From contig CBDCJV010000002.1 of NCBI GenBank assembly GCA_965217895.1, positions 3,808,001 through 3,872,000 of the forward strand: a stretch of DNA of 64,000 nucleotides. Reading direction: 5' to 3'. This document shows positions 1 through 64,000 of the stretch, one piece after another; within the stretch, counting starts at the first letter, position 1; each line of letters starts with the position of its first letter. The notes below the pieces were generated by a model. The model saw only the letters and a list, made by a program, of their open reading frames with translations, made no database searches and was not told the DNA's origin. The stretch comes from Waterburya sp. (GTDB lineage: Bacteria > Cyanobacteriota > Cyanobacteriia > Cyanobacteriales > Xenococcaceae). Both the position numbers and the translations under genes were made by a program.

Positions 1-121
1 GTACTACCAATTTTTACGCCTTGCCCTTCCATCATTTTTCTTCCTCAACTCTCTAGTCTTTTATTTATTAAGTCACAAATTGAGCAAATAATGTATGCTG
101 TTTAGCTAAAACTACATATTC

Positions 122-1078
122 TTACTTTTCGTATCTTTCATAGGCAGCTACAATTTTCTGAACCAAAGGATGACGTACAACATCTGCTTGAGTTAGTTCG
201 CAAAAAGCAACTTCCTTAACATTACGCAAAATTCGACGAGAGACAATTAAACCAGAGTCCTGATTAGAAGGTAAATCTGTTTGGGTGATATCTCCTGTTA
301 CCACCATCTTTGAACCAAAGCCCAAACGAGTTAACACCATCTTTAGCTGTGCAGGGGTTGTGTTTTGCGCCTCGTCAACAATGACAAATGCGTTCGATAA
401 AGTACGTCCCCGCATATATGCTAGGGGAGCAACCTCTATTTTTCCTCTTTCTATTAAATCGGGAATCTTTTCTGCATCAATAAATTCATAGAGAGCGTCA
501 TATAAGGGACGTAAAAAAGGGTTGACTTTCTCTTGTAGATCCCCTGGCAAAAATCCTAGTTTTTCTCCTGCTTCTACTGCTGGACGAGTAAGGATAATTC
601 TTTGACACTCATCGCTAAGTAAAGCCTTTGCTGCCAATACCACAGCTAGAAAAGTTTTACCAGTTCCCGCTGGTCCAATCCCAAAAGTTATATCATGTTT
701 TTGAATCGCTTTAATGTATTGTTTTTGTTTAAAAGTTTTGGCTCTAATTATCTCGCCTCTTTTAGTTCGAGCGAGAACATTTTTTTGCAGTTCGCTGTAT
801 TCTTCAGTTCTACCAGTATCGATCGCCTGAAATGCAGTAATGATATCAGGCTCATGTAGTGGCTTGCCCAATGACCACAAAGGCTCTAAAGTTCTGATCG
901 CTATGGCACATCTGGCTACGGCTTTCTCTTGACCCTGAAGCAGTAAATCTTGTCCTCGCAAAACTATAGTAATTCCTGTATGACGAGATAAAAAGTTAAG
1001 ATTTTGCTCATTACTTCCTGCAAGAGCGATCGCGCTGTCGCTATTGGGTAATTGAATAGTTTGAGACGTTGCTGGCAT
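122..1078 (-). CDS. phoH: PhoH family ATPase
   Basis: GPAGTGKT Walker A, RPAVEAGEKLGFLPG, MRGRT and DEAQN motifs. Confidence 0.95.
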   Translation of the reverse strand: MPATSQTIQLPNSDSAIALAGSNEQNLNFLSRHTGITIVLRGQDLLLQGQEKAVARCAIAIRTLEPLWSLGKPLHEPDIITAFQAIDTGRTEEYSELQKNVLARTKRGEIIRAKTFKQKQYIKAIQKHDITFGIGPAGTGKTFLAVVLAAKALLSDECQRIILTRPAVEAGEKLGFLPGDLQEKVNPFLRPLYDALYEFIDAEKIPDLIERGKIEVAPLAYMRGRTLSNAFVIVDEAQNTTPAQLKMVLTRLGFGSKMVVTGDITQTDLPSNQDSGLIVSRRILRNVKEVAFCELTQADVVRHPLVQKIVAAYERYEK

Positions 1079-1483
1079 TTACTAAAGTATTAGACTTTAA
1101 TTTTTATTTTACAAGTTCTGATCTAAAAAAAGCATCATCCCTAAAGTAAGATGATGCTTAAAACTAAAAAAAAGATTAAACCTTTTTAATTCATATCAGA
1201 CGCTGGATATTGCTTTAATTTGCTGATTGAATTTAATGTCAAAATTTAGTGACAATATTTCTAGAGAGCTAATTTAGCCAAGCAATTATAGTAATATAAT
1301 TTAGTTCCAGGTCTAGCAAATCCAAGTTCTACATAGTCCTCAGATTGCTGTTAATGACTAATCATTATCTTTTAGACAGATAAACATGACAGCAAAAGCA
1401 ATTGAATTTGATCGCCAAAGAGCTACTCAAGACAATCTTTAAACTATCCGAATATCTTAGATCTTACTTACACAAAAACTATC

Positions 1484-3640
1484 ATGGCTGAATCAATTCG
1501 CATTTTGATGTGTGCTCCCGATCACTACGACGTAGACTACGTAATTAATCCCTGGATGGAAGGAAATATTCATAAATCCTCACAAGAGCGAGCCACAGAA
1601 CAGTGGTCTAAACTAAATTTTGTCCTCAATGATTTGGCAGAAGTAGATTTAGTTCAGGGACAACCAGGAGTTCCTGACATGGTGTTTACCGCCAATGCAG
1701 GTTTAGTATTGGGAGATAATGTGGTTCTCAGTCGCTTCTTTCATCCCGAACGTCAAGGAGAAGAACCTTATTTTAAAAAATGGTTTGAGGACAATGGTTT
1801 TAATGTTTTTGAGTTACCTAAAGACTTACCTTTTGAAGGTGCTGGAGATGCCCTATTAGACCGTGAAGGGCGTTGGTTATGGGCTGGCTATGGTTTTCGT
1901 TCAGAACTAGATTCTCATCCTTATATCGCTAAATGGTTAGACATTGAGGTATTGTCGCTGCGTCTAATTGACGATCGCTTTTATCATTTGGATACTTGTT
2001 TTTGTCCTCTCTCAGGAGGCTATTTACTTTACTACCCTGGGGCATTTGATTCCTATTCTAATCACCTGATTGAAGATCGTGTCCCAGTTGAAAAGCGAAT
2101 TGCGATCGCTGAAGCTGATGCGATTAATTTTGCCTGCAATACAGTTAACGTCGAAAATACGGTAGTGATGAACAAGGCTAGCGATAGTCTTAAACAAAGT
2201 TTGGGCGATGCGGGTTTTAGCGTCATTGAAACCCCTCTAACAGAGTTCCTCAAGGCTGGTGGTGCAGCAAAATGTTTAACCCTCAGAATTAATGAGCCTG
2301 TATTACCAAACGTCCATGGTAGTAGCCCTGTAGAGAGCAGAGTACTGCACATGGAAGGGCATCTTTTGGATGCAGGAATTATGAACCGTTCTCTCGATCT
2401 TGTAGTCGATAACGGCGGTAGTTTTAAAGTACTTAATTTCAATTTAGGTGTAGAAAGACAAAGCACCTCAAATGCGGATGTCCGCATTTCTGCCCCTGAC
2501 CATAAGATTATGGAAAAAATCATGAGTCAGCTAATTGAAGTTGGGGCAGTTGTTGCCGATCATGATGGCAAGAATGCAGTCACCGAAGCCTGTGACATGG
2601 CAGGAGTTGCTCCTGATGATTTTTATGTCTCTAACATCTATCCCACCGAGGTTAGAATTGAAGATCGCTGGATCAGAGTGCAAAAGCAACGCATGGACGG
2701 GGCAATTGTCATCGGCGATGCGACCCCGCGTCGCCGTCAGGCGCAAGGGAACGCGCATCAAGACAGCGATGATTCTGGAAGTGTAACTGCTCAGTGTAAG
2801 ATATTACGTGATTTAGAGCAAGGCGATCGCGTGGTTGTGGGCGTAGAAGGTATTCGTACCGTCCGTAAAAAGTCTAATCGAGAACTAAAAGCCAAAGAAG
2901 AATTTAGCTTTATGGGTGCAGGGGTATCCAGTGAAAGAAGAGTAGAACTAGTAGTCGAACAAATTGCTTGGGAACTACGGCAGATTCGCGATCGCGGTGG
3001 CAAAGTTGTTGTTACCGCAGGCCCTGTGGTGATCCATACAGGAGGAGCAAAACATCTTTCTAGCTTGGTACGAGATGGTTATGTTCAAGGCTTGTTAGGG
3101 GGAAATGCGATCGCCGTTCATGACATCGAACAGTCGCTGATGGGAACTTCTTTGGGGGTAGATATGCAAAAAGGTACTCCCGTCCACGGCGGACATCGCC
3201 ACCATCTCAAAGTAATTAACTCAGTACGCCGTTACGGTAGCATCGCCAAAGCAGTAGAAGAAGGGGTGATTACCAAAGGCATTATGTATGAATGCGTTAA
3301 ACATAATATACCCTTTGCCCTAGCTGGTTCAATTCGCGATGATGGTCCTTTACCCGATACCCAAATGGATTTAATTAAGGCACAAGAAGAATATGCCAAG
3401 CTCTTAGAAGGTACAGATATGATCTTGATGCTTTCTACTATGCTGCATTCTATCGGCGTGGGCAATATGACACCTGCGGGAGTGAAAATGGTTTGTGTGG
3501 ATATTAATCCTGCTGTAGTTACCAAATTAAGCGATCGCGGTTCAGTAGAATCGGTTGGTGTAGTAACAGATGTCGGTCTATTCCTCAGTTTATTGGTAAA
3601 TCAATTAAACAAGTTAACTAGCCCTTATCAAACTGTTTAA
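1484..3640 (+). CDS. argZ: Bifunctional arginine dihydrolase/ornithine cyclodeaminase (ArgZ/AgrE) carrying an in-frame repeat insertion
   Basis: N-terminal amidinotransferase-fold domain (INPWM, FEGAGD, YHLDTCF, GGAAKCL) fused to a LOR/SDH-type C-terminus (GNAIAVHDIE, GSIRDDGPLP). Confidence 0.9.
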   Translation: MAESIRILMCAPDHYDVDYVINPWMEGNIHKSSQERATEQWSKLNFVLNDLAEVDLVQGQPGVPDMVFTANAGLVLGDNVVLSRFFHPERQGEEPYFKKWFEDNGFNVFELPKDLPFEGAGDALLDREGRWLWAGYGFRSELDSHPYIAKWLDIEVLSLRLIDDRFYHLDTCFCPLSGGYLLYYPGAFDSYSNHLIEDRVPVEKRIAIAEADAINFACNTVNVENTVVMNKASDSLKQSLGDAGFSVIETPLTEFLKAGGAAKCLTLRINEPVLPNVHGSSPVESRVLHMEGHLLDAGIMNRSLDLVVDNGGSFKVLNFNLGVERQSTSNADVRISAPDHKIMEKIMSQLIEVGAVVADHDGKNAVTEACDMAGVAPDDFYVSNIYPTEVRIEDRWIRVQKQRMDGAIVIGDATPRRRQAQGNAHQDSDDSGSVTAQCKILRDLEQGDRVVVGVEGIRTVRKKSNRELKAKEEFSFMGAGVSSERRVELVVEQIAWELRQIRDRGGKVVVTAGPVVIHTGGAKHLSSLVRDGYVQGLLGGNAIAVHDIEQSLMGTSLGVDMQKGTPVHGGHRHHLKVINSVRRYGSIAKAVEEGVITKGIMYECVKHNIPFALAGSIRDDGPLPDTQMDLIKAQEEYAKLLEGTDMILMLSTMLHSIGVGNMTPAGVKMVCVDINPAVVTKLSDRGSVESVGVVTDVGLFLSLLVNQLNKLTSPYQTV
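2715..2765 (+). repeat. 51-nt structured short repeat (family A) inserted in frame in argZ
   Basis: GCGATGCGACCCCGCGTCGCCGTCAGGCGCAAGGGAACGCGCATCAAGACA; near-identical core at 11560-11668 and, reverse-complemented, at 46722-46764. Confidence 0.85.
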
Positions 3641-3766
3641 AATCGCTTTGCGGTTAGCTATAAGCTGTAAGCCTTAAGCTATAAGCTTGGGGCTAGAGAA
3701 AACAAACTATGCGCTTTTTGGCTTATAGCTACCTCCACCGACTAATATTCTCAGCCCGACTTGAGA

Positions 3767-4585
3767 TTATTTAGAACGGTTTAAAACACACTCTACCAAG
3801 GGTTTGAACGTGGGGACTAGTTCCCTACGGGATAGCCCTAAACTAGGGATAGAAACTTTGCCATAGTTCTGACCAGCCTGAAGCGGAAAGATGGAACTAT
3901 CTCCCAAAAATACAAAATCTCCCCCAGCAGCTTTGATAATTGTCCACACCGCAGCAATATCCCAAATTTTCGGGGTGGCTTCTACTCCGCCAATTGCCAC
4001 CCCCGAAGCAACTAAAAGCAAGTTATAGCTTGCCACACCGAGCATTCTAATTTTGCAGGGAAAAGGATTTTTAAAAATAGCTTTACTACGAGCGCAAAGA
4101 TTAAATAGCTGGCTGCCACTAGGGTCATCAGTGCGAGTATATATCGGCTGATTATTTAAGTATGCACCTGTATAACCAGTTAATCCTGAATCACCATACC
4201 AATAGCCATGAAACGTTTGTTTTAGAGGTGGTACATAAACAAAGCCAAATACAGGGTTTCCTCGATAAAATAGTCCCAAAGAAATTGCCCAAATAGGCAA
4301 ACCGCGAGTAAAGTTAGTTGTGCCGTCAATTGGGTCAACTATCCAGCACCAGTCGTTTTCAGGGAATATGTGCATGGTTTCTTCAGTCAAAACTCCATGT
4401 TCGGGAAAGGTTTCGGCGATCGCATCTCTAATTTGCTGATCTGACCACTGATCGGCTTGGGTAACTAGACTACCATCTTCCTTTTGACTTGCCTGGATTT
4501 TACCAAAATCTTTCATCAGGCGATCGCCAATTGTGGCAGTAGTTTGAACACAAAAGTCAAGAACTCGATCCCAAAATTCATTCAT
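3767..4585 (-). CDS. Inositol monophosphatase family protein
   Basis: WIVDPIDGTTNF and WDIAA motifs. Confidence 0.9.
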   Translation of the reverse strand: MNEFWDRVLDFCVQTTATIGDRLMKDFGKIQASQKEDGSLVTQADQWSDQQIRDAIAETFPEHGVLTEETMHIFPENDWCWIVDPIDGTTNFTRGLPIWAISLGLFYRGNPVFGFVYVPPLKQTFHGYWYGDSGLTGYTGAYLNNQPIYTRTDDPSGSQLFNLCARSKAIFKNPFPCKIRMLGVASYNLLLVASGVAIGGVEATPKIWDIAAVWTIIKAAGGDFVFLGDSSIFPLQAGQNYGKVSIPSLGLSRRELVPTFKPLVECVLNRSK

Positions 4586-4654
4586 TAGCTATTGTTGATG
4601 ATTAACTTATTAATTGTCTATTGTTTATTGTTTTAAGGCAATTGAGTAATTGAT

Positions 4655-5274
4655 ATTGAACGAGTTACAGGAGTTCACGGTAATCAAATGGGTTAAGCAA
4701 GCATCTTCTCACAGACGAGAAGAGAACTACCTCATCCCAGAAACCTTTCAGGTTGATGAATTACAAACGTTTGTTGGCTCAAAAAGCGGCGAGATCCCCT
4801 AAAGGGAATGCTCGCCAAGACAAAACAAGATTTGGGTTTGGATAGCAGTAAATTCACATCAATCGAGAGTCTTAAAATGGGTAGTTGGCGATCGCGAAGC
4901 TAGAGCGGGCGGAAACGGCGAACTTGTTTCGCCATGTTCCACGACCGCTAGAAGGCATCGCCCTCAAGAGACTTTTGGTAATTTGTGGTGGGTTGTCCGA
5001 GGTTGGTGTTGCCTTCTCTAGATTACGGATGGCTATGCCGTGTATTCTTGTTTGATCGATGATGGCGATCATTTGGTTAGCAAAACAGCAATGACCAAAG
5101 TTGAGGGAGAAAATTCACGTTTACGTCATTACTAAGCTTGCCTACACCGTCAAACATTTTGTTATTCAAATATCGATTGAGATGCTCGAAGCTTCGATTT
5201 GACTTCTAACCTATTATCTTAAACATTGGACTATACCTATTTTTTAATCGATCATCTATTCATTGTGCAACGCC
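4655..5274 (+). mobile_element. Degraded IS1-family element (transposase pseudogene), 5' truncated
   Basis: Fragments translate to ERVTGVH, VIKWVKQ, VDELQTFVGSKK, KIWVWIAV and TKVEGENSRLRH with stops and frameshifts; ends in TGCAACGCC (probable right IR). Confidence 0.8.
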
Positions 5275-5325
5275 TGGATGAACCAGCCCGACATGGACTG
5301 GTTCATCCAATACAACAATCGCAGG

Positions 5326-7617
5326 TTAATCGCGAACGTCAAAGCGATCAAGCATCATCACCTTATTCCAGGCCGCGACGAAGTCCTTGACCATACGCTC
5401 GTGACCGTCATCAGCACCGTAAACTTCAGCAACCTGACGAAGCTCCGCGTTCGAGCCGAAAATAAGATCGCAGCGTGTTGCGGTGAACTTTGTTTCGCCC
5501 GTTTTGCGATCGCAGATGTCAAAGAGCATCTCGCGATTATCGACTGGCTTCCACTCGTAATCCATACTGGTCAGGACGCGGAAAAAGTCGTTGGTCAAGA
5601 CGCCAGGTCTGTCAGTAAAAATACCATGCTTTGAACGATCCCAATTTTGATCGAGGGCGCGAAGTCCGCCGACAAGAACCGTCCACTCGGGCGCACTCAG
5701 CGTCAGAAGCTGCGCGCGATCGAGGAAGATACGCTCTGCCTTCACCTTATAGCCAACCGCCTCATTGTGATAATTTCTAAAACCGTCCGAGACTGGCTTT
5801 AGCCATTCAAAGCTTTCAACATCTGTTAGCTCCTGAGTCGTATCCATCCGACCTGGAGTGAAGGGGACGGCAACGGAAAGCCCAGCGTCTTGCGCGGCCT
5901 TCTCGATTGCAGCACAACCGCCGAGGACAATCAGATCCGCCATTGAGATTTTGTTGGCTGGTCGAGCGCTGTTAAAGTCCGCCTGAATTTGCTCAAGGGT
6001 CGATAGAACTTCACCAAGCTCCTGCGGGCGGTTCATCTCCCAGTCTTTCTGAGGATCTAAGCGAAGGCGCGCGCCATTTGCGCCGCCGCGCTTGTCGGAG
6101 TCGCGGTAATTAGATGCCGATGCCCAGGCGGCTGACACGAGTGCCGAAACGGAAGGCCCACTTGCCAAAATCTTGTCCTTAAGAAACTTGATATCGGCAT
6201 CGTCAACAACATCATGATCGAGTGCGGGAATCGGATCCTGCCAGAGTAAATCTTCTTCTGCAACTTCTGGACCAAGGTAGCGCGTTTTTGGTCCCATGTC
6301 TCGATGGGTTAGCTTGTACCAAGCGCGAGAGAAGGCATCTCCAAAGTAATCAAAGTCATTTAAAAAACGCTGACAGACCTCGTTATAGGCAGAATCAACC
6401 TTTAACGCAATGTCCGAAGTCATCATCATTAAGGCGTGTTCAACGTCTGGTTTGTGAGCGTCTGGTGTCTTCGGCGCATCAGGATTGCTCGGTGTCCACT
6501 GAATTGCACCTGATGGGCTTTTTGTCTGTTTCCAGTCGTACTTAAATAGGTTTATCAGATAATTATTGTCCCACTGGATTGGATTTGGCGTCCACGATCC
6601 TTCAATCCCGTTCGTCATCGTATATTCGGCAAATCCAGTGCCTTCAGGGTTCTGCCACCCTAGACCCATCGCCTGAATCGGCGCACCTTCGGGTGCTGGG
6701 CCGATCTTGTCCGACGAGACCATGCCGTGACTTTTGCCAAAGGCATGACCGCCTGCGATTAACGCCACCGTTTCCTCGTCATTCATAGCCATCCGCGCAA
6801 ACGTCTCGCGAATATCTCGCGCCGAACCATGAGGATCACCTTCGCCGTTTGGTCCTTCTGGATTGACATAAATGAGCGCCTGGTGAGAGGCCGCTAGCGG
6901 ATTTTCGAGGTCGTAGTATTCTTCGTCTGGCTTACCAACCCACCGAATCTCGCGAGTGACCATCTCATCGGGATGACCAGACAGTTCATTAGGGTCTTTC
7001 TTAACCTCATTAATCGGCTCGCCGTTCCAGAACTCGGATCCCCAGTAGGTAGCGCGATCCGCCTCCCAAGCATCAATGCGACCGCCGCCAAAGCCGAAGG
7101 TCTTCAAACCCATGATTTCGAGTGCGCAGTTGCCGGTTAGAACCATTAAATCAGCCCAGCTCAATGCCGCGCCGTATTTCTGCTTAATTGGCCAGAGCAG
7201 CCGTCGTGATTTGTCGGTGTTCCCGTTATCCCACCAGGAATTGATGGGTGCGAAGCGTTGCATACCCTTACCTGCTCCGCCACGACCGTCTGCGATTCGG
7301 TAGGTGCCGGCGGCGTGCCACGCCATGCGAACCATCTGCGGTCCATAGTTACCATAGTCTGCTGGCCACCAGTCCTTAGAATCAGTTAGCAGCACCTTAA
7401 TGTCGCTCTTTAGCTGTTTGAAGTCAATCTTCTTGAAGGCTTCCCTGGCATCGAAATTCTGCAGCGGATTTGCCTGGGGCGAATTTTGGTGCAGCAGCTC
7501 GACCTGAAGTCGGTTTGGCCACCAATCATCGGTTTGCGGCTTAGAGCCGAGCGCACCGCCAATGCGGGTTCCACGGAAAGGGCATTGTGCTGGAGCGGTA
7601 GGAGGGTTGTTATTCAT
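5326..7617 (-). CDS. katG: Catalase-peroxidase
   Basis: [17 protein letters not shown] and AGGHAFGK motifs; duplicated peroxidase domains; 763 aa. Confidence 0.95.
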
Positions 7618-8208
7618 TAATCCAATTCTTTTAGATAGTTTTCGTTAGTCAAACTGCGTTGAACATCGTCGCAAACGGCGGTTTGAACGGCGAGTGACTT
7701 CATAACTAGAGTCTTAGCGATCGCTAGATCTGCTGCTCCTTTCTAAGGGAGCATTTTTAGAGCATATCTATCATCTGCGGTTCGTCGTGAGAACGACTCT
7801 TGGGAGTAATTTAAACTGGAAGCAACTTAATCCCACAGTACATTATAGTTGTTGTAGGGGTGGTCTAATTAGAGATCGCACTTTAAAGCGATCGCCTAGG
7901 CTAAAGCTTGTGTCACATCAGTTATCATTATAAAAGATGTCTTCGACTTGGTGTAAAAGTGACCGTTTTCAGGTAACAGTAGCATGACAGATGAGGGTCT
8001 AATTCATCTTAGGGTAACACTTTTGATGTAATTAGACGTTCAGTGATTCTCTGAAGGAGAGCAGATGCCAACGCATAGGCTAAAGCTAGTCGTAAGCCTC
8101 CTTGAGTAATCGCTCCCTTGCGATGTAATTTGTATTTTGACAGTTTGCTCAGAAGAACAATTGGGACAGATTGGCATTAGCAAAACTTTAATAATACAAG
8201 ATTTCATT

Positions 8209-10173
8209 TTAAATCATTACATCTTCAGGCACTACCAATTTCTTGTATCTAGCTAGTGCCTGAAGAGGAAAGTATTGTTGATAGAGATGATATTTCAAAT
8301 AAAAGTGGCAGGGAAAACCAGTACCTGTAAACTGCTCCTCATCCCAAGTGCCATCTGAGCCTTGTGTTTGCAGCAGATATGCTATCCCTTGAGCAATGGC
8401 TGGCTGTGCTGTAAACTGGGTTGCTTCTGCTGCTGCTATTAAACCAATTAATGCCCAGGCTGTTTGCGAAGCGGTACTAATTCCTGTGCCTTTCAAACTT
8501 GGATCATCATAGCTTGCACAGGTTTCACCCCATCCACCGTCGGCATTTTGACAGCTAGCTAACCAGGCTGCGCCTTTTTGAATCTGAAACTTACAGCGTG
8601 TGGATGCAATAAGACTCAGGGCAGATAAGACCCCGCTTGTACCGTAGATATAGTTAACTCCCCAACGTCCAAACCAGCTACCGTCGGCTTCTTGTTCTTG
8701 AATTAAATATGAGATCGCCTTTTGAACTCTTCCCTCATTCATTGATAGACTGCATTCTCCCAGCATTTCTAATACCCTAGCCGTAACGTCAGCAGTATTA
8801 GGATCGATCATGGCTTTTAAGTCGCCATAGGGAATCAGATTAATCCAATCTTGGTCGTTATCGAGATCGAAAGCTGCCCAGCCTCCAGGCTGACACTGCA
8901 TAGTTGCCATCCAGTTAAGACAACGGGCGATCGCTTTTTGTTTTTGTGCTTCATTAGTAAGCTTGACTTGAGATAAGCCCATGACCACCACAGCCGAGTC
9001 GTCTAGATCGGGATAAAAGCGATTATCAAATTCAAAAGCCCAGCCACCAGGAGTTATATCTTTATTTTTTACTGCCCAGTCGCCATAATCTAAAATTTGC
9101 TTGTCTAGTAACCATTCTCCTGCCTTGACTAAAGCTGGATGGTCGGGGGCAACTCCTGACTCTACCAAAGCTCGTAAACACCAGGCAGTGTCCCACACAG
9201 GAGAAATACAGGGCTGAAGACGATAACTGTTTTCCGTTTCTATGGCAAAATTATCAACGGCGGTCAAACCTCGCTGAATAACTGGGTCGTTGACATCATA
9301 ATTTAGAGTGCGTAAAGCTAAAAGAGAGTTAAGCATGGCGGGAATAATTCCGCCCCAGTCGCCAGTCGCCTCTTGTCTGGCTAAGATCCATTTTTCCGCA
9401 GCAGCAATTCCTTCTTCGCGCCAAGGTACTAAATTTAAATTCTCAGCCAGTTTAAAAGCATTATCTAAAGTTAAGAATATATCCGTCCAGTCGTTGCTGC
9501 GGGGTAATTCGTAACGCACATTAGCAATTCCCTCAGCGTATAGTTCATCTAAGTTAAGCGAATTATCCAGATTAAATATAGGCTGGCGATCAAAAACAAT
9601 TAACAAAGGTACGGTGCTACCCCTTGCCCAGCTAGACATTTCGTAGATTGTAAAAGGAGAATGCTCTGGCAGAAGCATAATCCAAGGAGGAATTGAAGGT
9701 AAACCTTGCCAGTCATAGCAACCAATCAAAGCTAGATGCAGCTTGGTAAAGATACGAGTTTGGCTAATGCCACCCTGCTGTAGAATAAATCCCTTGGCTT
9801 TGACTAAAGTGGGATCGGCTGCCGATACGCCCAATAAACGCAGTGCCATATATGCTTCTACCGAAGTAGAAAGATCGCCCCCATCGCCATAGTATAGTTC
9901 CCAACCACCATGTTTGCGCTGTTGCGATCGCAGGTAGGTCTCGGCTTTAGCTAGAGGTCTAGTTCGATCTGTCTGCCAAATCTTGTGCAGCAAGACGACT
10001 TCAGAGGTAATACTAACGTTAGACTCCAATTCTCCCCACCAATAACCCTCTGAATACTGAAGAGCAAGTAAATGCTCTTGACTACGAGCGATCGCCTGTT
10101 CTAACTTTGGCTTTGTTACCTGATTTTCTGCTGAGCCTACCATTTTACAACACCCTAAAACATTCTCCATCAT
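8209..10173 (-). CDS. shc: Squalene-hopene cyclase
   Basis: DLDD catalytic motif (YPDLDDSA), QW repeats, GTGFP C-terminal motif. Confidence 0.95.
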   Translation of the reverse strand: MMENVLGCCKMVGSAENQVTKPKLEQAIARSQEHLLALQYSEGYWWGELESNVSITSEVVLLHKIWQTDRTRPLAKAETYLRSQQRKHGGWELYYGDGGDLSTSVEAYMALRLLGVSAADPTLVKAKGFILQQGGISQTRIFTKLHLALIGCYDWQGLPSIPPWIMLLPEHSPFTIYEMSSWARGSTVPLLIVFDRQPIFNLDNSLNLDELYAEGIANVRYELPRSNDWTDIFLTLDNAFKLAENLNLVPWREEGIAAAEKWILARQEATGDWGGIIPAMLNSLLALRTLNYDVNDPVIQRGLTAVDNFAIETENSYRLQPCISPVWDTAWCLRALVESGVAPDHPALVKAGEWLLDKQILDYGDWAVKNKDITPGGWAFEFDNRFYPDLDDSAVVVMGLSQVKLTNEAQKQKAIARCLNWMATMQCQPGGWAAFDLDNDQDWINLIPYGDLKAMIDPNTADVTARVLEMLGECSLSMNEGRVQKAISYLIQEQEADGSWFGRWGVNYIYGTSGVLSALSLIASTRCKFQIQKGAAWLASCQNADGGWGETCASYDDPSLKGTGISTASQTAWALIGLIAAAEATQFTAQPAIAQGIAYLLQTQGSDGTWDEEQFTGTGFPCHFYLKYHLYQQYFPLQALARYKKLVVPEDVMI

Positions 10174-10354
10174 AGGATGAATAGACTATAGTTTTGAGCG
10201 TCTGGCGATCGCTAATAAAAGAAAAATTGATTTTTTGCTAAGCTGCATAATTTAAGTATCAGTATCAAACTGTACTAAAATTTTCAAACTGGAGTTGTAT
10301 TATGTTATTTAACACGATTTAATTTCGTTCTTTGGATGCGCCAAAGTCAGACTT

Positions 10355-11452
10355 ATGAACGCTTTTAATTTAACTGCTATAGGAGTTCCTCAAGTCAAGT
10401 CAGCTACACCAAACTATCCTCAGCTAGATAGTTTTTTAAATATCTTGCGCCTGTTAATTCGCGAACCTTCAGTTACTGGCTGCGAAGATTCTTTTTTCCG
10501 CGTACTTAGTCGAGAATTAGAAGAAATTGGGGTCAAAGTAGAATATTATCACGGTATTTTAGTGGCACAAGGTAACAAGCCTCACGATTTGATTCTCTCG
10601 GCACACATCGATCGCCACGGTTTATTATGTACTGGAGCTAATGAGTTTCAATATGCTGCTTTTATCGCCAGCAACCGCAGCGATTTAACAGGTGATTCTG
10701 TTTCCGAACAGATGATGCACACCATTGAAAACCGCTTTCAAGGACAGCAGGTACAGGCGCATTTACCCTATACAGGAACGTATTTAGGTCAGGGAACTAT
10801 CACCAATTCCTATATTTGCCCCGCTAGAAACAACCTTATTTTTGAGCTGGACGGCTTAGATTTTGTGCAGCCAGGTACGCCAGTATCTTTTCTTGATCGC
10901 CTTAAAATAGCCAATGGCTGTATTTCTGCTCAAATAGACAATGTAGTCAGTGCAGCTATGATTATCTACCTGTTTAGACAGGGTTTTCAAGGCACAGCAA
11001 TGTTTACGGCACAAGAAGAAGCAGGAAAAAGCTGGCGTTATGCTCTTTCTTGGTTTCAACGCCAACGGCTAACTACCCAGCGTTTAATAATTTTAGACAC
11101 CAGCCCCTATCCAACTCGCGAAGCAGCAGAGGCACAGCAGGTTACACTGCGTCATCAAGATGCCAGCGGTTTCTTTGCTACGGAAATAACTGCCGAATTA
11201 GCGCAAAGGTGCGAAGAAATGGGAATCTCTTATACTTACAAAGATGCTTACATTCAAGCTCAAAATAAAATAAATAATACATTCTATTCATTAGGTAGAA
11301 CTGAGTTAGGACGACTAGCCACCGCAACAGAAGGAAAGATCAACGGCACTACTCTGCAAATTCCTTCCACTGAATACCATACTCCCAACGAAACTGCTGC
11401 CCTGTCTTCTGTAGATGCGGTAATTAAGCTGTTGATGTCTTATATAGTCTAA
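10355..11452 (+). CDS. M42/M20-like metallopeptidase
   Basis: SAHIDRHG, DN, QEE and C-terminal YHTPNE metal-ligand motifs. Confidence 0.75.
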   Translation: MNAFNLTAIGVPQVKSATPNYPQLDSFLNILRLLIREPSVTGCEDSFFRVLSRELEEIGVKVEYYHGILVAQGNKPHDLILSAHIDRHGLLCTGANEFQYAAFIASNRSDLTGDSVSEQMMHTIENRFQGQQVQAHLPYTGTYLGQGTITNSYICPARNNLIFELDGLDFVQPGTPVSFLDRLKIANGCISAQIDNVVSAAMIIYLFRQGFQGTAMFTAQEEAGKSWRYALSWFQRQRLTTQRLIILDTSPYPTREAAEAQQVTLRHQDASGFFATEITAELAQRCEEMGISYTYKDAYIQAQNKINNTFYSLGRTELGRLATATEGKINGTTLQIPSTEYHTPNETAALSSVDAVIKLLMSYIV

Positions 11453-11559
11453 GGAGATATAAGTTTAAGTTTTATTCAAGACAAAGCAGCAGTTTAAGTA
11501 GGTAGGTGAAATTAATTAGAAGATAGTCTTGGTAGAAAGTAAAAAGTAGGAAGTAAAAA

Positions 11560-11668
11560 GCGGTGCGACCCCCTAAAGGGTTCGACAGTTTGCTTATGCC
11601 GGGAAACCCGTCCACCGCAACTGTCTCACCGCGTCGCCGTTAGGCGCAAGGGAATGCGCACCAAGACA
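11560..11668 (+). repeat. Family A repeat with a nested 58-nt family B insertion (11571-11628)
   Basis: Deleting 11571-11628 restores a sequence nearly identical to 2715-2765. Confidence 0.85.
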
Positions 11669-11979
11669 GTAAAAAGTAGGAAATAGCTGTAATACCCTTA
11701 CTGTAAGGATCTATCTCGGAAAGTGATAGGCGTTTAAACTCTATTGCCGTCAGCTTTTTGGTTTGTTTGTAGGTCACGTTCTTATTCGCGATCGCTTTTT
11801 AACCTACTTTTCTCATTTTCTGGCTATTCATGCAAGAGGTCTAATATAGATTCAAGCATTAATAATTATGATTTACGTAAGCGTGTGAATTAAAAATTCC
11901 TTTCAACTTTGCGCTGCTTGAGCGTTGGTCAATACAAAAAATTGGGGTTATCTTTTGTAAAAAACAATTAATTTAATCG

Positions 11980-12315
11980 ATGAGCATCAGTAGCTTAGAA
12001 TTTGAGTTCGATCTATTATGGTCAGAATTATTTCCCGATTTAGATTTGGAAACAGAAGTACGGCTAATTCCCAAGCGTCGCTTTAAGTTTGATTATGTTA
12101 ATTTCTCTGCCAAGGTAGCAATCGAAATTAATGGACAAATTTGGCATCAAGGCGGACACACTACAGGCAAAAGCCTGATGCGAGATTATGAAAAGCTCAA
12201 TTTAGCGCAGCAACAAGGTTATTGTGTATTTCAACTATCGAAGGAAATGATTACCGAAACTTGGCTAAAGGCGATCGCTGATACCATTCGCGATCGCCTT
12301 AGTCAGCCAGCTTGA
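11980..12315 (+). CDS. Small Vsr/DUF559-like PD-(D/E)XK endonuclease
   Basis: E..RRFKFDY..VAIEINGQIWH..H..RDYEKLN pattern. Confidence 0.65.
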   Translation: MSISSLEFEFDLLWSELFPDLDLETEVRLIPKRRFKFDYVNFSAKVAIEINGQIWHQGGHTTGKSLMRDYEKLNLAQQQGYCVFQLSKEMITETWLKAIADTIRDRLSQPA

Positions 12316-12423
12316 TATTTCTTAGCTAACTCTACTAAGCTATAGCAAAGAATGATAACTAGTAATTAATTACTGATTTTCATGGTAAAACAATAAAGTT
12401 CTCTGCAATGAAGTTTAACTGTC

Positions 12424-13467
12424 ATGACCAAAATTGACTACGATGCGATCGCTAAACTTTCTTTGGCAGGGGAGTTAATTGATCGCACTACTGCCAAAAG
12501 CATTTTAACAGCCCCAGATTTGGTTTTATTAGAGCAATTAGCAGCAGCTTATCAGGTTCGTCATCATTATTGGTCAAATCGTGTCAGACTCCACTTTTTA
12601 CTCAACGCCCAAAGTGGCTTATGTCCCGAAGACTGCAACTACTGTTCTCAATCAAAAATTTCCTCTGCCGAGATTGAGAAATATCCTTTGATAGCCCAAG
12701 CAAGAATTGTCCAGGCAGCAGATAAGGCAGCAGACTTAAAAGCAGGTACATTTTGCATGGCTATTTCAGGGCGATCGCCTTCGGAATCTGTCTTTAGTAA
12801 TGTGTTGGATGCTTTTAAAGCCGTCAAAGAGAAACACGACTTAAAGATCTGTGCCTGTTTGGGGTTACTTGATGAATCTCAAACCCAACGTTTAGCTGAA
12901 GTGGGAGTAGATCGAGTTAACCATAATCTCAATACTTCAGAAAATCACCACGAGAATATCTGTAGCACTCATACTTTTCGCGATCGCGTAGCAACAATTA
13001 AAAACGTTCAAAAAGCAGGTATTACCACTTGTTCAGGAGGAATCCTGGGCATGAATGAAACCGATGAAGATATTATCGACTTGGCTTATTCCCTACGAGA
13101 GTTAGACGTTACCAGCGTGCCAATCAACTTTTTAATTCCCATTGCTGGTACGCCTTTAAGCGACGTTAATCAGCTAAATCCCCGTCGCTGTTTACGAATC
13201 TTAAACCTATTTAGATTTATTCTGCCTAAGCAAGAAATCAGAATTGCGGGAGGGAGAGAAGTCCACTTGCGATCGCTACAGATAATGGGTTTATATCCTG
13301 CAAACTCTATTTTTGTCGGCGACTATCTTACCACCACTGGACAGTCAGAAGACGCTGATTTAGCTATGATTCGCGATGGGGGATTTGTCTTAGAAAACCC
13401 TGACGGTTCAATTTTAAACCCAGAAGATAACCAATTAAAGGTTAAATTTAAACAATCAGCATTATAG
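12424..13467 (+). CDS. bioB: Biotin synthase
   Basis: Radical [24 protein letters not shown] and RIAGGRE motifs. Confidence 0.95.
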
Positions 13468-14038
13468 GGAGACTTAGCCTAAAAGAATTTTGAGTAATAT
13501 CATCATTTGCGCCTAGAAAAATAGATGATATAACTTATGTATAACTAAATTATAGTTACATATTATCGATCTGCAATGCCAGACTATTTCAGCGTTTCAC
13601 GTAAATTAGTGATTATTTTGACTAATCAATAAAACTATTAAAAAGTAGCAAAAAAGGAAACTAAAATGCGGGTTCATTAAGAAAATTAATTTTGAGGAGT
13701 ATTCTAATTTGGTAGTAAATTAACGACTGGGTTTATGGTCTATAAAGAACATGACATCCAGCTTTGTAGCGATAAAATCTCTCTAATATTGCTACTTTCT
13801 TATGTTTAAATTTTTAAATTTTATTTGTAGACGACAAAGTGATTTGTTGACCACACAAGGCGGTCGGAGGTACATCTCTGACCAGGGTTTTCAATTGACT
13901 TGACTGTATTTTGAGCGACATCTCTTGTTCTGTTTTTCATCTGTTTGCGAAGAGAAAAAGTTGTTGTACTGCCAAGCCATTTGTCACCTTAGCTACTTAG
14001 CCTAATCTAGGGCAATAATCGTTACCCAGTAGTGGTAA

Positions 14039-15433
14039 ATGAACAAAAATTATCCAGAAAAGCTACAAGAACGAATATTAATAGTAGACGATTTACCCGA
14101 AAATATTAGATTGCTGTCATCTTTACTAAGTAATAAAGGTTATAGAGTTGATTCGGCTACGGATGGAAAAATGGCTTTGTCCATGATCAAGACAATCAGC
14201 CCTGATTTAATCTTGCTTGATATTATGTTGCCTATAATGGACGGATATCAGGTATGTCGTGTTTTAAAATCTCAGACAGAAACTCAAAGTATCCCAATTA
14301 TTTTTTTAAGCGGTTTAGATTCAGAGTACGATAAAGCTGAAGCTTTTCGAGTGGGGGGAGCAGATTATATTACCAAGCCTTTTTTTCTTGAGGAAGTGGT
14401 TTTTCGCGTCCAAACTCAATTAAATATTGTTCAACAGCAAGCAAAATTTCAGCAAGGTTTGAATGAGCAAATCTCCGAAAGAAAAATTGTTGAAAGAGAA
14501 TTAAATCAATCTCGTGCTTTGTTAACTGGAGTTTTAAATAGCTCCTTAGATGGGGTCGCTGCTTTTGAAGCAATTCGCGATCGCCATGGACAGATTGTCG
14601 ATTTTCGCTGGTTAATTGCTAATCCAGTAGCGGCGATGACCTTGGGCAAAACAACCCAAACCCTTAAAGGCAAACGATTATTTGTCGAAGAGTCTCCCAA
14701 TCATCTATTTTATGGGCTGTTTGAAGCATTTACTCAGGTTGTGGAAACTTGTACTGTGCTAGAAAAAGAACATTTTCACGACTCTCTTTCTCTTCCAGCC
14801 TGGTTTCATATTGTAGCGGTAAAGCTGGGTGATGGTTTTGCCATAACTTTCCGTGATATTAGCGATCGCAAACAAATAGAGGATACGCTAAAACAAACTA
14901 ATTTAAGATTAACTTACCAAGCTAATATTGACAGTCTGACTCAAATAGCTAATCGTCGTCGCTTTGATGAGTATATTGCTCAGGAATGGTCGCGATGCGC
15001 CCGCGATCAACAATATTTATCGCTAATTTTATGTGATGTGGATTATTTTAAATCTTACAATGACACTTATGGACACCAAGCAGGAGATAATTGTCTGTAT
15101 GAAGTGGCTCAAGGCATTGAACGGGCTGTTAAACGTCCTGCTGATATAGTATTTCGTTATGGGGGAGAAGAGTTTGCCGTGGTTTTACCCCATACAGAAG
15201 CAGCAGGGGCGCTCAAGGTAGCAGAAGATATTCGTGGACAAATTCAAGACTTACAAATACATCATGCTTCATCCCAAATTAGCGATATTATCAGTCTTAG
15301 CTTAGGCGTTACTAGTATTATTCCCGATCCTCGCTCATCGCCCCATGTTTTGATTGCTACTGCTGATGACGCTTTATACGACGCAAAACTCAAAGGTCGC
15401 GATCGCATTATTTATCGCACGGTAGATTCTTGA
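14039..15433 (+). CDS. Diguanylate cyclase (REC-PAS-GGDEF)
   Basis: Receiver domain (VDD, DIMLP, KPF); RYGGEEF active site with RPAD I-site. Confidence 0.9.
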   Translation: MNKNYPEKLQERILIVDDLPENIRLLSSLLSNKGYRVDSATDGKMALSMIKTISPDLILLDIMLPIMDGYQVCRVLKSQTETQSIPIIFLSGLDSEYDKAEAFRVGGADYITKPFFLEEVVFRVQTQLNIVQQQAKFQQGLNEQISERKIVERELNQSRALLTGVLNSSLDGVAAFEAIRDRHGQIVDFRWLIANPVAAMTLGKTTQTLKGKRLFVEESPNHLFYGLFEAFTQVVETCTVLEKEHFHDSLSLPAWFHIVAVKLGDGFAITFRDISDRKQIEDTLKQTNLRLTYQANIDSLTQIANRRRFDEYIAQEWSRCARDQQYLSLILCDVDYFKSYNDTYGHQAGDNCLYEVAQGIERAVKRPADIVFRYGGEEFAVVLPHTEAAGALKVAEDIRGQIQDLQIHHASSQISDIISLSLGVTSIIPDPRSSPHVLIATADDALYDAKLKGRDRIIYRTVDS

Positions 15434-16051
15434 AGATCGCTCGATTTCGAGGTTGATGTATTATCTAGAGAATGACTGCGTTTTACCAATTATTTTAAAT
15501 AGTTTGTTTGGTATATTTTTAGGATTTATAGTTAAAAAACACAGTTGTAACAAAATTATACTAGCGTCAAATTTCATAAATTCCTGTAAGATACTGGTAA
15601 ATGTATAGAGATTGAGTAACCTGCATTTCCACTTAGTTTTTATAAAAATTTAAATCTACAACTTTCTCTAATGTTATCTTGCAAAAGCGTAAAGCTATTT
15701 AATAAATATATTCAATAGTAAATCGTCTGTAAAACATTTAGCTTTAGATTAATTATAAGCTCTTAGAGCAAATAAAAATCTTAGTATTCATTGTTTAATA
15801 ACATGAACAAAACAAATAAACTTAATAAGCCTAAAAAACATGAATAAAATACATAATTTATTTTTTAAATATATTCATAATTTCTCATATTGTACAAAAT
15901 ATAGAAATTTCACAGTCATAAACAATAATTTTAGCTTTAAAGAAACCTTTTAATAATATTCAAACCCAATATATATAAAACATAATTAGATAGCTAGAAA
16001 TATATTCTATAACCAATATTTTTATTTCTATGTTAGTTATTTTGCTTAATT

Positions 16052-16912
16052 TTGTTAATGATTAAATTATTAATAGTAGACGATCAAAATTTCACTAGGC
16101 AAGCATTACAGGCAATTTTAGAAACAGAACCAGATTTAGAAGTTGTTGGCAAAGCTGTTAATGGTAATGAAGCTTTTAAATACATGGAACAATTTCAGGT
16201 TGACATTATGATAGTTGACTTGGAAATGCCCGAAATGAGTGGTTTGACCGTAACCAAAATAACAAGTCAGCGTTTTCCCCAGACTAAAGTCATTATTCTT
16301 AGTAGTCACGACGACGAAGATAATATAAATGCAGCAGTCGAAGCAGGAGCAAAAGGTTATCTGCTCAAAAACACTTCGGCACAAGAAATTATTGATACAA
16401 TTCGGGCAATTCAAAGAGGCTATTTTCAGTTAGGGCCTGGACTATTTGAAAAGCTTCTTTCTCACCTAATTAAAGAAAAAGAACAGGCTGCTGATAATTT
16501 AGCTCAGCTTGAGGATAAATACGCACAGTCAATGATTAGGCTAGAAGAAAAGATACTTGCTAAAAATGAAGCTGAAAGGCAAGAGCTATACCAAGAAATT
16601 GAGCTACAAATTGCCAGTTTAAAACAAGATTTTCGTAAAGGTCTAGAAAATTTTCAATATCAGGTAAGCAATCAGCTACAAAGCGGGTTAAATGAGGCTA
16701 ATAATAGGTTTCATAGTTCTTTTCCTGACATACACAAAATTGAAATGCAAATAGATCATCGAAATGCAGAGCAGCAAAGATATATCAATACTTTATTTGC
16801 AGGAACTAAACAAGCTATATCTAAATTGGAAAAGCAAATAGAATTTACACGCCACTTTGTCATTTTTTTGAGCGTAGTATTTGTCATAGTTAACCTATTT
16901 CGTTTACGCTAG
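16052..16912 (+). CDS. Response regulator: NarL-like receiver, coiled coil and hydrophobic C-terminus
   Basis: IVDD, DLEMP and GAKGYLLK motifs; no HTH evident; likely start ATG at 16058. Confidence 0.8.
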   Translation: MLMIKLLIVDDQNFTRQALQAILETEPDLEVVGKAVNGNEAFKYMEQFQVDIMIVDLEMPEMSGLTVTKITSQRFPQTKVIILSSHDDEDNINAAVEAGAKGYLLKNTSAQEIIDTIRAIQRGYFQLGPGLFEKLLSHLIKEKEQAADNLAQLEDKYAQSMIRLEEKILAKNEAERQELYQEIELQIASLKQDFRKGLENFQYQVSNQLQSGLNEANNRFHSSFPDIHKIEMQIDHRNAEQQRYINTLFAGTKQAISKLEKQIEFTRHFVIFLSVVFVIVNLFRLR

Positions 16913-17020
16913 CTTTATTGGCAGGCATTTATATTTAAGATACCAACATTAACTTTTTGCCCTAACCTCTAACCTCTATCAAATCCATTTTATATTTAAT
17001 TACCCAACTCCTTCGGAGTT

Positions 17021-17347
17021 AAGTAGCAGCCGCGTGGAGCGGCTCGACTTTCCTTCGGAAAGGCGGCGAACTCCAGTTCGCGCAGATAGCAATTAAGAAA
17101 AACTCCGAAGTTGGTAATTGCGCCTCTTCATTCATGAGGAAAAGGTGAAAAAATAATTCAACTCTTGAATACATGCGGGCAAGCCCTTTGTCTGACACAG
17201 GAGCTATCGCTCCATGTCGTCGTCTTCGACGACTTTGCAAGCTTTGCTTGCTGTGGCAGAGGTTGAACTTGCAGACGCGAAGCGCGTCTCGCCGTTGCGG
17301 AGCAACGTCGGCAGCCTCCAGGCTGCGCTACTTGTTATCTGCTACTT
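17021..17347. mobile_element. MITE-like element filled with triple-hairpin cassettes
   Basis: Right end TTGTTATCTGCTACTT; left end becomes AAGTAGCAGATAGCAA once 17026-17081 is removed. Confidence 0.65.
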
Positions 17348-17382
17348 GTGAAACCTACCCACTTATAAACACTTTCTAACAA

Positions 17383-18549
17383 TTAATTTCTAATTTGGAC
17401 AGGCATTACGAGGTAGGTCATATTTAATCCTCCCAGAGGTGTAAAGATAACTGGTTGATTCCACTCGTTTAACTGCATTTTAATTTCTGCTGCGGGAAGT
17501 GCTTTTAGTCCGTCCATTAGGTATTTAATATTAAAAGCGATGTCTATATCTTCGCCGATAATTTCTGCAGGTAAAGTCTGTTTGGCATTACCTATATCCT
17601 GAGCATCCGCTGAAACTATCAACTCTCCCTGGTCATTATTGATGCTAAATTTGACCAAGTTATTTTTTTGCGCCAGTACTGCTACTAGTTCTAGACTACT
17701 CAGCAATCTTTTGCGATCTAAAATAATTTCACGGGTAAAACTATTTGGTATTAATTGTCCGTAGGCAGGATAGTCTCCTGGTATATTTGCACTAGTTAAC
17801 AGGCGATCGCCCAATTCAAAAACGATTATCTGTTCATCAAAGCTAACCCTCACTAGATCTGTTATTTGAGAATCACCCACAATTTTTTCTAGTTCTCGCA
17901 ATGCTTTGGCAGGAATGGTTAAGGAAAATTCGGGTAAGGTAATTGCTGATTCTGAAGCTTCAGAATTGAGATCGGCTGCCACCACTGCTAAACGATGACT
18001 ATCAGTAGCAGCAAATTCAAGTATATCTCCTTGATTATCCGCTCCTAAACCCTGAGTTTTAAGATGTACTCCTGTAAGCACCTGTTTGGATAATTCTGTA
18101 GAGGCAGCAAATAGGCATCCTCCTAATCCCTCGTTGAGTGCTGAAATAGGTAATTCTATTGTTTTTCCAGATTCTACGGTGGGCAATTCGGGAAATTCGC
18201 TGGCTTCAATTCCCGCTAGCTGAAATTGTCCTGATGCGGAACTGATCGTGGCGAGACTTGTTTCGTCTTCAGGAACATCTAGAGTAATCTCCATTTCTGG
18301 TAAACGAGTTACGATATCATTTAAGAGTTTGGCTGGTAGGGTAATACTGCCACCTTCGATAACTTCGGAGCTAAAGCTCGTTTTGATACCCAAGCTGCCA
18401 TCAAAAGCAATAACGCTAACCTTTTGCGTTGTTTCTATTGCCTCAAGCAAGACATTTCCTAATACTGCGGGTTCTGGACGAGAAGGAACGGCACGGCTGA
18501 CTAGAGAAAGATTATTTTTTAGATCGCTTTGACTACAAACAATTTTCAT
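17383..18549 (-). CDS. dnaN: DNA polymerase III beta clamp
   Basis: AATDSHRL and YLVMPV motifs; directly downstream of dnaA. Confidence 0.97.
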   Translation of the reverse strand: MKIVCSQSDLKNNLSLVSRAVPSRPEPAVLGNVLLEAIETTQKVSVIAFDGSLGIKTSFSSEVIEGGSITLPAKLLNDIVTRLPEMEITLDVPEDETSLATISSASGQFQLAGIEASEFPELPTVESGKTIELPISALNEGLGGCLFAASTELSKQVLTGVHLKTQGLGADNQGDILEFAATDSHRLAVVAADLNSEASESAITLPEFSLTIPAKALRELEKIVGDSQITDLVRVSFDEQIIVFELGDRLLTSANIPGDYPAYGQLIPNSFTREIILDRKRLLSSLELVAVLAQKNNLVKFSINNDQGELIVSADAQDIGNAKQTLPAEIIGEDIDIAFNIKYLMDGLKALPAAEIKMQLNEWNQPVIFTPLGGLNMTYLVMPVQIRN

Positions 18550-18663
18550 CTCGAAATTAGAATTAACTAATATTTTAAAACAAGTGTACTATGAAATTTT
18601 CTAAGCAGCTTGTGGAAAACTTGTGGATAACTGAGGAAATCTAATCTTAAGCTGTGGAAAAGA
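18550..18663. promoter_or_regulatory. DnaA-box cluster, probable oriC
   Basis: TGTGGAAAA 18611-18619, TGTGGATAA 18622-18630, degenerate TGAGGAAAT 18632-18640, TGTGGAAAA 18653-18661; all one orientation, next to an AT-rich stretch in the dnaA-dnaN spacer. Confidence 0.8.
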
Positions 18664-20034
18664 TTAGTCTTGAGATTTTTGCCGACTAACAAAATTAATG
18701 CGATCGCTTAATAAAGAGATAGTTTGATTAAGCTGACGATCTACTCTGATCTGTTTAGAAATCTTGTCACAACTATACATGACTGTGGTATGGTCTTTAC
18801 CACCAAACTTTTCACCAATGCGAGGTAGACTCAAATCGGTATGTTGACGCATCAGATACATGGCAATATGTCTGGCGTTACTAATTTCGCGCCGTCGAGA
18901 ACTCCCTTTGAGATCTTCAGCAGAAATGTTTAAGATTTCCACCGCCACATCAATAATCGTATCGGGAGAAGCAGTAATCTGCTCTATCTTAGGATTAAGC
19001 ACCGTCGCAATATTTTCCACCGTCATCGATAAACCAGAAAGGGAAATATATGCCGTTGTTCTAATTAATGCGCCCTCTAATTCTCTAATATTAGAAGTAT
19101 ATTGACTAGCAATATATTCAATCGCTTCTTTAGGAAGATAAACGTTTTCATATTCCGCTTTTTTTTGCAAGATTGCCATGCGGGTTTCTAAATCTGGCAC
19201 TTGAACATCGGCAATCAAACCCATAGAGAAACGGGAACTCAGACGTTCTTGCAGTTTGGGAATTTGATTTGGAGGGCGATCGCTAGCTAAAACCACCTGT
19301 TTTCCTGCTTCATGTAGGGTGTTAAAGGTGTGGAAAAACTCCTCTTGAGTGTATTCCTTACCCTCAATAAATTGAATGTCGTCTACCAGCAAAATATCGG
19401 CAGAACGATAGTGTTCTCGAAGGGTTTGAATACTATCGTTGCGAATTGCCGCAATTAGATCATTAGTAAATTGTTCGGTGGAGACATAAAAGACTTTAGC
19501 ATCGGCATTAATTTCTAGATGATAGTGTCCAATCGCCTGCATCAAATGAGTTTTGCCTAAGCCTACCCCACCACAGAGAAAAAGAGGGTTAAAATCCCGC
19601 CCAGGAGACTCAGCCACAGCTAAAGAAGCAGCGTGTACCATTCGATTAGTCGGCCCAACTACGAAGCTATAGAAAGTATATTTAGGATTTAATTTAGCTG
19701 GCTTAAGTGAGTTCCTAGTCGTCGGCAACTTATACTTTTGAGAAGCAATCTTAGCCCGATCGGTAACAAAAGCAAGACTTCCTTCCTGTTGAGATTTTAA
19801 ACGAATCTCTAAAGTTTGACCGCTGACTTCGGCGACCACATCACTAATAAGATTGAGATAGTGCTTTTGCAAATGATTCATTACAAAGGCATTGGGGGTC
19901 AAAATAGTCAAACAGTTTGGATTCAAATCTTCAATAGTGGCATTTTGAATCCAAGTCTCAAAAGTAGGACGACTAAGCCGTTGTTTGAGATGTTCTAAGA
20001 CTTGTTCCCATAGCTGTTCTGAAGAAATTGCCAC
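18664..20034 (-). CDS. dnaA: Chromosomal replication initiator DnaA
   Basis: [15 protein letters not shown] and GGKDHTTV motifs. Confidence 0.98.
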
Positions 20035-20195
20035 TCTATCTTGATGTACTCTAATGCTATTAGTGATTTGAAGATCTTATCAGTTGATTTGAATTAAAAT
20101 TGCTAATATTTAACAACTATTTTCAATGATTAAAATGTACTAATTAAACAAAAATTATTCAAGTAAGCTCAAAAAGCAGTTTTAAAGAGATAAAT

Positions 20196-20726
20196 ATGGC
20201 AAAATTACCGAAAATCGCCCAAATAGGACAACAGGTTCTCCGAACCAAAGCTAAATCTGTAATCAAGATTAATGATAAGGATATCTTATCTCTAATAGAC
20301 TCTTTAATCGCTACAGCGATCGCCAGTAAAGGCGTAGGCATTGCTGCACCCCAAATCTCTCAACCCTATCGACTATTTATTGTCGCATCTCACCCTAGCG
20401 ATCGCTATCCTTACGCGCCGACTATGCCACCAACGGCAATGATTAATCCGCAGATTTTGAATCATAGTGAAGAAACAGTAAAAGATTGGGAAGGATGTCT
20501 AAGCGTACCAAATGTTCGGGGTTTAGTACCAAGATATCGCCAAATAGAAGTAGAATACACCACTCAAGCAGGTGAAATTAAACAGGAAGTATTTACAGAC
20601 TTTATCGCTCGTATTTTTCAGCACGAACTCGATCATCTTGACGGTATTTTATTTGTAGATCGAGTTAAAAATGAGGCAGATTTGTATACCGAGGCAGAAT
20701 ATCAGCAAATAATTAGTAATCAATAA
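20196..20726 (+). CDS. def: Peptide deformylase
   Basis: GVGIAAPQI, EGCLS and QHELDHL motifs. Confidence 0.95.
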   Translation: MAKLPKIAQIGQQVLRTKAKSVIKINDKDILSLIDSLIATAIASKGVGIAAPQISQPYRLFIVASHPSDRYPYAPTMPPTAMINPQILNHSEETVKDWEGCLSVPNVRGLVPRYRQIEVEYTTQAGEIKQEVFTDFIARIFQHELDHLDGILFVDRVKNEADLYTEAEYQQIISNQ

Positions 20727-20732
20727 TTATTT

Positions 20733-20794
20733 GGTGGGCATTGGTTAAACGTCTTTTCTATGATAAATAGAATTTTATTTCCTGCCCACCCTAC
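20733..20794. repeat. REP-like palindrome (GGTGGGCA...TGCCCACCCTAC)
   Basis: Same arms at 45920-45984 and 53412-53527. Confidence 0.7.
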
Positions 20795-20804
20795 AATAAA
20801 ATAA

Positions 20805-21704
20805 ATGAAAGAAGTGATCGGTGTGGATTTGGGCGGTACAGCAATTAAGCTGGGGCGATTTCTCCCTGATGGAACTTGTCTTGAGTCAATTTCTTTAGCT
20901 ACACCCCAACCAGCCAATCCTCAGCCAGTAATAAGGGCGATCGCTCAAGGAGTCAATCAGCTTAATCAAGATCGTACCTGTATTGCGATCGGTCTGGGTG
21001 TTCCAGGCCCCACAGATACCGCCAGGCGTATTGCCAAAAAATCCATTAACCTCCCAAGTTGGGATAATGTCCCTGTTGCCGACTGGTTAGAGGCGCAAAC
21101 TGGATTACCAACTGTGTTAGAAAATGATGCTAACTGCGCTGCGATAGGCGAGGCTTGGTTAGGTGCAGGTAAACAATTTAAAGATTTTATTCTCCTTACT
21201 CTAGGAACGGGTGTAGGCGGGGGAATTTTTCTCGATGGCAAATTATTTACTGGACGCTGTGGCGCAGCAGGAGAGTTAGGCTTAATTACTCTTAATCCTG
21301 ATGGTTTTCCCTGTCGCAGCGGAAATCAGGGTTCATTAGAACAATATGCCTCTATTGGTTCAGTTATTCGTAATACAGGCAAGCAACCCGCAGAAATAGG
21401 AAGATTAGCAGAATTGGGAGATAAAACGGCTTTAGCATTTTGGCACGACTACGGTAAAACTTTAGGTGCAGGTTTAGCTAGTTTGATCTATGTTTTAACT
21501 CCCGAAGCGGTGATTATTGGCGGGGGAATTAGTGCTAGCTCTCGGTTTTTTATGCCTAGCACTTTAAAAGAAATTGAGCGACGGGTAGTATCCCCTTCTC
21601 GTCCAGGTTTACAGTTGCTTACTGCCGAATTAGGAAATAAGGCAGGAATGCTAGGCGCAGCTAAATTGGTTTATGACGAGATAAAGTTTCGTCAAATGTG
21701 GTAA
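20805..21704 (+). CDS. ROK family sugar kinase
   Basis: DLGGT, ENDANCAA, TLGTGVGGG and GELG motifs. Confidence 0.9.
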   Translation: MKEVIGVDLGGTAIKLGRFLPDGTCLESISLATPQPANPQPVIRAIAQGVNQLNQDRTCIAIGLGVPGPTDTARRIAKKSINLPSWDNVPVADWLEAQTGLPTVLENDANCAAIGEAWLGAGKQFKDFILLTLGTGVGGGIFLDGKLFTGRCGAAGELGLITLNPDGFPCRSGNQGSLEQYASIGSVIRNTGKQPAEIGRLAELGDKTALAFWHDYGKTLGAGLASLIYVLTPEAVIIGGGISASSRFFMPSTLKEIERRVVSPSRPGLQLLTAELGNKAGMLGAAKLVYDEIKFRQMW

Positions 21705-21762
21705 CAAAAAGCGACAAGTAAGCGATCGCTAATCAAACATAAATTAGAAAAACCACAGCTTA

Positions 21763-22407
21763 TTAATTTGGTTCGAGAATTACTTCATCATGAGCAGAAG
21801 TTTCTAAAGCTTCTTCTAATTGCTTATTTTCTTTACCTTCTATTATTTTAGAATTAGCTTCTGTGTCCTTCAATTGGACACAAATATCAAAAAGAACTTC
21901 AGCCAAATCACTACGAGAAATCTTGGCAGAAGATAGTTTGGCAAGATTCAATTCTAACTTTTCTAATATTTGCTGTTTGAATAAATGTAAAGTTTGCTCG
22001 AATTCGGATTTCGACTGAATAATCTCCGATTTCAAACTATTATTGTAAGCATTAATACTATTTTGCAGAAAGTCAGCATTTCTGTAGCTATGCTGAGTTA
22101 ATGTATCCAGTTCTTGCCTAGTTTTACTTTGTTCTTTTTGAGCAGCGATGGAAAAATATTGGATCTTTTTTTCCCAAGCATTAGTTGTGGAGTCTATTTT
22201 AGAAATCAGCCTGTTTTCTAATTCTTTTAGCTGTTTTTCAATGGCTGTTTTAAACTCTTGATGATTAAATTCAAGCTGATTAATTCGTTGATCGTACTGC
22301 TCTAATTTATGCTCATACTCTTTTATTTGTTCTCCAAACAACAATTCTTGTAACTGGGTAATATTTCCTAATCTTTGGCGTATTTCAGCCTTAGTTATTT
22401 CACTCAT
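21763..22407 (-). CDS. Conserved coiled-coil hypothetical protein
   Basis: 214-aa ORF rich in Q/E/K/L; LQELLFG N-terminal motif. Confidence 0.7.
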   Translation of the reverse strand: MSEITKAEIRQRLGNITQLQELLFGEQIKEYEHKLEQYDQRINQLEFNHQEFKTAIEKQLKELENRLISKIDSTTNAWEKKIQYFSIAAQKEQSKTRQELDTLTQHSYRNADFLQNSINAYNNSLKSEIIQSKSEFEQTLHLFKQQILEKLELNLAKLSSAKISRSDLAEVLFDICVQLKDTEANSKIIEGKENKQLEEALETSAHDEVILEPN

Positions 22408-22523
22408 GCTTCATCGCTTCTCAAACTAATTTAATACAACTATAGCAGTTATTAACCGATATCTTATGTCCAAACTACTGTAGCTAGTTTTCCCAAAGAT
22501 AGAAAAGACTTGTCGAATTTTAA

Positions 22524-23987
22524 CTAATTTATCGGTAGCTCAACTAAAATATTTGTGCCTTTATTTAGCTGACTGTTGATGGTTATTGAGCCTTGGCATA
22601 ACTCTACAGCTTTTTTGACTATAGATAAGCCCAAGCCAGTGCCAGGAGTGCTGTTTACGTTGCTGGCACGATAAAAAGATTCAAACAGGTGTTTTTGTGA
22701 TTTTTTCGGAATACCAATACCGCGGTCGCGTACTTCGATAGTAATTATTTCAGGTTTATTTGACTTGGATATAGTTAGATCTACGGGTTTTCCCGTGGGG
22801 GAGTATTTCAGGGCATTAGATAATAAATTGTTGAGAATATGTCGTAGAGTAGCCTGATCTAAATTAACAGAATCAGAGGATAGTAAATAATTAAAATTAA
22901 CTTTTTTATCTTCATAAATAGAAGTTAATTCTTGAACTATTTGCCAACAGAAGTTTCTTAAATTAATTAGCTCTGGCTTGAGCTTTTGTTTGCCTGATTC
23001 TGCTTTACTTAAAACTAAAATATCTTCAAGTAAAGAATTCATATTCAAAGCTGCATCTTGAATAGATTTTAAATAAAATTCACTTTCTGGCTGGCTTAGA
23101 CTATTATTACCGCTTAAATTTTGCACACAGAGTAAAATACTACTCAAGGGATTACGAAATTCGTGAGAAGCCATAGAAATAAAGCCAGACTTTAGCTGTC
23201 TTAATTCTTTTTCTCTTGCCAAAGATTTGCGGATTTTTGCTTCTGCTTTTTTTCTGGCTGTAACATCTCTACCTATATACACACAGTTAAAAAAGTCTTT
23301 AATTTCTGTAGGAGCAATAAAGCAGTCAAATTCTATCTGAATTGTCCTATTTTGTTCAGTTTTAAAATTAACTTCAATCTTACGGACAGAATCGGGAGAA
23401 GATAGTAGAAAATAATATATTTGTTGATGATTAAAGCTGGGATCTCGAATAATATCGTCTACCAACTGCTCGAGCAATGCTGATTTTTTTTGACCAAATA
23501 ATTCTGTGGTTGATTTATTAACTCGCTCTATTCTACCTGCGGGAGTTGTAATCAGTAATACGTCTTTCATAGACGTGATAATTTTATTGGTGCAGTATTC
23601 AAATCTTTGAAGCCTGTTCAAAGCAATTTCCGCTTCATTTAGCTTTTGGATTGAATATTGCCTTAGGGTCATTAACTCAGTAACGTCCTCTAGCAAAATA
23701 ACTAGATGCTGTTCAATTAAATTAAAATATAAATCGAAGTATACGGCGTTGTCTTCTGTTTTAGTACGACTGACGCTCTTGATAGCAAAGCTTTGTTGTC
23801 GTTGTAACAGTATTTCTTGACAAACAGACTCCAAACCAACCACTTCAGGAAAACTGTTCCTGATGTCTTCACCTGTGCTGATAGTTTTGTCAGCATATTT
23901 TTGAATATTGGCTGAAAACTCAATAACGCTAAAATTATTGTCAACTACTACATACTCTTGGTTGTCGATAACTGGTATTGAATCCAC
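22524..23987 (-). CDS. PAS-domain sensor histidine kinase
   Basis: ASHEFRNPL H-box, NLLSNALKY, DRGIGI and GTGLGL motifs. Confidence 0.92.
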   Translation of the reverse strand: MDSIPVIDNQEYVVVDNNFSVIEFSANIQKYADKTISTGEDIRNSFPEVVGLESVCQEILLQRQQSFAIKSVSRTKTEDNAVYFDLYFNLIEQHLVILLEDVTELMTLRQYSIQKLNEAEIALNRLQRFEYCTNKIITSMKDVLLITTPAGRIERVNKSTTELFGQKKSALLEQLVDDIIRDPSFNHQQIYYFLLSSPDSVRKIEVNFKTEQNRTIQIEFDCFIAPTEIKDFFNCVYIGRDVTARKKAEAKIRKSLAREKELRQLKSGFISMASHEFRNPLSSILLCVQNLSGNNSLSQPESEFYLKSIQDAALNMNSLLEDILVLSKAESGKQKLKPELINLRNFCWQIVQELTSIYEDKKVNFNYLLSSDSVNLDQATLRHILNNLLSNALKYSPTGKPVDLTISKSNKPEIITIEVRDRGIGIPKKSQKHLFESFYRASNVNSTPGTGLGLSIVKKAVELCQGSITINSQLNKGTNILVELPIN

Positions 23988-24070
23988 GATTTAAATACTG
24001 TTAGTTTTAATTTGTACATCGGTTAGATACTCTGAACAAATTAGATACCCGTAGCAAAATCCACGCCCAC

Positions 24071-24125
24071 AAAAAAAGCAAAGCGATCGCATCTGTTATC
24101 TTACCCCAGAGCGATCGCTTTGCTT
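24071..24125 (-). terminator. Probable intrinsic terminator downstream of rpsU, stem built from two HIP1 sites
   Basis: AAGCAAAGCGATCGC...GCGATCGCTTTGCTT inverted repeat; A-run on + strand gives a U-tract on the - strand. Confidence 0.55.
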
Positions 24126-24255
24126 AAATATGATGATACCGTCTTGCTAGCTATGTTACTGATTACATATTTATTTCCCATCTATCTGCTGATGCACAAG
24201 ATGAACTAGATTTATATTATGCGTAACGAGAGGGAGAGCAATACTATGAGCCAAT

Positions 24256-24432
24256 TTAACGGTAACGTTTTTTGCGACGGGCAATTGCTTTGCGTTTGCG
24301 CTTCTCAATTGGTGTTTCGTAGTGACGACGACGTTTGATGTCGGCGAAGATACCTGCTTTTGATACTTGACGTTTAAACCGACGCAGTGCAGATTCTATA
24401 TTTTCGTTTTGTCCAACAACCACTTGGGTCAT
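24256..24432 (-). CDS. rpsU: 30S ribosomal protein S21 (not in the ORF track; 58 aa)
   Basis: Manual translation [66 protein letters not shown] upstream. Confidence 0.95.
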
Positions 24433-24787
24433 TAAAAATCATCCTCCAAATTTGCTTACGATAATCGTGAATATTACCATGCTGTAAAAGTGATGCGCTT
24501 ACGGATTAAACAACCCGCCTTGGGACATAATCTAAAACAAACCTCTAAATTATATCTTTATAAAACTCACCAAATCAAAGCTAGCGTTCACTTTGTTAAT
24601 ATTTTGTTTATTGTCTAGTAGCTTAATTGCCGTTGAGCTTTTAATTATAGCTTTGAAGCAGAAAGCCTATCTAGTGCTAAACATGAGACTCTAATTATAA
24701 CTATTTTAGTATTTTCAGCATTACTAAAATAGTATATATCAATAACCTAATTCTATTTGGAGCAATAGCAAAGAAAATCTAAATCTA

Positions 24788-25390
24788 TCACAAATTCAGT
24801 TCTTTGGAAAAATTTTGACATTTGTTAAAGTGATATGCACCCATTAGTGCGCCCCAAGTTCCTTTCCCTGTCTCAGGGTCAATTCCTTTATCAAAGGTTT
24901 TTAATTCGTTTGCTGTGGCTTTGAATCCTAAAAAAACTTGAAAAGTCGTACCTTGGTAAGTAACGCTACAGGGTGTATCTACCAGAGGAGTAGTTTCAAA
25001 ACAGTATTGGTCGTCAACAAGCTTTGTGGTCGCTACTTGAAGGGTACAGTTAGGCAAAAATTCAATTTTCTCTGGTGTTATTTGTTGAATCAAATCCTTA
25101 TTTTGTCCTGCGCCCTGAGCCGTAGTAATATCTTTGAACATATAAAATTCTACTTCTATAGTTTCTCTTTGCCTAAGTCGCATAATCCTTGGTCTGTAAG
25201 GCTGATCTAGCTTTAAAATATTGGCTTGTTCGGCAAATAAAGTAATGCTGTCTGCTGTAAAAATCGGCACTGGGCGTATCCAAAGCCGCAAATTAACATA
25301 CCAGGCTGGTTGTTCTAAAGCCTGTTGTTGATTGGCAAATTCTCCAGCTAAATAAGTGGCTAAAGTAGTTAATTGAGTCGAGAAATTCAT
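24788..25390 (-). CDS. cpcT: CpcT/CpeT family phycobilin lyase
   Basis: F.NQQQA..P, PYRPR and DKGIDPETGKGTWG motifs. Confidence 0.85.
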   Translation of the reverse strand: MNFSTQLTTLATYLAGEFANQQQALEQPAWYVNLRLWIRPVPIFTADSITLFAEQANILKLDQPYRPRIMRLRQRETIEVEFYMFKDITTAQGAGQNKDLIQQITPEKIEFLPNCTLQVATTKLVDDQYCFETTPLVDTPCSVTYQGTTFQVFLGFKATANELKTFDKGIDPETGKGTWGALMGAYHFNKCQNFSKELNL

Positions 25391-25450
25391 TGAGGATAAC
25401 TATTAATCGGGCTTAAAGTTGATTTATCAGCAACTTAAATTAATAATCTC

Positions 25451-26314
25451 ATGGAAGATAGATCTTTTACCCCTCGATCTACCGAGGATGGTTCATATAC
25501 TTTTTTTTCAGAAGAGTTTCAAGAAACTTTTCATTCGTCTTTTGGCGCCAAACAAGAAGCTGAAGTAAGATATGTCAAACCATGTTTAATTAAGCAATTG
25601 GCAGCACAACAGTCTACTATCCGCCTTTTGGATATTTGTTATGGTCTTGGCTATAATAGTGCTGCTGCTTTAGAGGCAATTTGGTCGGTCAACCCCAAAT
25701 GTAGAGTAGAATTGATGGCACTAGAAATATCAGCAGATGTTCCTCGTCAAGCTATAAAATACAATCTTTTATCACAGTGGCAACCTGCTATCCGCCAGCG
25801 ATTAAGACAACTATTTGATAAATCTTTAATTGAAGATGATTTATTAGAAGCAAGGCTAATCTGGGGTGATGCAAGAAAAACGATAAAAGCGATCGCCGTC
25901 AAAAACTGGCAGGCTGACGCGATTTTTCTAGATCCTTTTTCTCCACCAAAATGTCCTCAACTATGGACTGTAGAGTTTATTAGTTTGGTGGCTAAGTGTC
26001 TCCATCAGCAAGGAAGACTGGCAACTTACTCTTGCTCTGCTGCCGTTCGCACAGCGTTTTTGTCAGCTAATCTAGACATTGCGCCCATAACTGGTGCTGG
26101 TCGTAAGTCTCCAGGTACTTTAGCTGTTCATAAGTATAAAAAGATACCAACACTTTCTCAACAAGAGCAAGAACATCTTAAGACTCGTGCGGCGATTCCT
26201 TATCGAGATCCAAATTTAGAAGACAACGCCGATCTAATAATTGCTAGACGGCAACAAGAGCAGCAAAGCAGTAATTTTGAACCTACCTCTCAGTGGAGAA
26301 AGCGTTGGCTGTAG
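25451..26314 (+). CDS. MnmC/MnmD-like tRNA methyltransferase domain protein
   Basis: TEDGSYT, FHS, DICYGLGYN and FLDPFSPPKCPQLW motifs. Confidence 0.85.
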   Translation: MEDRSFTPRSTEDGSYTFFSEEFQETFHSSFGAKQEAEVRYVKPCLIKQLAAQQSTIRLLDICYGLGYNSAAALEAIWSVNPKCRVELMALEISADVPRQAIKYNLLSQWQPAIRQRLRQLFDKSLIEDDLLEARLIWGDARKTIKAIAVKNWQADAIFLDPFSPPKCPQLWTVEFISLVAKCLHQQGRLATYSCSAAVRTAFLSANLDIAPITGAGRKSPGTLAVHKYKKIPTLSQQEQEHLKTRAAIPYRDPNLEDNADLIIARRQQEQQSSNFEPTSQWRKRWL

Positions 26315-26611
26315 TTAAATATTTAGCTTATGGTTAACCGTAAATTTATTTAAAGACAATTTTTTCTCTAGCTTGCGGGGTTTGGTTTCCTCGTAAACTC
26401 CGTATTATGCCCGATCTCAAACAGTAAATTACTATTCATAATAGTATTATTGGCAATTTAAAAAACTTTGTATCAATTTTGTCTTCAAATTAAAAGATCC
26501 GAGCTAGGCTTAGAGCAATAGTCAGCTATGATTAATATTTTTTGTACCAAAGCTTAGAAGTTGAATGCAATGGTTTGTTGAGTATCTGGAATTTTTTTTT
26601 AGCAAAAAGTA

Positions 26612-27637
26612 ATGAAAAAAGTTAGTGATTTTCCCTTGGTGACAATCAATAGCAATAGTTATGAAGTGAACAATAATCCTCGTTTTATCTCTGCCAAAAT
26701 TCTTGTTGTTGATGAAAATCCTCTAAGTCGGATGACGGCAGTCGATCTTTTGTCATTAGACGGATATGAAGTGATTGAAGCCGATGACATAGCTTCAATT
26801 TTTGAACACATTAATCAGCAAAAGCCAGATCTAATCTTGCTAGACTTAATGATGCGACAGATAGACAGCTTTTCTTTGTGTCGTCAAATAAAAGCAGATT
26901 ATCGTACTGCCAATACACCCGTCGTTTTGACAACTTTAACTGATAATCGAGAAAATCGAATTAAGGTTATGGAAGCGGGGGGAGATGATGTTTTGGTTAA
27001 ACCTCTCAATCGGATTGAATTATCTACAAGAGTTAAATCTTTAGTTGGTCAAAAAACTGCCAATCAAGAATTAGATCAAACTGAACAGGTTTTATTTACC
27101 ATTGCCAAGGCAGTAGATAATCGCTCAGTTAGTCGCGGTGGTAGAGATCGCGTGGTAACTTTAGTTGATTCATTTGGTGAGTATCTTGGTTTAAATGACG
27201 AAGATATAGAAAATCTAGCTTTTGCGGCACATATACACGATATTGGGACGATCGCCATTCCTGATGCGATCATGCTCAAAGCTGGAGAACTAACCTTCAA
27301 GGAAAAAGAGTTAATCACTCAACACGTTCTATTTGGTGAAGAAATTTGTCAGCCATTACGCAACCGTAGTGGAGTTTTACCTATTATTCGTCATCATCAT
27401 GAACGCTGGGATGGAACAGGATATCCTGATGGTTTATCAGGGGCAAAAATTCCTTATTTGGCACAAATATTCCAGATTATTGATATTTATGATGCCCTGA
27501 CGAGCGATCGCCCACACAAAAAAGCCTATAGCCCTGCTGAAGCTTTAGAAATTATTGTCGAAGAAACTAACAAAGGATGGCGTAATCCCAATCTGATTGC
27601 CGAATTTACTACCTTTATTCGCTCTCAAGAACAATAG
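26612..27637 (+). CDS. REC-HD-GYP cyclic di-GMP phosphodiesterase-like regulator
   Basis: Receiver domain; HDIG and HHHERWDGTGYPDGL motifs. Confidence 0.9.
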   Translation: MKKVSDFPLVTINSNSYEVNNNPRFISAKILVVDENPLSRMTAVDLLSLDGYEVIEADDIASIFEHINQQKPDLILLDLMMRQIDSFSLCRQIKADYRTANTPVVLTTLTDNRENRIKVMEAGGDDVLVKPLNRIELSTRVKSLVGQKTANQELDQTEQVLFTIAKAVDNRSVSRGGRDRVVTLVDSFGEYLGLNDEDIENLAFAAHIHDIGTIAIPDAIMLKAGELTFKEKELITQHVLFGEEICQPLRNRSGVLPIIRHHHERWDGTGYPDGLSGAKIPYLAQIFQIIDIYDALTSDRPHKKAYSPAEALEIIVEETNKGWRNPNLIAEFTTFIRSQEQ

Positions 27638-27664
27638 ATAAATTTTTGATTTTTTAATCTTTAT

Positions 27665-27692
27665 ACCTGCTGAACATTTAAGCAGGTTTTTT
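27665..27692 (+). terminator. Intrinsic terminator
   Basis: ACCTGCT...AGCAGGT stem followed by a T-run, just after the stop codon. Confidence 0.6.
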
Positions 27693-27785
27693 AGTATTTA
27701 TAGTGACAAAATTTTCATAAACGATACCTGATGACAGATAATAATATGCGGGGACTACGATCAAACACAAAATTACCAATCAGCT

Positions 27786-28766
27786 ATGGTCAAAACTAAG
27801 AAAAAAACTTTTTTACTAGATTTTGAGAAGCCTCTTTGCGAATTAGAGTCGAGAATTGAGCAAATTAAAACTCTAGCTGCAGAAAACCAGGTAGATGTTG
27901 CCACCGAAATAACTCAATTAGAAATTAGGGCAGAACAACTGCGCCAGGAAATTTTTAGTACTCTAACTCCAGCCCAAAGGCTTCAGCTAGCTCGTCATCC
28001 TCGTCGCCCTAGTACCCTAGATTATGTTCAGGCAATCACCGATGAGTGGATGGAGCTGCATGGCGATCGCGGGGGCTATGACGATCCAGCTTTGGTAGGC
28101 GGAGTTGCCCGCATAGATGGTCGTCCAGTAGTGATTTTGGGACACCAAAAAGGTAGAGATACTAAAGACAATGTAGCCCGTAATTTTGGCATGGCTTTTC
28201 CTGGTGGCTATCGCAAAGCAATACGCTTGATGGATCACGCCAACAAGTTTGGAATGCCTATTTTAACCTTTATTGATACCCCTGGAGCTTGGTCAGGAGT
28301 AGAAGCCGAAAAGCTCGGTCAAGGTGAAGCGATCGCCTATAATCTCAGACAAATGTTTGGTTTTGATGTCCCTATCATCTGTACCGTAATTGGCGAAGGA
28401 GGTTCGGGTGGTGCATTGGGTATTGGCGTAGCCGATCGTCTATTGATGTTAGAACACTCGGTTTACACCGTTGCCAGTCCCGAAGCCTGTGCTGCAATTC
28501 TCTGGAAAGATGCCAAAAAATCAGACAAGGCAGCAGCAGCACTTAAGATTACTTCTTCAGACTTAAAAGAGTTAGGAATTATCGATCAAATTGTTCCTGA
28601 ACCCAGCAGTGGAGCCCACGCCAATCCTGTAGAAGCAGCAGCCAAGTTAAAAGAGACTATTTGGTTAAATCTAGAGCAACTTTGGCAGATGACGCCTCAA
28701 CAGCGAAAAAATCTGCGCTACGATAAATTCCGCAACATAGGTCGGTTTGAGACGGCTGTAGTTTAA
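27786..28766 (+). CDS. accA: Acetyl-CoA carboxylase carboxyltransferase alpha subunit
   Basis: ARHPRRP, ELHGDR and GEGGSGGA motifs. Confidence 0.97.
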
Positions 28767-29064
28767 TTTTGTCGGGTTAGTTATTGCGCTCAAACTTATG
28801 AATTACAAAATTTATCGCTTTTGGGGATTGAATATCTCCCGTTTTGTTTTCTGGTAATTGAGCGACTGCATATAAAGTTTGTCCGTAATGCGATCGCTTT
28901 AGATTAATTCTTCAAAAAATTTGGCTAAAGAAATTAGCCTCTATCTGTAGCCGTCTTTTCAAGAATTGGTATTACACTCTGATTTTTGCTAATTAGGTTG
29001 GGTGAGCGATCAAACTCTAATCCCAACCTGCGCCAGCAGTTAACTTTTGTTTGACAAACAGTCT

Positions 29065-29586
29065 CTAAAACTTAGTCATCGTTTTTGCGCTTAATCTCAC
29101 CCAATGAGTGATATCGTCTTTAGTAATTTTTTCTTTGTGATTTTCTTCTATTTGAAATTCATGTTGAAATTCATGATTGTCTTTTGAGTGTGTAATTAAT
29201 TGCGATGGAAATAAGTTTTGGATGAAAAAATTGACTGTATTAGGCTTGATTAAACCCTGTTGAATAGCAGTATCTCCAAAACGAAGCGAAAGTTTATTTT
29301 GTTCAATTAAAATGACTTTGATTTCTTCTTCACTTAATAATCCTGCCTTTTGAAAATAAAAGCCAATGGGATGTTCTATTCGTCTATTAACTAGCTTGAA
29401 CCATTCTTGCACAAAGAAATCAGCAGTATCCTGTTTAATCCAACCTCTTAAAGCCAATATTTCCCCCAGGCGCATATCTTCATAGTATGTCTGATCTCGA
29501 AGAGCTACTTCTAACTGTGGAGTAGTAATCAAACCTGCTTCTTGTAAGATTTCCCCTATGGGTTTAAACGTAATAAATTTAGACAT
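29065..29586 (-). CDS. Hypothetical protein made of MshEN-like repeats
   Basis: PIGEILQEAGLI, RLGEILALRGWI, PIGFYFQKAGLL and RFGDTAIQQGLI segments. Confidence 0.65.
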   Translation of the reverse strand: MSKFITFKPIGEILQEAGLITTPQLEVALRDQTYYEDMRLGEILALRGWIKQDTADFFVQEWFKLVNRRIEHPIGFYFQKAGLLSEEEIKVILIEQNKLSLRFGDTAIQQGLIKPNTVNFFIQNLFPSQLITHSKDNHEFQHEFQIEENHKEKITKDDITHWVRLSAKTMTKF

Positions 29587-29738
29587 AGCAAGTATCAGAA
29601 AAATTAAACAAATATATTAATTGGTATTTGGTTTGCCGATCGCCATCTTGCTGGCTCAGAATTGTTAGCTAGGAAAAATTGTCTTAAACAAAATTGTTTG
29701 TCTCAATAAAACCCATTAGCTTCAATTGGAATCATCAG

Positions 29739-30590
29739 CTATTTATTTAAATACACAGCATGATGCTGCATATGATCCTTTATAAACGTACTAATCGTAA
29801 AATAGCTGTGATCGTATCCCGTTTGCCAGCGTAAATTTAAATCTTGTCCCACTTGTTGACAGGCTTGTTGAAAATTTTCTGGTAATAACTGTTTTTGCTC
29901 ATAAAATTGATCGGCAGTACCCTGATCGATTAGGATCGTCGAATTTAACTGGGTGTGCTTAATCAATTCGGTGGCATCGTATTCTGCCCACTTTTGGCGA
30001 TCGCTTCCTAAATATGCCGTAAAGATTTTATCCCCCCAGGGACAGTTACTCGGTGCTAATATGGGTGCGAAAGCGGATACTGATTGGTATTGTTGGGGAT
30101 TTTTTAAGGCGCAAATCAATGCACCATGTCCTCCCATAGAATGTCCAAAAATACTTTGTTTTTCTGGTTCAACTGAAAAGTTATCCACAATCAACTGTGG
30201 CAACTCTTGGGTAATATAGCTATACATCTGGTAATGTTTACTCCAGGGCTTCTGCGTCGCATTTATGTAAAACCCTGCACCACTACCCAAATCCCACGTC
30301 TCGTCTTCTCCAGGTATGCCTGTATTGCGGGGGCTAGTATCGGGTGCAACCAACATAATTCCCAACTCAGCAGCATAACGTTGTGCGCCAGCTTTGGTAA
30401 TAAAATTTTCTTCGTTGCAGGTTAAACCTGAAAGGTAATAGAGAATTGGGACTGGTTGAGATTGTGCCAGAGGAGGAAGATAAACTGCAAAATTCAGATC
30501 GCAGTTACAGGAGTCTGAATGATGAGTATAGTAAGCAACTGTACCATCAAAACAGCGATATTCGGATTTTAGACTCAAGGAATTAGACAT
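29739..30590 (-). CDS. frmB: S-formylglutathione hydrolase
   Basis: LSGLTC, GHSMGG and GYDHSY motifs. Confidence 0.93.
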   Translation of the reverse strand: MSNSLSLKSEYRCFDGTVAYYTHHSDSCNCDLNFAVYLPPLAQSQPVPILYYLSGLTCNEENFITKAGAQRYAAELGIMLVAPDTSPRNTGIPGEDETWDLGSGAGFYINATQKPWSKHYQMYSYITQELPQLIVDNFSVEPEKQSIFGHSMGGHGALICALKNPQQYQSVSAFAPILAPSNCPWGDKIFTAYLGSDRQKWAEYDATELIKHTQLNSTILIDQGTADQFYEQKQLLPENFQQACQQVGQDLNLRWQTGYDHSYFTISTFIKDHMQHHAVYLNK

Positions 30591-30708
30591 AGTGCAGTAA
30601 TAAAATACGTATAATGTGAATTAAAAATGCTTAATCTAGTTTTATATAGGTAGTTGGTCTTTGAAAACCATGTTTATTCCTGGGGGAACTTTCCACTACT
30701 ACCCCAAT

Positions 30709-30902
30709 CTCGCGCATTCCCAAGCCAGTCCGTTGCGGGTCTATGACCCGTTGAAGGAACTGGCGTTTGCGCCTGACGGCGACGCGGTGAGACAAGTTGC
30801 GGTGGTGAGACACTTGCGTTGCGGGTCTATGACCCGTTGAGCAAAGTGTCGAAAGGTTTCACCGGCATAAGCAAACTGTCGAACCCTTTAGGGGGTCGCT
30901 CG
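30709..30902. repeat. Family A-related repeat carrying three family B insertions, one nested inside another
   Basis: Removing 30722-30766 and 30788-30893 regenerates the 43-nt unit at 46722-46764. Confidence 0.85.
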
Positions 30903-31184
30903 CCTGCTTGGGGACGTAACGACCCTCCCCAGACCCCTTCCGTATAAGAGTATAGCTACAATATTTGTTTTACTAACTAATTTATTGCCCATTTATTGCC
31001 CTAAATTCAAAGCTTTTTACTGATTAATATTAGTAAACCTGATTCACATCAGACGTAAAATAACAATTTAGTACCATTATGCGGAGATCAGAGGTCAAAA
31101 TATCTAATTGATAAGGCTTCTAAGATCTACTAATGGTGAATTTATCTACGCCAACGTTTACTAAGTAGGTCGGGACGATTAAAG

Positions 31185-31973
31185 TTAACTGTGACGGCGG
31201 GTAAAGACTAGATTCTTCTGATTAGATAGTTCATCGTTATAACTATAGCCAGCTTCGCTGAAATTTTTTAGATCTTGGATATTTTGTAATTTATTTTTGA
31301 TAATGTATGCAGCCATCATACCGCGAGCTTTCTTGGCATAAAAACTAATTATTTTGTATTTTCCTTGCTTCCAATCTTTAAATACAGGGGTAATAATATC
31401 TCCTTTTAATAATTTTGGCTTTACTGCTTTGAAATATTCATCTGAAGCTAAATTAACAATAGTTTTATGTTCTAACTGCTCCAATTGCTGATTAATGGCT
31501 AGAGTTAGCTTATCCTGCCAAAATTCATAAAGAGTATTGACTGATAAATTTTTGAGCTTAGAGTGAGTCAATTTTGTACCCATTTCCAAGCGATAAGGTT
31601 GAATCAAATCCAATGGTTTAAGTAGACCATACAACCCAGACAAAATTCTTAAATGTTCTTGAGCAAAGCCAAAATCCTGCTGGTTAAAATTATCAACAGC
31701 CATTCCCCGATAAACATCTCCTTGAAAAGCCAGTAAAGCCTGTTTAGCAGTAGTACGATCGAATGAAGGTTGCCAAGTTTGATAGCGGGATGCGTTTAAC
31801 TCTCCTAACTTATCGCTAATTTTCATCAGCGACGAAATCTCTGGTGCTGATAGCTGACGTAATTGCTTAACCAAAATCTCTGTATCAGCTAAAAAATCTG
31901 GTTGAGAAAAATATTCGACACTTGCAGGAGTTTCAAAATCTAAGGTTTTGGCAGGAGAAATTAAGATCAGCAC
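31185..31973 (-). CDS. yaaA: Peroxide stress protein YaaA
   Basis: LISPAK, ILSGLYG, PYRLEMG, NLASDEY and AKKARG motifs. Confidence 0.93.
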   Translation of the reverse strand: MLILISPAKTLDFETPASVEYFSQPDFLADTEILVKQLRQLSAPEISSLMKISDKLGELNASRYQTWQPSFDRTTAKQALLAFQGDVYRGMAVDNFNQQDFGFAQEHLRILSGLYGLLKPLDLIQPYRLEMGTKLTHSKLKNLSVNTLYEFWQDKLTLAINQQLEQLEHKTIVNLASDEYFKAVKPKLLKGDIITPVFKDWKQGKYKIISFYAKKARGMMAAYIIKNKLQNIQDLKNFSEAGYSYNDELSNQKNLVFTRRHS

Positions 31974-32037
31974 AGGTTGTTAGCGAAGCTTAGAATATGC
32001 TCAGGTAATCAGATATTATTTTAATCTTATTAGACAA

Positions 32038-33424
32038 GTGAACTATATATATACAAATTTAGGTAATCAAGGGAGTAAGCAGTTTACTATTTTTTCAGTG
32101 CCAAAACCTTTTAATGGCTATATTGGAGTTATTCAACGTAATGCGATCGCTAATTATTCTTTTTGGCGATGAACAAGGTACAAAAGAAATATGTGAACAG
32201 TTTAATTTAATTCATATTCCTTATATTAAGCGCAACAGATATGGAACACCCTTGCTAAAAAGCATTTTTGCAGAAGTTCATATTCAAGCACATAATAACA
32301 TTATTGCTTATGTTAATGCAGACATTATCTTAACTGATAATCTTACATTAGGAATTGAGTCCGTCTCCCAAAAATTAAATAATTATTTGCTTATTGGTAG
32401 AAAGTGGAATATCGATCTCGATTGGGAACTAAAATTTAATTCTGATTGGCAAGTTAACCTAGATAAGCTAATTAAAGAAAAGGGTTATCTAGCTGACTAT
32501 GACTGCAAAGATTATTTCGTATTTCCTAAACATTTGTTTGTGGATATTCCAGCTTTTGCACTAGGAAGAGGTTACTGGGATACTTGGATGGTAAGTCAAG
32601 CATTAACAAATGGTCATCCAGTCGTTGATGGAAGTTTGGTAATTAATGCTATCCATCAAAATCATCCTTATACTCATATTCGCGGTGGCAAAAATGAAGC
32701 CTACCTGGGCAAAGAAACTCAGTTAAATAAGTCTTTGGGGAACGTAACTAAACTAGGCAACATTGCTTGTGCAACTTGGCAGCTAAAACCTCAAGAATAT
32801 CAGGACTTACCAACAGTCAGTATTGTGATTATTGCTCATAACCAAAGTAAAACTATAGAAAAAACCTTGTTGAGTATATTAGTTCAGAATTATAATGACT
32901 ACGAAATAATAATTATTGATAACGGTTTGAATAATCAAATGAAATCTATCTTAAAGCCATATAAAAATAAAATTAATTATCATCTATTAAAACAATAAAA
33001 TGCTCCTGCTTATATCAATATATTTAAAATAGCAAAAGGAGAGTTCATTACTTTTTTAGATGCTAGTAGCGTGCTGCTTCCAGGAATTTTACAACAGCAG
33101 ATTAGTTATTTTGAAAAGGAGGCTTCTACTTTAGACGTATTGATCGGTGGTTGGAGAATGATTGAGCAAGAAAAAATTATTGAATATAAACCCTGGGAAA
33201 ATTTTTCAGATATAGAAAACTTACATTTCAAACAGGTAGATTTTATTAAAACATTCTTAGACAACAGCGCGATTATGTTGCGACGTAGAACGTTTGAAAT
33301 TTTAGATAATTTCAGCCAAGAAAAAAAGTCTGACATGATTGAAAATTTATCTAAAATAATTTCTAGTAAAAGATGCAGAATTCTTTGTTTAAAGTTAATA
33401 GCTTTTAATCACTATAAAAACTAA
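32038..33424 (+). pseudogene. Two-domain glycosyltransferase (GT-A/GT2) pseudogene
   Basis: Frame from GTG 32038 reads FTIFSVPKPFNGYIGVIQRNAIA, then shifts near 32150; TAA at 32996-32998 is followed in frame by NAPAYINIFKIAKGEFITFLDASS running into ORF 33071. Confidence 0.75.
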
Positions 33425-33506
33425 TTAAATTAGCAAAAATTGCCAAACATAGTCTGTCGTATAGGACGGAGAAGAAAACTGTAATGAGTGCCTGAAACCC
33501 TTCTGA

Positions 33507-34667
33507 TACTAAATCCGATTTATAAAGTATGTAAACAACAAGCGTTTTTTAGCCAATGATAGTTAGTCAATTTACGAACTTCATCTTTCATTTCACTGAC
33601 TACACAACAACGCTCAACTAAAATGTCCTCTATCTCATTAATAGTTTCAAAATATTGATTTACCAGAGGTTCATCTACTAACTGCCATAACCTTTCGGCT
33701 GGCTGTAACTCTGGAGAATAAGGAGGTAAAAAATCAATCTTTATTCCCTCTGGAATAATCGCTTTTTTGCTGTGATGCCATCCTGCATTATCTTCTATCA
33801 AAAGAATTTTTTTTGATTATTAATTCCAGCATCAATAGCAAACTGTTGATAAACCAGATTCAGCCAATTTGTATTAACTCTGGGAATTAGATACCATAAA
33901 GTTTCTCCAGTTTTTGGCTTAACGAACCCATAAACATACAACCATTCGTATCGATGTTGTACTATTGCTTCTGGTCGATGACCAACTTTTGACCAAACCT
34001 TTTTTAGTATTGGTTTTAATCCTACTCTATGCTCGTCGAAAAACCACAGTTCTACCTCCACATCTGGATTTTCTTGTTCAAGTTGCTTAAGTTTCAATGG
34101 CAAGTTACTTTTGAACATCTCTTGCTCTAATTTATTGGCTTTTTTATGTGTTGGTCTTGGACTTTGCCAAGAGTAACCGCACTTTTTTAAGTAGTCCCAT
34201 CCTCTCTGATTCCCGACTTTTTCTCTGCCCGTTTCTTTTTCAATCCAGCGAGCTACCTTAGTTCCTGTCCAGATTCCTCCGTCTGGTAACTCTTTGGCGA
34301 TCGCTTTTGTTAGTTTTTCTAATTGTGGTTGTGATAGTAACCTTTTTTTTCCTCTAACATGATTGCTGGTTTTATTTTGGCAATTTTTGACCCCTTCCTC
34401 TCCATAGAGGTTGTACCGACCGAGAATCTTTTGAGCATAAGAATAAGAACATCCCACAGCGAGCGCACTATTTTTAATCGTCCATCCCAAAGATATTTTC
34501 GCGATTCAGATGCCATCTTCTCACTTCCACTGAGTTTTGACTCTTCAGATACTTTTCTTTTAGTTCAGAAGAACTAAAATGTTTTGCTAAATAAGCTGTT
34601 TTTGGCATTTAACATTTTTAAGTTATTCCTCACTATTTTATACACACTTTGGTAATCGGATTTAGTA
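33507..34667 (-). mobile_element. IS630-family insertion sequence, transposase frameshifted
   Basis: Ends TACTAAATCCGATT / AATCGGATTTAGTA including flanking TA; WFFDEHR, DNAGWH and LPPYSPELQPAE motifs; ATG at 34608, frameshift near 34505, A-run frameshift near 33805. Confidence 0.92.
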
Positions 34668-34960
34668 TTACTCCGTCCGTTTAGGGCGGAGTAATCTGTC
34701 ACCGTTGGTCAGCGCGTTGTGAAGGGGCTGTTCCCGTACAGCGGCTTTTGAGGCGAGGAAATGCTCTCGGTTAGAGAGCATATTCCACTCGCCTGTTGAG
34801 TAAGAATACTCTTACTCAACCTCGACAGTTCCTTCAACGCTGGGAACCCGCGCAACGGACTGAGATGCGGACAAGTCCTTTCTCGCAAAACGCGCTTTAG
34901 CTTTGCTGCGGGATTTATAAGCCCCATGGTCTATGACCCATTAAAGCGACTGGCGAGGGT
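34668..34960. repeat. Cluster of palindromes and structured short repeats (families B and C)
   Basis: TTACTCCGTCC..GGGCGGAGTAA, family C copy 34752-34793, GTTGAGTAAGA..TCTTACTCAAC, family B-like copy about 34822-34863. Confidence 0.7.
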
Positions 34961-35008
34961 GAAATGACTATAGTACCTATCTCAGCCTTTGGTATTTCAT
35001 CATCAACG

Positions 35009-36352
35009 TTAAAGACTTGATTGATTGTTCCATTCCTCAGCAGCATCTTTAACTGCTTGTTCTACAGTTTTGTCTTTGAGCATTGCTGCTTGAAGGTTTT
35101 CGTAAATTGTTTTTTGTAATACTTGAATATTTTTTCTCACGGGAATCAGCACTTCTGCATCTTTAAGTTGGGCTGCACTGACCTTTTTTGCTTGTTCTAT
35201 TAAGATGGTTTTCTTTTGCTGTTCAATGTTATTTATATATTGTTCTACTCCCTCGACTGTAGAAGGAAGAGTGTTAGATGCCTGAGCAAAAGCCAACTGA
35301 TTTTTGGTATTAGTTACAAACAAAGCATATTTGAGTGCTTGTGCCGATTTATCGCTGTCGCGAGGAATGACCAAATTCATCACCGCAACACTTTTTTTGC
35401 CAGTTTCACCAGTAATTTGAGAGGTAGCTTGAGAAACTTCAGCAATGCTAGGGGCATTATTAGTAATGCTTTCAATAAATTCTGCACCAGAAGATAGCAA
35501 AGCTATTTCTCCTGCTTGATATAGCTCAATTCCGTAACGATGTCCTTGAGTTAATACTTCTGGAGGTAGTAATTTTTGTTGATATAAATCTACCCAGTAT
35601 TGAAAAGCAGCTTTTCCTGCGGGAGTGTCAAAGGCTGCTTTACCTGATTCATCAACCAAGTCTACACCCATCTTGACTAAAGACTCTAATACGTCTCCTG
35701 AATCATTAGGTACAAAACTGATAAAAAAAGCATATTTGCCCGTTTTCTCTTTAATAGTTTTGGCAGCTTCAGCTAGCTCTTGATAAGTCTGAGGCGGATT
35801 TTTAATATTTGCTGCTGTCAAAAGTTGCTGATTGTAGATAGTAATAGTAGTTGTCAAATACCAAGGAATTCCAAAAGCCAGATCTTTACATTTGTCTTGC
35901 TGACAAACTTCAATTGTGCTTGCTTGCCAAATTTTTGGTAGATAAGCTGCTTTAGCTTTAGGGGGAACTACTTCATTTAAATCTAACCAAGCATTGCGAG
36001 TTGCTAATTGTGAAGCAAATTTAGGATTTAAATTGACTAAATCTGGTGCTGTTTTAGCAGAGATAGATGTCAAAATCTTGTTTTCCATGGCAGACCAAGG
36101 AATGTCTACCCAATCTATCTTCACTGGTTTGTTTTGAGCTTCAAAAGTGGTATTTAAATCTTCAAAGTATTGAGTAAAGTTGGGCTTAAGCTGCATCGTC
36201 CAAAATTCAAGCTGCCCAGGATCTTTATTGGCACTAGGATTACAACCCCATAGCCAGCTTAACATCACTCCTGTTAATAACCATAGGCAAAATCTGGAAA
36301 TAAAAGTCGCTTTTTTCATTGTTTTGTCAACAGTAAGGCACAAAACAAACAA
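35009..36352 (-). CDS. Sugar ABC transporter substrate-binding lipoprotein
   Basis: Lipobox LWGC, FWTMQL, APDLVNLNP; true start probably at MKKAT. Confidence 0.85.
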   Translation of the reverse strand: MFVLCLTVDKTMKKATFISRFCLWLLTGVMLSWLWGCNPSANKDPGQLEFWTMQLKPNFTQYFEDLNTTFEAQNKPVKIDWVDIPWSAMENKILTSISAKTAPDLVNLNPKFASQLATRNAWLDLNEVVPPKAKAAYLPKIWQASTIEVCQQDKCKDLAFGIPWYLTTTITIYNQQLLTAANIKNPPQTYQELAEAAKTIKEKTGKYAFFISFVPNDSGDVLESLVKMGVDLVDESGKAAFDTPAGKAAFQYWVDLYQQKLLPPEVLTQGHRYGIELYQAGEIALLSSGAEFIESITNNAPSIAEVSQATSQITGETGKKSVAVMNLVIPRDSDKSAQALKYALFVTNTKNQLAFAQASNTLPSTVEGVEQYINNIEQQKKTILIEQAKKVSAAQLKDAEVLIPVRKNIQVLQKTIYENLQAAMLKDKTVEQAVKDAAEEWNNQSSL

Positions 36353-36688
36353 TATTACTTATAAGTAAAAATGGCAATATTATGTACGTATTTTTAACTA
36401 TTTACCTATATGTACTTACCCTTTTTTTCGGTACAAGCACTTATCTGTATATCTGTTTATAGCAGCTACAATGTCCAATGTGACCAGCTTATTATCGAAA
36501 ATTAATCAAATATTTCTTAACTTATACTTGGCTATTTGACAAGTCATTAATCAACGAAATAAAGATGTTAACTCGATTTTATTTTTATGGATAAATCTTA
36601 AAAATGCTTTTGCAGGACAAGCAATCAAACCAGATCTTTATAGCTGAAAATGAGGTACAAGTTTTGAAATACTACTTAGGAAAAGGGT

Positions 36689-37792
36689 ATGCTGAACACT
36701 TTAACTAATATCTTTGCCAAAAGTGGCGACAGTGTGGGAATTGAAATAAATCCTCAAAAAATTAACATTGCTCAAATAGTCAAACAAGGACAGCAATACA
36801 AATTGCTAAAAAATGTCTCAGCAGATATTCCTGAAGGAGTGTTTGAAGAAGGACAAATTGTTGATTCCTTGAGTCTATCAGAACTAATTAAAGATACTCT
36901 TAAAGCTAATAAAATTAGTGCGACAAAAGTATTTACAGCAGTGCCGATGCGAGAGGCTATTATTCGTGTTATTCCTGTTCCCGCAGAACTAGATGAAGCA
37001 GAGTTAAAAGATATGATAATGGTACATGAAGCTGGAATGTATCTTCCCTATCCGCGAGAAGAGGTAGATCTAGATTATGCTAAACTCGGCTACTTTATGG
37101 ATGAAGACGGTATCGAAAAAGTTAATGTTTTATTGGTAGCAACTAAGAAAGAAGTAACCGATCTTTATACTGAAGTTTTTGAGCAAGCAGGACTAAAGTT
37201 AAGCGTTTTAGAAATTAATAGTTTTGCTTTAATTAGAACTATTAGAGAACAGCTAAGACAGTTCGGCTCAAAAGAAGCTGTGGTATTAGTAGATTTAGAG
37301 TTTGACAGTACTGAAATTGCAATCATAGTTGAAGGAGTACCTCAGTTTTCGAGAACTGTGCCTATTGGTACTTATCAGATGCGCGCAGCATTCTCTCAAG
37401 CTATGAACTTACCTGCTACAGGTTCAGCAGAAATGCTCTATGACATCGATCTATTGAACGGTATGGGAGATTCAACTGACGTAGATTCATCGCAAATTGA
37501 GTCAGGAAAAGCAGCGTTGCTTAAAATTTTTGGAGAATTAACTGATGAATTAAGTCGCTCAATTAACTTTTATATTAATCAAAGCGAAGACCTAGAAATA
37601 GCTCAGTTACTGTTATCTGGTCCAGGAGCAGGTATTGGTCAAGTGGATGAGTTTTTTACCCAAAAACTAAATCTACCCACCATGAAAGTCGATCCCATTG
37701 CAACTTTGGGACTCGATTTAAATCAAGATATTGCATCAGATCGTCGCCCAGGTTTGGGAATTGTCTTAGGACTAGGAATGCGGGATCTTTAA
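36689..37792 (+). CDS. pilM: Type IV pilus assembly protein PilM
   Basis: VGIEI, YLPYP and LGLGMR motifs; first gene of the cluster. Confidence 0.93.
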   Translation: MLNTLTNIFAKSGDSVGIEINPQKINIAQIVKQGQQYKLLKNVSADIPEGVFEEGQIVDSLSLSELIKDTLKANKISATKVFTAVPMREAIIRVIPVPAELDEAELKDMIMVHEAGMYLPYPREEVDLDYAKLGYFMDEDGIEKVNVLLVATKKEVTDLYTEVFEQAGLKLSVLEINSFALIRTIREQLRQFGSKEAVVLVDLEFDSTEIAIIVEGVPQFSRTVPIGTYQMRAAFSQAMNLPATGSAEMLYDIDLLNGMGDSTDVDSSQIESGKAALLKIFGELTDELSRSINFYINQSEDLEIAQLLLSGPGAGIGQVDEFFTQKLNLPTMKVDPIATLGLDLNQDIASDRRPGLGIVLGLGMRDL

Positions 37793-37880
37793 GTTTGCTT
37801 AAAGATTATTTATTTGGTGTTTATTAAGCCAAATAACGATCATTTAATGTATTGATTATTATTGAAATTAGCTCAGCTTT

Positions 37881-38702
37881 ATGTATAACTTAGATATTAA
37901 TTTTCTTAGAGATAGAGGAGGAGAACAATCTACTGACGTTAGCGGTAGTATTGCTCAAAATAAAGAACCCTCCATTGCTGATAAAATTCCGATCGCTGCG
38001 GGGATAATCGTGGCACTGGTAGCACCAGCAATTACCTTTGGCTATTTGCAAAGTGTTAAAGCGCAAACCGCTACCGCAGAAGCAGAAGTCACCCAAATTG
38101 AAAGCGAGATTGCCGATCTGGGCAACCAGAACAAAAAAATTGAGGCAGCAAACGCTGAAATTCAGCAGACACAGCAGGAAACTGCTGCTTTGGTCGGTGT
38201 ATTTGAGAAAATCAGACCTTGGGCAGCGATTATGCAGGAAATTAGCGATCGCACTCCCCCTGGAGTTCAGGTAGATTCAATTCAGCAAACTAGTTCTGCT
38301 CCAGTTGCTCCACCTCCACCAACTGAAACAAAAGAAGGAGAAGCGGCGACTCCACCACCTGCACCTAGTCAATCAATAGGGGTTAATTTAGCAGGGGTAG
38401 CACGTTCTTATGATGATGTGAATGACTTTGTTTTATTCTTACAGCGATCGCCATTTTTTGATAGCAAACAAGTCAAATTAAATGGTGCTAGCACCGCAAG
38501 TTTTCCAGTGGAAGTAGAAAACCGAGAAGATTTGCCAGACAACGCTTCTTTGGAAATTCCCGAAGGAGTTAAGTACACAATTTCGGCACAGCTAAATAAC
38601 GTTCCTTCCTCCCAATTAATTGGGGAGATAGCCAAAAAAGGTTCGGTTGGGTTAGTAACCAGACTAAAAACATTAGAACGTAAAGGAGCGGTATTAAAAT
38701 GA
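37881..38702 (+). CDS. pilN: Type IV pilus assembly protein PilN
   Basis: INFL N-terminus, TM helix, coiled coil; position in cluster. Confidence 0.9.
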   Translation: MYNLDINFLRDRGGEQSTDVSGSIAQNKEPSIADKIPIAAGIIVALVAPAITFGYLQSVKAQTATAEAEVTQIESEIADLGNQNKKIEAANAEIQQTQQETAALVGVFEKIRPWAAIMQEISDRTPPGVQVDSIQQTSSAPVAPPPPTETKEGEAATPPPAPSQSIGVNLAGVARSYDDVNDFVLFLQRSPFFDSKQVKLNGASTASFPVEVENREDLPDNASLEIPEGVKYTISAQLNNVPSSQLIGEIAKKGSVGLVTRLKTLERKGAVLK

Positions 38703-39523
38703 CCTTTGCTGATGATTTCGCGACGGAAAAAGGCGTAGCCGAAGATTATCCCGTTGCCTTTGGAATTACCTTTACACCGACGATTACGGGAATTGCGATC
38801 GCCGTTGCAGGGATCGCTCTAGCTGCCTATGGCTATATTAATTTTGTTAATCCTGCTCAAGCAAAGTATAAAGAGGTATCAACCAAAAAAGTTGAGCTTC
38901 AAGGACAGTTAGAGAAAATCAAGACAGGAGATTTGCAGTTAAAACTGGCCGAATTAGAAGCAGACTTAGCTGACCAGAAAGTAGTAAAAGCTCGTGTTCT
39001 AGCGATGTTTACTAGCGAGGATGATCTTGAAACACTGCTAATTGACTTAAATAATTTTGTTGCTTCCAATCAAGGGACTCTAATTGATTATCAACCTGAA
39101 GGGGAGATTACTACAGTTGATGATGCTTCCTTGGGTGCTGAAGTACAGGGAAAACTGAAGCATAAAAGTATTGCTTTAAGTATTAAGGGAACTTTTACCG
39201 AAACTAAACAAATTTTGCAGGATCTAGAACGATTGCAGCCTTTATTAATGGTACAAACCATTAGTTCAACCGTTGAGGATAAACCCACAGCAATTTTAAC
39301 TAGTAGTAGAAGCGAGATTGTTCCTAAAGAACAAGCACAGTTAAAAACTCAAATCAAGCTAGATGCTATTTTGCCTCCGAGCCAGCAAGAGCTAGAACAA
39401 GCTAAACAAACCGACGAGGAAGCAGAGCTTACTGCCAGAGAAAAACGTCAAATTAGACGGGAAAATAGGAAAAATAAAGATAGTAGCAATAGTCAGTCAG
39501 AAGCTGATGCTACTAAGAAATAA
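38699..39523 (+). CDS. pilO: Type IV pilus assembly protein PilO
   Basis: YPVAFGITFTP, TM helix, LERLQPLL; overlaps the pilN stop. Confidence 0.85.
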   Translation: MTFADDFATEKGVAEDYPVAFGITFTPTITGIAIAVAGIALAAYGYINFVNPAQAKYKEVSTKKVELQGQLEKIKTGDLQLKLAELEADLADQKVVKARVLAMFTSEDDLETLLIDLNNFVASNQGTLIDYQPEGEITTVDDASLGAEVQGKLKHKSIALSIKGTFTETKQILQDLERLQPLLMVQTISSTVEDKPTAILTSSRSEIVPKEQAQLKTQIKLDAILPPSQQELEQAKQTDEEAELTAREKRQIRRENRKNKDSSNSQSEADATKK

Positions 39524-39652
39524 GGCGTTGCTGATTTGAAGTATGAAACCGAAAGGTAATTTGTTCGTAGCTATTAGCTATTAGCTATTAGCTTTTTAAA
39601 TGCTAGTTATCAAGTCAAAAAATTTAAAATCATACCTTGATTCAGCAACGCC
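39524..39652. mobile_element. 129-bp MITE with 8-bp target duplication
   Basis: TIRs GGCGTTGCTGA / TCAGCAACGCC; AGAAATAA at both 39516-39523 and 39653-39660; internal TAGCTAT heptamers. Confidence 0.88.
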
Positions 39653-39697
39653 AGAAATAAGAGTTCTGCCAAAAATATATTTACTAATAGTTACTAA

Positions 39698-42244
39698 TTG
39701 TATAGGTTGAGGATTAAGAGAGTGAAAAACTATTGCGATCGCCTGGGATTTTTGACAGCATTAACCGTTATGCTAATGGCTGCACCATCTAATGCTGCGG
39801 AGCGAAATATTACCGATATTGAAATTGATAAAGATAATAATCAACTAGAACTAAAACTATCGGCAGCTAACAAAGCTGATGCTGGTGCTTCTTTTTTCAC
39901 GCTGCGTAAAGATAATCTTATTGAAGCAAATCTACTCAACACACATTTAGATTTGCCCCAAGGAAAATCATTTAAACAAGATAATCCGCTTACAGGCATT
40001 AAATCAATAGATGTTCATCAGGTTGACCAAGAACATACTCAGATTTTGATCTCTACCGAGCCAGATATGCCGATTGAGCATTTACTAGAGCAACAGGGAG
40101 ATAATTTAGTTCTTAGCCTCAACCGCGTTACTAAAGCTCAATCTTTTCAAAGAGAGCTATCTCAATTTGGCGATAAGACAGTTAAACAGATTAAGGAAAC
40201 CTATAAATCTGCATTAGGTCAGAAAAAAACGAAAGACAATAAAAAATCTACTCTAGTCGCTCAAACAAATGACTTAAAAAAACCTGATGTTTTAATTCCC
40301 AATCCTGAAATCGATATTGAGGATAATGGTTCTAATAATACCAAAGAACGGGTATATAAAGCTCAGGATGATTCTAGTTCCGCAGCCGATGCAACCCTTC
40401 CCAGAGCCGTTGCTCCTCCCGTGGGCGATATGGCAGTTTCTAATATCAATACCATGCCAGACATGGTAGATTTAGGCTCAGCAGCCTTAGTTCCTCGCTT
40501 AGTGTTGCGGGATGCTCCAGTCAGAGAAGTACTGTCTCTCCTGGCTAAATCTGCCAACTTAAGCCTAGTATTTGCTGACAGTAAGGCACAAGGCGATCAA
40601 GCAAATCAAGGTGGTAATGGCGAAGAAACAGGTCCAAAAATTTCTTTAGATTTAGAAAATCAGCCCGTACAGGAAGTATTTAATTCAGTTTTAGTAGTTT
40701 CTGGTTTAGATGCCAACCGTCGAGGAAATATTATTTATGTCGGTGAACAACTACCCGCTTCAGCTCGTAACCTAGTTAGTCGTACTATTCGTTTAAATCA
40801 GGTTAAAGCTGAAAACGCAGCTTTGTATTTAGCAAGTCAGGGTGCAACGGGCAAAAGATTAACCACCAATGTAGAAGAAATTATCGATCCTGAAACTGGT
40901 AAAGTCGTTCAAAGAAAAGAAACAAGTCCAACATTAAGTGACTTAGATGGTGGTAGCCAAGACGATGCTGGTTCTAAAGCTTTAATGCTTAAAGGTCTAC
41001 AGGTTTCAACTGATGGCAGACTAAACGCCATCACTCTTGTAGGTGAACCTCGTAAAGTAGAGGTTGCTTCAACTTTTCTAACTCAGCTAGATGCTCGTCG
41101 TCGCCAAGTATCGGTCAACGTGAAAGTAATTGATGTGAACTTGCTTAATCAAGACGTTGCCAATAGTAGTTTTTCCTTTGGTATAAATGATAGCTTTTTT
41201 GTTAATGACAACGGTTCTGCATCTCTAAGATTTGGCGATAGGACACCACCAACATCTACTGACTTAAATAGTGCTATAGGCAGAGCCTCTAGTCCCCCTG
41301 TAATAGCTAATCCTTATGCTAATGCCAATACATTTTTAGATCTCAATAACACTTTTACTGTTCCAGGCACTACTCCTGGTACGATTAATAACAATACTGG
41401 AGAGATTATACCAAGAGGAGATGGGCTATTTTACAATCGAGTACCTGGAATTAGTACAGATCCATTTACCCCTGGTATTACCGATATAACCAAGGCTACC
41501 TTTAATGCAATTACAAGAGATCCAACTACTGGCGCAGTTACTTTTACTCAAGGACAAGATGGTACAGCTACTTCCGCACTACCCAGCTTTCTTCGATATC
41601 CTGATAGATTTCTTTCTTTATTAGAAGCTCGTGTAACTAGTGGTAATGCAAAAGTTTTAACCGATCCAACTTTAACAGTACAGGAAGGACAGCAAGCAAC
41701 TGTTCGATTAGTACAGAAGATTGTTGAGAGTGTTAAAACTGAGATTGATGGACAATCGGGAACAAGAACTGTCACTCCACAAATAGGAGAGGCTGGATTG
41801 GTACTAACTGTAAATGTAGAAGGGATTGACGATAATGGCTTTGTTTCGATGTCCGTCAGTCCTTCCGTTAGCTCTGTTGGTGCAACGCAAGCGTTTGATA
41901 GTGGAAATGGTGCAACTAATACACTTAACCTATTAAGTACGCGACAAGTAAGTTCTGGTTTGGTACGGATGCGGGATGGTCAAACTTTAATTTTGTCAGG
42001 GATTATTCAAGACCAAGAAAGAACTACTGTTTCTAAAGTGCCTATTTTAGGAGATATTCCTTTACTTGGTGCCTTGTTTAGAAGTACCGACAAGACCAAT
42101 GAACGAGCAGAAGTAATAGTTTTGTTAACTCCTAAGATCGTGGATGAGGATGCAGGGCTTGCCAGCAACTTTATGCCTAGTAAAGAAAGCCGTGAACTCC
42201 TTGAGAAATCTGGGGTTGACCCACTTGGAGAACCAGGTAAGTAG
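39698..42244 (+). CDS. pilQ: Type IV pilus secretin PilQ
   Basis: PRAVAPPVGD and KVPILGDIPLLGALF secretin motifs; start may be GTG 39722. Confidence 0.93.
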   Translation: MYRLRIKRVKNYCDRLGFLTALTVMLMAAPSNAAERNITDIEIDKDNNQLELKLSAANKADAGASFFTLRKDNLIEANLLNTHLDLPQGKSFKQDNPLTGIKSIDVHQVDQEHTQILISTEPDMPIEHLLEQQGDNLVLSLNRVTKAQSFQRELSQFGDKTVKQIKETYKSALGQKKTKDNKKSTLVAQTNDLKKPDVLIPNPEIDIEDNGSNNTKERVYKAQDDSSSAADATLPRAVAPPVGDMAVSNINTMPDMVDLGSAALVPRLVLRDAPVREVLSLLAKSANLSLVFADSKAQGDQANQGGNGEETGPKISLDLENQPVQEVFNSVLVVSGLDANRRGNIIYVGEQLPASARNLVSRTIRLNQVKAENAALYLASQGATGKRLTTNVEEIIDPETGKVVQRKETSPTLSDLDGGSQDDAGSKALMLKGLQVSTDGRLNAITLVGEPRKVEVASTFLTQLDARRRQVSVNVKVIDVNLLNQDVANSSFSFGINDSFFVNDNGSASLRFGDRTPPTSTDLNSAIGRASSPPVIANPYANANTFLDLNNTFTVPGTTPGTINNNTGEIIPRGDGLFYNRVPGISTDPFTPGITDITKATFNAITRDPTTGAVTFTQGQDGTATSALPSFLRYPDRFLSLLEARVTSGNAKVLTDPTLTVQEGQQATVRLVQKIVESVKTEIDGQSGTRTVTPQIGEAGLVLTVNVEGIDDNGFVSMSVSPSVSSVGATQAFDSGNGATNTLNLLSTRQVSSGLVRMRDGQTLILSGIIQDQERTTVSKVPILGDIPLLGALFRSTDKTNERAEVIVLLTPKIVDEDAGLASNFMPSKESRELLEKSGVDPLGEPGK

Positions 42245-42447
42245 CCTGTTTTTGAACTCAATTTAGGTGGTCGAAATCTGAAAAATTGTTGAAATCTATG
42301 TTAAATAACGCTTTCAACGATCCATATTTGTCTCGTAGAGCTTAGAATAAGGCAGTGAAAAAACTGTAGCCTATGAAATGTGGTGAGTTTAATAACTCAG
42401 ATGCTATAAATTAGGCTGGTGAACTGTACTCCGTCTGATAAAGAGGA

Positions 42448-42754
42448 TATCTGAAAAGTAATATTGGTTAAATTTCTAATGGTTTTTGCCCCCCTTGCCC
42501 CCCAACTCGCGCGTTCCTTGGCTGCTGAAACAGCAGCAGGGTCGCTCGTTAATTCTGGGGGGAAAAGATTTTAAAGTCCCAGCCCCCTCTAATCTCCCCC
42601 AAACTTGGGGGAGACTAATCGTTCCCTCCCCAATTCTGGGGAGGGGTAGGGAGGGGCAGGGGATTTAGGGTGGGTGGAAATGCTTCTGGCTAAGAAGCTT
42701 ATTCCACACCCACCCGAAGGGGGCTTTTATCTAACTAATTAGGCTTCTCAGATA
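42448..42754. repeat. MITE-like composite of G/C-rich palindromes with family A-related and family C insertions
   Basis: TATCTGAAAAG...CTTCTCAGATA ends; internal scaffold shared with 56801-57108. Confidence 0.65.
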
Positions 42755-42879
42755 ACCTTTTCAAACGACAGGACTTATGTTCACTTTATGTAGATTCATT
42801 TTCTAACTATTAAGTTCTCAGATACCGAGAACTACATGACACACAAACCACAAATTCATATAAGAAGGAGACCACTAAA

Positions 42880-43164
42880 ATGAATAAAGGTGAACTAGTC
42901 GATCGCATTTCTCAAAAAGCAACTGTAACAAAAAAACAAGCTGACGCTGTATTGTCCGCAGCCGTCGAAACTATCATGGAAGCTGTATCCGATGGTGATA
43001 AAGTAACCCTAGTTGGTTTTGGTTCTTTTGAGCGTCGCGATCGCAAGGAAAGAGAAGGACGTAACCCCAAAACTGGAGAAAAAATGTCCATTCCTGCCAC
43101 TAAAGTTCCTGCTTTTTCGGCTGGTAAGCTATTCAAAGAAAAAGTAGCCCCTGCTAAAAAGTAG
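42880..43164 (+). CDS. hup: DNA-binding protein HU
   Basis: MNKGELV, LVGFGSF and GRNPKTGE motifs. Confidence 0.97.
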   Translation: MNKGELVDRISQKATVTKKQADAVLSAAVETIMEAVSDGDKVTLVGFGSFERRDRKEREGRNPKTGEKMSIPATKVPAFSAGKLFKEKVAPAKK

Positions 43165-43186
43165 TTTTTAAGATAGTTAATTTATC

Positions 43187-44293
43187 TTGAACAGACCACA
43201 ACACGGTGGAAATTTGAATTGGGCAGCCAGCATTGCTGGTTGTCCAGTTTCTGCTTTAACGGATTTTTCCGCCAGCATTAACCCCCTGGGAACTCCCCCC
43301 AGTGCGATCGCTGCCATAGTTAATAGTACCAGTCAGTTAAATGCCTATCCCGACCCTGAATATCCCGAATTGCGATCGCATTTAGCCAAACATCATCAGA
43401 TTGACCCTAAATTTATCCTGCCTGGTAACGGTTCGGCAGAGTTATTGACCTGGGCAGGCAGAGAATTAGCGCAACAAAATGTTACATATTTAATTACCCC
43501 TGCCTTTAGCGACTATGCCAGGGCTTTAAATGCTTTTGACGGCAAAATATTACCCTGTCCTTTGCCCTTCTGTAAGGGCGAACGGCCGTTCGCCCCTACG
43601 CTAATTGGTAAGGGCGTTTCGCGAATCGCCCCGACGATACCTATACCGTTGCCACCCCATCCCCAATCTGGACTTTTGCTCAACAATCCTCACAATCCAA
43701 CGGGCAAATTATGGACGAGAGAGGAGATCTTGCCTTATCTTGAGCAATTTAGCCTAGTGGTGATTGATGAAGCCTTTATGGACTTTTTAACGCCCTCTCA
43801 GGAGCAAAGCTCAATTCCTCTAATTGAGGATTATCCCAATCTGGTTATTTTGCGTTCCTTAACTAAATTTTACTGTCTGCCTGGGTTAAGAATCGGCTAT
43901 GCGATCGCTCATCCAGCCAGACTAAAGAAATGGCAAAAGTGGCGCGATCCTTGGTCAGTCAATACCTTAGCAGCAGCAGCAACCGCAGCAGCACTACAAG
44001 ACAGAGAGTTTCAACAACAGACTTGGGATTGGTTAGAACCAGCGCGATCGCAATTATTTGAGCAGTTAGAAGCCATACCAGGAATCCAGCCTTTAGCCAG
44101 CGCGGTTAATTATCTGCTGGTTAAAACAGAGATGTCGGCAACACAATTACAGCAGAAGTTGCTAGTTAATTATCAAATTGTAATTCGAGACTGTATCAGC
44201 TTTCCTGAATTGGGCGATCGCTATTTTCGCATTGCGGTACGTTTACCCGCAGAAAACGATCGTTTGGCAGAAGCTATAGCTGCTATGGTTTAA
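43187..44293 (+). CDS. cobD: Threonine-phosphate decarboxylase (cobalamin pathway)
   Basis: HGGN, DFSASINPLG, NPHNPTG, DEAFMDF and SLTKFY motifs. Confidence 0.88.
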   Translation: MNRPQHGGNLNWAASIAGCPVSALTDFSASINPLGTPPSAIAAIVNSTSQLNAYPDPEYPELRSHLAKHHQIDPKFILPGNGSAELLTWAGRELAQQNVTYLITPAFSDYARALNAFDGKILPCPLPFCKGERPFAPTLIGKGVSRIAPTIPIPLPPHPQSGLLLNNPHNPTGKLWTREEILPYLEQFSLVVIDEAFMDFLTPSQEQSSIPLIEDYPNLVILRSLTKFYCLPGLRIGYAIAHPARLKKWQKWRDPWSVNTLAAAATAAALQDREFQQQTWDWLEPARSQLFEQLEAIPGIQPLASAVNYLLVKTEMSATQLQQKLLVNYQIVIRDCISFPELGDRYFRIAVRLPAENDRLAEAIAAMV

Positions 44294-44339
44294 TTTGGGT
44301 CATGATTTTTGGCTTCCGATTCTTGTAAGGGCGATTCTT

Positions 44340-44422
44340 GTAGGGGCGTTTCGTGAGGTAGTGTGATCTTGGGGGTTTCCCCCATAAACAACTACCGAAC
44401 CCGAAGGGCGAAACGCCCCTAC
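44340..44422. repeat. REP-like palindrome split by a 55-nt family B insertion (44354-44408)
   Basis: Removal gives the perfect palindrome GTAGGGGCGTTTCGCGAAACGCCCCTAC. Confidence 0.85.
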
Positions 44423-44462
44423 GACTGACTACATACGGCTAAAGCCTTTGTGACTTGATAAT

Positions 44463-45923
44463 ATGGCGGTAGACTATGACTTGGTAATAATTGGTAGTAG
44501 TTGGGCAGGTGTTTATGCTGCTCAAAATGCTGTGCAGCTTCAAGCCCGTGTTGCTTTAGTGACTCAGGGCGATACTAATTATTTACCCAATGACACACTA
44601 GTTAATCACAGCTTTAGTCAGATCGGACGTTTAAACTATCAGCTAGCGAATAATCCTTTTGCTACGGCATCACAAGCCCAGTCTCCTTATATTTCTCTAA
44701 CCGAAGCGAGTAACTGGACAAAGGGAATTAATTCTGTAGTTCAAAGCAGTAATTCGTTATCGAGTCTGTCTGCTTTAGGAGTTGATGTAGTTTTAGGCAA
44801 AGGGGAATTTTGCCGTTTACCAAATCTGGCGTTTAATGTGGGTAAGAGAAAATTGCGATCGCGTAATTTTTTACTGGCTACGGATTCTAATTTTGTCCCT
44901 TCATTCTCAGAAGCTAACATTACCAATGATTGTTTGACTCCACCAGACTTGGGCGATCAAGATTTATCTGAATTACCTGACAAGATTATTATTGTTGGTA
45001 GCGATCCGACTGCTTTAGAGTTGACTCAAGCTTTAGCCCGATTTAACAAAAAGATTATCTTAGTTGTTCAACAGCCAAGGATATTACCCCAAGAAGATTT
45101 AGATGTTGTCATCTTGATTCAGGCGCAGTTAGAAGCCGAAGGAGTCGAAATCTTGACTAATTCAAAAGTTAATCAGATTAAGGTAATTGATGAGCAAAAA
45201 TGGATTCAGGCAGGCGATCGCGCTTTGTCAGCCAATGAGATAATTATTGCTGATTACCGTCAGCCTAATATTGTAGGCTTGAATCTAGCAGGAGTAGATG
45301 TTAAATATAATTTACAAAAAGTTTATGTTAATCAGAAGCTGCAAACTACCAATCCCCATATTTATGCCTGCGGTGATTTAATTGGCGGTTATAGTTTGCC
45401 AAACATTGCCCAATATGAAGTTAATTTAATTCTCAAAAATACTTTATTTTTCCCCTGGTATAAAACCAATTACAATTCTGTTCCCTGGGCTGTTTTAACC
45501 CAGCCAAATTTGGCTAGGGTAGGCTTAAATGAAACTCAGGCAAAACAAGAATACGGAGAAGATATTTATGTAGTTAAACAATATTTCAATAACGTGACTC
45601 AAGCGCAAATATTAGATCGAACTACAGGATTGTGTAAACTACTCGTGAAAGCCAATGGAGAAATATTAGGCTGTAGTTTAGTTGGCGATCGCGCTGCTGA
45701 ATTAATTGCGATCGTTGCCTTAATGATCCAAAACAAAATAAGACTAGACTGTAATCCGATGCGAGGATTGACTTCAGTATCTATTCCCACTGTTTATCCA
45801 ACTATGACTGAAATATTGCATCAGGCAAGCAACAATTTTTATCTGCAAAAGTTACAGCGTCATCCTAAACTATTAAATCGTCTACGAACTTGGTTTTCTA
45901 TCCGTAAAAATTGGCATCGGTAG
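44463..45923 (+). CDS. Flavoprotein disulfide reductase-like protein (LpdA/MerA family), degenerate
   Basis: YDLVIIG, TTNPHIYACGD and a dimerisation domain; no CxxxxC. Confidence 0.75.
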   Translation: MAVDYDLVIIGSSWAGVYAAQNAVQLQARVALVTQGDTNYLPNDTLVNHSFSQIGRLNYQLANNPFATASQAQSPYISLTEASNWTKGINSVVQSSNSLSSLSALGVDVVLGKGEFCRLPNLAFNVGKRKLRSRNFLLATDSNFVPSFSEANITNDCLTPPDLGDQDLSELPDKIIIVGSDPTALELTQALARFNKKIILVVQQPRILPQEDLDVVILIQAQLEAEGVEILTNSKVNQIKVIDEQKWIQAGDRALSANEIIIADYRQPNIVGLNLAGVDVKYNLQKVYVNQKLQTTNPHIYACGDLIGGYSLPNIAQYEVNLILKNTLFFPWYKTNYNSVPWAVLTQPNLARVGLNETQAKQEYGEDIYVVKQYFNNVTQAQILDRTTGLCKLLVKANGEILGCSLVGDRAAELIAIVALMIQNKIRLDCNPMRGLTSVSIPTVYPTMTEILHQASNNFYLQKLQRHPKLLNRLRTWFSIRKNWHR

Positions 45924-45984
45924 GGTGGGCAAGCTCAAAATGAAGTATGTCAATTCATATTAAAACTAGATTTGCCCACCGTAC
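45920..45984. repeat. REP-like element (uninterrupted form of 53412-53527)
   Basis: GTAGGGTGGGCAA...TTGCCCACCGTAC; supplies the TAG stop of the upstream gene. Confidence 0.75.
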
Positions 45985-46020
45985 AAGTAAACAGCGAACG
46001 GTCGTTCGCTCATACAATTA

Positions 46021-46647
46021 ATGAATAAAAGGCTTTTTATTGTTTTTGAGGGAATCGATAGTTCGGGTAAATCTACTCAAGCCCAAATGTTAAAGAATTA
46101 TTTTTTAGCTACAGATGAACAGGCTGAAATTAGTTCTGAACCTTCTAATGGCATCATTGGGAATATAATTCGCCAGGCATTAAAACAAAGAATTATCTTT
46201 AGCCGCGATCGCAATTTATTTGATGAACAAATGGCTTATCTCTTTGCTGCCGATCGCCACGATCATTTATATAATGAAATCGACGGCGTATTTAAGTTAA
46301 TCCAAGATAACTATCACGTTATTAGTACTAGATACTATTTTTCTTCTTTGGCATATAATTGTGAAACTGTAGACAAGTTCAACTTTGTCCAACAACTTAA
46401 CGATCGTTTTCCTAATCCCGATTTAACTATATATATTGATATTTCTATTGATATTTCACTTCATAGATTGCAAGAACGTTCTCTAAAAGAAATATATGAA
46501 ACTAAAAAGAAATTAACTAAAGTTAGGCAACAATATCAGCAGATATTTGCTGAATATAAAGGGATGGCGATCGCTGTTGATGGAACCAAAGAACCTGAGC
46601 AAATTCATCAACAAATAGTAGATTTTATACTAGCCAATTTTCAATAA
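46021..46647 (+). CDS. tmk: Thymidylate kinase
   Basis: FEGIDSSGKSTQ, LFAADR and RY..SSLAY motifs. Confidence 0.9.
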   Translation: MNKRLFIVFEGIDSSGKSTQAQMLKNYFLATDEQAEISSEPSNGIIGNIIRQALKQRIIFSRDRNLFDEQMAYLFAADRHDHLYNEIDGVFKLIQDNYHVISTRYYFSSLAYNCETVDKFNFVQQLNDRFPNPDLTIYIDISIDISLHRLQERSLKEIYETKKKLTKVRQQYQQIFAEYKGMAIAVDGTKEPEQIHQQIVDFILANFQ

Positions 46648-46721
46648 TTAATAGTTAGTTATTAATCGAGGTGATTAGATTAACTTGAAAAAATAGTTCA
46701 GTAATTGTCTTAACTGCCCCC

Positions 46722-46764
46722 CTCGCGCATTCCCTTGCGCCTGACGGCGACGCGGGGTCGCTCG
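46722..46764. repeat. 43-nt family A-related repeat, unfilled
   Basis: CTCGCGCATTCCCTTGCGCCTGACGGCGACGCGGGGTCGCTCG within TAACTGACC-type tandem repeats. Confidence 0.85.
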
Positions 46765-47033
46765 TCTAACTGACCTAACTGACCTAACTACCCTTAACTG
46801 CTCTATTGTTTGCTTGCCAGAATTAGGCCTTACTTTGACCTGAATTTTCATTTTTATAAGCTTTAATTATAAAGGTAATTGTATTGCCAAAAAGACAATA
46901 TAATTTAAGGTTGGCTATACTTGTTCTTATTAAAAAAACTAATGTTGTGCAACTAATTAATAAGATTCATCTTCAATATTCATAGATTAAGAAAAACCTC
47001 ACGGCGTATTTATTCAAAATATAGCTTTCGCTA

Positions 47034-50000
47034 TTGGCATCTTCAGCCAGAGAATATAACCATAAGATGAAGCAAAATTCTGAGCAGAATTCAGATAAAC
47101 AAGTTAATTTGAGCAAAAATACAGCAAACTCTCCTAATCGGTGGCGCAAAGTAGTTATAGTTACAGCTATTTTGCTTTTAGGTAGTGCAGGTGGTGGCTT
47201 AGTTTATGGTTGGTATTTTGTGCAGCGCAAGCTAATACCTTTAGTAGAAAAAGAAACGGGAAATTATCTTCATCGTCCCCTCAAACTAGGAAATCTCAAG
47301 AGCATATCGCCTATAGGTGCTAGTTTTGGCAATAGCGCACTTCCTGCAACAAAGGATAATCCTGATTTTGTTACGGTCAAAACAGTAAAGGTCAATCTTG
47401 CGCCATTTTATTTTTTACGTACGCGCAAGCTAAGGCTAGATATTATTTTACAAAAGCCTAATGTCTATATTGAGCAGGATAAATCCAAACTATGGACTCC
47501 TACAAATTTTGGTTCAGGTAACAATTCAAACAAGCAAATTGTCGAAGTACAGTCTATTCAACTGCAAGGAGGTCAACTTTCCTTAGCTGCTTACAATACA
47601 GAAAAAGCAGCCTTAAATCCAACCGTTACCGCCGACATAAATCGGGTTGTTATTCGCCCTATCAACGAGATAATTCAGTTCAATGCTGTGGCGCAGTTGG
47701 TAAAAGGAGGAAAATTTACCGTTGATGGTCAAGGAAATAGTAAAACAGATATCATCAATCTATCTGTATTAGCACAGCACCTAAATGCTTCTGAGACAAG
47801 TAATTTGTTGGCTTTACCGATTGAATTAAATCAAGGAAATATTGACGGCAAAATTGGCGTAACCTTAGCCAAAGCTCCTATTCCCGAATTACAGGGAAAG
47901 CTAAATTTAAATAATGTTAGTCTGCAAATTCCTAATTTAGTTAAACCTTTTAGTCATAGTAACGGTCAGGTTTCTTTTGCAGGTACAAAAATTGAATTAA
48001 ATAATATTGCCACTAAGTTTGGTCAGGTATCAGGGAAAGCTTCTGGTTCACTCAATCTAGCAGACAAGGGAAATTATCAAATTAATACTAAGATCGAACC
48101 TGTAAAAGCCAAAAAGGTAATTGATGCTTTAGAGTTAAATACACCAGTACCAATCAAAGGCAAAATAAAAGGTAACGCCAAAGTTAGAGGAACATTAGAC
48201 AATCCTGTAGTGCAGCTTGATATCGCTACTGCTAGTCCTAGTCGTATCGATAAAGTAGATTTTAAAAAAATTGATGCCAATCTTGAAATAGTCGGTACAA
48301 ATTTATCAGTAAAGCAATTTACTAGCCTGCCTAAAACTGGAGGCAAAATTGAGGGTAATGGCAATTTACAGCTAGACGGCGCACAAAACCTAGATTTTAA
48401 TGTTTCGGCAAAGAACGTCTCAGGTAAAGCGATCGCCAGAGCCTATAATAATAAGTTACCTGTAGATATTGGTTTAATTTCAGGTACTACCAAAATATCT
48501 GCCCAAGCAGGAGACTTGTCCACTCTGCAATTTCGCGATGGCAACGCTAATTTTCTTTTGGGTAACGGCGTAGTTCAAGTAAATAACTTAGATTATGACC
48601 AGGGTAAATGGACATCTAAGCTAACAACATCACGGGTAGAATTTGGCAGCTTACCCTTTGGTAAAGGCAGCACACCTACTATTGCTAAAGGACAGATTGA
48701 TGGCGTGTTTAAAGTCTCAGGCACAAAAGATCTGGGCAATTTGAATCAAATTAAAGCTAGAGGTAAGGCTGATTTAAGTACCGTTGGAGGTAGAGTAGCT
48801 TTACCTAAAATTGCGATCGCCGACGGTAACTGGAAAGTAAATGCTAAAACTAAGAATTTAAAACTACAGCGTTTATTTCCTGATTTGCCCAATGAGTTTA
48901 ATGACAACCTTAGCGGTGACTTTTATCTGACGGGGAATATTCCTGATGATGCTCAACCTCAGACTTTGATCGATGGCTTTGGTGATTTAGCTTTAGCTAA
49001 AGGTCAAGTCAAGGTAGATAACTTAAAAATAGTCGATCGAGATTGGACAGCTAACGTTCGAGGAATTGACCTTAAGCTTAAACAATTGAGTTCTAGCACA
49101 CCCGATCAGTTTGCAGGCTTGGTTAACGGTAAACTTAAGCTAGCAGGAACTACGGATAATATTACTCCAGAAGGAATTAGAGCCAACGGTAAAGGTAGTT
49201 TAACCTTACCCCAAGGAGTTTTTGAGGCGAACAAGCTGGCGATCGCCAATGGTCAATTCAAAGCCTCTGTACTGCCCCAGGGAGTAGATCTAAGCCTTTT
49301 TGCCGATCCCAAGTCGGATGATTTAAAGCTCACTGGACAACTGGGAGGACAGCTAGAAGTTACAGGTAAAGTTGACAACCTTAGTCCTACTGCCGTCGCA
49401 GCCAAAGGAAATTTGACCTTTAGCGAAGGAATCGATCTCTTAGAACAACCTTTAGGGGCTAACGTAGCTTGGGATGGCAAGCGGTTAGATGTGCTACAGG
49501 CAAAAGGAGATGGTTTAGATGCCAAAGGGTATATCGTACTAGACAAGTCATTTTTTAGTGATATTGCCGATAAATTGGCAGCAGTAAATTATTTTGAGTT
49601 TAAAGTTGCCCAAGCGCGATGGATCGACATCAGAAAGTTGCGCTTACCTCTGCCTAGCTGGGCAGCTAATTTAGACTACTCAGGAAGAGGTGAGTTTTCA
49701 GGACAAATTAGCGGGATTCCTTCTGCTATGAATATTGCTGGTGATTTGGGTCTAAGAAACTTTAAAGTAGAAAATATTGAGTTTGACCCTTTTTTGGCAG
49801 GAAATGTGCAAATATCGCCCAAAACAGGAGTCAACCTAAAGCTAGATGAAGTTTTAACTACACCTTTTTTGCCGAGTGGAGAAGACTTTGGTTCTGAACC
49901 CCAGGCTTTGGATAAGATTGAGCTAGTTCTAGATCGCAATTTTTCGCCTCAAGCTTTTGCGATCGCCCATGACGATATATCCGTTAAAGGAGAAGGAAAC

Positions 50001-52667
50001 CAAGAAACCCTAGAATTTACCACCCAAAATATTCCTTTAAAACTGCTTAAAGCCGCAGTAGTTAAAAGCAAGGATTTCAAAATCCCCGACAATGTAGCGA
50101 CTCAAACTGTAGATGGCAAATTATCAGGAGATTTTAGCTTAAATCTTGCTACCCTGGCGACTTCAGGCAAAAACGTCGTCATCGACAACCCCGCTTTGGC
50201 AAGTATCAGAGGCGATCGCCTTCAGGGAAATTTTCAATATGCAGATAATTATTTTGCCATCCAGGATGCTGAATTTCAGCAAAGAAACAGCGTTTATAAG
50301 CTTGAAGGAAGTTTGACTCAAAAGCCTGATGATATTGACGTTGATGGTCAAGTTGCCATTGACGGAGGAAAGATCCAAGATATTTTGGTGGCACTGCAAA
50401 TTTTTGAATTGACCGATTTTAGCCGTATTTTCAGCGATCGCATCTACGCCAACGCAGCAGATTTATATCAGCCTCCCACCCTATCTAATCAGCAACCAAT
50501 ATTTGACGTAGGCTTAAAAGATGCTCCTGTAATCGAACAGCTACAGTTACTATCAGCGATTCAAGCTTGGCTAGCCGATTTAAAGAAACAACAGCAAAGT
50601 GCTTTGATTCCGCCAATTAGAAATCTCAGAGGGAGTTTCGATGGCAAAATTAATGTGTCAGGCTCTTTAAGTAATGGCTTAGATTCTCAGTTTGAATTTT
50701 TAGGTAAAAAATGGCGATGGGGTAATTTAGTCGGTGAAAAAGTTGTTGCCAAGGGTAATTTTAAACAAGGAATATTGACTCTGCTGCCGATTTCAATTCA
50801 GCTTGAAGATAATATTGTCAAAGACAAAGCTAAAAATAAAAACAGAACATCCACTCCTACTCTTTTATTCACAGGCACGTTTGGGGGCAAAACTCAGTCA
50901 GGACAGTTTAAACTAGTAGAAGTTCCTGTTAAATTAATTGAGCAGTTATTTTCTTTACCTCCACAATTAGGCTTAAACGGCTTAATCAACGCCAGTGCCA
51001 GTATCGCTGGAACAACCGATGAACCTCAAGCAAGGGGAGAAATCACCATTGATAATGCTTCTTTAAATGACACTTCGATTCAAACCACCAAAGGCAGTTT
51101 TAACTATCAAGATGCTCGCTTGAACTTTTTTGCTAGCAGCATTATTGCCGAAAACGCAGATCCTTTAACCATTAAAGGCAACATTCCTTATCAGCTACCC
51201 TTTGCCAAAGCTAAACCAGACAGCGATCGCCTTGAACTACAGTTAAACGTCAAAAATAAAGGTTTGGCTTTATTAGATATATTTTCTGGGGGAGAGTTAA
51301 AGTGGATTGATGGTCAGGGAGAAATTGCCCTAGACATTTCGGGAATTCTCGATGCCCAACAAAACTTGCCCAGAAAATTAGTTGCTCAAGGTACGGCTAC
51401 TATTAATAATGGTACTGTTGCTGCTAAAAGCTTACCTAAAAACTTAATTACTAATATTAATAGTAAAATCTTTTTTGATTTGGATAATATCCGCGTTAAT
51501 AGTTTTGAAGGAGATTTTGGTGGAGGTCAAATTCTCGCTGCGGGAACAATTCCTTTTAGTAAGAATGTTGTTCAAAATCCGCTCACCATTGATTTTAGCA
51601 ATATCAAACTAGATGTACCCAAGCTATACAACGGAGGAGTGAAGGGAAAACTACAAATATTGGGCAAAGCTACAGAACCTAGCCTTGCTGGCAATCTAAC
51701 TTTATTTGACGGTACGATCTTTTTAGATAGTGGAGATGAGCAAAACAAGACGGTAGATAATGTAGACAATATTAATATTGAGCAAAAAACCAATGCAATT
51801 AATCAACGTGCAGCATCAACGCAAGGTATAGCAGCCGTAACTCAATATAATAATCTCAAGCTACAGTTGGGAGAAGATATTCAAATTAGCCAACCGCCAA
51901 TCTTTACCTTTTTGGCTACAGGTAATCTAAATATTAATGGCACTTTTCTTGAGCCTAGTCCCGAAGGCACGATCAATTTAAAACGTGGTCAGGTAAATTT
52001 ATTTACGACTCAACTTAATCTTTCTAGAGACTATCAAAATACGGCTCGTTTTTCTGATAATAATGGTCTCGATCCTTTTGTAGACGTACTGCTTACTGGT
52101 TCAGCCCTAGAAACCAGACAAAGACAAGTTCCTAGTGAAATATTGCCGACAGAAATTCCTGAAGCTTTTAATGTGGGAACGCTAGAAACCGTGAGAATTT
52201 CTGCCAAGGTCAAAGGACTTGCTAGTCAAATTAGCAATAATAAAATTGAACTTACTAGTAGTCCTCCCCGTAGTCAAGCTGAAATCGCTGCTTTGTTGGG
52301 GGGTGGAGTGGTAGAAGCTTTGGGAAATAGTAACGGTACTTTAGGGTTAGCTACCTTGGCTGGTTCAGCCCTTTTTGGTAGCCTCAACGGAGAATTTAAC
52401 AACCTTTTTCCCATTGGCGAGTTACGTCTTTTTCCCACCCAAATCATTGATGAAAATAGAGATAACGATCGCAATGAAGGGCTAGCAGGAGAACTTGCTT
52501 TTGACTTGATTGATAATTTTTCCTTTTCTGTACTGAAAGTTCTCAATACCGATATTCGCGCTCAGTATGGTTTTCGTTATCGCCTTAACAATAATTTTGT
52601 GCTTCGAGGTTCTAGTGATTTCCAAGATAATAGTAGAGCCTTAATTGAATTTGAATCTCGTTTTTAA
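47034..52667 (+). CDS. tamB: TamB/AsmA-like translocation and assembly module protein
   Basis: N-terminal TM anchor, long G-rich beta-repeat body, C-terminal ELTSSPPRS..EI region; start probably ATG 47067. Confidence 0.85.
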   Translation: MASSAREYNHKMKQNSEQNSDKQVNLSKNTANSPNRWRKVVIVTAILLLGSAGGGLVYGWYFVQRKLIPLVEKETGNYLHRPLKLGNLKSISPIGASFGNSALPATKDNPDFVTVKTVKVNLAPFYFLRTRKLRLDIILQKPNVYIEQDKSKLWTPTNFGSGNNSNKQIVEVQSIQLQGGQLSLAAYNTEKAALNPTVTADINRVVIRPINEIIQFNAVAQLVKGGKFTVDGQGNSKTDIINLSVLAQHLNASETSNLLALPIELNQGNIDGKIGVTLAKAPIPELQGKLNLNNVSLQIPNLVKPFSHSNGQVSFAGTKIELNNIATKFGQVSGKASGSLNLADKGNYQINTKIEPVKAKKVIDALELNTPVPIKGKIKGNAKVRGTLDNPVVQLDIATASPSRIDKVDFKKIDANLEIVGTNLSVKQFTSLPKTGGKIEGNGNLQLDGAQNLDFNVSAKNVSGKAIARAYNNKLPVDIGLISGTTKISAQAGDLSTLQFRDGNANFLLGNGVVQVNNLDYDQGKWTSKLTTSRVEFGSLPFGKGSTPTIAKGQIDGVFKVSGTKDLGNLNQIKARGKADLSTVGGRVALPKIAIADGNWKVNAKTKNLKLQRLFPDLPNEFNDNLSGDFYLTGNIPDDAQPQTLIDGFGDLALAKGQVKVDNLKIVDRDWTANVRGIDLKLKQLSSSTPDQFAGLVNGKLKLAGTTDNITPEGIRANGKGSLTLPQGVFEANKLAIANGQFKASVLPQGVDLSLFADPKSDDLKLTGQLGGQLEVTGKVDNLSPTAVAAKGNLTFSEGIDLLEQPLGANVAWDGKRLDVLQAKGDGLDAKGYIVLDKSFFSDIADKLAAVNYFEFKVAQARWIDIRKLRLPLPSWAANLDYSGRGEFSGQISGIPSAMNIAGDLGLRNFKVENIEFDPFLAGNVQISPKTGVNLKLDEVLTTPFLPSGEDFGSEPQALDKIELVLDRNFSPQAFAIAHDDISVKGEGNQETLEFTTQNIPLKLLKAAVVKSKDFKIPDNVATQTVDGKLSGDFSLNLATLATSGKNVVIDNPALASIRGDRLQGNFQYADNYFAIQDAEFQQRNSVYKLEGSLTQKPDDIDVDGQVAIDGGKIQDILVALQIFELTDFSRIFSDRIYANAADLYQPPTLSNQQPIFDVGLKDAPVIEQLQLLSAIQAWLADLKKQQQSALIPPIRNLRGSFDGKINVSGSLSNGLDSQFEFLGKKWRWGNLVGEKVVAKGNFKQGILTLLPISIQLEDNIVKDKAKNKNRTSTPTLLFTGTFGGKTQSGQFKLVEVPVKLIEQLFSLPPQLGLNGLINASASIAGTTDEPQARGEITIDNASLNDTSIQTTKGSFNYQDARLNFFASSIIAENADPLTIKGNIPYQLPFAKAKPDSDRLELQLNVKNKGLALLDIFSGGELKWIDGQGEIALDISGILDAQQNLPRKLVAQGTATINNGTVAAKSLPKNLITNINSKIFFDLDNIRVNSFEGDFGGGQILAAGTIPFSKNVVQNPLTIDFSNIKLDVPKLYNGGVKGKLQILGKATEPSLAGNLTLFDGTIFLDSGDEQNKTVDNVDNINIEQKTNAINQRAASTQGIAAVTQYNNLKLQLGEDIQISQPPIFTFLATGNLNINGTFLEPSPEGTINLKRGQVNLFTTQLNLSRDYQNTARFSDNNGLDPFVDVLLTGSALETRQRQVPSEILPTEIPEAFNVGTLETVRISAKVKGLASQISNNKIELTSSPPRSQAEIAALLGGGVVEALGNSNGTLGLATLAGSALFGSLNGEFNNLFPIGELRLFPTQIIDENRDNDRNEGLAGELAFDLIDNFSFSVLKVLNTDIRAQYGFRYRLNNNFVLRGSSDFQDNSRALIEFESRF

Positions 52668-52768
52668 TAGCAATTTAAGCTAGAAGTAGCAATATTTATT
52701 ACTTATTTCTTAAAATAAATATGTTTTCTTGCTATCACTGATCCTACTACTAATAGATTTTATCAACT

Positions 52769-53404
52769 ATGCCCAGTCTAACTTTTTACGGTACGCCTCA
52801 AAGTACCTATGTCCGCACTGTGCGACTGTTGCTAGCAGAAGCTAATATTAATGACTATGAATTGAAAGATATTGGTATTTTTAATGGCGATAACCAAACA
52901 GAAGCATATCTAACTAAACATCCTTTTGGCAAAGTGCCTACGGTAGAAATAGACGGTATAACAATCTACGAAACAGCAGCGATTACCTATTACATTAACC
53001 AAAAGCTAGCTAAAGGTAAGTTTGCGCCTCCTGACCTTTTGATGCAAACTAAAATGCTGCAAATTATGGCAATCATTGATAACTATCTTTATACACTTGC
53101 CGTTGGCACAATTGTAATTCAAAACCTGATTGTCCCTAGTCAGGGAGGTGAAACCGACAAAGAAGCAGTACAAAAAGCGATCGCGCCAACTCAAAAAGCC
53201 TTGGAAGCAATTGAAGACTTATGTGTCGGTAGTCCTTTCCTTGTCGGCAGCATGATTAGCATTGCTGATTTTTATTTAATCCCAATTTTTGTTTATCTCG
53301 AACAAACACCACAGTTTGCATCTGTTACGGCTACCACGCCTAAGTTAAAAGCTTGGTGGGAGGAGACAAAAATTTTAGCCAGCGTTAAAAAGATTTGCTC
53401 CTAA
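52769..53404 (+). CDS. Glutathione S-transferase
   Basis: HPFGKVP, YETAAI and SIADF motifs. Confidence 0.9.
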   Translation: MPSLTFYGTPQSTYVRTVRLLLAEANINDYELKDIGIFNGDNQTEAYLTKHPFGKVPTVEIDGITIYETAAITYYINQKLAKGKFAPPDLLMQTKMLQIMAIIDNYLYTLAVGTIVIQNLIVPSQGGETDKEAVQKAIAPTQKALEAIEDLCVGSPFLVGSMISIADFYLIPIFVYLEQTPQFASVTATTPKLKAWWEETKILASVKKICS

Positions 53405-53411
53405 AAGCAAC

Positions 53412-53527
53412 GTAGGATGGGCAAACTAAAAACCAAGTGTGTCAATATACATTAAAAGTGAAACACTCGGCGTGGAATATGCGCCGTGCAACGACGCATT
53501 TCCGCCGACTAAATTTGCCCACCGTAT
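53412..53527. repeat. REP-like element carrying a 51-nt family C insertion (53458-53508)
   Basis: Aligns with 45920-45984 apart from the insert. Confidence 0.85.
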
Positions 53528-53548
53528 TAAGTAATCAGTAATCAGCCA

Positions 53549-54013
53549 ATGAAATTAAGATTAAAAGACCTAGAAATTAGTAGTCCTGCTTTTGCAGCTT
53601 TAGAACAGATCCCCCAACGCTATACTAGTGACGGAGAAAACGTTTCCCCTGCTTTACAGTGGAGCAAAATACCGCCAGAAACTAAACAGCTTGCATTGAT
53701 TTGTCACGATCCTGATGCACCTTTACCTTGGGGATTTACTCACTGGGTTGTTTACAATATTCCCGCCGACATTACCGAAATAGAAGAAGCTGGGGGAGAT
53801 CTATTTACCGCTGGGGTTAACAGTTCTGGTAGCAAAGGTTATACAGGGGCTGCACCTCCATCAGGACACGGTGTTCATCACTATTACTTCTGGCTTTATG
53901 CTTTGGATAAATCTTTAAACCTCAAGGCAGGATTAAATCGAGAAGAATTACTAAATGCGATCGCCGATTCGGTAACAGCACAAGCCAGACTAGTAGGAAC
54001 TTATCAACGTTAA
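53549..54013 (+). CDS. YbhB/YbcL (PEBP) family protein
   Basis: DPDAP, FTHWV and PP.GHGVHHY motifs. Confidence 0.9.
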   Translation: MKLRLKDLEISSPAFAALEQIPQRYTSDGENVSPALQWSKIPPETKQLALICHDPDAPLPWGFTHWVVYNIPADITEIEEAGGDLFTAGVNSSGSKGYTGAAPPSGHGVHHYYFWLYALDKSLNLKAGLNREELLNAIADSVTAQARLVGTYQR

Positions 54014-54083
54014 AGTTACCGTTAATTCTAAAAGGGCGAAAGACTATTTACCCTTAGCAAAATGTACTAAATTTAATTAATTA

Positions 54084-55208
54084 TTGACCATGAATACAAC
54101 CAGCGTCCCTCATCTCCTCAATGCTTTCGATCTTGGAAGTCTGTCTTTAAATAACCGCGTGGTTATGGCTCCTTTGACTCGCTCTCGTGCTGGTGCAGAC
54201 AGGATACCTAATGCTTTGATGGCAGAATATTACGCTCAACGAGCGGGTGCGGGGTTGATTATTACTGAAGCTACAACCATTTCCAAACAGGCTAATGGTT
54301 GGCAACATAGTCCTGGAATCTATACAGCAGAACAAACCCAAGCGTGGAAACAGGTAGTTGATGCTGTACACGCTAAAGGCACACCAATTTTTCTGCAACT
54401 ATGGCATACAGGAAGATCTTCTCACAGCAGTTTCCAAGAAAACAACCAGCTTCCTGTTGCCCCTTCGGCAATTAAAATTGAGGGGTCGGAGTCTCACACG
54501 CCCAATGGCAAACAACCCTATGAAACTCCTAGAGCTTTAGAAACTGCGGAAATTTCTCAAGTAGTGGAAGATTACCGCACCTCAGCAGCTAATGCCAAAG
54601 AAGCTGGCTTTGATGGGGTAGAAATACATAGTGCAAATGGCTATTTGATAGATGAGTTTTTGCAGTCCAAAACCAACCAGCGCACTGATAAATATGGTGG
54701 AAGTATTGCCAATCGCTATCGTTTTTTACAAGAAATCGTGGAGGCAGTATTAACTGTCTACAATGCTGATAGCGTGGGAGTCAGACTTTCCCCCAACGGC
54801 AACTACAACGATATGGGTTCACCAGATTTCCGCGAGACTTTTACTTATGTAGCGCAACAGTTAAACAGCTATGGATTGGCGTATATACATTTATTAGATG
54901 GTTTAGCTTTTGGATTTCATGAGTTAGGCGAACCAATGACCCTGACAGAATTTAGAAAGGTATACGATGGGGTGCTGATGGGTAACTGTGGTTACGATCG
55001 CAACTCGGCAGAAAAAGCGATCGCCTCTGGAGATGCCGACTTAATTGCCTTTGGTAGACCATATATTAGCAATCCCGATTTAGTTGCTCGTTTTGCTAAC
55101 AATTGGGAACTCAATTCTGAGGCAGAGATGTCTATCTGGTATTCTTTTGATGCCGAAGGTTATACTGATTTTCCCACCTATCAAGAGTCTAATTTAGCTT
55201 CTGCTTAA
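54084..55208 (+). CDS. Old yellow enzyme alkene reductase (NemA-like)
   Basis: MAPLTRSR, EIHSANGYL and FGRPYISNPDL motifs. Confidence 0.92.
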   Translation: MTMNTTSVPHLLNAFDLGSLSLNNRVVMAPLTRSRAGADRIPNALMAEYYAQRAGAGLIITEATTISKQANGWQHSPGIYTAEQTQAWKQVVDAVHAKGTPIFLQLWHTGRSSHSSFQENNQLPVAPSAIKIEGSESHTPNGKQPYETPRALETAEISQVVEDYRTSAANAKEAGFDGVEIHSANGYLIDEFLQSKTNQRTDKYGGSIANRYRFLQEIVEAVLTVYNADSVGVRLSPNGNYNDMGSPDFRETFTYVAQQLNSYGLAYIHLLDGLAFGFHELGEPMTLTEFRKVYDGVLMGNCGYDRNSAEKAIASGDADLIAFGRPYISNPDLVARFANNWELNSEAEMSIWYSFDAEGYTDFPTYQESNLASA

Positions 55209-55237
55209 CTTGAGCTTGAAATATTTCACAACCCTAT

Positions 55238-56803
55238 ATGAAATTTGAATTTGTCTCAGACCCAGAAATATCGGTCAAGATAGACCAGATGAAGCGTAGA
55301 GTGCGTTGGCAAGAATCTCTATTTAAAGAAAAGGCGATCGCTCAAACTAAATTAGTAATCGACGAGGAGGATACAGATAATCCTCAATTTTCTTTTTTAG
55401 TAATTGGTGATAGTGGCTGTGGCTCACACTTAAAGCATCACCCCCAACGTAAAATTGCCGAGATGATGCTAGAACATCAGCAATCGCGTTTTATTCTGCA
55501 TACGGGAGATCTGGTCTATCAAGTTGGCTCTAGCGAATATTATCATAATAATTTTATTAATCCTTATCAAGAGTTTTTAGTTGGCGGAGAAAATTCCCAA
55601 CATCTTAGATACGATGACTTAACGTTTAAATTACCATTTTTCCCTGTTCCAGGTAATCATGACTATTATGATTTACCTTTTCTTTATGGCATCTTTTTTC
55701 AGACTACCTGGTTGCCACGTCGATTGCTGCGAGGCAGATTAGATTTAGATGTGGGTTGGCATGGCTCAGAACAAGGAAATGCTTATGCCAGGGCGTTTCT
55801 AGACTATTTATTAGATATTAAAGGTACGGTTAATTTAAAACAGCATTTAGATAATCACTATATAGCCAAACACCAGGGCGATCGCTGTTTAAACTATCAA
55901 CCAGGCAAATTTACTCGTTTGCCCAATCGTTACTATACTTTTCGCTATGGTGGAATTGATTTTTTTGCTTTGGATTCCAATACTTTTAATGAGCCTTTAG
56001 CGATTCCTGATACGGAAGCAGGAAAAAATAAAAGAGTCAAACTATTAGAGCGTCAAGGTGAGTTAGACAAGCGAGAACAAGAGATCCAGGCAGCAATGGA
56101 CAAGCTCGATCCCAATAACTATGAAGATGCCGAACAGATGGATGATTACTACGCTAAATTAGAGTATATTGCCGAAAGCCAAAGAGATATAGAAAAGCAG
56201 TTAAATCAAGTGCAACAAGCAACTGATTGGGAACAATTAGATTGGTTTAGAGATAGCTTGATCGCATCTTGGCAGGATGAATCTGTACGAGGCAGAATTG
56301 TTTTTTTTCATCATCCTCCCTATGTTACCGAAGCTACAAAATGGAATCAGGGACAAACTATAGCAATTCGCGATCGCCTGCGTCAGGTATTTGATAACGT
56401 GGTTAAAGATATAGGAGAATTACCGCCAGGCAAATCTGTAGTAAATTTAGTTTTATCAGGTCACGCTCACTGTATGGAGCATTTGTACACTAAAGATACA
56501 GGTTACGCTGATTCATATACCGACTGGATTGTCTGTGGTGGAAGCGGTCATAGTTTGCGTCGTCAAAGAAGAGAAGGTGCGGTGTTATTTCAAGATGACG
56601 CTCTCGATTCTAAACCGATAGGGCAGTCTCATTTATTTATTGGACGCAATGGTAAAGGTAAAAATACAAAAAGACCTTATTCTTTTCTACGTATTGATGT
56701 CCAGGCTGGAGAGCAGCCTAAGTTTGTTGTCAATCCTTATGTGGCCGAATGGCATCAACGTCGATGGCATGAATACGCGGAGAAGTCTTTTGTAATTGAT
56801 TAG
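55238..56803 (+). CDS. Metallophosphoesterase
   Basis: GDSG, GDLVY, GNHDY, HHPPY and GHAH motifs. Confidence 0.88.
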   Translation: MKFEFVSDPEISVKIDQMKRRVRWQESLFKEKAIAQTKLVIDEEDTDNPQFSFLVIGDSGCGSHLKHHPQRKIAEMMLEHQQSRFILHTGDLVYQVGSSEYYHNNFINPYQEFLVGGENSQHLRYDDLTFKLPFFPVPGNHDYYDLPFLYGIFFQTTWLPRRLLRGRLDLDVGWHGSEQGNAYARAFLDYLLDIKGTVNLKQHLDNHYIAKHQGDRCLNYQPGKFTRLPNRYYTFRYGGIDFFALDSNTFNEPLAIPDTEAGKNKRVKLLERQGELDKREQEIQAAMDKLDPNNYEDAEQMDDYYAKLEYIAESQRDIEKQLNQVQQATDWEQLDWFRDSLIASWQDESVRGRIVFFHHPPYVTEATKWNQGQTIAIRDRLRQVFDNVVKDIGELPPGKSVVNLVLSGHAHCMEHLYTKDTGYADSYTDWIVCGGSGHSLRRQRREGAVLFQDDALDSKPIGQSHLFIGRNGKGKNTKRPYSFLRIDVQAGEQPKFVVNPYVAEWHQRRWHEYAEKSFVID

Positions 56804-57108
56804 GACTTACGCAGTTTAACGAGTTTTGCCCCCCTAGCCCCCCAAATCTGGGGGAACAAGAATTAAAAGTCCCCCTCTCGCGCATTCCCTTGCTAGGTCA
56901 GCATTCCCTTGCGCCTTCGGACGACGCGGGGTCTGACCTCTGACGGCGACGCGGTGAGACAGTTGCGTTGCGGGGGTTTCCCCCGTTGAGCAAACTGTTG
57001 AACCCTTTAGGGGGTCGCTCGCCTTGGGGGATTTAGGGTGGGTGGAAATGCTTCTGTCTAAGAAGCTTATTCCACACCCATCCGAAGGGGGCGAGTACGT
57101 AAGTCCTA
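56801..57108. mobile_element. MITE with 5-bp target duplication and multiple nested short repeats
   Basis: TIRs TAGGACTTACG / CGTAAGTCCTA; TTGAT at 56796-56800 and 57109-57113. Confidence 0.85.
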
Positions 57109-57118
57109 TTGATAATTG

Positions 57119-57835
57119 TTAATTGTTAATTGTTATTTTACCCGAACATAATATTTGCTCAGATTCAATTTCTAGTTGTTCTATTGACACGTCTTTTCCT
57201 AAGTAAATTTCTAGCTGATGGTCGTGCTGTTTGAATTGGGTTATTTGACTATCAATTTTGACAGGTGATAAATAAAGAGTATGAGTATCAAGTAACTTGA
57301 TCCCCGTAAACAAATAAAGCTTATTTGTCTTATTGTTACTATCTTGATAGCTTCCTAATAGAGTTAGTCCTTCAGCGATGCCTGAGTCCTTCGGACTTGC
57401 TTCGCAAACGGCTAGCTTCACAATCGCAATTGATTGCCATTTAATTTCCGAGATAGCTCGATTTTGTTGCTTTGGTGCGATCATCCGCCACAGATCTGTT
57501 AATCCACTTTGTAATAAAGGCGAAGTCAAAGAGGATTGCAGATCCCCAGAGTTGATGCTCAATTTAACATCTACTACGATTGGCTCTAAAAGTTGAAAAG
57601 GTTTGTTTTTGAGAACTTCTGGTAAATTAAAGCCAATATTAGCTCCTTTAACTTCAACTTGATTTAAGTGCAGCCCTTGATATATAACGCGATCGCAACT
57701 AAGCAAGACTTGGGGAATATAGCCTTTGAGAATTTGCCTATTTTTACCAATAATTTTTACCTTTAGATCTTTTACCTGGGAAACTTGCGATCGCAAATAA
57801 AACTTAACTGCCGTAGATAATATTTTATTAATCAC
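57119..57835 (-). CDS. DUF2993/LmeA-like protein with an in-frame insertion at a HIP1 site
   Basis: LRSQV, GYIP, YQGL and PF.LLEP pattern typical of this cyanobacterial family. Confidence 0.7.
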   Translation of the reverse strand: MINKILSTAVKFYLRSQVSQVKDLKVKIIGKNRQILKGYIPQVLLSCDRVIYQGLHLNQVEVKGANIGFNLPEVLKNKPFQLLEPIVVDVKLSINSGDLQSSLTSPLLQSGLTDLWRMIAPKQQNRAISEIKWQSIAIVKLAVCEASPKDSGIAEGLTLLGSYQDSNNKTNKLYLFTGIKLLDTHTLYLSPVKIDSQITQFKQHDHQLEIYLGKDVSIEQLEIESEQILCSGKITINN

Positions 57836-58023
57836 TTTATATCTTAAGTGTTTGCAGAAAACTTAGCTTAAAAATTAGACGATTATATTTTTGTGAGCGA
57901 CTGATACTTTATCATTTTTTTTGGGCAATATATAACTAGCTTATAAACTGGCTCATATGCTTGGAGAGACAACTATCTTTTTTTGTAAAATTAAAAGTTA
58001 CATACTGGTAGGAAAATCTCTCT

Positions 58024-58809
58024 ATGGCTGAAAGAGTTCAAAAAGTTTTGTCCCAATGGGGTATTGCCTCGCGACGCAAAGCAGAAAAAATGATTTTAGC
58101 AGGTAGAATCCAGGTCAACGGTCAAATAGCTAAAGTAGGAGACAAAGTTGACCTAGCTACGGATAGCTTATATGTAGATGGAAAGCCTCTTAAGATGGCC
58201 GATCGCCCTCAATTAATTTATTTACTATTGAATAAACCACCAGGAGTAGTCTGTACTTGTTCTGACCCCCACAATCGCCCTACCGTCATTGATTTATTAC
58301 CTGCAAAACTAAAACAGGGAACAGGAATTCATCCAGTAGGTAGATTGGATTTTGCCTCTAGCGGTGCTTTAATTTTGACTAATGATGGCGAGTTAACTCT
58401 TAGTTTGACTCATCCCCGTTACCATTTACCCAAGACTTATGTTGTTGAATTGGATCGTTCTCCAAGGCAAAAAGACTTGTCTTTGTGGCGTAAAGGAATT
58501 ATGTTGGATGACAGAAAAACCTTGCCTGCCAAAATTACACAGCTAGAGCATAATCAATCACAAAAAATCATAGAGATAATTTTAACAGAAGGAAGAAATC
58601 GCCAAATACGCCGTGTAGCCGAAAAACTTGGTTATCAAGTGCAAAAGCTACACCGCACGGTAATTGGTTCGATAACTCTAAAATCTTGCAATGTGGAACT
58701 TCCCCAAGGCAAATATAGACGTTTAGAACAGGCAGAAATTAACTTTCTCAAAAGTTCTAGTAATTTAACTCTAAAAGTAGCTGCACAGCCTGGGAGCGCA
58801 GTGATATGA
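58024..58809 (+). CDS. RsuA/RluB family rRNA pseudouridine synthase
   Basis: S4 domain, NKPPG, GRLD and EGRNRQIRR motifs. Confidence 0.93.
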   Translation: MAERVQKVLSQWGIASRRKAEKMILAGRIQVNGQIAKVGDKVDLATDSLYVDGKPLKMADRPQLIYLLLNKPPGVVCTCSDPHNRPTVIDLLPAKLKQGTGIHPVGRLDFASSGALILTNDGELTLSLTHPRYHLPKTYVVELDRSPRQKDLSLWRKGIMLDDRKTLPAKITQLEHNQSQKIIEIILTEGRNRQIRRVAEKLGYQVQKLHRTVIGSITLKSCNVELPQGKYRRLEQAEINFLKSSSNLTLKVAAQPGSAVI

Positions 58810-59579
58810 ACAACAATAATCTTAATGCCGAGCAGCAAAAACAACTTCAAGACATAGGTATTAAACTACATAATCTTCGTGTGGCTAAAAATATTTCTTT
58901 AGATACTGTAGCAGCTAATACCAGAATTGGTAAACGGCTTTTGTTAGCTATCGAGACTGGGGATCTAGAAGAATTACCCGAAGCTTTTTATGTTCAAGCC
59001 TTGGTCGCCAAATTTGCTCAGGAGATTGATGCTGAGGAAGTAAATTTTGTTGCTCCACCATCTGCTGACTTAAACGTAGTAGATACTGCTAGTCCTAAAG
59101 CTAATCGTCGATACGGGTTTAATTTTCAATTGCGATCGCTTCATTTATACTTACTCTATGTTTTTCTGGTAGTTGTATCCGTTAAAGGGATTACGATGCT
59201 GGTAGAACGTCCAGTAATTATTAATCAAGCACCTGAAGAACAACCTACTTTGGATGCTGAAGTGACGCAATCTGCAAATCCTCTCAAAACAGAGAAGCCT
59301 CAATCTGTTCCTCAATTTGTTTCTCAATCAACTGATTCTAATTCAGTCAGCGTCGGTATTAATTTACAAGAGCGTTGTTGGCTCAAAGTTATGGTAGACG
59401 GAAAACTTGCTTTTGAGGGGACTTTACCCCAGGGTACACAGCGTCAATGGACTGGCAAAAAAGAAGTGACAATTAAAGCAGGTAATGCTGGAGGAGTAGC
59501 TATTAGCTTTAATAACGAGCAGCAAAAGGTTTTAGGCGCACCTGGAGAAGTAGAAGAGATTACCTATACGGTTAATTAA
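58806..59579 (+). CDS. rodZ: RodZ-like protein (HTH, TM, DUF4115)
   Basis: N-terminal HTH (LLAIETG..LPE), TM helix, AGNAGGV motif. Confidence 0.8.
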   Translation: MNNNNLNAEQQKQLQDIGIKLHNLRVAKNISLDTVAANTRIGKRLLLAIETGDLEELPEAFYVQALVAKFAQEIDAEEVNFVAPPSADLNVVDTASPKANRRYGFNFQLRSLHLYLLYVFLVVVSVKGITMLVERPVIINQAPEEQPTLDAEVTQSANPLKTEKPQSVPQFVSQSTDSNSVSVGINLQERCWLKVMVDGKLAFEGTLPQGTQRQWTGKKEVTIKAGNAGGVAISFNNEQQKVLGAPGEVEEITYTVN

Positions 59580-59716
59580 TATCGCTTTGCTTAGGTAGTA
59601 GGTAGTAAGTAGTAAATAGTAGGTTTGTTTACGTCCAAGTCTACTAAATAATAGTCTTGAGCAAAATTTTGATTGAAGCAGTTAAAAAAGATTTGAGCTT
59701 GGACAACGAAGTAACT

Positions 59717-59758
59717 ATCCCTCTCTAAAAGCTTTATTTTAGAGAGGGATGCTTTTTT
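59717..59758 (+). terminator. Intrinsic terminator-like hairpin
   Basis: ATCCCTCTCTAAAA / TTTTAGAGAGGGAT 14-bp stem followed by GC and T6. Confidence 0.65.
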
Positions 59759-60674
59759 GCAGCCATGTCAAACAAATCATTCAGATTACAGAGGTTTTAT
59801 GCCCAAGCTAAAGCCAAATTTAGCATTACCGCCTCCTAATATTTTGGTATTGGTATCTATAGTCTCAACTCAACTAGGTTCGGCATTCGCCAAAACTATC
59901 ATTCAAGAAATAGGACCAACCACTACAGTGCTTTTAAGGATTGGTCTAGGAGCGATCGCTTTATTACTGTTGCAAAGACCTCAGCTAAAAGGTTACACTC
60001 TTGCCAACTATTTACTCATGATTTTGTTTGGCTTGAGCATGGCAGCCATGAATCTGAGCTTTTATGGGGCAATTGAGCGTATTCCTTTAGGTATTGCCGT
60101 CACTTTAGAATTTATTGGGCCTTTAGGCGTTGCTTGCGCTAATTCCCGTAGAATTTTGGACTTGCTTTGGATATTGCTCGCAGCAGTAGGAATTTTCTTG
60201 TTAGCCCCAACACAAGGATCTTCTCTCGATCCTCTTGGTGTGGCTTTAGCTTTGTTGGCAGCGTTTTTTTGGGGTACATATATTTTGCTATCTGCCAAAA
60301 TAGGCAAAGTATTTGCTGATGTGAATGGACTAGGGTTGATGTCGGCAGTATTGGCAGTGGGAACATTGGGACTTTTACCACTAAGCATATTATCTGGAGG
60401 TTTGACCAGACTTGAACCCAAGTTTTTAGCAGCAGGAATAGCGATCGCCATTCTTTCTTCAGCAATTCCCTATACTTTTGAACTCGAAGCACTAAAAAAA
60501 CTTCCCATTCGTGTTTTTGGTGTGCTGATGAGTATAGAACCAGCATTTGCAGCTTTTTTGGGTTTTATTATTCTGCGAGAAAAATTAGAGCTTCGCGCCC
60601 TTGTTGCCATTGCACTAGTTACCTTCGCTTCGCTTGGAGCTTCCGCTTTTGAAAAACGTTCTCGTTTGAAGTAA
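59757..60674 (+). CDS. EamA/RhtA-like DMT transporter
   Basis: RIPLGIAVTLEFIGPL and MSIEPA motifs, about 10 TM helices; start probably ATG 59799. Confidence 0.88.
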   Translation: MQPCQTNHSDYRGFMPKLKPNLALPPPNILVLVSIVSTQLGSAFAKTIIQEIGPTTTVLLRIGLGAIALLLLQRPQLKGYTLANYLLMILFGLSMAAMNLSFYGAIERIPLGIAVTLEFIGPLGVACANSRRILDLLWILLAAVGIFLLAPTQGSSLDPLGVALALLAAFFWGTYILLSAKIGKVFADVNGLGLMSAVLAVGTLGLLPLSILSGGLTRLEPKFLAAGIAIAILSSAIPYTFELEALKKLPIRVFGVLMSIEPAFAAFLGFIILREKLELRALVAIALVTFASLGASAFEKRSRLK

Positions 60675-60807
60675 AAACTGTTCAACTTTTTCAATTCATT
60701 GTCCTATGGCAAACATTAAACTGCCTGCTTTAGAGATGATAATCTCTATTCAGTGATTATCATTAGGTTTATTCTTAGAAAAAGCAATATTAAATAAACA
60801 GATAATT

Positions 60808-62736
60808 ATGAATACAGCAGCTAAACAAATCGCCTTTGACTATATTAATCTTGATTCTTTACCTGACGTATGGAAGATAACAGCCGAAAAGTTTGGCGAT
60901 ACTGTCGCGTTAAAAGATCCCCACGCTAAACCAGAAGTTATTATCACTTATCAAGAGTTGCATCAGCAGATTCAGCAGTTTGCTAGTGGTTTACAGGCTT
61001 TAAACATTCAGCCCCAAGATAAGATTGCTTTGTTTGCCGATAATAGCCCCCGTTGGTTTATTGCCGATCAGGGAATTATGATGGCAGGGGCGGTAGATGT
61101 AGTGCGTTCTTCTGGGGCAGAACAGCAAGAACTAACGTATATTTTAGAAAATAGCGATAGCAACAGTCTAATAGTCGAGAATTTGAAAACTCTGGACAAG
61201 TTAAGCTCAAACTTGGCAGATTTACCTATTAAGCTAGTTGTTTTGTTAAGCGACGAGACACCAGGCGATGAACAGCAGATTAAAATTATTAACTTTACGC
61301 AGTTGATGGAATTGGGCAAAGCTAGACAGCTAGAGCCTGTTGAGCAAAATAAAGATACTCTGGCAACTTTACTTTATACTTCTGGCACGACAGGAAAACC
61401 TAAGGGAGTAATGCTAAGTCATGGCAATTTATTACATCAGGTCAACTACATTAAAACTGTATTTCAACCTCAACCAGGGGACATAACTCTTTCTATTCTC
61501 CCTAGTTGGCACGCCTACGAACGGGCTGGGGAATATTTTTTCTTAACTCATGGGACAACACAAATTTACACTAGCATCCGTTACTTTAAGCAAGATTTAA
61601 AAAAATTTCAGCCTACCTATATGGTTGGTGTACCTCGTCTTTGGGAGTCGCTATACGATGGTGTGCAAAAGCTTTTAGGTGAACAATCAAAGTCGCAACA
61701 AAAGTTAGTTAAATTTTTTCTCAAGCAGTCAGAAAAATACATTATGGCAAAACGAATTGCTGAGAATACTAGCTTAGAACATTTTAATTCTTCTGCTACA
61801 GAGCGATCGCTTGCCAAATTAAAAGCAGCTTCTCTCTATCCCGTTCATGCCCTAGCAGACAAGCTTGTATATGGCAAAATTCGCGCTGGGGTGGGCAATA
61901 TTCAAGCTGTATGTAGCGGTGGTGGTTCTTTAGCTAAATACCTTGATGATTTTTATCAAACCGTGGGTATTGATGTCTTTGTCGGTTATGGATTAACCGA
62001 AACTTCGCCCATCACCAATGCCCGTACTCCCAAACATAATATTAGAGGTTCAGCGGGACAGCCTTTACCAGAAACGGAGATCAAAATTATTGACCCCAAA
62101 ACTCGCCAAAAATTGCCCCAGGGGTCAACGGGTTCGGTTTTAATTCGTGGTAGTCAGGTAATGCAGGGCTACTATAAAAACCCAGAAGCTACAGCTAAGG
62201 CAATTGATGCTGACGGTTGGTTTGATAGTGGTGATTTGGGTTGTTTGACTCCCTATAATGATTTGGTGCTAACGGGCAGGGCTAAAGATACTATTGTCTT
62301 AAGCAATGGCGAAAATATTGAACCTCAACCGATTGAAGATGCCTGTGTCCGTAGCGTTTATATTGACCAAATTATGCTGGTTGGTCAGGATCAACGAGCT
62401 TTGGGGGCGTTAATCGTGCCTAACTTAGAAACCCTGCAACAGTGGATAACAGAACAAAAATTGGATTTACATCTTCCGAATCAAGATAGTTCCCCCCAAG
62501 AAGTGACACAAAGTAATTTATCTAAACCTGCGATTGCCGATTTATACCGTAATGAGTTAAATCGCGAGGTTAAAAACCGCCCAGGTTATCGTTCAGATGA
62601 TCGTGTTGCTGATTTTCGTTTTGTTATCAAGCCTTTTTCTCAAGAAGATGGCACCATGACCCAAACCTTAAAAGTCAAGCGCCCTGTTGTGCAAGAAAAA
62701 TATCAGAGTTTAATTAACGAGATGTTTACTAACTAA
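60808..62736 (+). CDS. aas: Long-chain acyl-ACP/CoA synthetase
   Basis: YTSGTTGKPKG, GYGLTET and GRAKDTIVLSNGENIEP motifs. Confidence 0.9.
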   Translation: MNTAAKQIAFDYINLDSLPDVWKITAEKFGDTVALKDPHAKPEVIITYQELHQQIQQFASGLQALNIQPQDKIALFADNSPRWFIADQGIMMAGAVDVVRSSGAEQQELTYILENSDSNSLIVENLKTLDKLSSNLADLPIKLVVLLSDETPGDEQQIKIINFTQLMELGKARQLEPVEQNKDTLATLLYTSGTTGKPKGVMLSHGNLLHQVNYIKTVFQPQPGDITLSILPSWHAYERAGEYFFLTHGTTQIYTSIRYFKQDLKKFQPTYMVGVPRLWESLYDGVQKLLGEQSKSQQKLVKFFLKQSEKYIMAKRIAENTSLEHFNSSATERSLAKLKAASLYPVHALADKLVYGKIRAGVGNIQAVCSGGGSLAKYLDDFYQTVGIDVFVGYGLTETSPITNARTPKHNIRGSAGQPLPETEIKIIDPKTRQKLPQGSTGSVLIRGSQVMQGYYKNPEATAKAIDADGWFDSGDLGCLTPYNDLVLTGRAKDTIVLSNGENIEPQPIEDACVRSVYIDQIMLVGQDQRALGALIVPNLETLQQWITEQKLDLHLPNQDSSPQEVTQSNLSKPAIADLYRNELNREVKNRPGYRSDDRVADFRFVIKPFSQEDGTMTQTLKVKRPVVQEKYQSLINEMFTN

Positions 62737-62888
62737 AGAATAATTTCCCAAAAAACCATCTAAAAGCAATTTTTTAGGGTACAACTAAAAAGATTAAAAT
62801 TCAGGAATAGGACTTAGCTAGACTAAGAAACTGCCTGCAATCTTTAAGCTGCAATCAAAATTTGAGAATTTAAGAAGGAGTCGAAATC

Positions 62889-63338
62889 ATGGATTATACA
62901 AATGCTAGCTTGCTTTTAAAACGCCCTGTCACCGTCAAAGCAATAGTAACGGCTCAGTGGAAAGAAGAAGTAAATCAACAGTTACAACAGCAAGTAACTC
63001 AGCTAGACCAGCAAATGCAGCAGTTAGAAATGCAGGGCAGAAGAACAATTGAAGAGATTTCTAGGCAAGCCCAAGATCCTGCTAGCCTTCAGATGAAAAA
63101 ACAGGTAGAAAATATTCAGGGGCAAGTTAACCAAAAAAAAGCAGAGATGCTAGAAAAGAAAAATAACTTTTTGCAGCAGCTACAGCAGATTCAGCTATTA
63201 GATTTAGACCAAGAGGTAGTTCAAGCTCAAATGGAAAGCTTTTTCCGTCTAGAAAAAGGCGATAACCTAGTTAGAAAACTAAACGTAGAGGTAGTATTAC
63301 GAGATGGAGTAGTTGAAGACATTAGAGGCGAACTATAA
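62889..63338 (+). CDS. YlqD family protein
   Basis: LKRPVTVKAIVT..WKEE, coiled coil, LRDGVV.DIR; follows aas. Confidence 0.8.
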   Translation: MDYTNASLLLKRPVTVKAIVTAQWKEEVNQQLQQQVTQLDQQMQQLEMQGRRTIEEISRQAQDPASLQMKKQVENIQGQVNQKKAEMLEKKNNFLQQLQQIQLLDLDQEVVQAQMESFFRLEKGDNLVRKLNVEVVLRDGVVEDIRGEL

Positions 63339-63518
63339 TAATTATCAATAAACAATGACCAAAAATGACCGACAGCCAACAAAACTTTTACTTCATAAAA
63401 CAAAATAAAGATAACAGTGAAAGCAGCCAGAAAATTAAACTTTCCTAAAGACTCTTGTTTTCAATAAACGATACCCTGAAAATTAAGAAAGAGAACTGGT
63501 ACGTATTGAGGAAGCAAG

Positions 63519-64000
63519 TTGAATAATAAAGCGATCGCCCGTCGCCCTGCTAGAGTTATATGTTTAGGGGAAATATTGTTTGATTGTCTTGCTGACGAGC
63601 TTGGAAAGTCGATGTCCGAAGTTACATCTTGGACTCCTTATCCAGGAGGCGCACCTGCTAATGTTGCCTGTGCCTTGACTAAATTGGGAACTCCTTCGGC
63701 TTTTGTTGGCTGCGTAGGCAAAGATACTCGGGGTGAAGAACTAGTTCAATTGCTTCAGTCTATAGGAGTTAATACTTCTGGCATTCAATATAGTGAGCAA
63801 GCTCCGACTCGGCAAGTATACGTCACTCGTACCGCTCAAGGCGATCGCACTTTTGCTGGCTTTGGCGACAAGAAACCAGATCGGTTTGCTGATGCCTATC
63901 TGCAAGCTCAACATTTACCTCCAGAGTTATTCTTGGAGGCTGAATATCTAGTTTTGGGTACTTTAGAGCTAGCTTATCCCCAGACTAGAGCAGCCGTATT
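63519..64000 (+). CDS. PfkB family carbohydrate kinase, running off the window end
   Basis: Manual translation from TTG 63519: VICLGEILFDCLAD...YPGGAPANVACALTKLG...FVGCVGKD. Confidence 0.88.
   Translation, partial: MNNKAIARRPARVICLGEILFDCLADELGKSMSEVTSWTPYPGGAPANVACALTKLGTPSAFVGCVGKDTRGEELVQLLQSIGVNTSGIQYSEQAPTRQVYVTRTAQGDRTFAGFGDKKPDRFADAYLQAQHLPPELFLEAEYLVLGTLELAYPQTRAAV

Follow-up and report, generated by a model that had tools for sequence, protein, structure and literature searches.

Three-hairpin cassettes of 53-55 nt in Waterburya stand in place of target bases: proposed movement as folded single strands of DNA

We propose, at a probability of roughly 55%, that the two small cassettes carried by a miniature element in our window (the whole stretch of 64,000 nt analysed here, part of a 5.2-Mb chromosome of 39% GC) belong to a family of 53-55-nt three-hairpin units that usually replace five target bases and would move as folded single-stranded DNA, swapped in by a putative trans-acting enzyme reading their shape. 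The cassettes are dispersed, self-nesting, structure-conserved units that replace target bases, and good comparative evidence argues that the family is mobile. G000 denotes the genome containing the window, other G-numbers denote genomes of the genus and L-numbers individual loci. The parts of the locus are as follows:

16052..16912, plus strand: flanking response-regulator gene (PF00072).
16936..17003, plus strand: left part of the outer repeat that the host has entered (length about 80-95 nt).
17000..17003, plus strand: TTAC target tetranucleotide of the host, equal to the IS608 left cleavage site in the passages of PMC5934647 drawn on here.
17004..17352, plus strand: the host, a 349-nt non-autonomous IS200/IS605-type miniature element with 25 chromosomal copies, ending in TGAA.
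17021..17093, plus strand: left heptamer array of the AAGTAGC type, split by cassette 1.
17028..17081, plus strand: three-hairpin cassette 1 in the host's left heptamer slot, with linkers CGA..GCG on the plus strand.
17171..17191, plus strand: 21-nt single-hairpin dispersed repeat of SDR size inside the host, apparently replacing about 3 target bases.
17197..17254, plus strand: a three-hairpin insert of another kind, whose linkers differ and whose ends are AC..TGT, in the host's right hairpin loop.
17273..17326, minus strand: three-hairpin cassette 2 in the host's right slot, with linkers CGA..GCG on the minus strand.
17327..17348, minus strand: right heptamer array, in inverted orientation to the left array; the 'TIR' of the sequence-only reading.
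17353..17365, plus strand: right part of the outer repeat.
17383..18549, minus strand: flanking dnaN, the DNA polymerase III beta clamp (PF00712, PF02767, PF02768).

The cassette pair lies between the convergent genes for the response regulator and dnaN. The outer repeat, which has a heptamer run inside and seven intact paralogues, contains the host and the host contains the cassettes, so that nesting at this locus is three deep; contig-level data have a loose end at 17003, the border between outer repeat and host. The host is absent next to dnaN in close relatives, and the response-regulator gene and dnaN lie far apart in G019, G020 and G023, so that the interval 16912-17383 coincides with a rearrangement breakpoint. 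Elsewhere in the window (11980-12315) a 111-aa ORF without Pfam match resembles, by eye, a small endonuclease of the Vsr/DUF559 type.

The window had earlier been read, from its letters alone, as holding two 54-nt strings with 6-bp stems, loops of 5, 3 and 4 nt, 3-nt linkers and GC flanks, and all of these are present at 17028-17081 and 17273-17326. Their geometry, then called identical, agrees between the two in stems, loops and linkers, but the middle arm together with its linkers is inverted from one cassette to the other (CGA..GCG against CGC..TCG), whereas the outer arms keep the same polarity. As single-stranded DNA each cassette adopts a four-way junction that the flanking GC/GC closes, with fold scores of z = -4.0 and -3.7. 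The arrangement is not due to chance, as had also been claimed: a descriptor for perfect triple hairpins, in which loops (3-6 nt) and linkers (2-4 nt) were left free, matched 48 loci on the chromosome and a single one in ten dinucleotide-preserving shuffles taken together, and the search against a shuffled background that the sequence-only reading had suggested accordingly gave matches far above it. The 3/3/3 linker geometry, CGA...GC(G/C/T), is shared by 47 of the 48 loci even though the descriptor left the linkers free.

A relaxed scan of G000 retrieved 53 copies in 25 flank contexts, clustered at about 40 loci, none of them within a long gene except for spurious overlapping frames. Beyond this genome, matches to the linker pattern numbered at least 50 in G444, 32 in G019, 19 in G023, 10 in G440 and 9 in G020, while the reversed control gave 0-5, and the scan of the genus genomes gave 56 matches in addition to those listed; by inspection among the matches listed, structured copies occur in at least 12 of the 39 genus genomes, with up to about 50 copies per genome. 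A linker-and-loop pattern applied to GTDB gave 9 structured sequences among the 67 matches listed (the other 58 being unstructured), all nine in cyanobacterial records titled Pleurocapsa, Waterburya, Hyellaceae or unclassified. The only match to a stricter pattern in 400 other genomes of the phylum was unstructured, this pattern missing variants because it requires TGGA/TCCA loops. Metagenome contigs contributed eight matches, two of them structured, and viral contigs two, both unstructured. Our literature searches, which covered few subscription papers, returned no description of a three-hairpin cassette family.

Comparison of filled with empty alleles revealed that the cassette takes the place of target sequence, 5 nt being lost in five non-periodic hosts and 6 nt in two, one of the latter resting on a single empty allele. 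All eight spacer classes listed for empty sites of the CCCTTGCGCC host (48 matches) are 5 nt long. A 5-nt spacer was found for the CCGCCGT host in 21 of 25 matches in G444, where 12 copies are filled, and in 36 of 46 over five genomes, these matches being counted by pattern and not each confirmed as the same host; for the GCGGTC host the figures are 10 of 11, against nine filled copies. The ATGCTCTC host and, judged from a single empty allele, the GGACGGAGC host also lost 5 nt. Where cassettes are inserted into one another, the loss is 5 nt in 8 of 8 resolvable cases (L045, L126, L130, L144, L157, L171, L181 and L200). In two of these the outer sequence could be read off intact copies, and in six it was deduced from the opposite arm or from a sister cassette; two further nested cases, L186/L188 and L190, are left out of the count. 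The clean insertion with GC on each side put forward previously finds no support, since 5 target bases, sometimes 6, are lost in non-periodic hosts and flanks other than GC occur; for the same two reasons neither a fixed GC core nor a 2-nt GC duplication holds in general.

Several pairs of alleles in heptamer arrays have a filled form that looks like the empty form plus the cassette plus two duplicated bases. As array length varies, a 5-nt loss there looks just like a 2-nt duplication, in both window slots as well, and apparent short target duplications in such arrays can be artefacts of the 7-nt period. The same arrays explain the terminal inverted repeat once ascribed to the host: deletion of 17026-17081 does regenerate the quoted 16-mer, but the 16-mer is not a terminal repeat, the matching 16-mers being internal heptamer arrays of variable length, and a host 'TIR' was rejected. 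What remains of that proposal is a structure-conserved unit that appears to move as a block, and hosts free of it do exist, empty alleles having been found. In host paralogues the left slot is empty or occupied, in either orientation, by at least six cassette types; in the G019 host copies, a cassette other than cassette 2 fills the right slot; and at the exact position of cassette 2 a contig from an unrelated sample has five bases (depth 4, heptamer context).

Over the 74 distinct flank contexts of G000 and the fetched loci (25 in G000 alone), target preference is loose and two-fold symmetric, (G)C-N5-G(C), with C at -1 in 0.81 and G at +1 in 0.78. Complementarity between the flanks lies above permutation at positions 2, 3, 4 and 6 and not at 1 or 5, the contexts being non-independent; position 1 pairs in 52 of 74 (p = 0.098, not above permutation), and pairing is not obligatory. 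We envisage that the donor strand would fold into a three-armed junction that brings its own two ends together, while the target strand, often itself a short stem, would be nicked twice 5 nt apart; the cassette would be joined in as a new 'loop', completing the four-way junction, and replication would then fix the insertion. Later, template switching would keep the arms perfect while changing their sequence and inverting loops, and recombination between cassette copies would shuffle the arms.

The symmetry of the target could also reflect a duplex, in which a dimeric integrase or recombinase would cut with a 5-nt stagger and the overhangs would be trimmed as flaps, giving a deletion where a DDE enzyme gives a 5-bp duplication. 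This would suit not only the two-fold symmetric preference but also the 5-nt distance kept where the lost bases form a stem arm (L045, L130, L157 and the GCGGTC host). Nonetheless we hold it unlikely, given that the cassettes offer such an enzyme neither terminal inverted repeats nor fixed end sequences to read, that flank complementarity covaries beyond base frequencies, and that the IS110-like family of G000 was not found in G444, the genome richest in cassettes.

Exchange of a folded single strand, the reading we prefer, rests further on the anatomy of the cassettes. Pooled with the G000 copies and previously collected loci, the 80 regions fetched around listed matches yielded 160 copies that reduce to 95 unique cassettes of 53-55 nt, a set filtered at no more than two mismatches, which inflates its figure of 98% Watson-Crick pairs. 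A set of 87 rows without a filter on the outer arms is therefore the fairer test of pairing; 77 of these have at most one mismatch in both arms, and five of the remaining ten are split by a nested cassette. The grammar of the cassettes is G...C arm, CG-A/C, middle arm, G/T-CG, A...T arm, one outer arm beginning with G and the other with A, and the middle arm with its linkers occurring in both orientations. The stem columns are highly variable, and the 12 top covarying column pairs are all stem pairs. Among the 95 unique cassettes, loops are frequently inverted and the three arms are freely reassorted; distinct perfect stems number 25, 15 and 25 for the three arms, and 74 arm combinations occur. 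Arms with TGGA/TCCA loops are almost never found in G000 outside full cassettes, which argues for the triple hairpin as the unit of movement. Kissing between these loops was rejected as a requirement, the first loop being TGGA in 59 of 95 and the third TCCA in 51 of 95, with many copies carrying unrelated loops. Geometry is not strictly identical throughout, for in another 13 matches, missed by the main descriptor, the middle arm measures 11-17 nt (17 nt in ten).

Some alleles depart from this plan. Six in G000, of two cassette types, are collapsed, the left half of arm 1 being joined to the right half of arm 3 (G000:C2:2426692, 2547722, 4524050 and 4116237 among them). At L126, L144 and L157 in G444 the same 8-nt loop, possibly a scar or remnant, replaces five bases of the first arm on two different stems.

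The 28 stem mismatches show no excess of G-T on either strand (2 T-G, 6 A-C/C-A), and GNA/TNC triloops, which are stable in DNA, occur in 26 of 49 distinct middle arms, two observations that favour a DNA fold over an RNA fold. They bear on a route by retroposition, in which a nick would serve for reverse transcription of a cloverleaf transcript and 5 nt would be deleted through another nick lying upstream, a geometry known from R2 retrotransposons. The copy-and-paste behaviour of the cassettes and eight reverse-transcriptase matches in G000 are consistent with this route, and RNA has also been proposed as the vehicle of yeast mitochondrial GC clusters (in passages of PMC4478555). We consider it decidedly improbable, however, in view of the absence of G-U tolerance on either strand, the triloops in place of RNA tetraloops, the free inversion of loops and middle arm, the lack of a tail or of truncated copies, and searches with Rfam covariance models, which yielded no match for the cassette (best E = 1.3, far below gathering scores).

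Compensated stems had been offered as proof of selection. Perfect stems need not mean selection, since template switching makes compensated changes in one step, and the frequent loop inversions point to arm-copying by this process, which homogenises arms and inverts spacers according to passages of PMC8604942 and PMC8794818. Invariant linkers, end bases and size beside hypervariable stems are a better sign of selection or shape reading. Template switching as described in PMC8604942 also lends itself to a reading without independent mobility, in which a few ancient cassettes would be carried as hitch-hikers by miniature host elements and diverge where they stand through template switching and gene conversion. 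Many copies are indeed passive, about eight host copies lying within a multiplied ISAs1-like element, and in the CCCTTGCGCC host single compensated changes of the first arm form a chain from genome to genome. On the other hand, 74 flank contexts in unrelated hosts, eight self-nested insertions at different positions and a constant loss length demand repeated de novo insertions, and we regard hitch-hiking as very improbable. A functional structured RNA or terminator under host selection is hardly credible: all 40 G000 loci do lie outside long genes, spurious overlapping frames aside, and the window pair does stand between convergent genes, but the sites lack conservation (the host is missing beside dnaN in close relatives), there are no U-tracts and no G-U pairs, and copies interrupt one another.

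We know of no HUH reaction in which a double nick deletes the target. By analogy, an HUH (Y1 tyrosine) strand-transferase may tentatively be named as the most likely enzyme class, as HUH enzymes are known readers of single-strand hairpins (passages of PMC6006769). Profiles for PF01797, RAYT and IS110/IS110-like proteins were run across the 39 genus genomes, many of which are fragmented and related. IS200 TnpA was rejected, its PF01797 counts being unlinked to cassettes: G020 has cassettes and no match, G441 41 matches and no structured cassette. RAYT was also rejected as a partner, RAYT-like genes being present in 37 of the 39 genomes without co-distribution, and a cassette core was found at 0 of 30 fetched RAYT-like loci. 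The only PF01797 match of G000 comes from a split RAYT gene (G000:C2:2354803-2355253, followed by GTAG REPs), the nearest cassette being 20.6 kb away; G000 also has a solo tnpB at C2:1622127. Nor did IS110 or IS110-like proteins co-distribute with cassettes over the 39 genomes, and all three comparisons are weakened by the fragmentation and relatedness of the genomes. G000 encodes two divergent IS110-like proteins (406 and 441 aa) that only just pass Pfam cut-offs (G000:C2:2845708-2846925 and 3922319-3923521), one gene standing, by eye, directly upstream of a ruvB-like gene, and relatives or fragments occur in 24 of the 39 genomes. No autonomous parent with cassette-like ends around a gene was found in G000 or in three cassette-dense regions of G023, and contig-level data, in which rare forms are dropped, held no circle joint. 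Neither a circle nor a free strand was seen as an intermediate. The sequencing runs listed as holders included no RNA run, a result uninformative as to expression.

The host of the two cassettes has a biology of its own. Its 25 chromosomal copies measure 167-363 nt and their ends are not inverted repeats. In seven empty paralogues of the outer repeat TTAC is followed immediately by the right flank, the host having inserted 3' of TTAC with no duplication, and TTAC precedes all 15 host copies aligned without requiring it. In simple host copies AAAG and GAAT/CAAT stand at the foot of subterminal hairpins; AAAG was detected there by pattern in 9 of the 25 copies and by eye in three more, and is absent from the window copy. 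The right end is TGAA, with guide GAAT in 17 copies, CAAT in six, and another or none in two. Under what we take to be the pairing rule, only CAAT among these right guides fits the end TGAA, so that agreement at the right end is partial. The motifs at the hairpin feet of simple copies match the IS608 end motifs given in passages of PMC5934647. As for a cognate tnpA, G000 has no intact IS200 TnpA, only the split RAYT and the solo tnpB. About eight host copies lie inside the multiplied ISAs1-like element, whose family was judged by eye from ORF starts (G000:C2:192251, 1192706, 1715536, 1733512, 2375461, 2576446, 3173928 and 3594772); they differ in the left cassette and share flanks, which suggests conversion between copies.

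Two further micro-elements accompany the cassettes in this host. The 21-nt repeat of 17171-17191, of which a compensated stem variant is known, reaches up to 100 copies per genome; it has 24 pattern matches in G000 and is present in 31 of the 39 genus genomes. The second three-hairpin family (17197-17254), with AC..TGT(G) ends, replaces 4-5 bases in the loop of the right host hairpin; it also occurs at G000:C2:4855620, 1966406 and 2426626, and a relative occupies the left hairpin of other host copies.

The cassettes bear on how cyanobacterial micro-repeats without terminal repeats or a partner gene spread, untagged repeats of this kind being treated as unexplained in passages of PMC3733652 and PMC3116915. 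The fixed 5-nt loss is a sharp, testable signature of the family, the 95 unique cassettes with exchanged arms make up a natural variant library in which shape can be told apart from sequence, and intermediates and the enzyme can be sought in genomes with about 50 copies. It is tempting to speculate on a class of bacterial micro-transposons whose sole defining trait is a four-way-junction shape and which integrate by 'loop exchange', in which strand transfer would excise five target bases and ligate the folded single strand; the same machinery may move the 21-nt and the second three-hairpin elements, and may explain SDR repeats. If true, such a sequence-tolerant, structure-reading insertion reaction would be new biochemistry.

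Among known systems, integron attC sites are likewise folded single-stranded DNA read by shape. The likeness is one of analogy, for attC is one long hairpin that bounds gene cassettes and recombines without deletion. Unlike classical MITEs, the cassette has neither terminal inverted repeats nor target-site duplication; its ends, G...T / A...C, lie on separate hairpins, and target is deleted. Mitochondrial GC clusters and double-hairpin elements are small GC-rich palindromic mobile units with merger, shuffling and an unresolved mechanism; the clusters (passages of PMC4478555) differ in being organellar and in a putative target duplication. Likeness to IS200/IS605 derivatives is a matter of the host, with its TTAC target, absence of duplication and, less consistently, AAAG or GAAT/CAAT at hairpin feet (compare passages of PMC5934647), whereas the cassette itself lacks a fixed target tetranucleotide or guide and removes target bases. 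With REP/REPIN sequences and their RAYT, as portrayed in parts of PMC6006769, PMC3116915 and PMC3733652, it shares an intergenic location, hairpins, non-autonomy and a single-strand logic, and one cassette arm has a stem identical to that of an abundant REP-like repeat in G000. The 5' guide tetranucleotide of REPs (GTAG type) is absent, however, from the flank logo of the 74 contexts, GTAG appearing only where the heptamer array supplies it, and the cassette differs further in its three arms, its target deletion and the lack of a RAYT gene link.

The SDR repeats of Nostoc (SDR4, SDR5 and SDR6), reportedly described by Elhai et al. in 2008, are said to measure 21-27 nt, to have a conserved secondary structure with compensatory changes, and to lie in heptamer arrays and mini-transposons or nested in themselves. 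Going by this description, the cassettes and the SDRs, their nearest known kind, are both very small, non-coding, cyanobacterial and without a known enzyme, and the cassette has the compensated structure, the embedding in heptamer arrays and mini-transposons and the self-nesting; with 53-55 nt and three shuffled arms it exceeds the SDR size, which is that of the 21-nt element at 17171-17191. The cassette occurs outside Nostocaceae, unlike SDR-like repeats, not found there according to passages of PMC5861425, and it loses 5-6 nt at non-HIP1 targets whereas the insertion of SDR5 is precise, falling between bases 3 and 4 of HIP1 (PMC4390886, in part). Our comparison suggests that the cassette family may work like SDR repeats, but as a larger unit with a distinctive target-deletion signature.
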